Origin: Bacteriovoracaceae bacterium
GTDB taxonomy: Bacteria; Bdellovibrionota; Bacteriovoracia; Bacteriovoracales; Bacteriovoracaceae
Direction: 5' to 3'
Assembly (NCBI GenBank): GCA_018649885.1
Contig: JABIHA010000149.1
Coordinates: forward strand, 1 to 53,696
DNA: 53,696 bases
Positions 1 to 53,696 of this stretch are shown one piece after another (the stretch's first letter is position 1; the number at the start of each line of letters is the position of its first letter). Made by a program: the position numbers and the translations under genes. Under the pieces are notes generated by a model that saw nothing but the letters and a program-made list of their open reading frames with translations, was not told the DNA's origin and made no database searches.

Positions 1-135
1 TGAGATACTGTTGATGAGTCATACGTTTTTCCTTTGTTAAAATTGTTCTGTAGTAATTACAATTTTAACTGAAGACGTATGACTCAAAATTAAAAGGCAA
101 TTTTAGTCAGGTGTTGTAAACGCGACTCGTGTTAC
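1..135 (-). mobile_element. Probable left end of an IS element reading leftwards out of the window; ORF start MTHQQYL at 22
   Basis: Minus-strand ATG at 22 with AAAGGA SD (35-30). SD and ATG lie within nested inverted repeats 15-26/75-86 and 36-46/59-69. Minus strand from 135 begins GTAACACGAG (GTAA termini are typical of IS66). The coiled-coil frame of the next gene breaks off here. Confidence 0.45.
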
Positions 136-1104
136 TTCCAGCTAAAGGGACTTAAGAATAAACTTGGAGGTCTTCAAAGTGAAAACCAGGGCCTTAAATC
201 TGGACTTTCTAAGGCAAACGGGAAAATTAAGGGTCTTAATGGGAAACTAGGACAGGCTCAAAGTGGTTTAGATGGGGCCCTCAGTGAGTTGGGTGGACTA
301 AAAAATCGTGCTTCAGGTCTTTCCAGTGAAAACTCAAAGCTTAATGGGAAAAATGAGACTCTAAATTCTAAGCTTCAAAAATCAAACAATAGTTACCAGT
401 TGTGTCTCACTGAAAAAGAAAATATTGGGAGTAAAAATAAGGAAATCGAGAAAAAAATCGGTAAACTTGGAAGAGGTATTGCCTCAGTGAAAAATAGAAT
501 GAGGAGCCATATAGGAGATATAATAGCCGGGAAGTTAAAAGGGGCTGATCTCAATATAAAGGTAGATAGAAAAACAGGATCAATTATATTATTAATGGGG
601 GATGGACTGCTTTTTAAAAGAAATAGTGCTGTATTAAATAGAAAGGCAAAGCATGCTCTGAGAAAAATAATTCCAATTTACGCTGATGCACTATTCAAAG
701 AAAGATGGATAGAGAAAAATATTCAAGAAATTCAAATAGTGGGTCACTCAAGCCCTACATATAAACAAAACTATGTTGATCCTAAAGATCGATTCACACA
801 AGCCTTTTCTTATAACCTCGATCTTTCCACAAGAAGGTCACTAGAAATAGTCAAATTTATATTTAGTAACGATTTTGAAGAGTTTCCATATTCTCTAGAT
901 TTTAGGCAAAAAGTTGGCGCTACAGGAAAAGGCTATTCTGTTCCCATTCAAAAGGCACGCGGAGTTGCATCAGTCGATCAATCATCTGATGAATATGACT
1001 GTGGAATATATGACTGTAAACAATCAAGACGTGTTGAAATAAAATTTTTACTTAAAGATAATGAAAAAGCATATAAAAACTTAATTAACTTACAAAAGGA
1101 CTGA
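136..1104 (+). pseudogene. 5'-truncated OmpA/MotB-family protein (Gly-rich coiled coil plus peptidoglycan-binding OmpA-like domain)
   Basis: Frame is open upstream of the track start at 289 (FQLKGLKNKLGGLQSENQGLKSG…) with no proper start codon or TM anchor. C-terminus has LLF…SA.L, IVGHS, NLDLSTRR and SRRVEI motifs. Confidence 0.65.
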
Positions 1105-1107
1105 GTT

Positions 1108-2010
1108 GTGTTGGATTTAGCATTTAATTTTTTCTCCACATACCTTATTGAGATTATGGGGGGGATATTACTATTTGCCCTCGGGCTTCGAGTTGCTATT
1201 TTTAAAAGTAGTAAGGTTGCTGACTCCTATTTTTCAACTTTTACAAGAGAAATTGATAAGGTTCTAGCTCGATATCAAAATGGTGATGAAAATATTGGCG
1301 ATGTTGATGCTTTTCTAAATGATCTTTTTTCTGGAATTGAAGAGAAGCTTCCGAAAAAGAGCGTACGCCACAAGTCTTCTGGCTTGACAAAGAGTAAAGT
1401 TGAAGAGTTGGGAGCCAGAAACGTTGTATCATTTCGAGACTTTGCTCAGAGTGAAGACCGGTTTTTACACAGTCTTCAAAATGAGAGTGGTATTTTTAAA
1501 AGTACTTTTCCTCCAAACTTTGATGATGTTGCTGATAGAATTTTAGAACAAGATAATAACTGGAATAAATTATTTAAATTTTTACCTATTGAGGCGCTTA
1601 ATAGATTTATTGATGTATTACCTGGCATTTTTGTTGTGCTGGGTATCTTTGGTACTTTTATTGGAATAAGTATGGCCTTGCCTGGCATTGCAACCATCGA
1701 TTTTAGTAATATTGAAGGTTCCGGTGGTGTTCTTTCAAGCTTCGTATTAAATGTAACTTTTGCAATGAAAACATCTATAGCAGGTATTCTTTTTTCGCTT
1801 ATTATGACTTTTCTAAATACACTTGCTCCCGTTCACTCATTGAGGGATAGAGCATTTAAAAGAATTTCCAATTGTTTTGAAAATATTTGGCACACGATTC
1901 ATGGCGAAAGTAAGTCAGAGGATCAAATTGATGAGGTATTGAATCAATTTAAGCTTTTGAGAAGGGCCTTAGTTGAAAATAATAAGAATCACGTCAAAAA
2001 AGCAGGGTGA
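1108..2010 (+). CDS. MotA/TolQ/ExbB proton-channel family protein
   Basis: N-terminal TM segment; LPGIFVVLGIFGTFIGI and FAMKTSIAGI channel helices. Confidence 0.75.
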   Translation: MLDLAFNFFSTYLIEIMGGILLFALGLRVAIFKSSKVADSYFSTFTREIDKVLARYQNGDENIGDVDAFLNDLFSGIEEKLPKKSVRHKSSGLTKSKVEELGARNVVSFRDFAQSEDRFLHSLQNESGIFKSTFPPNFDDVADRILEQDNNWNKLFKFLPIEALNRFIDVLPGIFVVLGIFGTFIGISMALPGIATIDFSNIEGSGGVLSSFVLNVTFAMKTSIAGILFSLIMTFLNTLAPVHSLRDRAFKRISNCFENIWHTIHGESKSEDQIDEVLNQFKLLRRALVENNKNHVKKAG

Positions 2011-2016
2011 TAGGCA

Positions 2017-2466
2017 ATGTCAATTGTTGAGGTTGTTAAAGGCTGTCCATTATTTTATGAACTATATGATGATGAGATTCTAGATATTATCAAAAGATGT
2101 GTTGTGGCCCAATATAATGAAGGTGACTTCATTATAAAGCAGGGTGCTATAGGAACCGATATTTTTGTTATTCTTAGTGGAGAGGTAGACGTAACGGTTG
2201 ATACTAATGACGGACAAAAGAAAATAACAAGTTTAAAATCAGGAGACCTATTTGGTGAGTTAGTTCTAATTAATGAAACGAAGAGAACTGCAAATATTGT
2301 TTGCTGTGAGAGTTCAAAAATTTTGGTAATTTCTTATAAAGATTTTTACTCTTACTATCAGAAAAAACCCAAGATTTTTTCTATACTTGTGCTAAATGTA
2401 ACAAGATTGTTAACGAAGCGTCTTAAAAATGCTAATTTAATAATTCAAGAATTAAAATCTGTTTAA
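2017..2466 (+). CDS. Stand-alone cyclic nucleotide-binding domain protein
   Basis: IIKQG…FVILSGEV, GDLFGEL…RTANI motifs; no HTH. Confidence 0.85.
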   Translation: MSIVEVVKGCPLFYELYDDEILDIIKRCVVAQYNEGDFIIKQGAIGTDIFVILSGEVDVTVDTNDGQKKITSLKSGDLFGELVLINETKRTANIVCCESSKILVISYKDFYSYYQKKPKIFSILVLNVTRLLTKRLKNANLIIQELKSV

Positions 2467-4994
2467 AATGAGACCCCACCACCAATAGTTCCACCATATT
2501 GATCAAAGTTGGTATCAGTATCGATACTATTTTGGAATTTTGTTCTAGAGAAATCACCTCCAAGCATTGAAAATACCCACGGTGTAAAGTTGTAATATAG
2601 GGCATAGGTCGCTCCATAGGTCATATAGGTGCCATAGCTGAAAAAGGCTTCAAACTGCTGTGTAAAGGTTTCAGTAGCAAAATGGTCTAAGGATAGCTTT
2701 GTCCCTCCACCATAGTAATTTTCCTCTAAAATAACTGGCGATGTTGAGCCCCCGAGGCTTGTGATTTTGGCCCAATTTCCTAAAATATGAAAATTCATTA
2801 GTAGTGTGTCTTCAAACTTGAAACTATATGCGACACTTAGGTGAGTGTTTATGAGCTTTACATCAATCTCTGAGAATGCAGACTTTCTTGAGTCAGACTT
2901 TGTATCTAGAGTATTCCAAATCTTTCCATAGGTTTGCTTGTGTGCGGCTTCAATTTTTACTGGTTCATTAAAATATACTTCAAAATCACCCATGAAACTT
3001 TTAAAAGTATTCCTCTTAGTTGTCCCTTCTGTTCTTTGTTTTGTAACAAAGTGATAGTTAATGAACCCCGGGTTATAGGAAAGGGCCACTCTTGATTTTA
3101 TATATTTAATGCCATCAGGCTCTTTCATATCATCAGCAGAAGCTGTACTTTCAGCTCTATCTGAAAACATATTTACTACTGCTGTTGGTTGTTTGTTCAA
3201 ATTCTCTATTCTTCCCCGAACTTTCTTTTCTTTTTTAGCTATAACAAGTTTTGGAGGAGACTTGGTTTTAACAAAAAATGGAATAGAATGAGTGAACTCT
3301 GAGATGTGCCCCGATTCAGAAGCATATTTAATTCTCCAAAAATAATCTGATGACTTATCATCTGGCTCCCACGCTACTGAATTGTCACTCGTCGTTTCAT
3401 CAAATTCTAGTTCATCAAACTCTGGAGATTTTGAAATTTGAATATGATACTCACCAACTCTTTCATTTTTCTCCCATTGAATATTTATCTGGTCGCCATT
3501 TTTTATTTCACAAAATTCATTCTCCATCGGGTATTGGTAATTAGGTACTCTTGGTGCCAAGCTTATTTTTAATACATCAGAAAATGGGCCTTTTTGATTT
3601 TTGTAATTAGATTTTTCTCTCACCTTGATATAGTATTCCCCCCACTCAGAATTAAGTATTTCAGTACTTGCTCCTTCTACATCTTTAATACTTAGAATTT
3701 CTTCAAAATTGGGATCTTTAGCGAGGTGAAGCTCATACGGTGAGTCACTTGAACCACCCCAGCTAATATCAATCTGCTCGCCAATATCTTTTGGAGTTTG
3801 AGAGCCCGCAATTGGTAGAATAAAAATTGGTTTTTGTAATTCGATATCCGAATTTTGAACTTTATAGTGATTAAAATTACTCCACCTTGGATTTGGCCAC
3901 TCTAGTGAATCAACACGAACTCGCCATCTAAAAGTGCCAAGGTTGTGGATTTTGAGAGCGTACTTATTATTTGAAATCAGGTCATGTTTTACAAGATCCC
4001 ATCCCTGTGTTGATTTTTGATATATTTCTAACTCATATTTTACTTTTTTTATTTGTTGCCAATTTAAGAAAGAACTTTTGATGAGGTTTCGATTATAAAC
4101 CTTGTAATCTTGAGGGGTAAATAGATTTAATCGTTTATTTTTCTTAACAGTGAAATAACTAGTGGGGCCATAAGAAATTTTACTTCCTTTCTTGCTTTTG
4201 ACTCGCCAGTAAAGAGTTCCTTGTGGCAAATCATATACAATTACAGATGTTTTTTTTATTGGAGATGAATAGAATACATCTTTGAACTTAGCATCTTTTG
4301 CTATTGCTAAGTGATAGTTTAAAACACTATCTTTGTCTTTCCATTTGAATTCAACATTGTTTTCTTTACGCAGATGAGTTGTTGAGGATAGTTTTGGAGT
4401 AATTGGCTTTAATGTATACTTTGAGATAACTTGGCTTTTAAGATCTACGAATTGATCTTTTTCAATTGTGCTTTTCCTTCCCTCTTTATCTAAAATAATA
4501 AAGCCCTTATTAACTTGGATTTTTCCATTTTCAAGTTGAACCTCAGTATCCTTTCCCCCCGCTCTTATTCGTGTTTTTCCTGAGACGATAACAAGGTCTG
4601 ACTTTGCTCCCAGCTTGGCTATCGTAAGCCCTTCAATGATATTTAGATTTAAGCTTTCACCAACATGCTGAAGCTTAATGAGCGAGCTTGGTGACATAGA
4701 GATCTTTGTATCAACCACAAGATCAAGTGAGGCCGTTGAGTCTTGATTCGTGAAGATATAATCATTAACATAAAGTGTTTCTTGGTTTTCGACTGTTTCC
4801 CAAATAAGGGATCCTTCATGTCTTCTCTTCACTAAATTATTTTTACTTTTTAATTTACCGATGAATTTTTTTTCAATTTTTTCGTTATTAATAAAAAAGT
4901 TTTCTCCAGAAAATAGGACCAATCCACTTCCAAGAAATAGAAGTAGGGAAAGAATTAACCAAATTTTATCAAAGCTTAGTTTGTGGTTTCTCAT
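2463..4994 (-). CDS. Secreted or membrane-anchored protein: FecR-like N-terminus, FN3/Ig-like repeats, C-terminal beta-barrel-like region
   Basis: N-terminal hydrophobic segment; D.IFT..DS.A.L FecR-like motif; repeated Y.L.IAKD..F…YWRV units; ends GGTIGGGVSF. Confidence 0.65.
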   Translation of the reverse strand: MRNHKLSFDKIWLILSLLLFLGSGLVLFSGENFFINNEKIEKKFIGKLKSKNNLVKRRHEGSLIWETVENQETLYVNDYIFTNQDSTASLDLVVDTKISMSPSSLIKLQHVGESLNLNIIEGLTIAKLGAKSDLVIVSGKTRIRAGGKDTEVQLENGKIQVNKGFIILDKEGRKSTIEKDQFVDLKSQVISKYTLKPITPKLSSTTHLRKENNVEFKWKDKDSVLNYHLAIAKDAKFKDVFYSSPIKKTSVIVYDLPQGTLYWRVKSKKGSKISYGPTSYFTVKKNKRLNLFTPQDYKVYNRNLIKSSFLNWQQIKKVKYELEIYQKSTQGWDLVKHDLISNNKYALKIHNLGTFRWRVRVDSLEWPNPRWSNFNHYKVQNSDIELQKPIFILPIAGSQTPKDIGEQIDISWGGSSDSPYELHLAKDPNFEEILSIKDVEGASTEILNSEWGEYYIKVREKSNYKNQKGPFSDVLKISLAPRVPNYQYPMENEFCEIKNGDQINIQWEKNERVGEYHIQISKSPEFDELEFDETTSDNSVAWEPDDKSSDYFWRIKYASESGHISEFTHSIPFFVKTKSPPKLVIAKKEKKVRGRIENLNKQPTAVVNMFSDRAESTASADDMKEPDGIKYIKSRVALSYNPGFINYHFVTKQRTEGTTKRNTFKSFMGDFEVYFNEPVKIEAAHKQTYGKIWNTLDTKSDSRKSAFSEIDVKLINTHLSVAYSFKFEDTLLMNFHILGNWAKITSLGGSTSPVILEENYYGGGTKLSLDHFATETFTQQFEAFFSYGTYMTYGATYALYYNFTPWVFSMLGGDFSRTKFQNSIDTDTNFDQYGGTIGGGVSF

Positions 4995-5162
4995 TATATA
5001 TATTTGTTTTCCTTACCCATATTATACCGAAATTACAGGAAAATGACTCACGGTGGCAGGCTTGACCTAAGTGGTTTTTATTGGTGGAACCCATTATCAA
5101 TAGCTTTATGAGTTAGTATTAAAAAAAGATTAAGGTAGGGTATTAGAAGGTCATGAAAATGG

Positions 5163-5187
5163 CCTGGGAAGCAGTGTGCTTCCCAGG
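5163..5187 (-). terminator. Hairpin downstream of the 1106-aa gene
   Basis: CCTGGGAAGCA-GTG-TGCTTCCCAGG, perfect 11-bp stem just past the stop; short U tract. Confidence 0.55.
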
Positions 5188-5196
5188 TGTAGTTGA

Positions 5197-8100
5197 TTAT
5201 TTTGCTTCTCTAATTCTGTGTATTGATCTGCTTTCAAATGGAAGGAACTCACCATGGATATAAACTTCTGTTCTAAAGTTGTCCTTTCCAAAGTATTCAA
5301 CCATTTCTTTAATTAACTCAGGCTTTCTCATGGTGTTGTTTGCTAACCATACTGAGATCGCTTTTAGTTGTGAACGGTCACGCTTTCTTTTTTGAAATCT
5401 TTTTACCGCTCTTTGAATTTTCTTTCCAGCTTCCTTGTCTGGGCAACCTACCTTTTCAAGTAAGCAGGCAATAACAGGCTCTTGAAAGGTAATATCCATA
5501 TTGGCCGTTACTATTTCCCATCTTTCTTTGTTAAAAGTAGCTGGGTCGAAGATGATGAATTCGTCATCAGCTGCAAGGGTGTTAAATCTTTTAATGTAAC
5601 CGGTTAGCTCGCCATTCCATGTAGAGGGATCATCAATCTCTACAACTATGTTAATTTCAGAATTTGCAATTTCGTCAGTTTGTCCCTTATACTCATTTTT
5701 GGCCTCAGCATGTACTGAGATACTTCCTGCAGTTCTAGAGCGCTCTTTATCTGTGACAAATTCAAGGTAGCGATAGGTATCACCTACAGTATTTGTAAAT
5801 AACCCTTTTGTACCTTCTTTTCTAACAACTCTTGAAGCTCCAAGGAAAGAGGCCCTTGCTTCAGATCCTCGGTAATGCTTAATTTCTTCGCTGATAAAAT
5901 CCAATTCATCAATTCTCTTTTTGTTACCTAGGTGGACAAGGCCCACAAGATCTATTTTATCACTTGGTTTATTTAGGTCGAACTCATAATTTCTAATTGT
6001 AGATTTACCGCCAAATATTCCGTATGAAAGATGCTTCATTTTAAGAAGACCAAAGTATTTTGTAAAAAGTGAAGCTGAAAATTCATAGCCAGGTCCTCTT
6101 TCCATTTTTACATTGACCATTCCGTCTTTGCCTTTAGTTAGCGTTGTTTGTCCAACAACACTTTGTGAGGCATCAACTCCTGCACCAGCACCAATTAACA
6201 TCGGTACCCCAACAGTAATGTCAGCACCTTGCTCAGCGCCTACAATGTCGGCAATTGTTATGGATTCATCTTCTTGCAGTCCAATCTTTTTGTCATCAAG
6301 AACCGAGTTATTAACATATCTTTTCCAATTAAATGGAAGAGCTAGTAGTTTATCCCAGTTACCCCAAAGAGCTTCTTTGTTATGTTCAACAAAATAGCTT
6401 CTTGAAAATTCTCTACCGACAAATGCTTTTCCTTTGGCTTCAACTTCAAATGGAAGCGTTAGAGATTTGATTTTACCACCGACATTTAATCTGATTTGTA
6501 ATGTATCAGTTATTTTTTGGACATTTCTACTAACTAAACGACCATCAATTTTCTCAAATTGTCTGTGAAATTTAAAAGTTACTAGACCAAAGTAAAACTC
6601 TTTTTCATAGGCATCAGTTGTTGTAACAATCCTATTAGGAAGATCAATCGGAATTATCTTTTGAGATAATGACATATTCGAAAGGTCTTGAATCGCAAGA
6701 GCAGCAATACTTGAAAGAGCTCCCATGATGTGAGGTGGAGCATTTACATAGTTCATCGGGTAGCCTTGTTCATAGAAATTCTTAACAAGTTTACCTTTTT
6801 TAACTACTACTTCGCCTTTTTCTTCAATATTAATTTCTCTTGATTCATCTACTTTAAATAGTTCAACAGACCTGTTGTCAGCTGTTTTTGCGCCCACTAG
6901 ATCAAAAGCTTCGACTACTTCATTTCTTCTGTTGATTAACTTTTTAATATAAAGCTCAGCAAGTGGTCTCGGAAGGCCTGAGTAGTACATGATATCTTCA
7001 ATTTGCTTTTGTGTAACTTGAGAAAGTAGTCTAGCGGCCCATTTAATATCAGAGTAGTGACCTACTAGGAATGGGTTTTTCTCTTTTTTACCATTATTGA
7101 TAATGTGGTATCTTTTGTAGTTAAAAGAAATCTTCTTGTGCTTTCCTCTACCGCGAGTTTTAACCCAGCTGTATGGGAACTTATTTGCTTGAAGTCCTTG
7201 TAGTGGAGTTCCTAGAATCTTTCCGATATCATGGATTAATTCTTCTACGTCATAGTCGTCACCATTTTTGATTAACTTAATTTTATTATTATGAGCTTCT
7301 TTTATATCGCCACTACCGATAAAACCTTGTAGTAACATTTGGGCTCTCACTTCTCTTTTTTCCCAGGCACCTAGATCATTCATTTTAAAAGATCCAACTC
7401 TTTCTTCATTTTTGGGTCTGGTCTCTATTGTAGCTTCATAAAAGACAACATAGTATTTACCTTTGTTCTTTCCTTCAGCTGTTTCAAAACCTTCACTTTC
7501 AATAAGCTTGTGTGGTAATTCATCATGAGCTCCAGCATAAAAATCTAGCCACTCATAGATCATTTCATCTTTTTCTTCTTTGCTATCAAAGTATAGTTTT
7601 GGACGTCTCAGGTAGAACATTTCATCTGTTTTAAAACCCATGAGTTGCATGAATCTCATACCGATAAACTCAGCATTTACCTCTTGACCAATTTTAAACT
7701 TCCAAGAAGTTTTTTTCTTTCCATTTTTTGAGTACACTTTCAATTTAGGGTGATGATCAGATTTTTTGACTTTCTTATAGTAGTATTCAGTTGGAAGATC
7801 AGCTTCTTTAACAATTTTTCCGATATCTACTGAACCTACATTTTCAGGCTCAGACCAAAAACTTCCATTTGGTGGATTGAGCTCTGATATATCTTTGCTG
7901 CCACTTTCGTACATTCTGGCCAGCTCTTCTTGTGTGTAATATCTCTTTTCTTCAACATTTACTAAGTTTGAAGGAAGAGGTCTTTTTCCTGCTGCTACTG
8001 GAACAAAGTGTCTTTCAAAAAGTTGTACCGCAAAGACGCCAAGAACTTCTTTGATCATGTGGTATCGGCCTTCTTTTACAAAAGAAGATTCTATTTTTAA

Positions 8101-8517
8101 AATTTTCTTCGCAAGAGATTGGATTTTGATAGGCTCTTTTAGAGCTCTTATATCTTTTGTTAGTTTTAAAACATAATCAGCAACAATCATCAGGTCTTGC
8201 TCAGCCGCTTTTTTGTCTGCTTTCTTGACGGCCTTCTCTTCTTTTTTGGCCTTTGTGATTTGCTCAGAGTAAATTGTTTCCCTTTCGGTGACGCTTAGCT
8301 GATGTCTTCTTCTTTTAATTAATTCTTCGAACTCAGAGATTTTCTTTTCATCAACACTGCGTAGATCATTAGTTAAAAGTCTCTCTGCAATGGTTGCTCT
8401 GAGAGAACTTGAGTTTTCAATTCCTAGTTCATCTTCATGTAAGTTGGCTGAAACCAGACCAATTTGAAGAAATGCTAGTGTCATGGTCACTAGACCGTAC
8501 TTGAGTAGTTTGTGCAT
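5197..8517 (-). CDS. Large secreted protein with atypical protein-kinase-like domain
   Basis: Signal peptide; PKLKV…WKFKIGQE…E, GDIKEAHNN, HDIG; paralogous to 13259..15274. Confidence 0.65.
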   Translation of the reverse strand: MHKLLKYGLVTMTLAFLQIGLVSANLHEDELGIENSSSLRATIAERLLTNDLRSVDEKKISEFEELIKRRRHQLSVTERETIYSEQITKAKKEEKAVKKADKKAAEQDLMIVADYVLKLTKDIRALKEPIKIQSLAKKILKIESSFVKEGRYHMIKEVLGVFAVQLFERHFVPVAAGKRPLPSNLVNVEEKRYYTQEELARMYESGSKDISELNPPNGSFWSEPENVGSVDIGKIVKEADLPTEYYYKKVKKSDHHPKLKVYSKNGKKKTSWKFKIGQEVNAEFIGMRFMQLMGFKTDEMFYLRRPKLYFDSKEEKDEMIYEWLDFYAGAHDELPHKLIESEGFETAEGKNKGKYYVVFYEATIETRPKNEERVGSFKMNDLGAWEKREVRAQMLLQGFIGSGDIKEAHNNKIKLIKNGDDYDVEELIHDIGKILGTPLQGLQANKFPYSWVKTRGRGKHKKISFNYKRYHIINNGKKEKNPFLVGHYSDIKWAARLLSQVTQKQIEDIMYYSGLPRPLAELYIKKLINRRNEVVEAFDLVGAKTADNRSVELFKVDESREINIEEKGEVVVKKGKLVKNFYEQGYPMNYVNAPPHIMGALSSIAALAIQDLSNMSLSQKIIPIDLPNRIVTTTDAYEKEFYFGLVTFKFHRQFEKIDGRLVSRNVQKITDTLQIRLNVGGKIKSLTLPFEVEAKGKAFVGREFSRSYFVEHNKEALWGNWDKLLALPFNWKRYVNNSVLDDKKIGLQEDESITIADIVGAEQGADITVGVPMLIGAGAGVDASQSVVGQTTLTKGKDGMVNVKMERGPGYEFSASLFTKYFGLLKMKHLSYGIFGGKSTIRNYEFDLNKPSDKIDLVGLVHLGNKKRIDELDFISEEIKHYRGSEARASFLGASRVVRKEGTKGLFTNTVGDTYRYLEFVTDKERSRTAGSISVHAEAKNEYKGQTDEIANSEINIVVEIDDPSTWNGELTGYIKRFNTLAADDEFIIFDPATFNKERWEIVTANMDITFQEPVIACLLEKVGCPDKEAGKKIQRAVKRFQKRKRDRSQLKAISVWLANNTMRKPELIKEMVEYFGKDNFRTEVYIHGEFLPFESRSIHRIREAK

Positions 8518-8713
8518 TTTCGTCCCCCATCAGGTAGAAAAAGGTTGATTGTGAATTTGACGCACCATAGCATTTCTCGTGAGTTTGTGTAGTTCTCCTG
8601 TAATTCTTACTTAATTCCCTAACACTTCCTTAACAAAAGTAGTGAGGCAATTACCTAGAATTATAGGCATTTACTGAAGGGGGGGAGCTTTCTAGTTGTT
8701 CGGTAAAGTTGCT

Positions 8714-9703
8714 TTAATAAAGCAACCCTTTAAGAAGAATGTCATTCACTTTTTTAGGAGTGTCGAGTTGAACAAAGTGAGAAGAGTCTGGAATTTTATA
8801 TACATGGACTCCAGGGACATACTTTCCAATGGTTTCAACATAGAGCTCAGCTTGTAAGGCCGAATCTTGCATACCAAAGGTAAAAAAGACGGGGAGTTTA
8901 AAATTCCACACGGGCGGAGCCTGTCTAATCATTTTAATAAAATTGGCCCGGTAGTAATTGATAGATGATCTGGCAGCACTTTTTTGACGCCAGGCCTTAA
9001 TATAGCGGTCTTTGTCAGCATCAGTAATCATCTCTTTATGTACCATAGTAGATGTGAATACTTGCTTGAAGCTTTTCTCATATCCCAATAATCTTTTTCC
9101 AATAAATTCAGGAAGTATTGGAATGTGGAAGAACCAAATATACCAAGACATAGAAAAAACCTGTTTTTTATAGAGAAAAGGTTTTGTGAAAACTTCGTTT
9201 ATTTGCCCGGGATGGGGAACGTTAAATATAAAAAGTCTCTTAAACTTAGCTGGCTTTTTATAGACAGTGTACCAAGAAATGATGGCACCCCAGTCATGTC
9301 CTACTAAATTGACTTTCTCGCCGGGGTGGAGTTTTTCAGAAAGCTCAAGGATGTCTGCCACTACCTTATCTATATTATAGTCTTTTATATGCTTCGGTTT
9401 TTCACTCTTATTGTAGCCTCTCATATCAGGGGCGATCACCTGATATCCAGCCTTTGCTAGGGCCACTATTTGGTTTTTCCAGCCGTACCAGAAGTCAGGG
9501 TAACCATGAAGTAATATGACGGGCTCACCGTCAATGGGGCCTGCTGTGACCACGTGGAGCTTAACGTTTTTTAGAGTTTCTGTTTGATGGGTAACTTGGG
9601 TTTTTTGCCCTGAGAAGTCAGTTATCATCTCGGTTGTTGCTGCTATTAAGGATGTGCACGAAAGCATGAAAGTGATGGTTATGGTGGATAATAGGACTTT
9701 CAA
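8714..9703 (-). CDS. Alpha/beta hydrolase, epoxide hydrolase-like, with signal peptide
   Basis: LHGYPD, APDMRGY, GHDWG (Asp nucleophile), C-terminal SHF. Confidence 0.85.
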   Translation of the reverse strand: MKVLLSTITITFMLSCTSLIAATTEMITDFSGQKTQVTHQTETLKNVKLHVVTAGPIDGEPVILLHGYPDFWYGWKNQIVALAKAGYQVIAPDMRGYNKSEKPKHIKDYNIDKVVADILELSEKLHPGEKVNLVGHDWGAIISWYTVYKKPAKFKRLFIFNVPHPGQINEVFTKPFLYKKQVFSMSWYIWFFHIPILPEFIGKRLLGYEKSFKQVFTSTMVHKEMITDADKDRYIKAWRQKSAARSSINYYRANFIKMIRQAPPVWNFKLPVFFTFGMQDSALQAELYVETIGKYVPGVHVYKIPDSSHFVQLDTPKKVNDILLKGLLY

Positions 9704-9890
9704 TGAGTGCTCCTTGGGGTGGACCCCTATAAAAATTACGTATTGAAGTCTTCTAAATACTGGGGGGGCAGGGGCATGTCAAATTTGGCCCAAATTTCCT
9801 CCAGCTCTCCCTAAAGATTTTTCACTTCTCTTGTTTAATTCCAGTAATTTGATAAACATGGAGGCACACTACCGGAGATTTGTTACCAAA

Positions 9891-10283
9891 ATGAAAGCAA
9901 TACTAATATTGACATTACTCACCATATTAGTTTCTTGCGGAAAGAAGACACAAGAAAATGTAGATAACATGGATCAGAACACTGAGAAGATGGCGTCCCA
10001 AATGGAAGCCTATCAGGATATGTTGCAAGTATATGCCGAGGAAATGGCAATCATTAGAGAATATTTTAAAATAACTACCGGTAGTATTGTTGATTTAAAA
10101 ACTGCTGCTGTTGGTGTTGATGGAACCATGGCCGAATTTTTAGTGATGCTTAGACCTATGGTTGAACTCATGACAAATATTATCGAAGGCGCTGAATCAG
10201 GTGAAGTTGTTGAACCTAAAGTTGATACTGATGAGGTCGATCCAAATGATCTCGAATTTGATGATTGGGGGGATGATGAATAA
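9891..10283 (+). CDS. Hypothetical lipoprotein
   Basis: Start moved to ATG 9891; lipobox LVSC; acidic tail. Confidence 0.7.
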   Translation: MKAILILTLLTILVSCGKKTQENVDNMDQNTEKMASQMEAYQDMLQVYAEEMAIIREYFKITTGSIVDLKTAAVGVDGTMAEFLVMLRPMVELMTNIIEGAESGEVVEPKVDTDEVDPNDLEFDDWGDDE

Positions 10284-11016
10284 AGTCTTGGTACTTTTAT
10301 CATTACTAGTATCCTTTTCTGGACACGGCATTGTAGTTAATCCAATTGTTAACAACTACTGTGTTGACTCTGATCAATTTAGTAAAAAAGAATTGGTGCT
10401 TAATATGGCCTCAAGTTTATTAGATTTTTCTTCTTATAAAGAGTTTGATGAAGGATTTGTGCAGAAATTTTTATTTGATACAATGTCTATTTCACCGCTC
10501 AATATGAATGATTCCGCTTTAAAGGTACAACAAGATAATTTTAATGCTGACCATGAATTCGATAAAACCTCTTTGATTGCTTTTGTAATACAGCCTATGC
10601 CTAGTTATGATGTTGCGGCCAGTGGTTACACTCGGATGATTCTACAATGTCGAAGCAATGTTATTAATGGTGGTGAGTCATTTACTTACGAGTGTAGGCT
10701 GAATAAAGGTGACGGAAATTTTGGGGTTGATCGCTTTGATACAAAACTCACAGTGAGTACTGTTAGCTCAATTTGTAGTCGTGGAGTGGAGCTTAATATT
10801 GAAGGCAATATTGAGGTTAATGATGCAGACTATGCTCATATACAATCAGAAATCGTGAAAGGGATTTCTCATTCACAAACTGCAAGTCAAATAAAAATTC
10901 CTCAAAAAATTCAAGATCTTCTTTTTGATGTTCAGGTTTTGTTTACGGAGTACTATCAATACTTTTATCAGGGCTGGATTAGTAAGTCTGGGTATCGGGT
11001 TTTGAAGAGTTGGTAG
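10276..11016 (+). CDS. Hypothetical secreted protein
   Basis: Start at 10273/10276 after a G-rich SD, overlapping the upstream stop; signal peptide MNKVLVLLSLLVSFSGHG. Confidence 0.65.
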   Translation: MNKVLVLLSLLVSFSGHGIVVNPIVNNYCVDSDQFSKKELVLNMASSLLDFSSYKEFDEGFVQKFLFDTMSISPLNMNDSALKVQQDNFNADHEFDKTSLIAFVIQPMPSYDVAASGYTRMILQCRSNVINGGESFTYECRLNKGDGNFGVDRFDTKLTVSTVSSICSRGVELNIEGNIEVNDADYAHIQSEIVKGISHSQTASQIKIPQKIQDLLFDVQVLFTEYYQYFYQGWISKSGYRVLKSW

Positions 11017-11028
11017 GGCCAGTTCATA

Positions 11029-11063
11029 TCCTAACTAACTTTTTTCACTTTTACCGCATCCTG
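11029..11063 (+). repeat. 35-bp direct repeat, copy 1
   Basis: TCCTAACTAACTTTTTTCACTTTTACCGCATCCTG; 33/35 identical to 12099-12133. Confidence 0.85.
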
Positions 11064-11095
11064 TGCGGCTGTAAATTTTCCATGCACCTATGGAG

Positions 11096-11806
11096 TTATT
11101 TTTTTAGACGTACTACGCATCTTACTCCAGAGCTATTGGGCCTGTATCCCACGTATGAAGATAATAAGCCTCTCACATGGCGGTAGACTTTTGTGTAATA
11201 GGTACTCCCTTCTTCAGGATCAAATATCCTGACCAGCCCATAACCTTGGTGTGGACCATGAGATTCACGAAAATAAGTATGTTCATACCTAGGGCAATTA
11301 TCGGACGTTTTTGCCTCATCCAAATGACCTTCTTCAGGATTAGTGTGATACACATTAGATGTCCAAAAATCAGGATAATTTCCATTTGTCATAACTAAAT
11401 TCGGAAGAACCTGCTCCCTGTACCCAGGTGGCACACTATTATTTTGATTGAAAATATCATTATTGGGGTCGAGAATATTAACTTCTGTCCTTACACCAAA
11501 GTAACCTCTTAATCGAATGATATCCGAAGTCGTAGGTAGGGTTGCTCCAATTCCGGCGCAAAAATCTCTGGCATCAAGCCAGCTAAGTTGAAGTGGTTCA
11601 CCTCTATCGTCTTTTGCTAAATCTCCCCATATTAAACCATCTTCATCCTCCCAGGCATCTCCTAGGTCGCGATAAGAAAAATTTTGATGAAATTTGTACT
11701 CTTTTCCGTCAGCGCCTTGAGATGTCCTGATATTTCGCTGGTGGGCCTGAACGTTTTGTATAAATAGTGTGGTTATGAATAGAATTAAAATCAATGATTT
11801 CGGCAT
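11096..11806 (-). CDS. Secreted DUF1566/Lcl-like (C-type lectin fold) protein
   Basis: Signal peptide; GLIW, SW.DA..FC…LPT, FWTS, terminal GVRCV. Confidence 0.6.
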   Translation of the reverse strand: MPKSLILILFITTLFIQNVQAHQRNIRTSQGADGKEYKFHQNFSYRDLGDAWEDEDGLIWGDLAKDDRGEPLQLSWLDARDFCAGIGATLPTTSDIIRLRGYFGVRTEVNILDPNNDIFNQNNSVPPGYREQVLPNLVMTNGNYPDFWTSNVYHTNPEEGHLDEAKTSDNCPRYEHTYFRESHGPHQGYGLVRIFDPEEGSTYYTKVYRHVRGLLSSYVGYRPNSSGVRCVVRLKK

Positions 11807-12098
11807 ATTACGCTCCCAGCGAAGATCCTAAAAAGTACTGATGGAGGATCCTACATTAAGAGTGACGCGCTGCGCAGTGGGTGTGTAGCTAATCCTGGCT
11901 TGTTAATCATTTCTTAACTTATTTTTTTCGCATTCTGGGCGGGTCTCCTTCGGCCAAGCTGGGTAACGGCCACGACCTCGGTTCTATAAGATATGGTGTC
12001 TTAGTGCTTGTCACCAAGTTGAAACATGCCACTGGCATGTTTCATCGAGGCCGTATCCTCAGGGGGCATCCAAATAAAAAAAGCAAGACCGGTGCTTG

Positions 12099-12133
12099 TC
12101 CTAACTCACTTTTTTCACTTTTACCACATCCTG
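12099..12133 (+). repeat. 35-bp direct repeat, copy 2
   Basis: TCCTAACTCACTTTTTTCACTTTTACCACATCCTG. Confidence 0.85.
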
Positions 12134-12196
12134 CTCTCGTGTCCCCCTCGACCCAAACCCTCCCTCATCGGTCGGCTTCTCCTGTCTCAGGGGCAT

Positions 12197-12242
12197 CCAA
12201 ATAAAAAAAGCAAGACCGTATGGTCGTGCTTTTTTTATTTGG
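12197..12242 (-). terminator. Long hairpin/terminator at the tRNA-Leu 3' end
   Basis: CCAAATAAAAAAAGCAAGACC-GTAT-GGTCGTGCTTTTTTTATTTGG. Confidence 0.7.
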
Positions 12243-12323
12243 TGCCCCGGGGGAGACTTGAACTCCCACGCCCGAAAGCAGTGGATTTTGAATCCACCGT
12301 GTCTACCATTCCACCACCAGGGC
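12240..12323 (-). tRNA. tRNA-Leu(CAA)
   Basis: GCCCTGG acceptor stem; TGGTAGAC D loop; GTGGA-TTCAAAA-TCCAC anticodon arm; long variable arm; GTTCAAGTC T loop; encoded CCA. Confidence 0.97.
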
Positions 12324-12603
12324 ACTTGAAATATGGAGACTACAGTAGATCTCAGGCAGTTAGCAGTCAATTGAAATCTCGGATGCTTAGCTTCTGTATG
12401 TAAATGGGAAATGAAATAAACTCTTGAATATAAAAGGAAAATCCACAGGAGATGATTTTATTATGTGCGATGCCCAAATAATGATAAAACGAGCTTGCAC
12501 AATTATAGGAAGGTTCCCATGTTAGGTTTAGGAAAATCAACCCTGTTGGTCTTTTCAATGCTCTTCTTTCTAGGGATAGCATTTTCATCCAATGGGCATT
12601 CAA

Positions 12604-13236
12604 TTAAAAACGAAAAAGTGAGTCAAAAAAGGGTGAGTCGCTAGAGTTTACGAACTCTTTAGATTCAACAAGGCCCCAGCTAACGAAAGTAAAATATTTT
12701 TTTACCAGCTTTTGGTAGAACTCATTAGATCTTTTATTTGAGTATGGGTCTTTAAATCCTGTTTGATCGAACATTTTCACATAATCACTTTCAGTAGGTA
12801 TATGGAGGTAGCAGTAGCGACAGCTCTTGCTAATAATCTTAAGTGCTTTTTCTACATCTTTATCTTCTAAGTATTGATGGATTGAATTACTAATCCCCAG
12901 ATCATATGGAGTTTTTGGTACCTTGAAATCTAGCATTGATTGATTGAGAAGCAGGATATCTTTGGTCCATTTTTTTCCATTCAATTTGTTGTGGACGTGT
13001 GTAGAGATATCGATGGCGCTACATTTTTCCGGTTTGAAAATCTGGACGATATCTTTTAGCAGCTCGCCAGATCCATGTGCGAAGTCAATAATAGAGTTAA
13101 CCTCAATTTCCATCAGATCCAATACCGAATGAAGGTATCTGGCATGCTCTTTGGAGTTGTAGGTGCCATCAATTAATGAGTCTTCCCCATAAATTGAATC
13201 AAAATATTTTTGTTCAAACTCTGTGTTATTTTCCAC
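12604..13236 (-). CDS. Class I SAM-dependent methyltransferase
   Basis: IIDFAHGSG motif I, AIDIS, YDL. Confidence 0.75.
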   Translation of the reverse strand: MENNTEFEQKYFDSIYGEDSLIDGTYNSKEHARYLHSVLDLMEIEVNSIIDFAHGSGELLKDIVQIFKPEKCSAIDISTHVHNKLNGKKWTKDILLLNQSMLDFKVPKTPYDLGISNSIHQYLEDKDVEKALKIISKSCRYCYLHIPTESDYVKMFDQTGFKDPYSNKRSNEFYQKLVKKYFTFVSWGLVESKEFVNSSDSPFFDSLFRF

Positions 13237-13258
13237 TTACTTTCTTTTGCGGCCTTAA

Positions 13259-15274
13259 CTAATCAAGATCTAGCTCACATTCCTTCAGAGGTTTATCATC
13301 TTTATTTCGATTGATTCTTCTTTCGAGCCCTGAAGGATGGTTAACTTCTTCAAGTAGATTAACCCAAAATGATTTTTTACACGAATTAATTTTCCCTTTT
13401 TCTAAAACTAGATCTTTTGTCCCAAGTTTTACCTCTGTTTGTTTTACTTTCTCGAGGAAAACTTTTTCATCAATACCGTATTCACTAGCAACTGTGAGGG
13501 AAACTTCTTTATAAAGTGTAGGCCGTGGATTTTCTCTTTCATTTTTTCTTACTAGCTCAAATATCCCGTAAGCTTTGGCCAGAGCATTTCTTCTTGCGAT
13601 TAATTTGTAGACTAGTGCTCTTTGCTGGAAATCTGGCCAGCCTGTAGAGCTAACTGCCGCCTCAACTTTGTCTTGCGATAGTCTCGCCATTTTTAATGCC
13701 ATCCAGCGGCCATCTGAATAAGTTGTCTTTTTCCAGGTTTTCTTTGGTTGGTAGACAATAAAATCGTGAAATAGAAATTTATTTCCTTTCTTCTCTACAA
13801 AGTCTGAGCCTACTTCAAGGGCGTTGATCATACCTGTAAATAGCGGCTTTCCAAGTGATGCTCCCATATCGTGATCAGATTCAACATATGTATCTTTTTC
13901 TCTGAAATTTTTGAGAATATAACCTTTGGAATTGTCGTCTTTAACATCTGTATTCCAAATCCAAAAATGAAATAATGCCAGTGAGCGAGCCACCCTACTT
14001 TGAGTAGCATGAACTGTGCTCAGAGCAACGGGACCGGCCTTAACAAGTACATCTCCGCTAAATTCAACAGAGGCTTCTCTAAATGTGATAAACTCGCGAT
14101 CAATATATTTTTCTTTTTTTATAGTCAGCTCTTTTGGAAGAGCACTTAAAACTTCTTCGGCATTTGAGGCCGTGATTTTGCCGTGATTTAATACATAGTG
14201 ATTCATTAGGAAATTGTATTGGCTGAGTAAGAAACAGGCCCTAAGGAGTCTGTAGGTCGCAACATCAGAGCATATCTCAGTAGCATTTTCCTCGGTTAGC
14301 TTTTTTATTTTTTCTTCATCTTCGCCTTTGTTTTTTTCAAGTACGAGGGTGATGGTATTTTTATTTGTTTTAGTTCCGGTATACATCAAGTCGTTATATT
14401 TTCCACCGAGCTCAACATAGAGTCTATTAACTACTGGTTCAGTTTGAATCTCATTTCCCAGCTTGAACTTCCACTTCTGACCAAAAATATCGCGGGCCTT
14501 TAATTTGGGGCTTGAGTGCCTAGGCTCCATTGATTTGTAGAATAGAACTCTAAAGCTATTTCTTAGGTCATATTTAATCTTCTTTTTTTTAAGTGTTTTA
14601 TTTTTTTTCCACAAAGATTTTGTCGTTTGAGTATTGACCCAGTTTTCTAAGTCTTCCCATGGCGTGGGGTGGGCCTTCATATATTTACTAGTATTCCATT
14701 TAGGATGATTTTTAGAAATATCTAGGTCCGCGACCTCAATAGGAGTACTACTTTCAAGTTCGTGATGATTTAAAAATTCACTTTCACTTTTGGGCATGTC
14801 CGAAGCTTCTTTATCTGCTTTATCGCCCAGTGGAATCTCTCTTTTCTTTTTTTTGAGTCCATGAATTTTAGTATCGAGATTGTGTATCTTTTTTATTTTT
14901 TTCCACAGATCCATTTTGCTTTTTTCAAGGATATCGGCATCAAGGGTATAGAGTATTCTTTTTGCTATAATGAAGGACTCGGCTGGATTGGGATTACTTT
15001 CAATCTCTTTTTGTGCAAATTTCAGAAATTGGTTTTCTTTCTTAGCGGTTTTTATTTTTTCTTTGTCAGAGGAATCATTGAGTACCATTGTGTTTCTTTC
15101 TCTTCTGGTAGCGAGTAGCTTACCCAGAGCATCAAAACTATTCTTATTAAAAGAATTTTCTACTCCCTTTTCCTCCAAATTTTTCTCGAAATCTGGAAGT
15201 GCAATATCCCACTGTGTAGCAAAAAGGTCGCTGAGACAGAAACAAGTTATTAAGGCTACTGTGATTTTTTTCAC
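13259..15274 (-). CDS. Secreted protein with atypical protein-kinase-like domain
   Basis: Signal peptide; SPKLKARD..GQKWKFKLGNE..TE, NTDVKDDN, HDMG; paralog of 5197..8517. Confidence 0.65.
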   Translation of the reverse strand: MKKITVALITCFCLSDLFATQWDIALPDFEKNLEEKGVENSFNKNSFDALGKLLATRRERNTMVLNDSSDKEKIKTAKKENQFLKFAQKEIESNPNPAESFIIAKRILYTLDADILEKSKMDLWKKIKKIHNLDTKIHGLKKKKREIPLGDKADKEASDMPKSESEFLNHHELESSTPIEVADLDISKNHPKWNTSKYMKAHPTPWEDLENWVNTQTTKSLWKKNKTLKKKKIKYDLRNSFRVLFYKSMEPRHSSPKLKARDIFGQKWKFKLGNEIQTEPVVNRLYVELGGKYNDLMYTGTKTNKNTITLVLEKNKGEDEEKIKKLTEENATEICSDVATYRLLRACFLLSQYNFLMNHYVLNHGKITASNAEEVLSALPKELTIKKEKYIDREFITFREASVEFSGDVLVKAGPVALSTVHATQSRVARSLALFHFWIWNTDVKDDNSKGYILKNFREKDTYVESDHDMGASLGKPLFTGMINALEVGSDFVEKKGNKFLFHDFIVYQPKKTWKKTTYSDGRWMALKMARLSQDKVEAAVSSTGWPDFQQRALVYKLIARRNALAKAYGIFELVRKNERENPRPTLYKEVSLTVASEYGIDEKVFLEKVKQTEVKLGTKDLVLEKGKINSCKKSFWVNLLEEVNHPSGLERRINRNKDDKPLKECELDLD

Positions 15275-15402
15275 TACAATCCTCCCTGTGAGCTTTCTTC
15301 AAGCATTAGGGATGTATTAACAAGTATTCTTGTCGTTGAATAGGACGTGAGTCACTAGATGTCGCGCGTCAAGTTGCTGCAAATGTGATTTTGTGTCCCG
15401 GG

Positions 15403-16368
15403 TTAACGCAAATTAATCAGCTTGAGAGCATCTCCAATTTTAAATTTACAGAAATCTTCGCCCAGGTGTTTTTTGAGTTCACTGTTATCAATGAGGCAAG
15501 AAAACTTTATGTAGTCTATGAGGTACTCAGGGATCCCTCTCCTGAAACTTTTAAGAAATCCAGCAATACTGCCAACAACTGAGACCGGAATAGGTATGCC
15601 GGGCGTTTCTAGCTTCTTGAGGGCATTTTTAAGTGAGATATACTCATTGGGTGCCACGTTATAGGTACCAGTGGGAACCTCAGTTATAGACCTGTAGATA
15701 ACATGGGCCATATCGTACTCGTGAATAAACTGAAAAATTGGATTGAAGTCGATGGGGTAGGGCGCATACTTGTAGGCCAAGTACTGACTAATTGTGTTTT
15801 TAATTTGGGCCCCAATAATATTGCAAGGACGTAGTACTACACCTTTAATTTGGTTTTGGTTTTTCCATACCCAATTTGTTGCAATCTGATCCATTTCCAC
15901 AACGTCACGCAGGTCTGGATACTTTATGCTGGCCCTGAGAGGAGCATCTTCTTTTATAAAAACAGGGTTGTCTGGGTATGCACCGTACACATGAAAGGTT
16001 GAGAGGATTACAATTTTTTTAATAGATGATTTCATACAAAGATCTAGTATTGTATTTGTACCTACAACACTTAAATCTAGCCTCTTGTGTACATTCTGAG
16101 AGGCAGCGTTGGCATGAGTGATTCTTCCCAGGTGAAGAACAACATCGAGATCGTGTGATCGAAAGATTTTTTCGAAATTCCCCCTCGAGTATTTTACTTT
16201 CTGGCAGGTTAAGCCTGGGATGGGAGGAATATTTCCTACATCTCTTACGTCAATGCCAATGATATTAACTCCTGGCATTTTTTTACTGATAATTTTAGCC
16301 GTAATTTGTGCCAATCCACCAGTAATCCCAATAATCAAAATATTTTTAATTTCGCTTGTTTCTAACAT
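15403..16368 (-). CDS. NAD-dependent epimerase/dehydratase (extended SDR)
   Basis: ILIIGITGGLA Rossmann loop, VVLHLG, LST..VYG, LRP.NI.G. Confidence 0.8.
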   Translation of the reverse strand: MLETSEIKNILIIGITGGLAQITAKIISKKMPGVNIIGIDVRDVGNIPPIPGLTCQKVKYSRGNFEKIFRSHDLDVVLHLGRITHANAASQNVHKRLDLSVVGTNTILDLCMKSSIKKIVILSTFHVYGAYPDNPVFIKEDAPLRASIKYPDLRDVVEMDQIATNWVWKNQNQIKGVVLRPCNIIGAQIKNTISQYLAYKYAPYPIDFNPIFQFIHEYDMAHVIYRSITEVPTGTYNVAPNEYISLKNALKKLETPGIPIPVSVVGSIAGFLKSFRRGIPEYLIDYIKFSCLIDNSELKKHLGEDFCKFKIGDALKLINLR

Positions 16369-17255
16369 TAGTCCTCTCCTGAGGAAAGGATATTAAAGCT
16401 GTAACCTCGTCTTGAGGGTAGACCTTTTTCTATCATCTCTTTAATTTGATTTTCTATTAGCATCACGTGTTCATTTATTTTGCTATCAGGTGCATCCGGT
16501 GAGAGGTCACTGGGCATCTTATAAGGTTTCCCAATGTAGATATCAATTTGTGTGGGAAGCGGAATTGCTCCAAAGGGACCCATTAATGGCCAGGTTGGAG
16601 TTACTGGAAATGACGGGAGCCCCATGACGCCAGCTAACTTCTTTGCATTATAGACTAGGGGGTAAGCTTCTTCTGCACCTACCACAGCAACTGGAAGCAC
16701 GTCAGTTCCTGTTTTTAGGGCCAATCGAAAGAAACCTTTTCCAAAGCTTTGGAGATTGTAAAAATTGTCAGTATTTTTATTTATTCCCCTTACTCCTTCT
16801 GGAAAAACTAAAATAGATTCCTCGCGTTCCAGAAGCCAAAGGCAATTTTGACGATCTCCAAGTACTGAGCCTCCTTTAGCAAGGAATTCTCCCGCAAAAG
16901 GTATGCTTGATAGAAATCTCTCAACCATTCCCCTCAAAATTCTTGGAGGATCAATGTCCAGACTGAAGGCCAAAGTTAATAAGATGCCATCAAAAGCAAT
17001 TTGACCCGTGTGATTAGCTGTCACCATATAGGGTTTGTTTTCTACATTTTCTGCACCAAATATTCTGACCTTGAAATAGTTTCGATACATTGGGTAAAAA
17101 AAGTCGATCATTTTCCTGCAGGTGTCTACATCAAGTCCCCAAGGATCTGGATTATCTTCGTTGTACCTAGACTTAAGTGTTTTAAATACCTGATCGAAAT
17201 GCTTTTGCTCTTCGCTAGTAATTCTTGGCCTGAAATTTTTCAACATTTTAATCAT
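16368..17255 (-). CDS. Lysophospholipid/glycerol acyltransferase (PlsC-like)
   Basis: NHTGQIAFD, VFPEG, PVAVVGAEE. Confidence 0.85.
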   Translation of the reverse strand: MIKMLKNFRPRITSEEQKHFDQVFKTLKSRYNEDNPDPWGLDVDTCRKMIDFFYPMYRNYFKVRIFGAENVENKPYMVTANHTGQIAFDGILLTLAFSLDIDPPRILRGMVERFLSSIPFAGEFLAKGGSVLGDRQNCLWLLEREESILVFPEGVRGINKNTDNFYNLQSFGKGFFRLALKTGTDVLPVAVVGAEEAYPLVYNAKKLAGVMGLPSFPVTPTWPLMGPFGAIPLPTQIDIYIGKPYKMPSDLSPDAPDSKINEHVMLIENQIKEMIEKGLPSRRGYSFNILSSGED

Positions 17256-17461
17256 TTATGCACCCTGCATCTCGCATTTTAAGGGTTTATAGCTGGTGAT
17301 ATCTTCTCAAATATTAATCACAAAATTAAGGAGAAAATACGCTGTGAATTCATTTTACTTAACCGAAAAGGGAGATACAATGCAGGTCTAATGTACCACC
17401 TAGCGTGCGAATAGCTGTGTAAATTGGGTGTATATTGGTAGGCCATTTCAAAGGTAGTGCT

Positions 17462-17785
17462 ATGGATAAATCAAAAGATTGGAAGAACAAAGTTCAAGGT
17501 TTGCTAAGTGTTTGCCAGACCGAAATAAAGAAAACCACTGCCATCGGTAAAAAGATGGTTGGCGCTACTATGACTAGCTCTAATTTACATGAGAGCTATG
17601 AAGAGCTAGGCAAGTTGGTTTTTAACAGTCTTAAATCCGGTGAACTCAGCTGGGATAATCAAGCGTCCAAGGAATTGATAGAAAAAATAGATTGCTTTGA
17701 AAATGATCTTAAGAAGTTTGAAATGGATGTTAAGACCATTAAGTCAGAGGAAGTACCGAAAGAAAAAACGGATATAAAGACTTAG
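17462..17785 (+). CDS. Small helical hypothetical protein
   Basis: ATG at 17462 after AAGG; coiled-coil-like composition. Confidence 0.65.
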   Translation: MDKSKDWKNKVQGLLSVCQTEIKKTTAIGKKMVGATMTSSNLHESYEELGKLVFNSLKSGELSWDNQASKELIEKIDCFENDLKKFEMDVKTIKSEEVPKEKTDIKT

Positions 17786-17832
17786 TTGTAAAATAGTAGG
17801 TATCTGGTAGTTTCTTTACTCTTTTTTTTTAC

Positions 17833-17990
17833 CTTTGACTTGCCCTTGCCCACCCAAAATAAATTATCTTTTAAGCCTAAAATTAACTGACCAAAATTAA
17901 AAATAGAAGATTTCTTTATGAAATATTTAGTATATTGATGATTTTCTGTTTATAGGAGATTTACCTTGGGTGGGCAAGGGCAAGTCAAAG
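17833..17990. repeat. MITE-like element with perfect 25-bp terminal inverted repeats
   Basis: CTTTGACTTGCCCTTGCCCACCCAA (17833-17857) and its exact reverse complement (17966-17990) flank a 108-bp AT-rich core. Confidence 0.7.
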
Positions 17991-18006
17991 TCAAAGGGTA
18001 GGAAAA

Positions 18007-18657
18007 TTACTGAAGTAAGAAATTAACTATCCCCTGCTCTAACTCTGGAACATTCGTTTTCTTTTCAGCCGACACAAAATAAATTTGCTGAACGTTTTTG
18101 TAATCCTCATAAATTTGAGGTTTTATTTTTTGAAGTTTGGCCCGCTCTTTCTGAGTTTTTAATTTATCGATTTTATTAAAAACTAGAAACCTGGGTTGAG
18201 TAGTATTACCTAGAAAATCGTTAAATTTTTGGTCAGATTTTTGGTGTGGATGTCTTGAGTCTTGAATTCCAACCAGTACCACTTTTGGTGAGAGATTTTC
18301 AAAGAAACTGCTCATCAGCAGATCCCAGTTTTTAGACATCTCTTTAGAGACATCTGCATGGCCATAGCCCGGTAGATCAAAAAGGTAGCAGGTTTTTATT
18401 TCTCTTTTTTCACCTTCCATCCAAGAAAGCTCAAAGCTGAATATATTAATTTCTCTAGTTCTTCCTGGAGTTTTTGAAGTCCTAGCAGTTTTCCCTCCGA
18501 ATAGAGAGTTGATCAAGCTAGATTTACCGACATTAGATCTCCCCAGCATTGCTATACCGGTAACTTGGTTATTTTCTTTAAGCCATCCACTTAATTGATC
18601 AACTGAGCTGATTCCTAATTTGAAGTTAACATGGCCTCTGGGGAGTTTTACTGTCAT
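18007..18657 (-). CDS. engB: Ribosome biogenesis GTPase EngB/YihA/YsxC
   Basis: GRSNVGKSSLIN, SKTPGRT, DLPGYG, NKID. Confidence 0.95.
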   Translation of the reverse strand: MTVKLPRGHVNFKLGISSVDQLSGWLKENNQVTGIAMLGRSNVGKSSLINSLFGGKTARTSKTPGRTREINIFSFELSWMEGEKREIKTCYLFDLPGYGHADVSKEMSKNWDLLMSSFFENLSPKVVLVGIQDSRHPHQKSDQKFNDFLGNTTQPRFLVFNKIDKLKTQKERAKLQKIKPQIYEDYKNVQQIYFVSAEKKTNVPELEQGIVNFLLQ

Positions 18658-18742
18658 CGCCTGCTCCTCGAGTGTAGTTATTCTAAGTTTTGTGATTTCG
18701 TATCATAGTAAATCTGTGTTGAAAAGAACCAAAGGGGAATTG

Positions 18743-20020
18743 ATGGCGATTCAAATCAGCGAATACCAACAGCTTTTAAGTAACGGGATTAGGCTGGGAG
18801 ATACCCTTAAAATTACTCCCTTTAGTGGGAAAAAAAAAGAGATTGAGCTGAGTAGAACCAACTATATTTTTCACTCAGATGATCTTAATTTGAAGCCCAA
18901 TTATTACGCAAAAATAGAGTTTTCGTCCTATCTTTCTAAGACTTTTAATTTTCATTTAAAGCTACTTGTAGGGAAGTCTCAATGTCAAAACACAGGTCGG
19001 TTTCAGTTAAAATCCAGTGGCGATTGCCCCTTTAAATTAAACGGCAGCATGGTCTATAGCGCCTTTATCGAAAGAGGTGATATTGTGGAAATTGAAGACA
19101 ATATTTTAGAGTTTAATATGCTAAATATGAAATCAAGTGATTCTTTTTGCGAACAATTTAATCGATATGTTTTTTCTCCACTCCCTATCGTCATCGAAGG
19201 GGAAACTGGAACAGGTAAGTCTTATCTTGCAAAGAAAATATATGAGACAACTAAGCCCAAGGGGAAATTTGTTCATCTAAATTTATCATCATTTTCTACA
19301 AGCCTCGTGGAAAGTGAGATATTTGGACACGTGAAAGGGGCATTCACAGGAGCGATTCAAGATAAAATAGGAGCTTTTAGAGAAGCTGAAGAGGGGATAT
19401 TATTCCTGGATGAAATTGATTCTATATCTCTTGAGCTTCAAGCAAAGCTTCTTCTTACACTAGAAACTTCACAGGTTCGGCCAGTTGGAGGTAGTCGCGA
19501 ATATCAAATTAACACGAGAATTATTTATGGCTCAGGAAGGAGGCTTCACCATTTGATGGGGGAGAAAAAAATGCGAGCTGATTTTTATTTCAGAATTACA
19601 GCTGGTGCCAAGATCAATCTAAAGCCATTAAGAGATGATACAGAGAAAATTAAAAGCTTTTGCCACAGAGTATGTAGCAGTTTAGACGTCTCTATTTCTC
19701 CTGAGCTCTTAGAGTTTTATACGACTTTGCCATGGCCTGGAAATTACCGGCAGTTAAAGTCTCACTTGGAATTGAAAAAATATCAAACCAATGGAAGAAA
19801 GCTTGAGTTTGATGATGAGGATGAGAGGCTTCTTGTGAGCAGTAGTGAGCTTGAGAGCCTATTTGAAGATCAGATGATGATTTCTATGGAGAGATGCAGG
19901 GTTATCTACGCTCACAAGGTGTATCTAAGATTTAAGGGGGATTTAAATAAGGCCTGTTGTGCCTTGGAAATAAGCAAAGCGACACTTAAAACTCTTTTAA
20001 GCAAAAATTCTCTAGCCTGA
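18743..20020 (+). CDS. Sigma-54-dependent enhancer-binding protein with FHA-like N-terminal region
   Basis: GETGTGKS, ESEIFGHVKGAFTGA, LFLDEI, WPGN.RQL, C-terminal HTH-like; start moved to ATG 18743 after AAGGGG. Confidence 0.85.
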   Translation: MAIQISEYQQLLSNGIRLGDTLKITPFSGKKKEIELSRTNYIFHSDDLNLKPNYYAKIEFSSYLSKTFNFHLKLLVGKSQCQNTGRFQLKSSGDCPFKLNGSMVYSAFIERGDIVEIEDNILEFNMLNMKSSDSFCEQFNRYVFSPLPIVIEGETGTGKSYLAKKIYETTKPKGKFVHLNLSSFSTSLVESEIFGHVKGAFTGAIQDKIGAFREAEEGILFLDEIDSISLELQAKLLLTLETSQVRPVGGSREYQINTRIIYGSGRRLHHLMGEKKMRADFYFRITAGAKINLKPLRDDTEKIKSFCHRVCSSLDVSISPELLEFYTTLPWPGNYRQLKSHLELKKYQTNGRKLEFDDEDERLLVSSSELESLFEDQMMISMERCRVIYAHKVYLRFKGDLNKACCALEISKATLKTLLSKNSLA

Positions 20021-20908
20021 GACCAGGTGATCAATATAGATTTTTTTGACCTTTCCTCTAACCTTCTGGTTTTTTAGAAATTCATTTATTTCATTTTCTA
20101 ATTTAGACTTGAGTATCACCTTTCCTTCTTCCTTGAGTGGAAATTGGGGAAGGATAGGTTGAATAGTAGAGATCAGGTGGTCTCGAACCAGAAATTCATT
20201 TTTACTAATATACTTTGCTGTGTAGCGATTATTGGCCTCAACAGTAAAATCAATTAATAAGAACCTCATGGAATTTGGTCCCGTTATATAAACAGGAAAT
20301 CTAATTTGCTGGATTTGTATCTGTTTAGAGGTTCTTTTGTAATATGGAGCTCTTGAGGTTTCATAGACTTCTTTGGTGGGCTTTATTGATGCGGGTTTTC
20401 TCTGTAGGACCTTGGAAGTGGGAATCATGCTAGCTTGATTATTTGTCTGTACTACAAAGTGAACACCTGTAACAGAGATCGATGCACTTACAAGAAGAAT
20501 ACCGGCTAATTTAATAGGTGAAAGGGCCAGAACCCATGTCTTCATACTAAGCATCAATGAAACAAATGAAGAAAAGGCAACCTTATGAGAGTTTTTATAA
20601 TCTATTCCAGTCACACTGGTTTTGATCTCGTCAGTTTTTGATTTTACGAACTCGATTTTTTGTTTGTAGTCAAAGTCGCTGACCTGATCGATATACCCTT
20701 GAGCTCTGCTTGATACTTTCTCTTTTATCAGGCCATACTTCTGACGACCTTTTTCTTTTCTTCCTTCAATGTAAATTTGAGAAAGACGGGCCTTGTCTTT
20801 GACTTTTTGTGGAGTCATTTTAATCATCAACTTCTTACTCAATTCTAAAGATTTTAGAATGAGTTTGTTCATGAGTGCTTCAAATTTATCCACTGCCTTC
20901 AAGATCAA
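20012..20908 (-). CDS. FliL-like membrane protein with extended N-terminus
   Basis: Single TM segment, then VRD…EEGK..LK..L..EIN…G.VKKIY, typical of the FliL C-terminal domain. Confidence 0.55.
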   Translation of the reverse strand: MILKAVDKFEALMNKLILKSLELSKKLMIKMTPQKVKDKARLSQIYIEGRKEKGRQKYGLIKEKVSSRAQGYIDQVSDFDYKQKIEFVKSKTDEIKTSVTGIDYKNSHKVAFSSFVSLMLSMKTWVLALSPIKLAGILLVSASISVTGVHFVVQTNNQASMIPTSKVLQRKPASIKPTKEVYETSRAPYYKRTSKQIQIQQIRFPVYITGPNSMRFLLIDFTVEANNRYTAKYISKNEFLVRDHLISTIQPILPQFPLKEEGKVILKSKLENEINEFLKNQKVRGKVKKIYIDHLVSG

Positions 20909-21028
20909 TCCTTATCCAGCTATTAATTCAATAACTTATCGGATGGTCTTGTGATTTAGTTGAGTATTTGTGCTGAATAAGGCCCTTATTAAAACAGCTA
21001 ATTGGGCCAATTACTCAATAAATAACAG

Positions 21029-21763
21029 CTATTTTAGAAAATTTTTTTTGAAAGTTTCTGTAAATAAACGCTCCTGAGCTGCAGCACCGCCCATTTCACT
21101 GATTGAGCAGTAGGTATCTGATGAGAGTCCGCAGGGGTTTAGGTGCCTAAGAGCATCTTTCATTTTTTGATCTATTTCTATGTTCAATGCCAGTCCATGG
21201 ATTGTGACATATCTTTTTGATCCCACTCCAAGCGAGCCCACCTTGCGCTGGTTTTTCCAAAGCCCAAGTGGTTTTTTTGATATATCTACACTTATATCAA
21301 AGCATTTCTTAATAGTTTTTGCTGTTGAATCAAGGACCCAATCAATATGTTTTGAAAGAGTGTGATCAGTCGTATTGAGTTTTGTAATAGGATAGAAAAT
21401 CCATTGCCCAGGATGGTGGAAGGTAAGGCCTCCACCACGGAAAATTTGGTAAAGAGGAAGGGATAGTAGTTTTTCCTGGTTTTGATCAAATGGTTTTAAT
21501 TCTTTTAAGTCTTCACTATTTCGACTTTTTTGAAGTCCTCTGCCATTGGTGAAACAGTGTGGGTGAGAGCAAAAAATATAGACTTTAGTCTGAGGATGAT
21601 CGTATACGAATTGCGCAGACTTTTCTTGGAGATCCAAAATTTGATCGTATGGTTTATTCCAGGCCTCAATAGCATATCGAGAGTCACCTAGCTCACTAAT
21701 CTCCACATCTTCGAGGTGGGAAAAGTGTTGTTGAAAAAAATCAGTGTAGTTTGGATTTTTCAT
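21029..21763 (-). CDS. lipB: Octanoyltransferase LipB
   Basis: HP.CFT.G, RGGGLTFHHPGQ, KVGSLG, HGLALN, PCGL. Confidence 0.9.
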   Translation of the reverse strand: MKNPNYTDFFQQHFSHLEDVEISELGDSRYAIEAWNKPYDQILDLQEKSAQFVYDHPQTKVYIFCSHPHCFTNGRGLQKSRNSEDLKELKPFDQNQEKLLSLPLYQIFRGGGLTFHHPGQWIFYPITKLNTTDHTLSKHIDWVLDSTAKTIKKCFDISVDISKKPLGLWKNQRKVGSLGVGSKRYVTIHGLALNIEIDQKMKDALRHLNPCGLSSDTYCSISEMGGAAAQERLFTETFKKNFLK

Positions 21764-22652
21764 GGCGCTTATTTTCTAAGTAGTTCATAAATTCGCTAGC
21801 TTTATATGAGCTTCTGATCATTGGTCCTGAGGCCACAAATTCAAAGCCGTAAGATTCAGCGATTTCTTTTAATTTTTGAAATTCATCAGGATGATAAAAT
21901 CTCTCTATCTTGAGATGTCTTCTTGAAGGTTGCAAGTATTGGCCCATTGTTAGAATCGACACTCCTGAAGCGCGAAGGTCTCTCATGGTCTGTTCAATTT
22001 GATCCCTAGTCTCTCCAAGTCCAAGCATCAGTGAGCTTTTAGTGGTTATGTGTGGATAGTGAGTTTTGTAGTATTTTAAAACATCTAAGCTTTTTTGGTA
22101 GCCGGCCCGTGGGTCGCGAACAGCACTGGTTAGATCTTTAACCGTTTCAATATTTTGGGCGATGACGAATGGATTACTCCTGGCCAGGATATCCATAGAG
22201 ACCGCATTGTTATCAAAATCTGGTATTAACACCTCAACCATAGTATCAGGGTGATCACTATTGATCCTTTCCACTACAGCTGCAAAGTGTGCGCTGCCAT
22301 GATCTCTCAAATCGTCGCGGTCAACACTTGTGATGACGATGTATTTTAGGCCCATTGTAGCGACCATTTGTGAGCTATTTTCTATTTCACCCTGGTCAAT
22401 AAAACCCTTTGGGTTGCCGGTTTTTACATTGCAGAACTTGCAGGCGCGAGTGCAAGTATCTCCCAGGATCATTATAGTTGCAGTTTTCTGACTCCAACAT
22501 TCACCAATATTAGGACACTTGGCCTCTTGGCATACTGTATGAAGGCCCTTTGTCTTCAGGCTTTTCTCTATTTGGTGGTATTCAGAACCTGTAGGCACCT
22601 TTGCTCTAAGCCATTTCGGTTTTCTGAGTGTGATGGGATATTCAACTGCCAT
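21741..22652 (-). CDS. lipA: Lipoyl synthase
   Basis: CQEAKCPNIGEC, CTRACKFC, RSSY. Confidence 0.97.
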   Translation of the reverse strand: MAVEYPITLRKPKWLRAKVPTGSEYHQIEKSLKTKGLHTVCQEAKCPNIGECWSQKTATIMILGDTCTRACKFCNVKTGNPKGFIDQGEIENSSQMVATMGLKYIVITSVDRDDLRDHGSAHFAAVVERINSDHPDTMVEVLIPDFDNNAVSMDILARSNPFVIAQNIETVKDLTSAVRDPRAGYQKSLDVLKYYKTHYPHITTKSSLMLGLGETRDQIEQTMRDLRASGVSILTMGQYLQPSRRHLKIERFYHPDEFQKLKEIAESYGFEFVASGPMIRSSYKASEFMNYLENKRHEKSKLH

Positions 22653-22851
22653 ACTTGGTCTTCCTTTAATTCACCTCTACTTATCACCTTTTTGGCGTGG
22701 GTTCCAGCTGTGGGAATCCCGAGGAGTTGGAAGTTTTTTCCGTATTGCAAATTATAGTTGCCACTATTTCAACAAAAGTGCCAGGGGTCCGAATTGGTCT
22801 TTGTAAGTGCTATGGGGCTTGTGTAGGCGTTAGACCATAGGAGATTGTACT

Positions 22852-23493
22852 ATGCGAAAAATTCAGATAATTGCCTTTGGCCTGTTTTTATCCAGTTGTG
22901 GGTTTATAGAACAAAGAACCTTTGTGGATGAAATGGAAGCAGGCAATGACTGGATGGTTCCCACTCAAGATTTTAATGTAGTGAGGGGCGATAGTGGTCG
23001 AGCATTTAGAAATACAAAGGAAGTTCTAGCAAGAACTCCCATGTTAGATGACGAAAAGAGGGCTTACAAGAGAGAGAGATTTCTCGAAGAAGAGCTCAGA
23101 AAGCTTGAAGATGATCTTCCCGATGAGGAGTATCAGCACTACTTGCGTTATAAAGGTGAGTTATCTGGTGTATCTGAAAAGATATACTTTCTCAAAGTAA
23201 GAAGTATTGCTTCTAGAGAAGAATATGCTCAGACACGTGGTCTTGGGCATTATCAAAATAATTTTAGGAACACGGCGAGCGAAGCTGCTTTTGCTGTGAG
23301 GACTAGAGATTTGCTGCTCGGAATGGCAAAAGATCAAGTCCTAAGCTCCTGGGGTCGACCCTCCCGAGTAGATGTTGCAGGGAACCCAAGGTTGCAAAAT
23401 GAAAGATGGTCCTACTACCGAAAGGGCAAATTTAAATTTGTCTATTTCGAGAGTGGAAGAGTCCAAGGATGGGATGATGGAGGAAGGCTTTAG
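22852..23493 (+). CDS. Lipoprotein with C-terminal SmpA/OmlA (BamE)-like domain
   Basis: Lipobox LSSC; GM.KDQV..SWG.P…ERW.Y…VYFE.GRV. Confidence 0.7.
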   Translation: MRKIQIIAFGLFLSSCGFIEQRTFVDEMEAGNDWMVPTQDFNVVRGDSGRAFRNTKEVLARTPMLDDEKRAYKRERFLEEELRKLEDDLPDEEYQHYLRYKGELSGVSEKIYFLKVRSIASREEYAQTRGLGHYQNNFRNTASEAAFAVRTRDLLLGMAKDQVLSSWGRPSRVDVAGNPRLQNERWSYYRKGKFKFVYFESGRVQGWDDGGRL

Positions 23494-23721
23494 GGATGAA
23501 GCCTCCCTTCTCACCCTATCCTGGATCTTCAAATTTTCACTCTGATATAAAGTAAATTCCTTAAAATTCCCATGCCTAGAAAGGCTCTGACTTGGCGAAG
23601 CACAAAGGTGCGTTGTGTCCTTGCAGTAAATCCTATTACATTGTTAGCAGATAATGAGTATTTGCGGTTGAAGTGTGAGCCTGCTCCCGCTATTCTGGTC
23701 TCAAATTAAACAGATCAGGTA

Positions 23722-24729
23722 ATGGGAATGGGCGAGCAACTACTAGAATTTGAAAAACCAGTTTTTGAACTTGAAAATCAAATTAAAGAGCTAAAAGAGG
23801 CTCAGACTGGACAGTCGGTTGATATTTCTGAGGAAATAAAGGCCTTACAAAAAAAAGTTGGAAAGTTAGTCCAAGAGATTTACGGAAAACTTACTCCTTG
23901 GGAAAGGGTGCTACTATCAAGGCATCCAAAAAGACCTCATACAGTCGATTATATAAAAAATATTTGTCCTGACTTTCGAGAGCTTCATGGGGATAGATAT
24001 TTTGCCAATGATCAAACTATGATGACTGGGATTGGCCACATTGATGGTCAAAGAGTTGCCATTGTAGGAATTGAGAAGGGACGAAAAACTCAGGAAAAAA
24101 TAAAGAGAAACTTTGGGATGCCAAATCCTGAAGGATATAGAAAGGCCTTGCGAGTTTTTGAACTTGCCTCACGATTTAATTTACCAGTTCTTACAATTAT
24201 CGATACTCCTGGAGCTTATCCTGGAATTGGCGCTGAGGAGAGAGGTCAATCTCAGGCCATAGCTGAAAATTTGGCCCAAGTTTTTTCACTCAAATGTCCA
24301 ATACTTGCCATCGTTATTGGTGAAGGCGGCTCCGGTGGAGCTCTCGGTATAGGCGTGGCCGATAAAGTTTGTATGATGGAGTATTCTGTTTACTCCGTAA
24401 TTTCTCCAGAATCTTGTGCTTCAATACTGTGGTCTGATCCAGGTAAGGCCGAGCAAGCTGCCAACGCACTTAACCTTGGCCCTAAAAAAGCTAAAGAGCT
24501 TGGGATTATTGATGAGATCATCCCAGAACCTCCTGGCGGGGCCCACCGAAATGTTGAGCTTGCTTTTAAATCTGTAAAAGACCAAATCGTAAAAGACTTA
24601 AAGGTATTGACCAAAATAAAACCCGCAAAGCTGCAAGAGATGCGCTTTAATAAATATAGGTCTATGGGCAATTCAACGATTCTAAATGGCGATGATTCTG
24701 ATATGCCAATATTCACAACAAATTCTTAG
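23722..24729 (+). CDS. accA: Acetyl-CoA carboxylase carboxyltransferase alpha subunit
   Basis: LEFEKP, RNFGMP.PEGYRKA, DTPGAYPG, GEGGSGGA. Confidence 0.97.
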   Translation: MGMGEQLLEFEKPVFELENQIKELKEAQTGQSVDISEEIKALQKKVGKLVQEIYGKLTPWERVLLSRHPKRPHTVDYIKNICPDFRELHGDRYFANDQTMMTGIGHIDGQRVAIVGIEKGRKTQEKIKRNFGMPNPEGYRKALRVFELASRFNLPVLTIIDTPGAYPGIGAEERGQSQAIAENLAQVFSLKCPILAIVIGEGGSGGALGIGVADKVCMMEYSVYSVISPESCASILWSDPGKAEQAANALNLGPKKAKELGIIDEIIPEPPGGAHRNVELAFKSVKDQIVKDLKVLTKIKPAKLQEMRFNKYRSMGNSTILNGDDSDMPIFTTNS

Positions 24730-24738
24730 GAGAATTCT

Positions 24739-25608
24739 GTGTATTCAATGACAGGCTTTGGAAAAGGCGAATGTGTAAACGACAAGTACAAACTTGTAGT
24801 TGAAATGAAATCTGTTAATCACAGGTTTAAAGATATGCGCTTTCGAATGGGTTCTGTTTTTTCATCAAAAGAGTTAGGACTTAGAAAGGAACTTGAGAAA
24901 AAATTTAGTAGAGGAAGTTTTGATATAGCCATTTTTTACAAGGTGATTCAAAAAGAAGCCCTCTTTGATGATCTCGATATGAATAAAATTGATCTATTCC
25001 TCGGAAAAATGAAAACCCTCGCTGACAGTAAAAATGTTCCTCTTACCATGAGGGCTTGTGAATTTTTAAGATCTGATTTTGTTGCAGATCAAGAGACAGA
25101 AAAAGAGAAGGAATTATCATCTCTTTTAGGGGATGCATTTGAATCAGCATTAAATGCTCTTGCCGCTTCAAGGAAAGAAGAGGGAGACAATCTGATCCAG
25201 GTCTTGAGTGCCCACCATAAGGAATATCAAAAACACTTTAAAGTCGTAGTCGATGGAGCAAGTGAGTATAAAAAAATTGTCGAAGAGAGATTAACTAAAA
25301 GACTCAATGAGAAAAAAGGCGAGTTAGAAATTGATGAGCCCCGGTATCTTCAAGAAGTGATCTACTATCTTGAAAAACTCGACGTAAATGAAGAAATAGA
25401 TAGAATTAAAATACATCTTAGAAAATTAGAAGATCTTCTGACACAAGAAAATGAAAAAGGACGCCAGATTGATTTTATCCTTCAAGAGCTAGGTAGAGAG
25501 ACCAACACCATTGGGTCTAAGTCTGGACAAGGTGTGATTTCAGAAACTGTTATTCAAATGAAAGTTCAATTAGAGAAGATGAGAGAGCAAGCTTTAAATA
25601 TAGAGTAG
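24739..25608 (+). CDS. yicC: YicC/YloC family endoribonuclease
   Basis: SMTGFG, SVNHR, QEL.RETNTIGSKS, MREQALNIE. Confidence 0.93.
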   Translation: MYSMTGFGKGECVNDKYKLVVEMKSVNHRFKDMRFRMGSVFSSKELGLRKELEKKFSRGSFDIAIFYKVIQKEALFDDLDMNKIDLFLGKMKTLADSKNVPLTMRACEFLRSDFVADQETEKEKELSSLLGDAFESALNALAASRKEEGDNLIQVLSAHHKEYQKHFKVVVDGASEYKKIVEERLTKRLNEKKGELEIDEPRYLQEVIYYLEKLDVNEEIDRIKIHLRKLEDLLTQENEKGRQIDFILQELGRETNTIGSKSGQGVISETVIQMKVQLEKMREQALNIE

Positions 25609-25614
25609 GTATAA

Positions 25615-26187
25615 GTGGAAAGTAAGAAAGGAAAAATAATCGTCATTGTGGCACCATCGGGGGCCGGCAAGTCGACCCTTATCGAAAGACTAAAGAAGGA
25701 TTTTCCAGGTTTAAGTGAGTCAATTTCTTGCACAACTAGACCTGTCAGGAATGGAGAGACTAATGGTGTCGAATATAATTTTATTACCAAAGAAGAATTT
25801 GAAAAAAGAATAGATGAAAATGATTTTATTGAGTGGGCCCTAGTTCACGGTAACTATTATGGAACCTCAAAATCATTTGTTGAGTCAGGACTAAGTACTG
25901 GGGTCAGCCTTTTATTTGATTTAGATGTACAAGGTTGTGATTCCTTCAAAAATCACTATGGAAGTGAAGCAGTAGTGATTTTTATTGAGCCACCTTCAAT
26001 TGAAGAACTTGAGAAGAGACTTCTTTCACGGGGAACAGAGTCCACTGCTACAATCAAACTTCGCATTGAAAATGCCAAAAATGAGCTGGGAAGAAAATCA
26101 GATTTTGATTACGCTGTTTTAAATGATGATCTGGAAAAAGCTTATTGTGAATTAAAAGAAATTGTTCAATCGATAACGGAGCGCTAA
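25615..26187 (+). CDS. gmk: Guanylate kinase
   Basis: APSGAGKST, SCTTRP.R.GE, YYGT, DVQG. Confidence 0.96.
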   Translation: MESKKGKIIVIVAPSGAGKSTLIERLKKDFPGLSESISCTTRPVRNGETNGVEYNFITKEEFEKRIDENDFIEWALVHGNYYGTSKSFVESGLSTGVSLLFDLDVQGCDSFKNHYGSEAVVIFIEPPSIEELEKRLLSRGTESTATIKLRIENAKNELGRKSDFDYAVLNDDLEKAYCELKEIVQSITER

Positions 26188-28374
26188 GTGTTTTCTCAAC
26201 ACCTCGATTTCTCACATGAAAGAGATTTAAATATCGATGAACTCGTCAGAAGAGTTAAGGCATATATGCCAGACGCTGATGAAGCCCTTTTGAAAAAGGG
26301 TTATATTTTCGCAGAGAGATCACATCTTGGTCAAAAAAGAAGCTCAGGCGAGCCCTATATTGTTCACCCAGTAAATGTGGCCGCAACTCTGATAAAGCTA
26401 AGGCTTGACCTCGATAGTATTATTTCAGGCCTTCTTCACGACGTGGTTGAAGATTGTGAAGTTGAGCCAGAAGAGATCGAAAAAGAATTTGGTACTGATA
26501 TTGCCCAAATTGTTGTGGGATTAACAAAAATCTCAAAAATTAAATTTAAGACCAGAGAAGAAAATCAGGCGGAAAATTTTAGAAAAATGGTTGTGGCCAT
26601 GGCCAAAGACCTACGTGTGATTATGGTGAAGCTTGCTGATCGTATGCATAATATGAGAACGCTTCAATATGTATCTGAAGAAAAGCAAAAAAAGATTGCC
26701 CAAGAAACTCTCGATATTTATGTACCCCTCGCCTCAAGGCTGGGGATTAACTCTGTTAAAGGTGAGCTTGAAGACCTGTGTCTCAGGTTTTTACATCCAG
26801 ACGTTTATTACCGCCTAGCTGAAAAAGTATCCATGAAAAAATCTGAAAGAGAAAGTTATATCAGAGATACTGTGTCAATTATGTATGAGAAGTTGCAAGA
26901 GTATGGTGTTAAGGGCGAAGTAATGGGAAGGCCCAAGCATTTTTTCTCCATCTATAAGAAAATGATTTCTAGGGGAGTTGACTTTGAACAGCTCCACGAT
27001 GTTTTGGCCTTTAGAATTATGGTTGGCAATATTACCGAGTGCTATAAATCTCTTGGTATCATTCACTCTTCGTTTATACCTATTCCCGGTAGGTTTAAAG
27101 ACTATATTGCCATTCCCAAGGTAAATAACTACCAAAGTCTCCACACCACTGTCATTGGCCCCAAGGCCGAGAGAATAGAGATTCAAATTAGAACCTCAGA
27201 AATGGATGAAGTTGCAGAAACTGGAGTTGCTGCTCACTGGAAATATAAAGAAGTTAAAAGTGAGAAAAAACTCGATTGGGTTGAAGAGCTCCTAGAATTT
27301 AATCGAAACGTAACAAGCAATACAGAATTTTTAGATGCTGTGAAAAATGATCTGGATATTGGTGGAGTTTTTATTTTCACACCCACGGGAGATGTGAAAG
27401 AGCTCAAGTACGGGGCGACCCCTCTTGATTTCGCTTTTTCTATTCACACAGAGGTGGGAGTCAAGTGCATTGGCGCTAAAGTTAATGGAAAAATGGTTCC
27501 ATTAAAGTACCGACTAAAATCAGGTGACACAGTTGAGGTACTTACCTCAAAAACCCAAACTCCTTCAAAAGATTGGCTTAAAATTGTTAAAACATCTCGC
27601 GCCAAAACCAAAATCAAGCAGTGGCTTTTAAAAGTCGAAAGAGAGAAGAACCAAGAAGTTGGAGAGGATATATTTGAAAAGGCCCTTAGAATTTACGGAT
27701 ATTCAATTGGTAGATTAAAAAAGGGCACCGATTTAGATAAAGCACTTCGAGATTTTAATGTCAGCAATATTGATGAGCTCTATATCCATATTGGCTCAGG
27801 GAAATTTGCGGTAAAAGATGTTATCTCAAAAATACCATCTCTCAGTAAAAATCTTGAAGAGTCTGACGATAAAAAAATCGAAGAACTAGATACCTATTAT
27901 AATAAACTCCATTCCCGGGTAAAAAAATCTGCCAATAAAGATAATGCCGTCTTGGTTGAAGGAGCAGGTGATGTATTAGTCAGAATGGGAAGGTGTTGTA
28001 ATCCTATTCCAGGAGATCCTATCCTGGGCTTCATTACCAGAGGGCGAGGAATTACGATTCACAAGGCAGATTGCAATCGAGTTCAAGAAAGTGAGATGAA
28101 TAGACAGCTTGAAGTTGAATGGAACGATGCCTTCACCTTTAAGCATCCAGTTAACATAAGAGTCATCACTCATGACCGTCCTGGAATTTTGTCTCATATT
28201 TCCAAGAAAATTGGGAATGCGGGAATCAATATTAGATCGGCCATTGCCAAATCTCTTCCCGATCAAAAGGGAAGTTTTATTTTCGAAGTAGAGGTTAAGG
28301 ATTTTTCTGAATTATTAAAAACTATTGCAGCTATTGAAAGCATGGAATACGTCATCGGCGTAACGAGGGTTTAA
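26188..28374 (+). CDS. spoT: Bifunctional (p)ppGpp synthetase/hydrolase (HD, SYNTH, TGS, ACT)
   Basis: LLHDVVED, DRMHNMRTL, RFKDYIA.PK.N.YQSLHT, AAHWKYK, CCNPIPGD. Confidence 0.96.
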   Translation: MFSQHLDFSHERDLNIDELVRRVKAYMPDADEALLKKGYIFAERSHLGQKRSSGEPYIVHPVNVAATLIKLRLDLDSIISGLLHDVVEDCEVEPEEIEKEFGTDIAQIVVGLTKISKIKFKTREENQAENFRKMVVAMAKDLRVIMVKLADRMHNMRTLQYVSEEKQKKIAQETLDIYVPLASRLGINSVKGELEDLCLRFLHPDVYYRLAEKVSMKKSERESYIRDTVSIMYEKLQEYGVKGEVMGRPKHFFSIYKKMISRGVDFEQLHDVLAFRIMVGNITECYKSLGIIHSSFIPIPGRFKDYIAIPKVNNYQSLHTTVIGPKAERIEIQIRTSEMDEVAETGVAAHWKYKEVKSEKKLDWVEELLEFNRNVTSNTEFLDAVKNDLDIGGVFIFTPTGDVKELKYGATPLDFAFSIHTEVGVKCIGAKVNGKMVPLKYRLKSGDTVEVLTSKTQTPSKDWLKIVKTSRAKTKIKQWLLKVEREKNQEVGEDIFEKALRIYGYSIGRLKKGTDLDKALRDFNVSNIDELYIHIGSGKFAVKDVISKIPSLSKNLEESDDKKIEELDTYYNKLHSRVKKSANKDNAVLVEGAGDVLVRMGRCCNPIPGDPILGFITRGRGITIHKADCNRVQESEMNRQLEVEWNDAFTFKHPVNIRVITHDRPGILSHISKKIGNAGINIRSAIAKSLPDQKGSFIFEVEVKDFSELLKTIAAIESMEYVIGVTRV

Positions 28375-28376
28375 TT

Positions 28377-29699
28377 ATGAAATCTTATGGATTACTTTTC
28401 ATACTTATTATTATTGTAGGTTGCTCTAATCACGATGGAGGAAATGGAAAGGCAAAGCTTACTTTTCATGTTGAGGGACCAGTTAAGCAAAACCTAGATA
28501 TCTTATCCGTGGTCACGCCCTCCCAAACAAGTGACTTTAATTGCGTTGGTGTATTTGCCAGCTCAGATTTGCTCGGAAATAGAAATTGTTATAACTCCAG
28601 TGGTTCAGTAATTGCTCAGGTGCATAAGGGGTTTGGCATGAGTGCTATTGGTAATTCTTTTGGTGGTGAGATGGAGCCTGAGGAGAATGTAACATTTTAT
28701 CTTGCGGGAATGGATTACAACGATGAAGGAAGCTGTCCTAACCTGAATTCTCTGGGGCAGGGTGATTTTGAAAATAACTCATTGGTTTATATTTTGGGAG
28801 AAAGTTCTCCCCAAAGCATAGTTGAGGGGGACAATGATATTTCTCTTAGTGGAACCTTTGGAGGCCAAGGAAGTGAAATTTACTATTGTGAAGGGGCTTT
28901 TCAAGGCGAGGCTAGTTTGGACTGTGGAACTAAGTCAACTTACGCAAGTGTAGATAAGGACTATATTGATTGTTTATCTAGTGTGTTTTCTGCTTTTTAT
29001 TTCAGTGATAATCAATTGAACCCAAGTGATGTTTTATTAGTAACAACTGCTGGTGGGAACTATAGCAAAGTTGAAGTCAATACATTCACTGGGGGAACTC
29101 TCGACTTTAATTATGCTACTTATAATAGTGCAGGCTCAAATATTGCTTCTTATTCAAGTGTGAGTGTTGGAAATACCTTTTGTTTTGACCTTGATGGGGG
29201 AACTGCTCAAGGGGCTTGTTCAGGATCAACCGATATCGGAGTTGCCTCCAAAATTGCTACTAAGTATATTTTTCCTCGAATCAGTAATAATATGAAGCCT
29301 TTTTTTCCCTCAGTTTCTCTTACTGATCCGGTAGAACTTACCCTTGTTGGTACTAGTGGATACTCTCTGCATGGAACTAGCAGCAATACTGGAGATTGTG
29401 TAGCTGTAAGAGTCGCAGCTTTGTCTAAAACTAGATCTCTCGTTTCCTTAGGTTCAACACTTAGTGTGTCCCTGTCCTATGACAATAATATAGCAGCATC
29501 AGGAATTTCGTTTCATGCTAATGCACTTACTTGTGGTATAGGCTCCCCTACAATTTCTTCAGTCAATATCCTTGGTGGACTGGCAAGGTCTAGTACATTT
29601 TATATAAAAACCAATAAAGGTTCTGGACCAGTTGATCACAATATTATTATTAATGGTTCGGGAGTGTTAAGTTCAACTCATCAAATAACTGAGAATTAA
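28377..29699 (+). CDS. Ser/Gly/Cys-rich hypothetical lipoprotein
   Basis: Lipobox IVGC; 440-aa ORF directly after spoT. Confidence 0.7.
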   Translation: MKSYGLLFILIIIVGCSNHDGGNGKAKLTFHVEGPVKQNLDILSVVTPSQTSDFNCVGVFASSDLLGNRNCYNSSGSVIAQVHKGFGMSAIGNSFGGEMEPEENVTFYLAGMDYNDEGSCPNLNSLGQGDFENNSLVYILGESSPQSIVEGDNDISLSGTFGGQGSEIYYCEGAFQGEASLDCGTKSTYASVDKDYIDCLSSVFSAFYFSDNQLNPSDVLLVTTAGGNYSKVEVNTFTGGTLDFNYATYNSAGSNIASYSSVSVGNTFCFDLDGGTAQGACSGSTDIGVASKIATKYIFPRISNNMKPFFPSVSLTDPVELTLVGTSGYSLHGTSSNTGDCVAVRVAALSKTRSLVSLGSTLSVSLSYDNNIAASGISFHANALTCGIGSPTISSVNILGGLARSSTFYIKTNKGSGPVDHNIIINGSGVLSSTHQITEN

Positions 29700-30349
29700 C
29701 TTGCTTCACTTTCCCAGAGGATGAGAAATCCCCAGGCCTTAACAATTTTGAAGACTTCTTTAGAGATGATTTTAAAGGATCTGAAATCGTCTAGTTGGCT
29801 TTCAATTCCCCAATAGTTATATATATATGGGTCCCCTGCCTTGGTTAGTTTGTCGAAGGCCATTTTGACTCTGAGAATATGATAATCACTTGAGACCACT
29901 AAAATTTTATTGAATTCATTTTTTTGTTTTAAAAAGCGGATTGTGGATAAAACATTTTCTACTGTATTGGTAGCAAGGTAGTCAATTTCAATTTTATTTT
30001 GGTCGAGAACATCGAAGCCTTCGATACTTAGGTTCTTTTTAACAAGTGTTTGAATCGAGTTTTTAGTATAAACACCAGTGATAAATAAGTGGGAGCCGGG
30101 ATGTTTTTTTAAGAGTTTGAAAGCAAATGGGATTCTTCCTCCATCACCTGTTAAAACGACTATGACATCAGGAGAATTTTTAAAAAGATTTTTTTCGGCA
30201 CTCTCTCTTAAATTGGCCGCGAAGTAGAGGATGTAGATAGCAAATACTGTGTAGACGAAAAAACCTAAAGAAGCGAGGATTCCCAAATTAATGACAATCC
30301 TCCTATTTCTAGTTTTCTTTGTTTCGAATATGTATTTTTTGTTAAACAT
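29696..30349 (-). CDS. YdcF/DUF218 family membrane protein
   Basis: IVVLTG..GRI, ATNTVEN, VVSSDYHI.R. Confidence 0.85.
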   Translation of the reverse strand: MFNKKYIFETKKTRNRRIVINLGILASLGFFVYTVFAIYILYFAANLRESAEKNLFKNSPDVIVVLTGDGGRIPFAFKLLKKHPGSHLFITGVYTKNSIQTLVKKNLSIEGFDVLDQNKIEIDYLATNTVENVLSTIRFLKQKNEFNKILVVSSDYHILRVKMAFDKLTKAGDPYIYNYWGIESQLDDFRSFKIISKEVFKIVKAWGFLILWESEAS

Positions 30350-30736
30350 TTATTTTCTTGCAGCTATCACTTCAATTTCTACAAGAGCATCTTTGGGAAG
30401 AGCAGGTACTTCAACACAACTTCTGGCAGGATAGGGAGTGGTAAAGAATTTCTCATAGGCAGTATTGACGTGTCCAAAGTTTGAAAGGCTTGTGACAAAA
30501 ATTGAAGTTTTAATAATATTTTCTCTTTCTAGATCACATGCTTTTAATAAACCATCAATATTTTCCAAAATTTGATCCAGTTGTCCTTCAAAGCCACTGG
30601 CCATTTCCATCGTTTGGGGACTTAGTCCGATTTGGCCAGAAAAGTAGAAAACGCCTGCGTGCTCAACGCCCTGAGAGTATGTACCAACGGCCTTGGGTGC
30701 TAGCTCCGTACTAATGATATTTTTTTGAAAACTCAT
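30350..30736 (-). CDS. ridA: RidA/YjgF family enamine deaminase
   Basis: APKAVG.YSQ, SGQI, PARSCV.V.ALPK…VEIEVIA. Confidence 0.93.
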   Translation of the reverse strand: MSFQKNIISTELAPKAVGTYSQGVEHAGVFYFSGQIGLSPQTMEMASGFEGQLDQILENIDGLLKACDLERENIIKTSIFVTSLSNFGHVNTAYEKFFTTPYPARSCVEVPALPKDALVEIEVIAARK

Positions 30737-30751
30737 GTGCTCTCCTGTGAA

Positions 30752-33025
30752 TTATTTTACATTTTCTTGTTGTGCCATAAGAGCTGTCACTGTGGCCATA
30801 TTTACTATTTCTTCCACACTTGATGTTCTTTGAAGCACATTTATGGGATGATCCATAGGCACAATGATAGGGCCTATGGCCTTGGCATCGCCGAGCTGCA
30901 CTAGAAGTTTGTAGCTAATATTGGCAGCGTGTAAGTTGGGGAAAATTAAAATATCTGCTGCTGAATCTAGCTCTGTGAAATCAAAAAATTCTTTCATGAT
31001 ATCAAAGTTTACAGCGGCATCTGCCTGCATTTCACCATCGATGATCATATCTTCACCAGATTGCTTTGTGAGCTCCACAGCTTTTCTAATTTTTGTAGCT
31101 TCAGGATGCTTTGAAGAGCCAAAGCTTGAAAAACTTAAGAATGCCACTCTTGGGCTTTTGAGCATTAGCTTTCTATAAAGAGCTGATGTTGAGCGGGCTA
31201 TATCAGATAGATCTTTTGCATCGGGTGTAGTCTGGAGAGTGCAATCTGCAAAGAAGAGTACTCTTTTTTTAATCAGAAGAATATAAATCCCAGCAGCTTT
31301 AAAGGGACCCGTTGTACCTGCGACTCGCATAATAGGTTTGATACATTCAGGGTAGGTCCGAGTGGCCCCGGTAATCATTCCGTCGGCCATTCCAGTTCTT
31401 ACCATCATTGAGCCGAAGTAATTGGGTTTTTCCATGAGATCTTTGGCATGTGTCCGCGAAACACCCTTTCTCTTTCTTCCAGCAAAAAAAGTATCAGAAA
31501 ACTTGTCAAGGTGCTCATCATTTTCAGGGGAAATAATTTTTACGCTCTCAAGGTTTTCAAGTCCAAGTTTAGAAATCTTTTGTTCTATCACTTTTCTATT
31601 TCCCAAAAGGAGAGGAGTGATAATTCCTTCGTCTTTAATAATACTGGCAGCTCTTAAAATTCGACTATGTTCACCTTCAGCAAAGACTAAAGTTGGTGGA
31701 TTCTCAGTATCGATTCTTTCTCTGAGAGATCTAGTAAAGGCCCCAGTAGTGCCCAATCTCTCAGAAAGACTTTTGGCATATGCCCTAAAGTCAGTAATTT
31801 TGATTCTTGCTACACCACTATCGATAGCAGCTTTAGCAATGGCCGGAGATACTCTTGTCAAAACTCTGCGGTCAAAGGGTTTGGGAATCAAATAATTTCT
31901 GCCAAAGCTAAAATTACTATTGCCGTAGGCCTTTTTCACTTCATCGGGTACTTCCTCTTTGGCCAGTGCTGAAATGGCATAGACAGCTGCCAGTTTCATT
32001 TCTTCATTTATTTTAGTGGCCCTAACATCAAGGGCCCCTCTAAAGATAAAGGGAAAGCCCAGTACATTATTTACTTGGTTGGGGTAATCAGAACGGCCAG
32101 TTGCCATGATGGCATCATCTCTCACTTCAGCTACTTCTTCTGGGTAGATCTCTGGATCAGGGTTGGCCATGGCAAAAATGATTGGATCTTTGGCCATTGT
32201 CTTTACCATTTCTTTGGTGAGAACTCCTCTTGCGGAGCATCCGATAAAGGCATCAGCATTTCTCATGGCATCTTCAAGGGTTCTAGCATCCGTTTCAACG
32301 GCAAACTCATCCTTATATTTATTCATACCCTCTTTGCGACCAATGTAGATTGCACCCTTTGAATCACACATGGTTAGGTTTTTCGGGTCTACTCCCATCT
32401 TGAAAAATAATTTGGCGCAAGCAATAGATGCAGCTCCTGCTCCACTAAAGACAATCTTCATAGATTTTAATTCTTTGCTTGCGAGTTCGGCGGCATTTAT
32501 AAAAGCTGCAGAAGCAATAATAGCAGTTCCGTGTTGGTCATCATGAAAAACAGGGATATCCATGATTTCTTTTAACTGTCTTTCAACTTCAAAGCACTCA
32601 GGTGCTTTTATATCTTCTAAATTTATTCCACCAAAAGTAGGCTCAAGTGCTTTAACATGTTGGACCATTTCTTCAACAGTACTAGCATTGAGTTCGATAT
32701 CAAAAACATCAATATCCGCAAATCTTTTGAAGAGAATTCCCTTCCCTTCCATTACAGGCTTTGATGCCAATGCCCCAATATTACCTAAACCTAGTACTGC
32801 TGAACCATTTGAAACAACGGCAACTAAATTTCCTTTGCTTGTATATTGATAGGCAGTCTCTGGGTCTTTGGCTATTTCAAGACAAGGTAGGGCAACTCCT
32901 GGTGAGTAGGCCAGTGATAAGTCCCTTGCAGTTTGGCACGGCTTAGTGGGAATGACCTCAATTTTACCAGGTCTACCCGAACGGTGATATTCGAGTGCGG
33001 CTTCATCTTTTTGATCTTTGGACAT
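30752..33025 (-). CDS. maeB: NADP-dependent malic enzyme with PTA-like domain
   Basis: LSLAYSPGVA, VMEGK, FHDDQHGTA, TGRSDYPNQVNN, C-terminal DGEMQAD. Confidence 0.96.
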   Translation of the reverse strand: MSKDQKDEAALEYHRSGRPGKIEVIPTKPCQTARDLSLAYSPGVALPCLEIAKDPETAYQYTSKGNLVAVVSNGSAVLGLGNIGALASKPVMEGKGILFKRFADIDVFDIELNASTVEEMVQHVKALEPTFGGINLEDIKAPECFEVERQLKEIMDIPVFHDDQHGTAIIASAAFINAAELASKELKSMKIVFSGAGAASIACAKLFFKMGVDPKNLTMCDSKGAIYIGRKEGMNKYKDEFAVETDARTLEDAMRNADAFIGCSARGVLTKEMVKTMAKDPIIFAMANPDPEIYPEEVAEVRDDAIMATGRSDYPNQVNNVLGFPFIFRGALDVRATKINEEMKLAAVYAISALAKEEVPDEVKKAYGNSNFSFGRNYLIPKPFDRRVLTRVSPAIAKAAIDSGVARIKITDFRAYAKSLSERLGTTGAFTRSLRERIDTENPPTLVFAEGEHSRILRAASIIKDEGIITPLLLGNRKVIEQKISKLGLENLESVKIISPENDEHLDKFSDTFFAGRKRKGVSRTHAKDLMEKPNYFGSMMVRTGMADGMITGATRTYPECIKPIMRVAGTTGPFKAAGIYILLIKKRVLFFADCTLQTTPDAKDLSDIARSTSALYRKLMLKSPRVAFLSFSSFGSSKHPEATKIRKAVELTKQSGEDMIIDGEMQADAAVNFDIMKEFFDFTELDSAADILIFPNLHAANISYKLLVQLGDAKAIGPIIVPMDHPINVLQRTSSVEEIVNMATVTALMAQQENVK

Positions 33026-33085
33026 GTATTTTTCCTTTAATTTGATAATCCTGATTATCTCATATATTGGAAAATTAGTGTCTTT

Positions 33086-34504
33086 TCATCCTTCAAAGAT
33101 AGAGGATTTTTTTCTGATTGCAGTACTCAAGATTAATCCACAAAATGTGGCGATGATTCCAATGTACAGATCGTCAATGGCAGCCACTATTCCCTCTTCT
33201 GGAAGAAAGCGCCAAATAGTAGTGAAAACTACTCCGATGCTACAAGTAAAAACAAATTGTTTATCGCTAATTTTGCCAGGAAAAAGATGCCCAAGGATGA
33301 CTGGAAAGAGCAGGCAAGATGCACTATAGCTTCCCAAGGTTTTCCAGACAGCTTTTATATCACCACTAAAAGCAGTGCTTAAAACGGCTGCTAATAATCC
33401 TGAAAAAATGACCGCACAGTAGTGGGCCATTTTCTTTGTGCGGAACCTTTTGGGTAAAATATCATAAGACAGCGTGGTGCCTGCAATAAATAAATATGAG
33501 TCTAAGGTCGATAAGATTGTGGCAAGAAAACCTGCAAGGACAAATCCTCTAAGCCCACTTGGCAGAATTGATGTAGAAAATATTAAATAGGCCTTGTCAG
33601 AGGGAAGGCCTGGCATTACAGCTCTTGCATATAGTGCTCCACCTGTTGTGCATATATCAAAGAGAAACCAAACGAAAGTTGAGATAAGAATTCCCTTCTT
33701 GGCCACTTCTGGTGATTTGGCAGCAAAACATCGTTGATAAAAGTTGGGATCAACTAAGGTTGAAAGAGCAATAAAACCCCATACTAATGTAGTCGCAATG
33801 CTATTTCCTCCAAGTGCTGAAAAGTGGGCCTCTGGTAGATTGGTCTTGAGAAAACCAATCCCTCCATATTTCCCCACTGCAAAAAATAAAACTAGTACGA
33901 CTCCAGCACACATCACAAAAAATTGAACAATGTCTGAGAAAACCACTGCTCTCAGACCTCCTGTTAGTGAGTAGGCCACAACAATTAAGGTCCCGAGAAA
34001 TACCATCACGGTTAAATTTCCTCCAAATAGAGCTTGTAGAAACAAACCAAGGGAGATGGCATAAGCAATGGGGACAACATTAAAAAAGTTAAAAATAGCA
34101 CTCACTTTCTCAGCTCGTGGGCCAAACATTTTCCCCATCAAGTCTGGCAGTGTAACGGCCTGGTATTTAGAAATGCGATTAACCATAAAAAAAGCAAAGA
34201 AGATGTAGGTGAAATACCAAAAAACTCCTTGAGTCAGAAAATTGTAAATACCATAGTCATAGGCAATTTGAGTGACACCAAAGATTCCTCCGTACCAAGT
34301 GGCCACAAGGGTGGCAATGAAAAGGGGGAGGGTTAGTTTTCGACCCATCAGTAGGATATCTAGTAGGCCATCTTCTTCATCTGAATCAGGAGACTTCGAT
34401 TTTTTTAGTTGTCCGTAGATAATAGCGGCAAATGTCGAAAGAAGTACTAGAAAGAAGACGATCCAATCCAGTGTGGTAATTTGTGAAATAATTTGTGAGC
34501 TCAT
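33086..34504 (-). CDS. Sodium:solute symporter, probable thiamine/precursor transporter (ThiV-like)
   Basis: ATW.GG, GGLRAVVFSD.VQ, YQRCFAAKS; upstream TPP riboswitch; start at 34504 (alternative 34510). Confidence 0.85.
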   Translation of the reverse strand: MSSQIISQITTLDWIVFFLVLLSTFAAIIYGQLKKSKSPDSDEEDGLLDILLMGRKLTLPLFIATLVATWYGGIFGVTQIAYDYGIYNFLTQGVFWYFTYIFFAFFMVNRISKYQAVTLPDLMGKMFGPRAEKVSAIFNFFNVVPIAYAISLGLFLQALFGGNLTVMVFLGTLIVVAYSLTGGLRAVVFSDIVQFFVMCAGVVLVLFFAVGKYGGIGFLKTNLPEAHFSALGGNSIATTLVWGFIALSTLVDPNFYQRCFAAKSPEVAKKGILISTFVWFLFDICTTGGALYARAVMPGLPSDKAYLIFSTSILPSGLRGFVLAGFLATILSTLDSYLFIAGTTLSYDILPKRFRTKKMAHYCAVIFSGLLAAVLSTAFSGDIKAVWKTLGSYSASCLLFPVILGHLFPGKISDKQFVFTCSIGVVFTTIWRFLPEEGIVAAIDDLYIGIIATFCGLILSTAIRKKSSIFEG

Positions 34505-34584
34505 AACCATTCCCTACGCAGAAACTAATCTGATCAGGTTCAACGAGTTTATCTCAGCCTCATTTTGAGGCACCCCGAGGTCCG
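34505..34584 (-). ncRNA. TPP riboswitch
   Basis: Minus strand: CGGGGTGCCTCAAAATGAGGCTGAGATAAACTCGTTGAACCTGATCAGATTAGTTTCTGCGTAGGGA, containing GCTGAGA, ACCTGATC and GCGTAGGGA. Confidence 0.92.
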
Positions 34585-34697
34585 TGGATATTATATGCAT
34601 GATAAAATCATACGTGTCAATAATTTGAATTAATTATTCAAAATCTGTATCTACTACAATCCTTTAAGAGAATAGTTGATCATGGTATATTAATACC

Positions 34698-35195
34698 ATG
34701 AGAATTAGTTGGGGTACCAAATGTACTCGCCCTCTTTTGTTCATTGTGGTTTTTTTATTTCCTCTGCAATTATCGGCCATGAACTGGCATCAATGTATGG
34801 ATACCACCGAAACTGCCGGAGTAATTACTCCATTTTTATATATATCTGCTCAAGTTACTACCTCTTCTGGGCAATTTACAAGCTCATGGGGGCCTTGCTC
34901 ATTATTCGGAAAAACTGATGAGCAGATTAAAAAGATTTTTGTTGCAAAAAATTTTGAAAACCTAAAAACGGAAATTTCATTAGGCAGAGGTGAGTTTTTA
35001 AATGAATATGCAAGATTAAATAGAATTTCAAAAGAAAACTACAATAAACTCTTCATGAACTTTCAATCAAAGTATATCAATATATTTGGAAAAAATGGTA
35101 ATCACCTTCCAAGCGTAGCCTATGATCAATTAGAAAAAATTTGTTCACATTATATGCCAAAAGACCCACTTCTAATAAATGGTAGTCAGCAATAA
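34698..35195 (+). CDS. Secreted DUF3015-like protein
   Basis: Signal peptide; TSS.G.C and FVAKNFENLK.EISLGRGEFL. Confidence 0.6.
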   Translation: MRISWGTKCTRPLLFIVVFLFPLQLSAMNWHQCMDTTETAGVITPFLYISAQVTTSSGQFTSSWGPCSLFGKTDEQIKKIFVAKNFENLKTEISLGRGEFLNEYARLNRISKENYNKLFMNFQSKYINIFGKNGNHLPSVAYDQLEKICSHYMPKDPLLINGSQQ

Positions 35196-35410
35196 ATATT
35201 CTTTTTTTTGATCATTTTCATTGATGGGAAATATTAAAAAATCAGTTGAAAATGTGGTGAATCTGGCCAAATTAAAGTTATTTAAATTCATAAAATTGAT
35301 TGCCAATTATTTTGAAAAGACAATTATCGTGTCTCTAAGCCTCCGATACTTTGAACTCTTATTGGCTAGGTACTTGCAACTTAAGTTGTAAAACTAATGG
35401 GAGATCAAGT

Positions 35411-36082
35411 ATGAGAGCTAAATATATTTTGTTTGTATTATTTATCATGTCCTTTTCCGTATGTGGGCAAGAAATTCTTGATCAAAGAGAAGCTGAAATC
35501 AGAAAAAATCTTTCTGAGGTAACGGGTCTTAATTTTTATTGTCCGGGATTCGATACAGATGAAGTATGTTCTGAAAGGTTAACTGGACTTCTAAGAAAGG
35601 TCACAGAACTAGGTTCAGATGCTTTTGATGACTATAAGGAGCTAGATGATGTTCATATTCGACTCGGTGAAGAATTTTCTCCCCACTTAAAAATGAATAA
35701 GATTGGTTTTATAGATGTGGATAAAGATATTTTGATATCACTTGGATCTATAAAAAATCAATACCAAACATACCTAGATAATGTTGAATCTCTTGCAGCT
35801 TTAGGGCAAGGAGAAGTCAGCTTTATTTGTGGTGATATTAAAATTGTTAAAGTATGTGAGGAACTCATTAGGGAATATAGATTAAATGCCTTTGACCTAA
35901 GTTTTCTTGATTTTATTGGAAGCTCGCCAGTTGAAGTCATTTCTCTACACTCTATAACAGGTCTTATTCAGCCAACCCTAAGAGAGAAGACATTATATAT
36001 TAATGTTAATGAGCTTAGTGAAGTAGGATTACAGTCTACTGTTAGACAAATGCTAAGCACTCCTAGATCACTGAATGAGTAA
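35411..36082 (+). CDS. Hypothetical secreted protein
   Basis: ATG at 35411 after GGGAGA; signal peptide. Confidence 0.6.
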   Translation: MRAKYILFVLFIMSFSVCGQEILDQREAEIRKNLSEVTGLNFYCPGFDTDEVCSERLTGLLRKVTELGSDAFDDYKELDDVHIRLGEEFSPHLKMNKIGFIDVDKDILISLGSIKNQYQTYLDNVESLAALGQGEVSFICGDIKIVKVCEELIREYRLNAFDLSFLDFIGSSPVEVISLHSITGLIQPTLREKTLYINVNELSEVGLQSTVRQMLSTPRSLNE

Positions 36083-36155
36083 TCGAATAATTATTCTAGC
36101 GCCAGATACACCGTGATTAAAGTCTAATATTTCGTTTCGTGAATCTGGTACTAGC

Positions 36156-37739
36156 TTAAATATCTATATAGTTAAGTGAACTTGCAGTCTTTCTTAGGTA
36201 TTTATAATCTACGTAGAAATAGCCACAGTCTGCAGATCCCGTACCCCATGAGTTTTTCATGATGAAGTAACCTTCTTCTTCGGCAGCAGGTGCGCCACTT
36301 GGTCTATTAGAATTAGATACAAATCCTACTAGAAGAGCAGCATGTCCACCAAGGGTAGATTCACCACTTTTCCATTTAACGTAACCATTGTTTTGGCTTC
36401 CCGCTTTATCCATGAAGTTTTGTTTTACACTAAATCCCACAATAACTGGGACTTCATCATTAACGAGTAAAATGGCTTCATTGAGTGAATTCTTCTTATG
36501 TATGGAGCTCCAGATACTGGTGTAGTCTTTGACTTGCCATGTAGTGCTAGAGGACCTAGATGGAACTGTGTAAGTGTAGGTCTTGTTCCAAAATGGTCCA
36601 GAAATATCTTCTTCAGCTTGAAAAGCAAAGTTTGTACACATGGGACCAGAGTATCCTGAGCAAGAGCTAGCATATTCATTGGCGCTCTTATTGCTGGCAA
36701 TATTAAAAGATGGGTTATATTCCCATCTACTTTCAAGTTGAAGTTTATGGTTTTCAGAATCTAGCTTTCCTAGAGTTTTGCTATTATTTAGACCATATCC
36801 ATATCTTCCACTAAACCCGGAAGATGATCCGCCTGAAATCTCACCATAAAAGTAGGTGAATTGTTCAGAAAGGTTTATTGCCTTTTGATTTTCAACATAA
36901 TTGTGAACTTCAATAGCTGCATTAATGGCAAATGAGACACATGTTCCTCTTTGTGCCTGATCTTTTATACAGGTGGTTTTGTATTTAAGTGGAAAACTCT
37001 TATTTTTATAAAGTCCTGAACTCGAATAGGTTGAAGAGTTACATCTATTGGACTGATCTGCAGTAACCCCTGTTGTATTTGCTAGGTCACCTTGCTCATT
37101 AGCACAGTTGGCCTCATAGTAAGCGGGAATAGTTTGGCCATTATCATCTTTGTTATCCCTAAGGATGCCGATGATAATATCGTTTAAATTAATTGATATA
37201 TCTTTATATAGCCTGGCATATGCTGCAGTTAATTTAGTTTTGTCTTTTAACTTGAGCGGTGAAGGCGTTCTTTTTTTGTACTTTGCAGGGAGTAATTTAT
37301 AGATACGACTGTAGGACTTTTTGGTGTTCTTAAATTGCTTTTCTTTCTGAAGTGAGTCCCCTACATCACTAAGCATCTCTAGATTTGAGAGAAGCTTTTT
37401 CTTTGATCCGTCTCCCAGTGTTACCACTGGCCCCTCGTCTGAGAGCTTGCTTATATCACCTGCTAAAATAGGCCCTTTTAATTTCTTGAATTTTCCTGGG
37501 TTCATGTGATCTGGAGTTTTGCTGGGATTTTTTTCAAAGTATTTCACAGCTCTTTTTAATTTTAGTAAGTCGTCTCTTTGCATTCTTTTTAAATCACTAT
37601 TTGTGATTCTCTTACTCATTTTTTCAGATTTATCACCTAGTTTTACAATTTTCCATTCCTGGGCATTTGCATTGGCCATCACCATGGTGGCCATCAATAT
37701 GGAAGTGGCAATAACTAGTTTAGCGGTGGTGCGACTCAT
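36156..37739 (-). CDS. Secreted papain-family (C1A) cysteine peptidase with long basic pro-region
   Basis: DQAQRGTCVSFA (Gln/Cys), GGHA (His), KNSWG (Asn); start 37739 after AGGAG. Confidence 0.9.
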   Translation of the reverse strand: MSRTTAKLVIATSILMATMVMANANAQEWKIVKLGDKSEKMSKRITNSDLKRMQRDDLLKLKRAVKYFEKNPSKTPDHMNPGKFKKLKGPILAGDISKLSDEGPVVTLGDGSKKKLLSNLEMLSDVGDSLQKEKQFKNTKKSYSRIYKLLPAKYKKRTPSPLKLKDKTKLTAAYARLYKDISINLNDIIIGILRDNKDDNGQTIPAYYEANCANEQGDLANTTGVTADQSNRCNSSTYSSSGLYKNKSFPLKYKTTCIKDQAQRGTCVSFAINAAIEVHNYVENQKAINLSEQFTYFYGEISGGSSSGFSGRYGYGLNNSKTLGKLDSENHKLQLESRWEYNPSFNIASNKSANEYASSCSGYSGPMCTNFAFQAEEDISGPFWNKTYTYTVPSRSSSTTWQVKDYTSIWSSIHKKNSLNEAILLVNDEVPVIVGFSVKQNFMDKAGSQNNGYVKWKSGESTLGGHAALLVGFVSNSNRPSGAPAAEEEGYFIMKNSWGTGSADCGYFYVDYKYLRKTASSLNYIDI

Positions 37740-37893
37740 TTTCTCTCTCCTGTGAACTAAGCTAGTAAAGCCTAGTTTCACCGAACAAATCATAAAAAAT
37801 TCGAATAGTCATTGATAGGTATTAAGAAGAGAGAAAATTTACATATCTAGGATAAAAAAGTGTTGATTCAGTGACAATTTGGCCCCAAAAAAA

Positions 37894-38703
37894 CTAACCT
37901 GCCTCACTTTCTTCTGGAAAACTTTTTATCAAGTTATCAATAATTTTTTGGAAGGTTTCTTTATATTGGAGTTTGCCATTAAAGGGAATGGGACCTGTTT
38001 GGGAGTAGTGGTCTCCTTCGAAGACTCCCAGGCTTTCTCCCCATGTACTTGACTCAACACATACAAGGCCATCGTTAGGACGTCCTGTTGTTTTGTGATA
38101 AAGATCGTAGGGAAGTTTCATCCAGTGGACCACAGAGTAATTAATAAATGGCTTAGGTACAAAGAAATTTAAGCTAAAATATTTGACCTTGTCATGGTCG
38201 GGATTTTGAGGATTAAATTTATCTACCATATATTCTGGATGGAGCTGTTTAAATGACTGCAAGCTACTTGTGGCAAAGTGGCTGAGCTTATCTACTATTG
38301 GAAGCATTTTAAAAACATTTTTATGGGCAATTTTATCAATGGTGTGGATCAATCGCTCTGCTTCTTCCGCAATGGCGCTTCCTTTATGGGGCGTTGAAAC
38401 TGTAGTCAAAGAAAGACACCGACCGGCCCAATCAGAGTTACAAATTGCATGTCTTGCATCAAGGCCACCCATACTATGTCCTATCAGATGAAATTCACCA
38501 TGGGGTACTAATCTCTTTACCTCTTTGTCTAAGGTTTCGGCCCTCATTTGAAGAGTATTCATAAAAGGAGTTCTAGCAATAAGAAGCTTCATCCCATGAT
38601 CAGAAAATAGTTTTTTAAGGGGCAAGAGAACTTCGTATAATTGCCAATTGACACCAAATCCATGGCAGAAAATTACTGGAGGTCTTTTAATGGTTTTTCT
38701 CAT
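37894..38703 (-). CDS. Lipase-type alpha/beta hydrolase
   Basis: HGF, GHSMGGLDAR, TPHKGS, NDGLV, DH. Confidence 0.88.
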   Translation of the reverse strand: MRKTIKRPPVIFCHGFGVNWQLYEVLLPLKKLFSDHGMKLLIARTPFMNTLQMRAETLDKEVKRLVPHGEFHLIGHSMGGLDARHAICNSDWAGRCLSLTTVSTPHKGSAIAEEAERLIHTIDKIAHKNVFKMLPIVDKLSHFATSSLQSFKQLHPEYMVDKFNPQNPDHDKVKYFSLNFFVPKPFINYSVVHWMKLPYDLYHKTTGRPNDGLVCVESSTWGESLGVFEGDHYSQTGPIPFNGKLQYKETFQKIIDNLIKSFPEESEAG

Positions 38704-38827
38704 CCGTCTATTTTAACTTACCTCTGGAGAATCCGGTAAGGATATTTCTACCTATTTTCAATGAGTTAGCCTGAGTTATGAACAATTCTTAGGCCTATCT
38801 TGCGCCTAAATGGTAAGCTTGTGGCCC

Positions 38828-39901
38828 ATGACTAGAAAGATCCTGCACATTGATATGGACGCATTTTTCACCTCGGTAGAGCAAAGGGATAATCCAAGTC
38901 TGAAAGGCCGGCCTATTGTTGTGGGAGGTTCTCCTGAAGGAAGGGGAGTTGTGGCGGCAGCATCTTATGAGGCCAGAAAATTTGGGGTGAAGTCTGCTAT
39001 GCCTTGTGGGGAGGCGAAGAGAAGATGCCCGCATTTAATATTTGTAAAATCTAATTTTCAAAAATATGTTGAAGCCAGTAAAGTTATTCGCGCCATATTT
39101 AAAGAGTACTCAGACATAGTTGAGCCGCTGTCAATTGATGAAGCTTTTATTGATGTAACAACCAATAAAATTGGTGAGCCCCTGGCATCAGTAGTGGCCA
39201 AAAAAATTCGGGCCCAAATTTTTGAACAAACTAAGCTGACTGCATCTGCAGGAGTAGCTCCTTGTAAAATGATTGCCAAGATTGCAAGTGATATGAATAA
39301 ACCAAATGGAATAACTGTCATTTCTCCTGAAAAGGTTTTTGATTTTCTAACAAATCTTCCCTGTAAAAAACTTTGGGGAGTTGGACCTGTTACAGCTAAA
39401 AAGTTAGCTGATATGGGAATTAAAAAAATTGGGGATGTTAGAAATTTTTCTAAAGTTGAATTAAGACATATTCTGGGCAAGTGGGGGCCTACTCTACATG
39501 ATCTCTCCTTTGGCATAGACCCAAGAGAAGTGAGCTCTTCTAGGAATTTAAAAAGTAGGGGAGCCGAAAGGACATTTTCGGAAGACCTAGTTGATGAAGA
39601 AAAGATTTTAGAAAAATTAGAGGATCTGACAAAAGAGATATCTGGATCTTTAAAAAAGAAAAACTACTGTGGAAAGACAGTGACTCTTAAAGTTAGATAT
39701 GAGGACTTTGATACTATTACCAGATCGAAAACTCTTGGAAGTTACACTGATGAGGGGGAGAAGATTTTTGAAGTAGCAAAATTTCTTATGGAAGGCCAAA
39801 CAGATGTAGGCCTTAGGCCTGTCAGGCTAATTGGAGTTAGTTTATCAAATTTAATTGGGGAGAATGATCCCTTTCAAGTAGAGATGGACTTTCTTAATTA
39901 A
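38828..39901 (+). CDS. dinB: DNA polymerase IV
   Basis: HIDMDAFF, SYEARKFG, SIDEAF, AKIASD.NKPNG. Confidence 0.95.
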   Translation: MTRKILHIDMDAFFTSVEQRDNPSLKGRPIVVGGSPEGRGVVAAASYEARKFGVKSAMPCGEAKRRCPHLIFVKSNFQKYVEASKVIRAIFKEYSDIVEPLSIDEAFIDVTTNKIGEPLASVVAKKIRAQIFEQTKLTASAGVAPCKMIAKIASDMNKPNGITVISPEKVFDFLTNLPCKKLWGVGPVTAKKLADMGIKKIGDVRNFSKVELRHILGKWGPTLHDLSFGIDPREVSSSRNLKSRGAERTFSEDLVDEEKILEKLEDLTKEISGSLKKKNYCGKTVTLKVRYEDFDTITRSKTLGSYTDEGEKIFEVAKFLMEGQTDVGLRPVRLIGVSLSNLIGENDPFQVEMDFLN

Positions 39902-40200
39902 TAGAAAATTTCTTCGCTGGCAGTTTCTCTAACATTTCCCTTACTCTCTGCAATTTTCTGATCTAGGTGATCATCAATTCCATCAATTTTAGCGACTATA
40001 TTTGAATTAGCTTTGATTTCACCATAATAACTGCAACTCTGGGCCCAAGCCCCCATGGTTTTATTTCTCTTTCTGAGGCTTCTAGAATTATCAAATCGAT
40101 TCAATAATTTTGAGCACTGATCAATCCTATCAAAGCCATTTAGAGCAAAGGCCGGGAGTGAGAAAGTGATACACATTAAAATAATACTAAGTTTTAACAA
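39898..40200 (-). CDS. Small secreted hypothetical protein
   Basis: TTG start after AAGGAG; signal peptide ending AFA. Confidence 0.6.
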   Translation of the reverse strand: MLKLSIILMCITFSLPAFALNGFDRIDQCSKLLNRFDNSRSLRKRNKTMGAWAQSCSYYGEIKANSNIVAKIDGIDDHLDQKIAESKGNVRETASEEIFY

Positions 40201-40284
40201 ATTGCTCTCCTTAGTTCCTACCAGTCTACTCGGGAAAACAGTTATTAAACTTTAGATTTTTTGTCGGGTACCAGCTCCCTGATA

Positions 40285-40743
40285 TTAGGGCGTTATATCT
40301 TTTGAAAGTGGATTTGCTAAGGAAATGATAGTTTCCGTAGAGCTAATTTCCTTAATGGCCTGAAGTTTTTTGATTAAAAAATTTTGAAGTTCATCAATTG
40401 ATTTGGTCATTACTTTAATGAAAAGACCGTAGTTACCAGTGGTGTAGTGAACTTCAATGACTTCATCAAAGAGTTTGAGGTTATTTAAGACCAGCGGATA
40501 GTCTTTTGCTGTTTTTAAAATGATTCCAATATAGCAAGTGACATCAAGACCAAGTTTCTTGTGATCAATCATGACTTTAGTGCCGGTAATTATGCCGGCC
40601 TCTTTCATTTTATCAACACGAACATGGATGGTCCCGCTGGAAACATTGAACTTACGTGCCAGCTCTAAAAATGGAGTTCTACCATTACGCATTAGGTCGA
40701 CAAGAATACTTTTATCTAAATCATCAAGTTTTTCGTTCTGCAT
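40285..40743 (-). CDS. asnC: Lrp/AsnC family regulator, AsnC-like
   Basis: LDDLD..IL, GTIHVRV.KM..AGII, YTTG.Y..FIKVM..SID.LQ, STET.I; start 40743 after GAGGTG. Confidence 0.85.
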   Translation of the reverse strand: MQNEKLDDLDKSILVDLMRNGRTPFLELARKFNVSSGTIHVRVDKMKEAGIITGTKVMIDHKKLGLDVTCYIGIILKTAKDYPLVLNNLKLFDEVIEVHYTTGNYGLFIKVMTKSIDELQNFLIKKLQAIKEISSTETIISLANPLSKDITP

Positions 40744-40882
40744 TATCACCTCGCCAAGAAACAAATTATCAACAAAATCACAAAAGTTCTATGAATTTAT
40801 CAATTAAAAGCCTGATGCTGCGCTTTGTTTTCTAATTTTCGGAGTTATATTCGTTGAATGCAAACGCAATCTTGACCTAGTC

Positions 40883-40912
40883 TTGACAATTGTGTGTTAG
40901 CTGCCTTAAAAT
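40883..40912 (+). promoter_or_regulatory. Sigma-70-type promoter
   Basis: TTGACA-N18-TAAAAT. Confidence 0.55.
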
Positions 40913-40949
40913 GGTTCTTATCAGTTAGTGATTTCAAAGGGAGCCGTTT

Positions 40950-41018
40950 ATGCAAATTATAGGATTTAGAATTCTTTGTGGCTTTGGGTTGGGACTACTC
41001 GTTTGGATGAATATTTAG
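40950..41018 (+). CDS. Putative 22-aa hydrophobic small protein MQIIGFRILCGFGLGLLVWMNI
   Basis: AAGGGAG SD; promoter upstream and terminator downstream; below the ORF-track cutoff. Confidence 0.45.
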   Translation: MQIIGFRILCGFGLGLLVWMNI

Positions 41019-41041
41019 TACAACTCAATTTTTACAATTAT

Positions 41042-41073
41042 AAAAAACCCCGCATCCATTGCGGGTTTTTTTT
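41042..41073. terminator. Bidirectional intrinsic terminator
   Basis: A6-CCCCGCA-TCCAT-TGCGGG-T8. Confidence 0.85.
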
Positions 41074-41851
41074 ATCCATTTTCCATAAATTGTTGAGCCT
41101 GCAAATAATTTAAAACCGTATTTGAATATTGATGGTGAGAGCTCTTGGTGTATTTTACCTTAGTATAGATTTGCGCCAAGTTAGTAACCCCCTCCTTTTC
41201 AATTAGCTTTTTTAACTCAGGTAGTGAATTGTATCTCTCCCACCCAGTTTTCTCTTTCCGTGCGTACATATTGAGTATCTCAACATTCGTATAATCTTGG
41301 TAAGTTTCATGGTGAACAATTGCCTCTAGAGGGAGTCTGTCTCTTTTGTCTGGAACCTCATCGGGGTAACCTATAGCAAAGCCCACAACAGGTATAACAT
41401 GGGGAGGAAGATTGAGGGCATCCCCAATATTTTCACAGTTGGCCAGTGTTGTTCCAAGGTAGCAAACCCCTAGCCCTTCACCTTCTGCTGCCAGTGCCAC
41501 GTTTTGGGAAACTAGCGTTGCATCGATTGTGGCAATCATAAAGCTCATAAAATTATCAAAATTGGCCGGTGCCTGTCTTTGCTCTAACCATCTTCTCATT
41601 CTGTGGAAATCCCCGCAAAATGTTATGAGTGCAGGGGCCTCCACCACCATTTCTTGGTTGAAGTGTAGGGGGAGGAGTTTTTGTTTTAAGGAAGGTTCAG
41701 TGGTTACAATGATGGAATAGGCTTGCATATTCCCGGAGGTGGAGGCCCTAGTCCCTGCACTTAGTATTTTTTCTAATATCTTTGGATCTATATTTTTCTT
41801 CTTGTATTTTCTTATAGATCGATGGTTTTCAATAAAGTCAATTGTACTCAT
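41072..41851 (-). CDS. Nitroreductase, NfsA/FRP-like
   Basis: HRSIRKY, ASTSGNMQAYSII, GLG.CY.G, IGYP…RLP; start 41851 after GGAG. Confidence 0.88.
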   Translation of the reverse strand: MSTIDFIENHRSIRKYKKKNIDPKILEKILSAGTRASTSGNMQAYSIIVTTEPSLKQKLLPLHFNQEMVVEAPALITFCGDFHRMRRWLEQRQAPANFDNFMSFMIATIDATLVSQNVALAAEGEGLGVCYLGTTLANCENIGDALNLPPHVIPVVGFAIGYPDEVPDKRDRLPLEAIVHHETYQDYTNVEILNMYARKEKTGWERYNSLPELKKLIEKEGVTNLAQIYTKVKYTKSSHHQYSNTVLNYLQAQQFMENG

Positions 41852-42046
41852 AGCGTGTTCTCCAGAGGTAAATACCCACATTTTATAGATTGGCCAAAAG
41901 GATAAAAAAAGTGAATATTTCGAACTTATTGGTTCCCTATTGGAAACAATAAGAAAAGATATAAAATGTTCTGACATTTGGCTGACAGTATTGATTCAAA
42001 AATAGAATTGTGTCAGTATCTGGATAAGATTACCGATAAGGGAAAT

Positions 42047-42124
42047 ATGAAAACATCACGAAGACCACATTCCACTTTTAAATTTGATGATGATAGCTGG
42101 GATTATTTAATGGCCTTCGTTTGA
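42047..42124 (+). CDS. Asp-rich leader peptide MKTSRRPHSTFKFDDDSWDYLMAFV
   Basis: AAGGGA SD; GAT GAT GAT at 42086-42094 and GAT at 42101; precedes the attenuator and aspS. Confidence 0.75.
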   Translation: MKTSRRPHSTFKFDDDSWDYLMAFV

Positions 42125-42181
42125 GCGAAATAAAAATGATAATTAAACGAAGGCCTTGGTATTACCAAGGCTTTTTTTTTT
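42112..42181 (+). promoter_or_regulatory. Transcription attenuator (antiterminator/terminator)
   Basis: GGCCTTCGTTT (42112-42122) pairs with AAACGAAGGCC (42145-42155), which overlaps terminator GCCTTGGT-ATT-ACCAAGGC-T10 (42153-42181). Confidence 0.8.
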
Positions 42182-42190
42182 GGAGGAAAG

Positions 42191-43525
42191 ATGAAATTGA
42201 TTGGTGAAAGTAAAGTTAGTGAGCTAAGTGAATTAAAACGAAATCAGGGTGCTTACTTCGATCAGTCAATTGATTTTTCTGGCACAGTGGGGGGAGTAAG
42301 AGATTTAAAAAAGTTTGCTTTTGTTCAGCTGCTTACTGAAATTGGCCTAGTTCAGCTAGTTCTAGAAAGTGAAAAATTTAAAGAGGCGGTAATTAAAATA
42401 GGTGGCGCTATCTCTGTTAGTGCCATAGTTAAAAAAGCTAAGCTGAAAGATCAATTCCTTTCTCTAAAAGAGGTAGAGTTTTTTGTAACGCATTTGGAAG
42501 TAAACTCTATTCCAAATTCTGCTGCTCCTATGGACTTAACAAAGAAAGAATTAATGATAGGAAATGATGTTAAATTTGACCTGAGAATGATTTCTCTTAG
42601 GCATCCAAAAGAAGCAGCTATTTTTTCTATCCAAAGTGGAATTACATCTGGGTTTAGAAAGTACTTTGAAAAGATGGGACTAACAGAAATTAGAACTCCC
42701 AAAATCGTAGCTGCTGGAGCTGAGGGGGGAGCAAATATATTTAAACTTAACTATTTTGGAAAGGATGCTTTTCTGACCCAAAGTCCTCAATTTTACAAAG
42801 AATTTTGTACCGCTGCTTTTGGGGGCATTTATGAAATAGCTCCCGTTTTTAGGGCCGAAAAGCATAATACAAGTAGGCATTTGAGTGAATACACTTCTGT
42901 GGATGTTGAGATTGCTCACATTAAAAGCTTCTACGATATAATGGAGTTTGAGGTCGGCGCCCTAAGATTTGTGATGGGCCATCTCCGTCAAAACCACTCA
43001 CATCAATTAGAGATTATGGGAATAGAATTAAAAGAAATTGGAGATATTCCATCCATCACTTTCAAAGAGGCCAAAGAAGTCTTGAAAAGGGAAGGAATTG
43101 AATCTGGAGAGCCGAGTGATCTTTCTCCTGAAGAAGAAAAAGGACTTTGTGCATTTGTCTTAGAGAAGTATGACTCTGAACTAGTTTTTGTCACTCATTA
43201 CCCAACTTCAAAAAGGCCTTTTTATGCAATGGAGTCGAGTTTAAATAGTGAGGAGACTGATAGCTTTGACCTTCTTTACAAAGGTGTTGAAATTACAACT
43301 GGAGGGCAGAGGATACATGAGCTTGCGAGCTTAACTCAAAAGATGAAAAAAAGATCAATGGATATTGAAAGCTTTGAATTTTTCACCAATGCTCACAAAT
43401 ATGGACTTCCCCCGCACGGAGGTTTTGGACTAGGTCTTGAGAGATTTACTCAAAAGCTATTAAATCTTGATAGCGTAAAGCTTGCAACGATGTTTCCAAG
43501 AGATGTGACAAGGCTTTTTCCCTAG
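42191..43525 (+). CDS. aspS: Archaeal-type aspartyl-tRNA synthetase, probably non-discriminating
   Basis: 444 aa without GAD insertion; EGGA..F, QSPQFYK, FRAE.HNTSRHL.E, GGQRIH, PPHGGFGLGLER. Confidence 0.9.
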   Translation: MKLIGESKVSELSELKRNQGAYFDQSIDFSGTVGGVRDLKKFAFVQLLTEIGLVQLVLESEKFKEAVIKIGGAISVSAIVKKAKLKDQFLSLKEVEFFVTHLEVNSIPNSAAPMDLTKKELMIGNDVKFDLRMISLRHPKEAAIFSIQSGITSGFRKYFEKMGLTEIRTPKIVAAGAEGGANIFKLNYFGKDAFLTQSPQFYKEFCTAAFGGIYEIAPVFRAEKHNTSRHLSEYTSVDVEIAHIKSFYDIMEFEVGALRFVMGHLRQNHSHQLEIMGIELKEIGDIPSITFKEAKEVLKREGIESGEPSDLSPEEEKGLCAFVLEKYDSELVFVTHYPTSKRPFYAMESSLNSEETDSFDLLYKGVEITTGGQRIHELASLTQKMKKRSMDIESFEFFTNAHKYGLPPHGGFGLGLERFTQKLLNLDSVKLATMFPRDVTRLFP

Positions 43526-43528
43526 GCC

Positions 43529-44452
43529 CTAACCTTCTTCGGGATGGCAGAATACTTTGTACAAGTGGGGTTTTGCTAAAAATCCCACTCTTTCTGTCGT
43601 ATACAAAAGATCCCCGCTTGGAGTGTAGGTAATAGCTTCTTGCTGGATTAGGCGTTTTAGATCGACTTTCTTATGTATGGTATTTTCTAAAAGGTAGTGT
43701 GTTGAAAGGGAATTGACCGAGGCCAAATCCAGGTTAAATTCAAAGGCATTATTGTAATTTAGAACAATAAATTTCTTCCCATCTGGTGAGATATCCATGG
43801 AGGTGATTTTCTTAGGTGCATTTCTAAAAATTTTGCTTAAATCGATATCACCTACGAGAGTTAGTGGATATATTTTTTTAGTGTCAGCTTTGATCCAGGT
43901 TGAATGTGGCAAGGTAAATAGTTTGGGAAGCTCCGAGCCGGATTTTGTTAATATATATAAATCCCCAGTACCTGGATGTATTGAAAGTGATTCAGCATTA
44001 TGGGATTTTCCATCGTCGTAGCGTACTTTTATATTTTTAAAGGGCCTTAATATTTTGGGGAATTTATATTGTTCTTTTATTACAATGATATTTAAAAAGT
44101 CCCTACGGTGACCATTATCACCAATATCTCCAATAAAAAGACAATCGTCTTTTCCACATGGACCGACATCCATATCTTCAAAATCTACTGCGTAGTATCC
44201 GTATATCTTTACTTTGTTATTAACTCGGACTCTGGTATCTGTGACAAAGAAGCTTGCATCAGATCCACTGTCATTGTGAATGTAGATACGGTTGGTATAG
44301 GTGTTGCTGTAACTGATCCCACTAATTTCATTGTTTAATTTCTTATCAAAGGTAGCAATTTTTTTGGCCTTAAACATAGGGGAGCAAAGCTCCCCATATG
44401 CTTTGGGAAAGAAAAACAAAAATAAAAGAAAAACACAGATTTGTTTTTCCAT
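43529..44452 (-). CDS. Secreted beta-propeller-like protein (SdiA-regulated/phytase-like)
   Basis: Signal peptide; EISGI, HNDSG, DFEDM, GDIGDN, EAITY. Confidence 0.6.
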   Translation of the reverse strand: MEKQICVFLLFLFFFPKAYGELCSPMFKAKKIATFDKKLNNEISGISYSNTYTNRIYIHNDSGSDASFFVTDTRVRVNNKVKIYGYYAVDFEDMDVGPCGKDDCLFIGDIGDNGHRRDFLNIIVIKEQYKFPKILRPFKNIKVRYDDGKSHNAESLSIHPGTGDLYILTKSGSELPKLFTLPHSTWIKADTKKIYPLTLVGDIDLSKIFRNAPKKITSMDISPDGKKFIVLNYNNAFEFNLDLASVNSLSTHYLLENTIHKKVDLKRLIQQEAITYTPSGDLLYTTERVGFLAKPHLYKVFCHPEEG

Positions 44453-44605
44453 TATAAAACTCCTAAAATTCTAGTTGATAGTTTTTCGACGCGTACTGGA
44501 AAATATTGATTTTATGGTAGTTACAAAATTTTAGGAGAAAAATTTTCCTCTATAAAATTTGTAGTAAAGCTTGGTTTTGGTACTGCTAAAGGTGGAGGTA
44601 AAGTG

Positions 44606-44634
44606 TAAAGGCCAGGGTTAGAACCTGGCCTTTA
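44606..44634 (-). terminator. Hairpin terminator after 44651..45115
   Basis: TAAAGGCCAGG-N7-CCTGGCCTTTA. Confidence 0.65.
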
Positions 44635-44650
44635 ATATTTCTATCAAAAA

Positions 44651-45115
44651 TTAGAATTGAACTTCTTGTTTTAGCTTTCTGAAAGCATTTTGTAGTTGTT
44701 GAAATTTATGTGCAACTACAGGTATGTGGTGGATGCTGTGTGCGTAATGAAATTCCCTTTTTACTGTTCTAAAAGCTCTTTTTACATTTTGGAATTTCTC
44801 ATCAAGCAGCCAGCAAAGTGCTCCTTCGTCGGCCATATCGTTAAACCTTCGGGCTTCTCTTTTAAGTTGTCTTACATCAGATGCGAAGTAGCTATAACCT
44901 GCTACAGCGTTGATTAGATTCTTAAATTGAATGGCCTTGTTCTCAAGTTTTTGCGCTCTATAAGTAACTTGTGATCGGTTCCAACAGCCTGGGCTTGTGG
45001 CCACTTCTTTAGCAACTTCTTTTCCAACTTTTTTGAAAACCTTGCTCCAATCCACTGCTGATGCGTTAGTGGTGAAACCTGCTGCTAAAAATACTAATAC
45101 AAATAATTTTTTCAT
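44651..45115 (-). CDS. Secreted helical hypothetical protein
   Basis: Signal peptide ending ASA; GGAGAG SD. Confidence 0.7.
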   Translation of the reverse strand: MKKLFVLVFLAAGFTTNASAVDWSKVFKKVGKEVAKEVATSPGCWNRSQVTYRAQKLENKAIQFKNLINAVAGYSYFASDVRQLKREARRFNDMADEGALCWLLDEKFQNVKRAFRTVKREFHYAHSIHHIPVVAHKFQQLQNAFRKLKQEVQF

Positions 45116-45175
45116 CTCTTCTCTCCAAATGATTTAATTCCCAGCCTGGGACTTTTTCTCTTTGATCAATACATA

Positions 45176-45191
45176 AGCAAAGTGCGTGCCA
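45176..45191 (-). promoter_or_regulatory. Sigma-54 (-24/-12) promoter
   Basis: Minus strand TGGCACGCACTTTGCT matches consensus TGGCACG-N4-TTGCW, ~60 nt upstream of 45115. Confidence 0.75.
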
Positions 45192-45456
45192 AAAAATCTA
45201 AATGAATTCTTTATTAAAAATTCATTACTTGACGCGCGGCTACATTGGGAAAAGTGCAACTTTTCATGTTTGTAATGCACCATGGGATGCAGCAATTACA
45301 ACTATTTTGGCCATTTCGGGTGCCAGCTTGACTCCGAAGGAGGGTAATTTTCAAATAATGAGTAACACCTGGCAGCCATGAGCTGAGTTAATGAAACTTT
45401 AAATGTATTAATGGGCTTTTGAATGAAATAAGCGATATTGAGAGAGGGGAGTCTTC

Positions 45457-46572
45457 ATGAAAAATTTAATAATAGCAGTAGTAGTTCTTGTTTCAATTGC
45501 AGATGGATTTTCACAGAGTAGGCAAATGCCGTGCGCGGTGGCTTCAGATCTATGCAAGGGTGTAATGAATGTATCACCCAAAAAAGTTTACTATTACAGA
45601 AATTTTAAACTAGGTAAGCCAAATTCTGAAATCACCAGTGCTGTCATCATGATCCACGGTAATGGGAGAAACCCTAGAAGCTATTTTAATACAACCCTAG
45701 ATTCAGCGAGGATTGCCAGTGCTCGAGGAATCAAAAGATTTTCACTTTTTAACACTCTACTTATCGCACCCTCTTTTCAAACTTCATCTGATCTAAGTGT
45801 AGCTGAAAGAGTAACACACTGGTTTTGGTCTAGTGGGGGGTGGAAAGTTGGAAATAAGGCAGTAGGTGGTGGAAAAAGCTCTTTCAGTGTTGTTGACCAC
45901 ATTATTTCAAAGCTTATTGTAAGTGGTAGATTTATTAATCTGAAAACGGTTATTATCGCAGGACATTCTGCAGGAGGGCAGTATGTGCAAAGGTATGCTA
46001 TGTCTTCAGTTTTTCCTAAGAAGCTTTCAGATCGAGGGATAACAGTTAAATTTGTTGTAGCGAATCCTAGCTCTTATGCTTATCTAAACAATAAAAGAAG
46101 AAGAACCCGTAACTCCAGTCAGTTTGTAATACCTTACGTGACTATACCCATTGCTCCTTTTGTAGCACCTCATCCTAACTTTGCTTTTGTTCCACAAAAT
46201 CAAGAATCCTCTGATAATAGTAAAAGAAATATGTTTTGCCCGCCTACATATAATAAATATAAATATGGTCTCCAATTTAGAAATAGTTATTTAAGTCAAA
46301 TCAATATTACCAGGATAAGAAATCAGTACAAACAAAGAAAGGTTGTTTACTTTCTTGGCACTGCTGATAATCAGTCGAGTTCATCACTGGCAAAGAGTTG
46401 TCCGGCGATGGTTCAAGGTAAGCACCGCTATGAGCGCGGTAAAAATTTCAAAAAGTTCATGGATAAATTTTACCACGGCCATAGGCATAGTCTTGTTAAG
46501 GCCTCAGGAGTTGGGCATACAGCTTCGGGAATGTTTAAGAGTCTTGCAGGAGTGCAACTTTTATTTAATTAG
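45457..46572 (+). CDS. Secreted alpha/beta hydrolase
   Basis: Signal peptide; IHG..R, GHSAGGQYVQRYA, ANPSSY, GVGH. Confidence 0.8.
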   Translation: MKNLIIAVVVLVSIADGFSQSRQMPCAVASDLCKGVMNVSPKKVYYYRNFKLGKPNSEITSAVIMIHGNGRNPRSYFNTTLDSARIASARGIKRFSLFNTLLIAPSFQTSSDLSVAERVTHWFWSSGGWKVGNKAVGGGKSSFSVVDHIISKLIVSGRFINLKTVIIAGHSAGGQYVQRYAMSSVFPKKLSDRGITVKFVVANPSSYAYLNNKRRRTRNSSQFVIPYVTIPIAPFVAPHPNFAFVPQNQESSDNSKRNMFCPPTYNKYKYGLQFRNSYLSQINITRIRNQYKQRKVVYFLGTADNQSSSSLAKSCPAMVQGKHRYERGKNFKKFMDKFYHGHRHSLVKASGVGHTASGMFKSLAGVQLLFN

Positions 46573-47275
46573 AAAAGTAGCTGGTTGGAGTTTTAGTGGT
46601 GAGAGATTTAATATCGTGAGCAAAATGTGATTGGTCATAATAATTAAAATTGTGACCTAACTCGCTCCAATCGCCCTGGTTTCCAAACTGATTTACCCAG
46701 CGTCTCAAATTTTGAAATCGTTGGATTTTTTGAAAGGTTTTTGGGTTTAGTCCCGTATGTTTGAGAAATACTCTGCGAACTTGTTGCCTTGATAGGTTTA
46801 AAATACCTCCAATTTCTGCCACTGAATTTTCTTTTTCTAGTAATACTTTTATAGCAGTCGTTTTTGGGTCGTTTTTTAGATTTTTTTTTCTAAGGTAGTT
46901 TTCCCAAAATTCAATTCTCTTTTTATCGCCATCCAAGGAGTCCATCATTTCTGTGACCCATTTTGAGTTATCCATAAAATCACTGATGTCCACAGATTGG
47001 TCTGTAAACTCTGAAAGAGGGATTTGAAATAAATGAAAGCTTGCCTGCAGAAAAAATCGAACTGCGAAAATACGAAGGTTTGATGTTTCAAATGGCCTAG
47101 TCATGGGACCAGAAAAAAAGGCCCTTTTTTGATTTTCTTCAAGGCTGAAAATGATATCGACTCTGTTGTCTGGAACAACAATATGTCTGCTTTGCAAAGC
47201 CGTACCACTGCTAGACCAAAAGCAGTCTACAAAGGGTTCTAGATCTAATGAAGGCCGATACTCTGTGTAACTCAT
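46565..47275 (-). CDS. AraC-family regulator
   Basis: Y.EY.P…PFV.CFW, VVPD..VDIIF, C-terminal HTH YYDQSHF. Confidence 0.88.
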   Translation of the reverse strand: MSYTEYRPSLDLEPFVDCFWSSSGTALQSRHIVVPDNRVDIIFSLEENQKRAFFSGPMTRPFETSNLRIFAVRFFLQASFHLFQIPLSEFTDQSVDISDFMDNSKWVTEMMDSLDGDKKRIEFWENYLRKKNLKNDPKTTAIKVLLEKENSVAEIGGILNLSRQQVRRVFLKHTGLNPKTFQKIQRFQNLRRWVNQFGNQGDWSELGHNFNYYDQSHFAHDIKSLTTKTPTSYFSN

Positions 47276-47294
47276 CGCACGAATATGTCACAAA

Positions 47295-48212
47295 TTATTC
47301 CTGGATTCTATTAAAATTTTTCAAAACTCTTAACATTTTAAGGGTCAGAAAAGATGCCCACTCTATTTTTGCCTGATCCCAGTGGGGTGAAGGTTCTCCC
47401 CAACTCCAAAATGGATACCAGGCCCCCTCATTTGTTTGGGCATTAATTTCAAAATCAAGAGATCTCTCTATGGCATCTTCAAAATGTGAGTAGAGAAAAT
47501 GAGCTGGAGAGTCAATCACCCAGTGGGGTCTAAGGCCATAACCTTCCCAATCTTTTTCGGTGGTAGTAATGTTTTTTTGAGATTGATTAACGAGTTTATC
47601 CGTCCAATTTTTACTATTTTTAAAATCACTTAAATTGTAGAGCTTAAGAAAGCAAAGAAGAGAATGCATTTCTATGGGCTCACCGCAATTACCAAGCTCT
47701 TTTTCTGCTTTCGCGCAAAGTTTGGCCAAAGTGCTCGGATCAATTCCTTCAAAGTATATCATTTGGGCCAAAATTTCAGCACTTGGGTTGGCCCAAGCAT
47801 CCCCTCCCTCTTTACCACCATGAGAAGAATCAAAAGACCACCATGGGGCCCGAGGAACAAGATCAATTTCCTTGGGGGTTTGAAACCAATATAGGAATTC
47901 ACGATCAAGCGTATTTTGGTAGTAGGTCATGGCATTTTTTACTAATTGATGGTTTTTATCCAATCCTAAGTCTACGGCCAGGCCAAGGGCAACACTTGTG
48001 GCCATGGGAGAAGATTCAGCTAGCCTAAAGTCTGGCTCAAGGCATTTCCCAAAGCCTCCGTCACTATTTTGATAGCTTTCAAGCTCTAGTATGGCCTGAT
48101 CACTGGGTCTTCCCTCAAAAAAATATTGGTACATTGCGTAGTCTAGTTTACGTCCATGGGTTTTAAGGAAATCTGAAGCTAGCTTGAAGTTGTTATTTGA
48201 TAGTGTTTTCAT
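47295..48212 (-). CDS. Alpha/alpha-barrel protein with prenyltransferase/squalene-cyclase-like repeats
   Basis: YQNSDGGFG..LEPD, APWW, Q..EG.W. Confidence 0.6.
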   Translation of the reverse strand: MKTLSNNNFKLASDFLKTHGRKLDYAMYQYFFEGRPSDQAILELESYQNSDGGFGKCLEPDFRLAESSPMATSVALGLAVDLGLDKNHQLVKNAMTYYQNTLDREFLYWFQTPKEIDLVPRAPWWSFDSSHGGKEGGDAWANPSAEILAQMIYFEGIDPSTLAKLCAKAEKELGNCGEPIEMHSLLCFLKLYNLSDFKNSKNWTDKLVNQSQKNITTTEKDWEGYGLRPHWVIDSPAHFLYSHFEDAIERSLDFEINAQTNEGAWYPFWSWGEPSPHWDQAKIEWASFLTLKMLRVLKNFNRIQE

Positions 48213-48407
48213 GTCTCACCCCTTTTCTGGCCACATCATCCAATGTCAGACAGGCAGTGTATAGGAAAAATGGAACATCGCCTGTGCCTTTGATTTTCTA
48301 AGTGTCGGTGCGTTGAATTGCTAGAAAGCTGTGAATTTTTCTTCAATACTTGTAAGAAGACCAAAACTTCTCAATAATTGTTCTATTCCTAACAGCGAGA
48401 TTTTACC

Positions 48408-50294
48408 ATGTCCTCAAATAAATCATTAATTAGAGATAGAAGGTTTTGGCCCACATTTTGGACCCAATTTTGGGGGGCCTTTAATGACAATGTGTTTAAG
48501 AACGCAATGGTTGTTTTAATAACCTACAAATCATACTCCATTGCAGGGATAGATCCCAAGCAGATGGTGGCCCTTTGTGGTGGCATCTTTATATTTCCAT
48601 TTTTCTTATTTTCGGCAATGGCTGGTCAAGTTTGCGACAAATACCCCAAAGATAAGTTGATGGTATTGATCAAAATTTGGGAAATACTGGTGATGGTTTT
48701 AGGGAGTGTTGGGTTTATAACAGAAAATCTGACCCTTTTATTAGTCTCGCTATTTTTAATGGGACTCCAGTCGGCATTTTTTGGTCCAGTTAAATACAGT
48801 ATTTTGCCAGATTTGATTGATGAAGATGAGCTTGTTGAAGGAAATGCACTGGTAGGAATGGGAACATTTGTATCTATTCTCCTCGGTACAATCCTGGGAG
48901 TATCCTTAATAAGCATGGGAGACTTAGGGCGGACACTTGTCAGTATTGCAGTTCTCACCATTGCGGCCCTTGGGTGCTTTTTTAGTACTAAAATTCAGAA
49001 ATTAAAGTCTTGTGATCCCTCTCTTAAGATAAGCTTTGGTCTTATCAAACCAACATACCAGATCTTAAAGCTTGCAACAGAAGTAAAAAGTGTTTTCCAC
49101 TCAGTGGTGGGGATTTCATGGTTTTGGTTCTTAGGGGCAGGTCTTCTGTCTATTTTTCCTATATATGTGAAAGATGTAATCGGGGCTGATGAGCATGTAG
49201 TGACATTATTTTTAGGTCTATTTAGTATTGGAGTGGCTGTTGGATCAATGATTTGTGAAAAGCTTAGTCATGAAAGGCTAGAGCTTGGATTGGTTCCCTT
49301 TGGATCTATTGGTTTAACAGTATTTATTATAGATCTCTTCTTCGTTGGAAAACCAACTCTTGCTGGTGAAGCAGAGATACTTTCAATTGTAGATTTTCTT
49401 AAAAATCCTATATCCTATAGAATTTTATTTGATTTATTCATGTTATCAGTAATGAGTGGTTTATATATTGTGCCCCTATACACCTTTGTTCAGCAAAGAT
49501 CGAGATCAGAGATTAGGTCTCGGATTATTGCGGCTAACAATATTCTCAATGCACTTTTCATGGTGGTTGCTTCTCTTATGTTGGTATGGTTTTATTCCAT
49601 TGGATTAGAAGTTCACCAAATATTTCTAGTTTTTGCGATTTTAAACGCGATTGCCGCTATTTATATTTACAGCATAGTGCCTGAGTTTTTACTTCGTTTT
49701 CTCTGTGTTCTTTTAACAAGAGTCATCTACCGGTTGAGGCCCGCTGGGTTATCAAATATTCCAGCTGAAGGGCCGGCACTTCTTGTTTGTAACCACGTAA
49801 CGTATATTGATTGGTTGATTATTGCAGCCGCTGTCAAAAGACCCATAAGATTTGTCATGCACCACAGTTTTATGAAAATTCCCGTTGCTAGTATTTTTTT
49901 CAGAGGGGCCAAGGTTATTCCCATTGCTGGAAAAAGTGAGGATGAGGCAGTACTAGATGAGGCTTTTGACAAAATTTCTAGTGAACTTAAAGAGGGGGAA
50001 TTGGTTTGTATTTTTCCCGAGGGCATGGTCACTCTTGATGGAAAATTAAATCAATACAAGTCTGGGGTGGAAAAAATCCTTGAAAGAAATCCTGTACCTG
50101 TCGTTCCAATGGTACTTAAAGGTTTATGGGGGAGCTTTTTTAGTAGAAAATACGGGAAGGTGGCCTCAAAACCATTGGTGATCTTTCAGACTTTTATGTC
50201 TAAAATTTCTCTCACAGCAACTAGTCCCATTAACCCTCAAGATGTGAGCGCTGAAAAACTTCATCAACTAACTCAGGAAATGTTGGATAGTTAA
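48408..50294 (+). CDS. MFS lysophospholipid transporter fused to acyltransferase (LplT/Aas-like)
   Basis: TQFWGAFNDN.FKN, FFGPVKYSILP; C-terminal NHVTYID and FPEG. Confidence 0.9.
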   Translation: MSSNKSLIRDRRFWPTFWTQFWGAFNDNVFKNAMVVLITYKSYSIAGIDPKQMVALCGGIFIFPFFLFSAMAGQVCDKYPKDKLMVLIKIWEILVMVLGSVGFITENLTLLLVSLFLMGLQSAFFGPVKYSILPDLIDEDELVEGNALVGMGTFVSILLGTILGVSLISMGDLGRTLVSIAVLTIAALGCFFSTKIQKLKSCDPSLKISFGLIKPTYQILKLATEVKSVFHSVVGISWFWFLGAGLLSIFPIYVKDVIGADEHVVTLFLGLFSIGVAVGSMICEKLSHERLELGLVPFGSIGLTVFIIDLFFVGKPTLAGEAEILSIVDFLKNPISYRILFDLFMLSVMSGLYIVPLYTFVQQRSRSEIRSRIIAANNILNALFMVVASLMLVWFYSIGLEVHQIFLVFAILNAIAAIYIYSIVPEFLLRFLCVLLTRVIYRLRPAGLSNIPAEGPALLVCNHVTYIDWLIIAAAVKRPIRFVMHHSFMKIPVASIFFRGAKVIPIAGKSEDEAVLDEAFDKISSELKEGELVCIFPEGMVTLDGKLNQYKSGVEKILERNPVPVVPMVLKGLWGSFFSRKYGKVASKPLVIFQTFMSKISLTATSPINPQDVSAEKLHQLTQEMLDS

Positions 50295-50309
50295 AAAAGA
50301 GAAGGTGTT

Positions 50310-50696
50310 TTAGGCTTTAGCTGATTTTGTTTTTTTATCTGTGACAATATGAATGGCCTCGATCAACACTTCTCTGGCAGGTTGTGATTTTGAAATAAAT
50401 TTATCAGCTCCCGACTGCATGGCCTTGGCCACTGACTGATCATCATCTTTTATTGAGGCCACGATAATGGGAATATCACTAAAGTGAGCCGATTCTTTGA
50501 CGAGTTCAATAAAGTGCCAACCGTCCATCACAGGCATTACCAAGTCGGTAATAATAACGTCAGGCTTAGATTCATTGATTGCATCCATACCCTCTGCACC
50601 ATTTGCGGCTGATCTAAACTCATAACCGTATGTACTAATAATATTAGAGTAAAGTGCAACTACATGAGGGTTATCTTCTACTAATAGTATTTTCAC
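50310..50696 (-). CDS. Single-domain response regulator
   Basis: ILLVED, TDLVMPVMDG, GADKFISK. Confidence 0.9.
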   Translation of the reverse strand: MKILLVEDNPHVVALYSNIISTYGYEFRSAANGAEGMDAINESKPDVIITDLVMPVMDGWHFIELVKESAHFSDIPIIVASIKDDDQSVAKAMQSGADKFISKSQPAREVLIEAIHIVTDKKTKSAKA

Positions 50697-50878
50697 AGCA
50701 AACCTTTTAAAGACCGTAGCTTATATCAACACAAGTATTATAAGTGTTCCAAATTGAATAATCAGTTAATTTTACTTAATATACGTTTCTTTCCTCTTTC
50801 TACCTGATTATTTCTCTCAGATAAAAGCAAGTTGATGATAGCTTTACAAAGTTTTTTTCTATGAGCTAGCATCATGTC

Positions 50879-51667
50879 ATGCTTTCCATTTATCTAGCGT
50901 TTTTAGAGGTCTCTTTTAAAAGACAAATTACCTATCGAATTGCCAATTGGGCAGGTCTTTTCACCAATGCGTTTTTCCTATTCTTTAAAGTGGCACTATT
51001 TGAGGCCATTTATGTAGGTAATGAAGTAGTAGGAGGATTAAACTCAACAAGCGCTATGGCCTATGCGGGTCTTGCCCAAGTCTTAGTGATGGTTATTCCT
51101 CAGTGGGGAAATATTGGAGTTGGAGAGGAGATTCGTTCTGGTCAGGTGGCCATTGATATGTGCAGACCCGTAAATTACTACTTTCTAACGATGTCCAAAA
51201 GACTGGGAATTTCACTGTATTATGTATTAATGAGGGCCATGCCTCTCGCAGCGCTCGGCATATTTGTAGGGATACTAATTCCTTTTAAGAACTTAGCTCA
51301 TATACCCCTTTTTATCATCAGTGTTGTAATGGGAAGCTGGATCGCAAATAGCTATCATTTTTTAGTGGAGACGAGTGCCTTTTGGATCGAAAATGCCAGA
51401 GGCTTAAAGACATTGTCCACAGGGATTATCTATTTTTTATCGGGGATTATCCTTCCAATAAATTTCTTTCCAGTTTGGGCCCAAAATATCTCAAGGTTTT
51501 TACCTTTTGAGTATACGATCAATGTCCCTATACAAATATATTTAGGTACAGGGTCTAATATTTTTGAATTGATGTTTTTTCAATTAATTTGGTGTTTGGT
51601 CATGTCTGCACAATGCATCTGGGTTTTATCGAAAGGTGAAAACCAGTTGACGGTTCACGGAGGCTAG
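50879..51667 (+). CDS. ABC-2 family permease (DUF990-type)
   Basis: Multiple TM segments; IRSG.VA….RP, LSG…P..FFP, terminal HGG. Confidence 0.85.
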   Translation: MLSIYLAFLEVSFKRQITYRIANWAGLFTNAFFLFFKVALFEAIYVGNEVVGGLNSTSAMAYAGLAQVLVMVIPQWGNIGVGEEIRSGQVAIDMCRPVNYYFLTMSKRLGISLYYVLMRAMPLAALGIFVGILIPFKNLAHIPLFIISVVMGSWIANSYHFLVETSAFWIENARGLKTLSTGIIYFLSGIILPINFFPVWAQNISRFLPFEYTINVPIQIYLGTGSNIFELMFFQLIWCLVMSAQCIWVLSKGENQLTVHGG

Positions 51668-51668
51668 C

Positions 51669-52469
51669 CTGGAAAAACTTGAGATTTATCTTCTATTGAT
51701 TGAAGCAAAAATTAAAGGGAAAATGTCTTATCAAAAATCATATATTCTAGAATTGCTGGGATACTTCGTAGTTACTGGGATCGATTTTGCTGCTATTTAT
51801 TTTTTGTTTGAGAGTTTTCCAGCGGTCAAAGGATGGAGCTTATGGGAGATCGTATACCTTTATGGGCTTGGCAGTAGTGCTCTCGCTATTGCTCAATTGT
51901 CGGGAGAAGTACTCGAGGATATGTCACTTATAATCAGAAATGGGGAGTTTGATCAAGTTCTTATTAAACCCATTTCTCCTCTTCTTTTTCTGATGCCACA
52001 GTCTTTTCGTCTTGACCGATTTGCAAGGCTTGCTCAAGGTGTCTTGGCCTCAGGTTTTTCGTTTTACTATTTAAATATCATTTTTTCGTGGACCAATGTG
52101 GCACTTTTTCTATGTTCATTTTTTAGTCTGATAATTATTTTTATCTCGCTTTTTCTCGCTAATGCAGCTACAAGCTTTTGGACCATACAAAGCTCCGAAG
52201 TTTTTAATGCTTTTACTTATGGTGGCGTTGAAATGAGTAAATTTCCACTTACAATTTATAAAAGATGGATGCAGGTATTATTCTTATTTTTTATACCTAT
52301 TGGATTTGTAATATTTTTCCCAACATCTATTTTATTTGAAAAAGAAAACCTATTAAATTTTCCAAAATTTTCAGCATTTCTCTCACCCTTTATTGCGATT
52401 GCATTTTTTGGAGTAATTTGGGTTTATTGGAGAGTTGGAATTAGACATTATCAAAGTACTGGAAGTTAA
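51669..52469 (+). CDS. ABC-2 family permease; probable CTG start at 51669 (track start 51696)
   Basis: GWS..E, G.FDQ.L.KP, FP..IY, terminal YQSTGS. Confidence 0.85.
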   Translation: MEKLEIYLLLIEAKIKGKMSYQKSYILELLGYFVVTGIDFAAIYFLFESFPAVKGWSLWEIVYLYGLGSSALAIAQLSGEVLEDMSLIIRNGEFDQVLIKPISPLLFLMPQSFRLDRFARLAQGVLASGFSFYYLNIIFSWTNVALFLCSFFSLIIIFISLFLANAATSFWTIQSSEVFNAFTYGGVEMSKFPLTIYKRWMQVLFLFFIPIGFVIFFPTSILFEKENLLNFPKFSAFLSPFIAIAFFGVIWVYWRVGIRHYQSTGS

Positions 52470-52470
52470 T

Positions 52471-53457
52471 ATGCCTTTAATACGTGTTGAAAATTTGAAA
52501 AAAGAATTTAGAGTCCACAAAACGAGTGGTGGCATGATGAATTCTGTGAAGGGTCTATTTTTTAGCAGAGGCGAAGTTGTAAATGCTGTAGATGATATCT
52601 CCTTTGGAATAGAAAAAGGTGAGTTCGTTGGATACCTTGGCCCAAATGGAGCAGGAAAATCAACTTCAATCAAAATGTTAACAGGAATTTTAGTTCCCAC
52701 AAGTGGTGATATTGTAGTGGGAGGGATTACGCCGTATCGTGATAGGAAGCTCAATTCAAAAAATATTGGGGTTGTGTTTGGACAAAGGACCCAGTTATGG
52801 TGGGATTTGCCACCCATTGATTCATATAAGCTCTTAGGAAAAATTTATAGAAGGCCAAGTAAGGAGATCCAGTTAAAAATTGAATTTCTCACTGAATTAT
52901 TAGAACTTCAGGAATTTATAAAGTCTCCAGTTAGAAAGCTAAGCTTAGGACAAAAGATGAGATGCGAGCTAGCTGCAGCACTTCTGCACAGCCCAGAGAT
53001 TTTATATCTTGATGAACCTACAATAGGTCTCGATGTGGTAGCAAAAGATTCTATTCGAGCATTTCTAACAAGACTCAATGAAACTGAGAAAACAACTATC
53101 ATTTTAACAACACATGATATGGGTGATGTGGAAAAATTGTGTAAAAGAGTGATTGTAATTGATAGTGGAAAGATTATTCATGATAGCAGTATCGAGCGTC
53201 TTAGAAATCGCTTTGGTAACCACAGGGTACTAGAAGTTGAGTATGACGAATTTAGTGAATTTTCCCTTCCTGAAAATGTGACCACAGTAAAAAATATTGG
53301 CAATAGATTTTTTTATCAATTTGATTCAGACAAAATTAAAGCACCTGAGCTAATAAAAAGAATTTTAGAACATAATTCGATTAGTGATCTTTCTTTGGTT
53401 GATGTGGATATTGAAGAGGTGATCAGAAAAATTTACCACGAAAAAAGAACTGTTTGA
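52471..53457 (+). CDS. ABC transporter ATP-binding subunit
   Basis: GPNGAGKST, LSLGQ, LDEPT, TTH. Confidence 0.93.
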   Translation: MPLIRVENLKKEFRVHKTSGGMMNSVKGLFFSRGEVVNAVDDISFGIEKGEFVGYLGPNGAGKSTSIKMLTGILVPTSGDIVVGGITPYRDRKLNSKNIGVVFGQRTQLWWDLPPIDSYKLLGKIYRRPSKEIQLKIEFLTELLELQEFIKSPVRKLSLGQKMRCELAAALLHSPEILYLDEPTIGLDVVAKDSIRAFLTRLNETEKTTIILTTHDMGDVEKLCKRVIVIDSGKIIHDSSIERLRNRFGNHRVLEVEYDEFSEFSLPENVTTVKNIGNRFFYQFDSDKIKAPELIKRILEHNSISDLSLVDVDIEEVIRKIYHEKRTV

Positions 53458-53539
53458 TTAAATTTTAATCATTACCGTTTTCCTTGCCTTTATACCTCGC
53501 TGTCGCCTTCGCCGACCGAGGCGGGTTTTGAATTAAAGA

Positions 53540-53696
53540 GGTCCATTCTCGACACATACTTTACATTTTATTCTCGATACATGGTTTACACTTTTTAAGG
53601 TACTGCAAACAAAGGGGGTTGCATGCCTTGGAAGGAATCTTCGGAAATGGCCTATCGAGCACAATCGTTAAGAGAATTGAAGAGCTTGCTGAAAAA
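53540..53696 (+). mobile_element. Probable IS481-family left end and partial transposase start (ATG 53623)
   Basis: 21-bp tandem repeats 53545-53565 and 53570-53590 (18/21 identical); SD AAGGGGG; ORF begins MPWKESSEMAYR. Confidence 0.5.

What the first reader, a model, noticed from the sequence alone, without database searches (positions are those of the whole stretch)
42036..42193. Asp-codon leader peptide and transcription attenuator upstream of an aspartyl-tRNA synthetase
Seen: an ORF below the track cutoff, with 25 codons (42047-42124) and its own SD, has three consecutive GAT codons plus a fourth. An 11-bp perfect complement pair (42112-42122/42145-42155) overlaps a strong terminator (42153-42181) that ends at the aspS SD. 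Established: this geometry matches trp/his/pheST attenuators. Inference: a ribosome reaching the TGA masks 42112-42122 so the terminator forms; stalling at the Asp codons frees it so the antiterminator forms. The control codons match the enzyme's cognate amino acid. I know of aaRS control by T-boxes and by pheM, but not of a characterised Asp-sensing leader peptide for aspS.
Basis: partly seen in the sequence, partly recalled or inferred. Interest (0 to 1): 0.9.

Follow-up and report, generated by a model that had tools for sequence, protein, structure and literature searches.

The report
Aspartate-sensing leader switch before spare aspS
A tiny upstream gene with a run of aspartate codons, wired to a stop-or-go RNA hairpin switch, sits in front of a second, archaeal-type aspartyl-tRNA synthetase gene of a marine predatory bacterium and most likely turns that spare enzyme on when charged aspartate tRNA runs short; the mechanism is textbook, but I found no description of it for aspartate.

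Summary
A 25-codon ORF (42047-42124) has three consecutive Asp codons plus a fourth. Its stop codon lies inside the 5' arm of a 13-bp helix (42112-42124 / 42143-42155). That helix shares 42149-42155 with an intrinsic terminator (42149-42175, ten U), which abuts the ribosome-binding site of the downstream gene.

That gene is an accessory archaeal-type AspRS2. The genome also has a bacterial AspRS, an AsnRS and AsnB, but no GatB was found.

AspRS2 occurs in 17 of 237 genomes of the family (Bacteriovoracaceae by the label of one related record). Ten of the 17 carry the same module:
- each leader's 3' part fits its own terminator better than the others' (0 of 10,000 permutations);
- the stop codon sits within 7 nt of the arm's end in 10 of 10.

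It is the only Asp-triplet ORF-plus-terminator found in the 5.4-Mb genome. The closest homologues outside the family are clostridial, and 70 of 77 carry a fuller Asp-leader attenuator.

Verdict: an Asp-tRNA-sensing leader-peptide attenuator, a new member of a known kind (pheST, trpS, leuS, cysS and hisS precedents). It is untested experimentally. This scan has already noted similar Asn/Asp leaders before aspS genes in at least 24 other genomes.

The parts
42038..42042 (+). ribosome-binding-like purine stretch of the leader ORF, 4 nt before its start codon
   Evidence: read; not tested further; promoter upstream not determined (the only +-strand promoter-like site is 41940-41967, 9 of 12 matches)
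42047..42124 (+). leader ORF, 25 codons plus TGA stop (protein P0001)
   Evidence: the longest ORF ending 26-41 nt before the terminator is the Asp-rich one in 10 of 10 leader-bearing orthologous loci
42053..42068 (+). region 1: upstream strand that can pair with region 2 (protector / anti-antiterminator), 17 nt before the first Asp codon
   Evidence: co-transcriptional folds; duplex -11.0 kcal/mol against a shuffle mean of -5.3, p 0.01; also significant in L194 and L191, weaker in L192 and L193, absent in the second subclade
42086..42094 (+). three consecutive Asp codons (regulatory codons)
42101..42103 (+). fourth Asp codon
42112..42124 (+). region 2: 5' arm of the antiterminator; contains the last four sense codons and the stop codon of the leader ORF
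42143..42155 (+). region 3: 3' arm of the antiterminator; its last 7 nt (42149-42155) are also the 5' foot of the terminator stem
   Evidence: antiterminator segment -19.4 kcal/mol
42149..42181 (+). intrinsic terminator: hairpin 42149-42175 (core 42153-42171) and a run of ten U, 42172-42181
   Evidence: hairpin alone -15.9 kcal/mol; stem keeps pairing with compensatory changes across 10 orthologues (85.7% of cells paired, 3 of 7 pairs changed on both sides)
42182..42186 (+). ribosome-binding site of aspS2, directly after the U-run
   Evidence: read
42191..43525 (+). aspS2: 444-aa archaeal-type aspartyl-tRNA synthetase (protein P0002)
   Evidence: NF003483 474 bits over a cut-off of 353; Pfam tRNA-synt_2; best solved relative is Thermus thermophilus AspRS2, 1n9w, E 6.5e-87

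Best explanation
This is a ribosome-mediated (leader-peptide) transcription attenuator. It reads the supply of charged tRNA-Asp and controls a second, horizontally acquired, archaeal-type aspartyl-tRNA synthetase.

Transcription starts upstream of 42038; the promoter was not determined. A ribosome translates the 25-codon leader.

- Asp-tRNA plentiful: the ribosome runs to the stop codon at 42122-42124 and covers region 2 (42112-24). Region 3 (42143-55) then stays with region 4, the terminator hairpin 42149-75 plus ten U forms, and RNA polymerase stops just before the aspS2 ribosome-binding site.
- Asp-tRNA scarce: the ribosome stalls at the three Asp codons (42086-94) or the fourth (42101-03), upstream of region 2. 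Region 2 then pairs with region 3 in a 13-bp helix that removes the foot of the terminator stem, and transcription reads through into aspS2. More AspRS restores charging.
- Region 1 (about 42053-68) can hold region 2 before region 3 exists. As in trp, this would favour termination on untranslated RNA.

Shown by computation: the parts, their energies, their conservation and their co-variation.
Inferred: translation of the ORF, stalling, termination, read-through, and the physiological signal.
For: 1. Anatomy at the stated coordinates.

2. Energies and ribosome masks. The antiterminator segment folds at -19.4 kcal/mol and the terminator alone at -15.9. With the stop codon in the A site, terminator probability is 1.00 and antiterminator 0.00. 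With the third Asp codon in the A site, antiterminator probability is 0.81.

3. There is no room for a promoter between the terminator and the gene: the U-run ends at 42181 and the ribosome-binding site begins at 42182. The upstream gene is divergent.

4. Uniqueness. This is the only short ORF with an Asp triplet ending 15-50 nt before any of 742 terminator-like sites in the genome, and it precedes an AspRS gene.

5. Conservation. AspRS2 orthologues occur in 17 of 237 genomes of the family. Ten of the 17 have an Asp-codon ORF plus a terminator close upstream of the gene's ribosome-binding site (abutting it in the window). Eight terminators passed my strict scan; two (L191, L031) I accepted by eye.

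6. In all 10, the longest ORF ending 26-41 nt before the terminator is the Asp-rich one. ORFs in other frames hold 0-1 Asp.

7. Complementarity between the leader's 3' part and the terminator's 5' region beats 500 shuffles at p 0.03 or better in 10 of 10. Each leader fits its own terminator better than the other nine (mean -17.2 against -11.6 kcal/mol; 0 of 10,000 permutations as low).

8. The 5' arm ends within -6 to +7 nt of the stop codon in 10 of 10. It starts 4-24 nt after the last Asp codon.

9. Asp is 2.4-fold enriched in the 10 leaders (37 of 297 residues, p 7e-7).

10. The housekeeping aspS and asnS of the same genome have no leader or terminator.

11. The nearest homologues outside the family are clostridial. 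Of these, 70 of 77 carry a leader ORF with an Asn/His-Arg-Asp-Asp/Asn-Asp motif, and 68 of 77 have an Asp triplet on the sense strand against 0 of 77 on the antisense strand. The consensus fold shows classical alternative hairpins.

12. GatB was not found in this genome or in 5 of 5 other leader-bearing genomes searched, so the enzyme cannot feed Asn-tRNA synthesis here. This fits an Asp-only leader with no Asn codon.
Against: - There is no experimental datum. The one metatranscriptome contig that matches covers only 42193-42476 and says nothing about a 3' end.
- The two helices share only 7 nt (3 core G-C pairs). With the ribosome at the third Asp codon the terminator-core pairs keep a mean probability of 0.59. 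With the ribosome at the fourth Asp codon they keep 0.95 beside an antiterminator at 0.73. Exclusivity therefore rests on loss of the stem's foot next to the U-run.
- The 158-nt region as a whole is not unusually stable (z -1.62).
- Seven of 17 orthologues lack the module.
- The 10 that have it fall into two subclades of 5 each on a quick tree. They represent few independent events, and the statistics across them overstate.
- Two leaders have only two Asp codons (L031/L200, L197).
- Cys codons are even more enriched than Asp (16 of 297, 5.5-fold), and I cannot explain this.
- The ribosome-binding stretch sits only 4 nt from the start codon, and the promoter is undetermined.
- The shuffles were mononucleotide shuffles.
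- In my first scripts the ORFs were picked by their Asp content, which is circular. One search repeated the pick by position alone.
Confidence: 0.75

Rival explanations
1. The leader ORF and hairpins form a general translation-speed sensor, of the kind found before antibiotic-resistance or ribosome-rescue genes. Any slowing of the ribosome on the leader opens read-through, and the Asp codons are incidental.
For: - The architecture alone (short ORF, antiterminator, terminator) does not fix the signal.
- Two orthologous leaders have only two Asp codons.
- Cys and Ser codons are also enriched.
Against: - Asp clusters are the one feature kept while the rest of the peptide diverges. At least 2 Asp within 5 codons occur in 10 of 10 leaders, against 4 of 10 for Cys and 0 of 10 for Asn or Glu.
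- The clusters always lie upstream of region 2.
- Sixty-eight of 77 distant homologues also have an Asp triplet.
- The codons are cognate to the enzyme.
Confidence: 0.1
2. The hairpin and U-run end a separate small transcript (a 25-residue peptide gene or a small RNA). aspS2 is expressed constitutively, by read-through or from a promoter that I did not recognise.
For: - The promoter is not determined.
- Terminators are leaky.
- The truncated hairpin can coexist with the upstream helix.
Against: - The U-run abuts the aspS2 ribosome-binding site, leaving no room for a promoter. The scan found none there.
- The matching of leader 3' part to terminator 5' arm, and the placement of the stop codon, are conserved across 10 loci. 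An unrelated terminator has no need of either.
- The peptide sequence itself is not conserved.
Confidence: 0.07
3. The regulatory reading frame is not the Asp frame. The repeated Asp codons, read one base later, give start codons for a short Met/Ile/Val-rich ORF. Alternatively, no translation is involved and a protein (for example AspRS2 itself) or a metabolite binds the RNA.
For: - In the window and in L191, L192 and L194, short ORFs start inside the Asp-codon run in the +1 frame and end near region 2.
- Some synthetases are known to bind their own leaders. This is recalled from E. coli thrS and was not checked here.
Against: - By eye I saw no ribosome-binding stretch before the +1-frame starts.
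- These ORFs are missing or end at scattered places in the second subclade.
- The clostridial leaders use the other Asp codon, which gives no start codon in the +1 frame.
- No Rfam family matches at its gathering score. The best weak matches are leader-peptide families: Phe_leader at E 0.35 and His_leader at E 1.7.
- By eye, I saw no tRNA-Asp anticodon triplet in either hairpin loop.
Confidence: 0.05

Closest known systems
E. coli pheST attenuator with its pheM leader peptide (named in PMC1262725, passages read; details recalled)
   Same: A classical leader-peptide attenuator in front of an aminoacyl-tRNA synthetase gene. The regulatory codons are cognate to the enzyme, and alternative hairpins end in an intrinsic terminator.
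   Different: - It senses Phe, not Asp.
- It controls the housekeeping enzyme, not a spare copy.
- There is no sequence relationship: the Rfam Phe_leader match is 21.5 bits against a gathering score of 55.
Predicted classical attenuators before trpS2 and leuS in Streptomyces (Seliverstov et al. 2005, PMC1262725, abstract and passages read)
   Same: A leader-peptide attenuator before a synthetase gene outside the gamma-proteobacteria; trpS2 is a second copy of its synthetase.
   Different: It senses Trp or Leu in Actinobacteria. The Asp case is not mentioned in the passages I read.
uORFC-8-2 motif before cysS in Rhodobacterales (Brewer et al. 2021, PMC8632094, passages read)
   Same: A short ORF with cognate (Cys) codons overlaps an alternative to an intrinsic terminator before the cognate synthetase gene. 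It was predicted by comparative analysis only.
   Different: It senses Cys, controls the main cysS, and occurs in alpha-proteobacteria.
His leader peptides before hisS paralogues in bacilli (Naville and Gautheret 2010, PMC2965389, passages read)
   Same: A leader peptide regulates paralogues of a synthetase gene, while another hisS gene copy has a different control. The authors discuss switching of sensing systems between lineages.
   Different: It senses His, and the paralogues include hisZ, which is not a synthetase in function (recalled).
Asp-leader attenuator before clostridial (mostly Lachnospiraceae) homologues of this AspRS2
   Same: Same gene family (45-50% identity), same regulatory amino acid, same overall logic. 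On a quick tree, the one clostridial homologue that is sister to the family's AspRS2 clade has a leader of six Asp codons.
   Different: - The clostridial form is longer. The Asp codons themselves form region 1 and pair with a downstream strand, enclosing an extra hairpin.
- Its nucleotide sequence is nearly invariant.
- The ORF ends 1-5 codons after the Asp run.
- A second upstream ORF often follows (51 of 77).
- I saw no clear nucleotide homology to the window's leader.
T-box control of the non-discriminating AspRS / GatCAB operon in Clostridium acetobutylicum (Saad et al. 2012, 2013; seen only as references in PMC4206432, content recalled)
   Same: RNA-level control of an extra AspRS by tRNA charging.
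   Different: It senses uncharged tRNA directly with no ribosome, and it serves Asn-tRNA synthesis. No T-box is present here, and no GatB was found in this genome.

Membership tests
Leader-peptide (ribosome-mediated) transcription attenuator, trp/his/pheST type | Short ORF with a start codon and ribosome-binding site in the 5' leader of the regulated gene | tested here: met
   25-codon ORF 42047-42124 with a purine-rich stretch 4 nt upstream. The equivalent ORF is present in 10 of 17 orthologous loci. Translation itself was not shown.
Leader-peptide (ribosome-mediated) transcription attenuator, trp/his/pheST type | Cluster of regulatory codons for the amino acid that the regulated product handles | tested here: met
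   3 + 1 Asp codons before an AspRS gene. It is the only Asp-triplet ORF-plus-terminator in the genome. Asp clusters occur in 10 of 10 leaders.
Leader-peptide (ribosome-mediated) transcription attenuator, trp/his/pheST type | Intrinsic terminator between the leader ORF and the gene | tested here: met
   42149-42175 plus ten U, -15.9 kcal/mol. The stem is conserved with compensatory changes.
Leader-peptide (ribosome-mediated) transcription attenuator, trp/his/pheST type | Antiterminator helix mutually exclusive with the terminator | tested here: met
   The 13-bp helix 42112-24 / 42143-55 takes 42149-55 from the terminator. Caveat: only 3 core pairs are shared, so a 4-5-bp remnant hairpin can persist. 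Own-partner matching holds across 10 loci (0 of 10,000 permutations).
Leader-peptide (ribosome-mediated) transcription attenuator, trp/his/pheST type | Geometry: a ribosome at the stop codon covers the antiterminator's 5' strand, and a ribosome at the regulatory codons does not | tested here: met
   The stop codon lies inside region 2. The arm's end is within -6 to +7 nt of the stop codon in 10 of 10. The last Asp codon is 4-24 nt before the arm. Mask folds agree.
Leader-peptide (ribosome-mediated) transcription attenuator, trp/his/pheST type | Region 1 that pairs with region 2 (protector hairpin) | tested here: met
   Window p 0.01, L194 0.004, L191 0.002; weaker in L192 and L193 (0.1 each); absent in the second subclade (0.27-0.61). 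Unlike trp, region 1 lies 15-19 nt upstream of the regulatory codons in the four closest leaders (5 nt in L193), not on them.
Leader-peptide (ribosome-mediated) transcription attenuator, trp/his/pheST type | Read-through rises when the cognate charged tRNA is scarce | not testable with these tools
   The only RNA evidence is one metatranscriptome contig inside the gene.
T-box riboswitch | Match to the T-box covariance model (specifier loop, T-box sequence) | tested here: not met
   No T-box match in the window at gathering score, nor at E up to 10 in 41800-42300. None in 20 homologous loci.
Archaeal-type AspRS (NCBIfam NF003483, named aspartate--tRNA(Asn) ligase) | Full-length match above the curated cut-off | tested here: met
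   474.4 bits against a cut-off of 353, residues 24-444. Best solved relative is T. thermophilus AspRS2.
Archaeal-type AspRS (NCBIfam NF003483, named aspartate--tRNA(Asn) ligase) | Works with GatCAB to make Asn-tRNA (the role its name implies) | tested here: not met
   No GatB over the cut-off in this genome (best 20.7 bits; genome 92% complete), nor in 5 of 5 other leader-bearing genomes. AsnRS and AsnB are present. Whether the enzyme discriminates against tRNA-Asn could not be told from sequence.

The most novel reading that the evidence does not exclude
The Asp leader and aspS2 form a self-regulating spare-synthetase cassette that has moved between Clostridia and marine predatory Bacteriovoracaceae. 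Its purpose would not be amino-acid economy. It would be rescue from attack on the housekeeping AspRS, for example by aspartyl-adenylate mimics of the microcin C kind made by prey or competitors. The inhibitor lowers Asp-tRNA, the leader senses this, and a divergent archaeal-type enzyme that the inhibitor may not hit is switched on. This would parallel the antibiotic-resistant second synthetases of antibiotic producers, but with an Asp sensor. The unexplained Cys codons beside the Asp codons might add a second input.
Probability: 0.12. Interest if true: 0.75.

Novelty: new member of a known kind. Interest (0 to 1): 0.55.

Why it matters
- Leader-peptide attenuation is a textbook mechanism, but the described cases cover a limited set of amino acids (Trp, His, Phe, Leu, Thr, Ile/Val, Cys). 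An Asp-reading leader, found here in the family that holds this genome (labelled Bacteriovoracaceae in one related record) and in a fuller form in most clostridial homologues, would add aspartate to that list.
- It shows the mechanism at work outside the classic phyla.
- It gives a ready-made handle on why bacteria keep a second, archaeal-type AspRS. Here the usual reason, tRNA-dependent asparagine synthesis, seems excluded, because no GatB was found.
- The many natural variants (10 here, about 70 clostridial) make a good data set for testing how codon number, spacing and helix overlap set the sensitivity of an attenuator.
- It is also a practical annotation point: these small ORFs and terminators are missed by gene callers and are not in Rfam.

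Tried and rejected
- **Rfam.** The window and 20 homologous loci at gathering score gave only a TPP riboswitch and tRNAs. The E-value search of 41800-42300 gave only sub-threshold matches.
- **Metagenome scan for closer relatives.** Only one identical contig (L111) turned up; all other hits were 39-54% identical and mostly clostridial-like.
- **Sequencing runs.** Seventeen runs were listed, one of them RNA. The laid RNA run gave a single 284-nt contig inside the gene (42193-42476) and no cover of the leader, so nothing can be said about expression or a 3' end. The three DNA runs showed no variant in the leader.
- **MAFFT alignment of the 10 leaders (A1).** It was good enough for the terminator. 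It put the antiterminator strands in shifted columns, so I did not use it for covariation there and used per-sequence duplex tests instead.
- **Neighbouring genes.** Pfam on six neighbours gave nothing that bears on aspS2: a Y-family polymerase, an Lrp/AsnC regulator and unknowns.
- **Discriminating or non-discriminating enzyme.** At the position I recall as decisive in archaeal-type enzymes, the alignment to solved structures shows Gly. That is neither of the residues I recall, so I drew no conclusion.
- **Careful maximum-likelihood tree.** It did not finish in the time allowed, so only the quick tree is reported.
- **Literature.** Eight full-text searches and passages of five papers found no Asp leader. 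A 2009 Shewanella paper lists aspS among predicted 5' motifs with the label 'tRNA synthetase leader' but gives no leader peptide. Subscription journals are not covered, notably a 2010 Russian comparative study of attenuation of synthetase operons that I recall.
Full report
**Observation**

- An ORF of 25 codons runs from 42047 to the TGA at 42122-42124 (protein P0001).
- It has Asp at codons 14, 15, 16 and 19, all the same T-ending codon.
- A purine-rich stretch ends 4 nt before its start codon.
- 42112-42122 is a perfect complement of 42145-42155. With two further pairs this gives a 13-bp helix in the minimum-energy fold.
- The terminator scan reports 42149-42175 (12 pairs, 5 G-C) followed by T to 42181.
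- The ribosome-binding site of the next gene starts at 42182 and its start codon is at 42191.
- The gene upstream (a nitroreductase) is on the other strand, so the terminator ends no upstream gene.

One result does not support significance: the 158-nt stretch as a whole folds only slightly better than shuffles (z -1.62; 14 of 200 as good).

**What the gene is**

The 444-aa product (P0002) is not the ordinary bacterial AspRS.
- It matches the archaeal-type family NF003483 at 474 bits (cut-off 353) and the bacterial aspS models only weakly.
- Its best solved relative is the non-discriminating AspRS2 of Thermus thermophilus (1n9w, E 6.5e-87).

The same genome also has:
- a 592-aa bacterial-type AspRS and further class-II relatives;
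- an AsnRS at 610 bits;
- two asparagine synthetase B genes.

No GatB was found. The best hit is 20.7 bits and the genome is 92% complete. GatB was also not found over the cut-off in 5 of 5 other genomes that carry the leader. It is present in only 4 of 18 sampled family relatives. So the usual reason for a second, archaeal-type AspRS, making Asn on tRNA, does not seem to apply. The enzyme most likely serves as a second AspRS for tRNA-Asp, and the leader holds no Asn codon. Whether the enzyme rejects tRNA-Asn I could not tell from sequence.

**More than chance**
- Three consecutive Asp codons occur 5 times in the window on both strands, against 1.59 expected.
- I scanned the whole genome (10.9 Mb counting both strands, 742 strict terminator-like sites). 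I looked for short closed ORFs of 10-50 codons that end 15-50 nt before a terminator and hold a homotriplet in their last 22 codons.
- There is one with an Asp triplet, the window's, against Lys 4, Leu 4, Met 1 and Ser 1.
- Of those 10 others, 9 have no gene within 200 nt downstream and look like ordinary 3' terminators.
- The housekeeping aspS and asnS have no terminator or Asp-rich ORF upstream.

**Relatives in the family**

The organism belongs to Bacteriovoracaceae, going by the label of one related record.
- AspRS2 orthologues (E 1e-60 or better) occur in 17 of 237 genomes of the family, in 10 of 69 genera. It is an accessory gene.
- I read the upstream DNA of all 17.
- Ten have an ORF with 2-6 Asp codons followed by a terminator close upstream of the ribosome-binding site of aspS2 (abutting it in the window): G000, G041, G147, G168, G117, G116, G024, G065 (the same sequence as L031), G067 and G069.
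- Seven do not: G023, G136, G138, G068, G049, G141 and G142. For G068 only 258 nt of upstream DNA exist.
- My strict scan found the terminator in 8 of the 10. For L191 (a bulged stem) and L031 (a run of five T) I accepted it by eye.
- My first scripts picked ORFs by their Asp content, so I repeated the pick by position only. In 10 of 10 the longest ORF ending 26-41 nt before the terminator is the Asp-rich one, and ORFs in the other frames hold 0-1 Asp.

**The switch is conserved, not just the parts**
- In each of the 10, the 3' part of the leader (last Asp codon to just past the stop) is complementary to the 5' region of its terminator. This beats 500 mononucleotide shuffles (p 0 to 0.03).
- The terminator stems differ between loci. 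Three of 7 core pairs change on both sides, and 85.7% of cells are paired. The leader strand follows its own terminator.
- In a 10 x 10 matrix the own partner is best in 5, second in 3 and third in 2. The mean is -17.2 against -11.6 kcal/mol, and 0 of 10,000 permutations are as low.
- Geometry is kept. The 5' arm ends -6 to +7 nt from the start of the stop codon in 10 of 10. It begins 4-24 nt after the last Asp codon and 19-43 nt after the first.
- Asp is 2.4-fold enriched in the leaders (37 of 297).

Caveat: on a quick tree the 10 leader-bearing genes form two subclades of five. The seven without form one subclade of five plus a basal pair. The 10 are therefore few independent events.

**How it most likely works in the window**

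Energies: the antiterminator segment is -19.4 kcal/mol and the terminator alone is -15.9.

| Ribosome position (bases masked) | Terminator core | Antiterminator |
|---|---|---|
| stop codon in the A site (42110-42137) | 1.00 | 0.00 |
| third Asp codon in the A site (42077-42104) | 0.59 | 0.81 |
| fourth Asp codon in the A site (42086-42113) | 0.95 | 0.73 |
| free RNA | 0.40 | 0.82 |

The figures are mean pair probabilities.

The weak point is the small overlap: 42149-42155, of which 3 are core G-C pairs. Antitermination must work by removing the foot of the stem next to the U-run. What remains is a 4-5-bp hairpin set two bases away from the U-run. That such a remnant terminates poorly follows from general knowledge of intrinsic terminators, not from a test here.

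Co-transcriptional folds show one more element. Before region 3 is made, region 2 pairs with an upstream region 1, about 42053-42068. The duplex is -11.0 against a shuffle mean of -5.3, p 0.01. The same holds in L194 (p 0.004) and L191 (0.002), weakly in L192 and L193 (0.1 each), and not in the second subclade (0.27-0.61). So the window's subclade has the full 1:2, 2:3, 3:4 set of the trp type. The difference is that region 1 lies 15-19 nt upstream of the first Asp codon in the window and its three closest relatives (5 nt in L193), and the stalled ribosome would sit in the 1:2 loop. Whether that blocks 1:2 is inference.

**Wider relatives**
- Outside the family, the nearest homologues (45-50% identity) are clostridial, mostly Lachnospiraceae.
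- On the quick tree the family's genes form one clade (support 98). It is sister to a Clostridiales gene (95), lies among clostridial genes, and is far from the AspRS-like genes of other families of the phylum. This fits one transfer, but the direction was not tested.
- Of the 79 clostridial-type loci among the 80 kept, 77 have at least 300 nt of upstream DNA. Seventy of these have a leader ORF with an Asn/His-Arg-Asp-Asp/Asn-Asp motif.
- Sixty-eight have an Asp triplet on the sense strand and none on the antisense strand.
- The codons are nearly invariant at the nucleotide level. The consensus fold explains why: the Asp-codon stretch itself pairs with a downstream strand (columns 38-49 with 106-117, one pair compensatory in 4 sequences). 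It encloses a hairpin and is followed by a covarying terminator, with 13 sequences compensatory at one pair. That is a classical attenuator with the regulatory codons in region 1.
- Rfam has no family for it at gathering score.
- The sister gene L101 has a leader with six Asp codons in a row.

**What is known**

Leader-peptide attenuators before synthetase genes are described or predicted for:
- pheST, and for trpS2 and leuS of Streptomyces (PMC1262725, abstract and passages);
- cysS of Rhodobacterales (PMC8632094, passages);
- hisS paralogues of bacilli (PMC2965389, passages).

A second AspRS in bacteria is called rare and is tied to Asn synthesis with GatCAB (PMC4206432, abstract and passages). 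The clostridial T-box case I know only from that paper's reference list and from recall.

Eight full-text searches found no Asp leader. The one paper that holds all the terms lists aspS of Shewanella as a predicted 'tRNA synthetase leader' without a peptide. The library lacks most subscription journals.

Earlier notes of this scan report Asn/Asp leaders before aspS or aspS2 in at least 24 other genomes. None names a publication. They are not independent evidence, but they show the feature is recurrent.

**Verdict**

The element is a new member (a new amino-acid specificity, on an accessory synthetase) of a well-known kind of switch. I put 0.75 on the Asp-tRNA-sensing attenuator. The rest is spread over three rivals: a general translation-speed sensor, an unrelated terminator, and another reading frame or an RNA-binding factor.

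Open points:
- the promoter;
- the Cys codons that accompany the Asp codons in 7 of 10 leaders;
- what makes Asp-tRNA scarce in a predator;
- whether the enzyme mischarges tRNA-Asn.

Noticed in passing
L032-L110 (clostridial homologues), 130-490 nt upstream of aspS2: A highly conserved Asp-leader attenuator, present in 70 of 77 loci. The Asp codons themselves are one strand of the switch. It is not in Rfam at gathering score. It looks like an undescribed, widespread leader class in Lachnospiraceae and relatives.
   Followed up: partly
L032-L110, between the first attenuator and aspS2: A second short upstream ORF is present in 51 of 77 loci. It starts Met-Gly/Arg-His and holds two or three Asp codons that sit in the loop of a small hairpin whose stem covaries. 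By eye, its 3' end looks complementary to the region beside the aspS2 ribosome-binding site, which suggests a second, translational control step.
   Followed up: no
L002, L031, L191, L193, L195, L197, L202 (leader ORFs): Cys codons accompany the Asp codons in 7 of 10 leaders of the family: 16 of 297 residues, a 5.5-fold enrichment. They often alternate with the Asp codons. The window's own leader has none. I have no explanation.
   Followed up: partly
L191 and L192, just upstream of the leader ORF: By eye, a near-consensus promoter (a perfect first hexamer and a 17-nt spacer) is placed so that the leader's start codon lies about 7 nt after the second hexamer. The leader ORF may therefore be translated from a leaderless transcript. 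Similar spacing seems to hold in L193, L195 and L031.
   Followed up: no
L199 (G068), about 60-120 nt upstream of aspS2: This locus lacks the Asp-leader and terminator but has a 20-codon ORF. By eye, its beginning resembles the second clostridial upstream ORF. If real, it would point to transfer of the gene together with its leader.
   Followed up: no
L101 (Clostridiales MAG), directly upstream of and overlapping the aspS2 start: The leader ORF has six consecutive Asp codons followed by Asn-Asp-Asn. On the quick tree this gene is the sister of the family's AspRS2 clade.
   Followed up: no
window 34493-34587 (-): TPP riboswitch, 68.4 bits over a gathering score of 54.3.
   Followed up: no
window 12243-12323 (-): tRNA gene, 56.2 bits.
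   Followed up: no
window 40285-40764 (-): An Lrp/AsnC-family regulator lies two genes upstream of aspS2. No link to the leader was examined.
   Followed up: no
G000 whole genome; G041, G147, G168, G117, G116: An archaeal-type AspRS named as the tRNA(Asn) ligase is kept in genomes where no GatB was found. Either the enzyme discriminates against tRNA-Asn, or its tight attenuation limits mischarging.
   Followed up: partly
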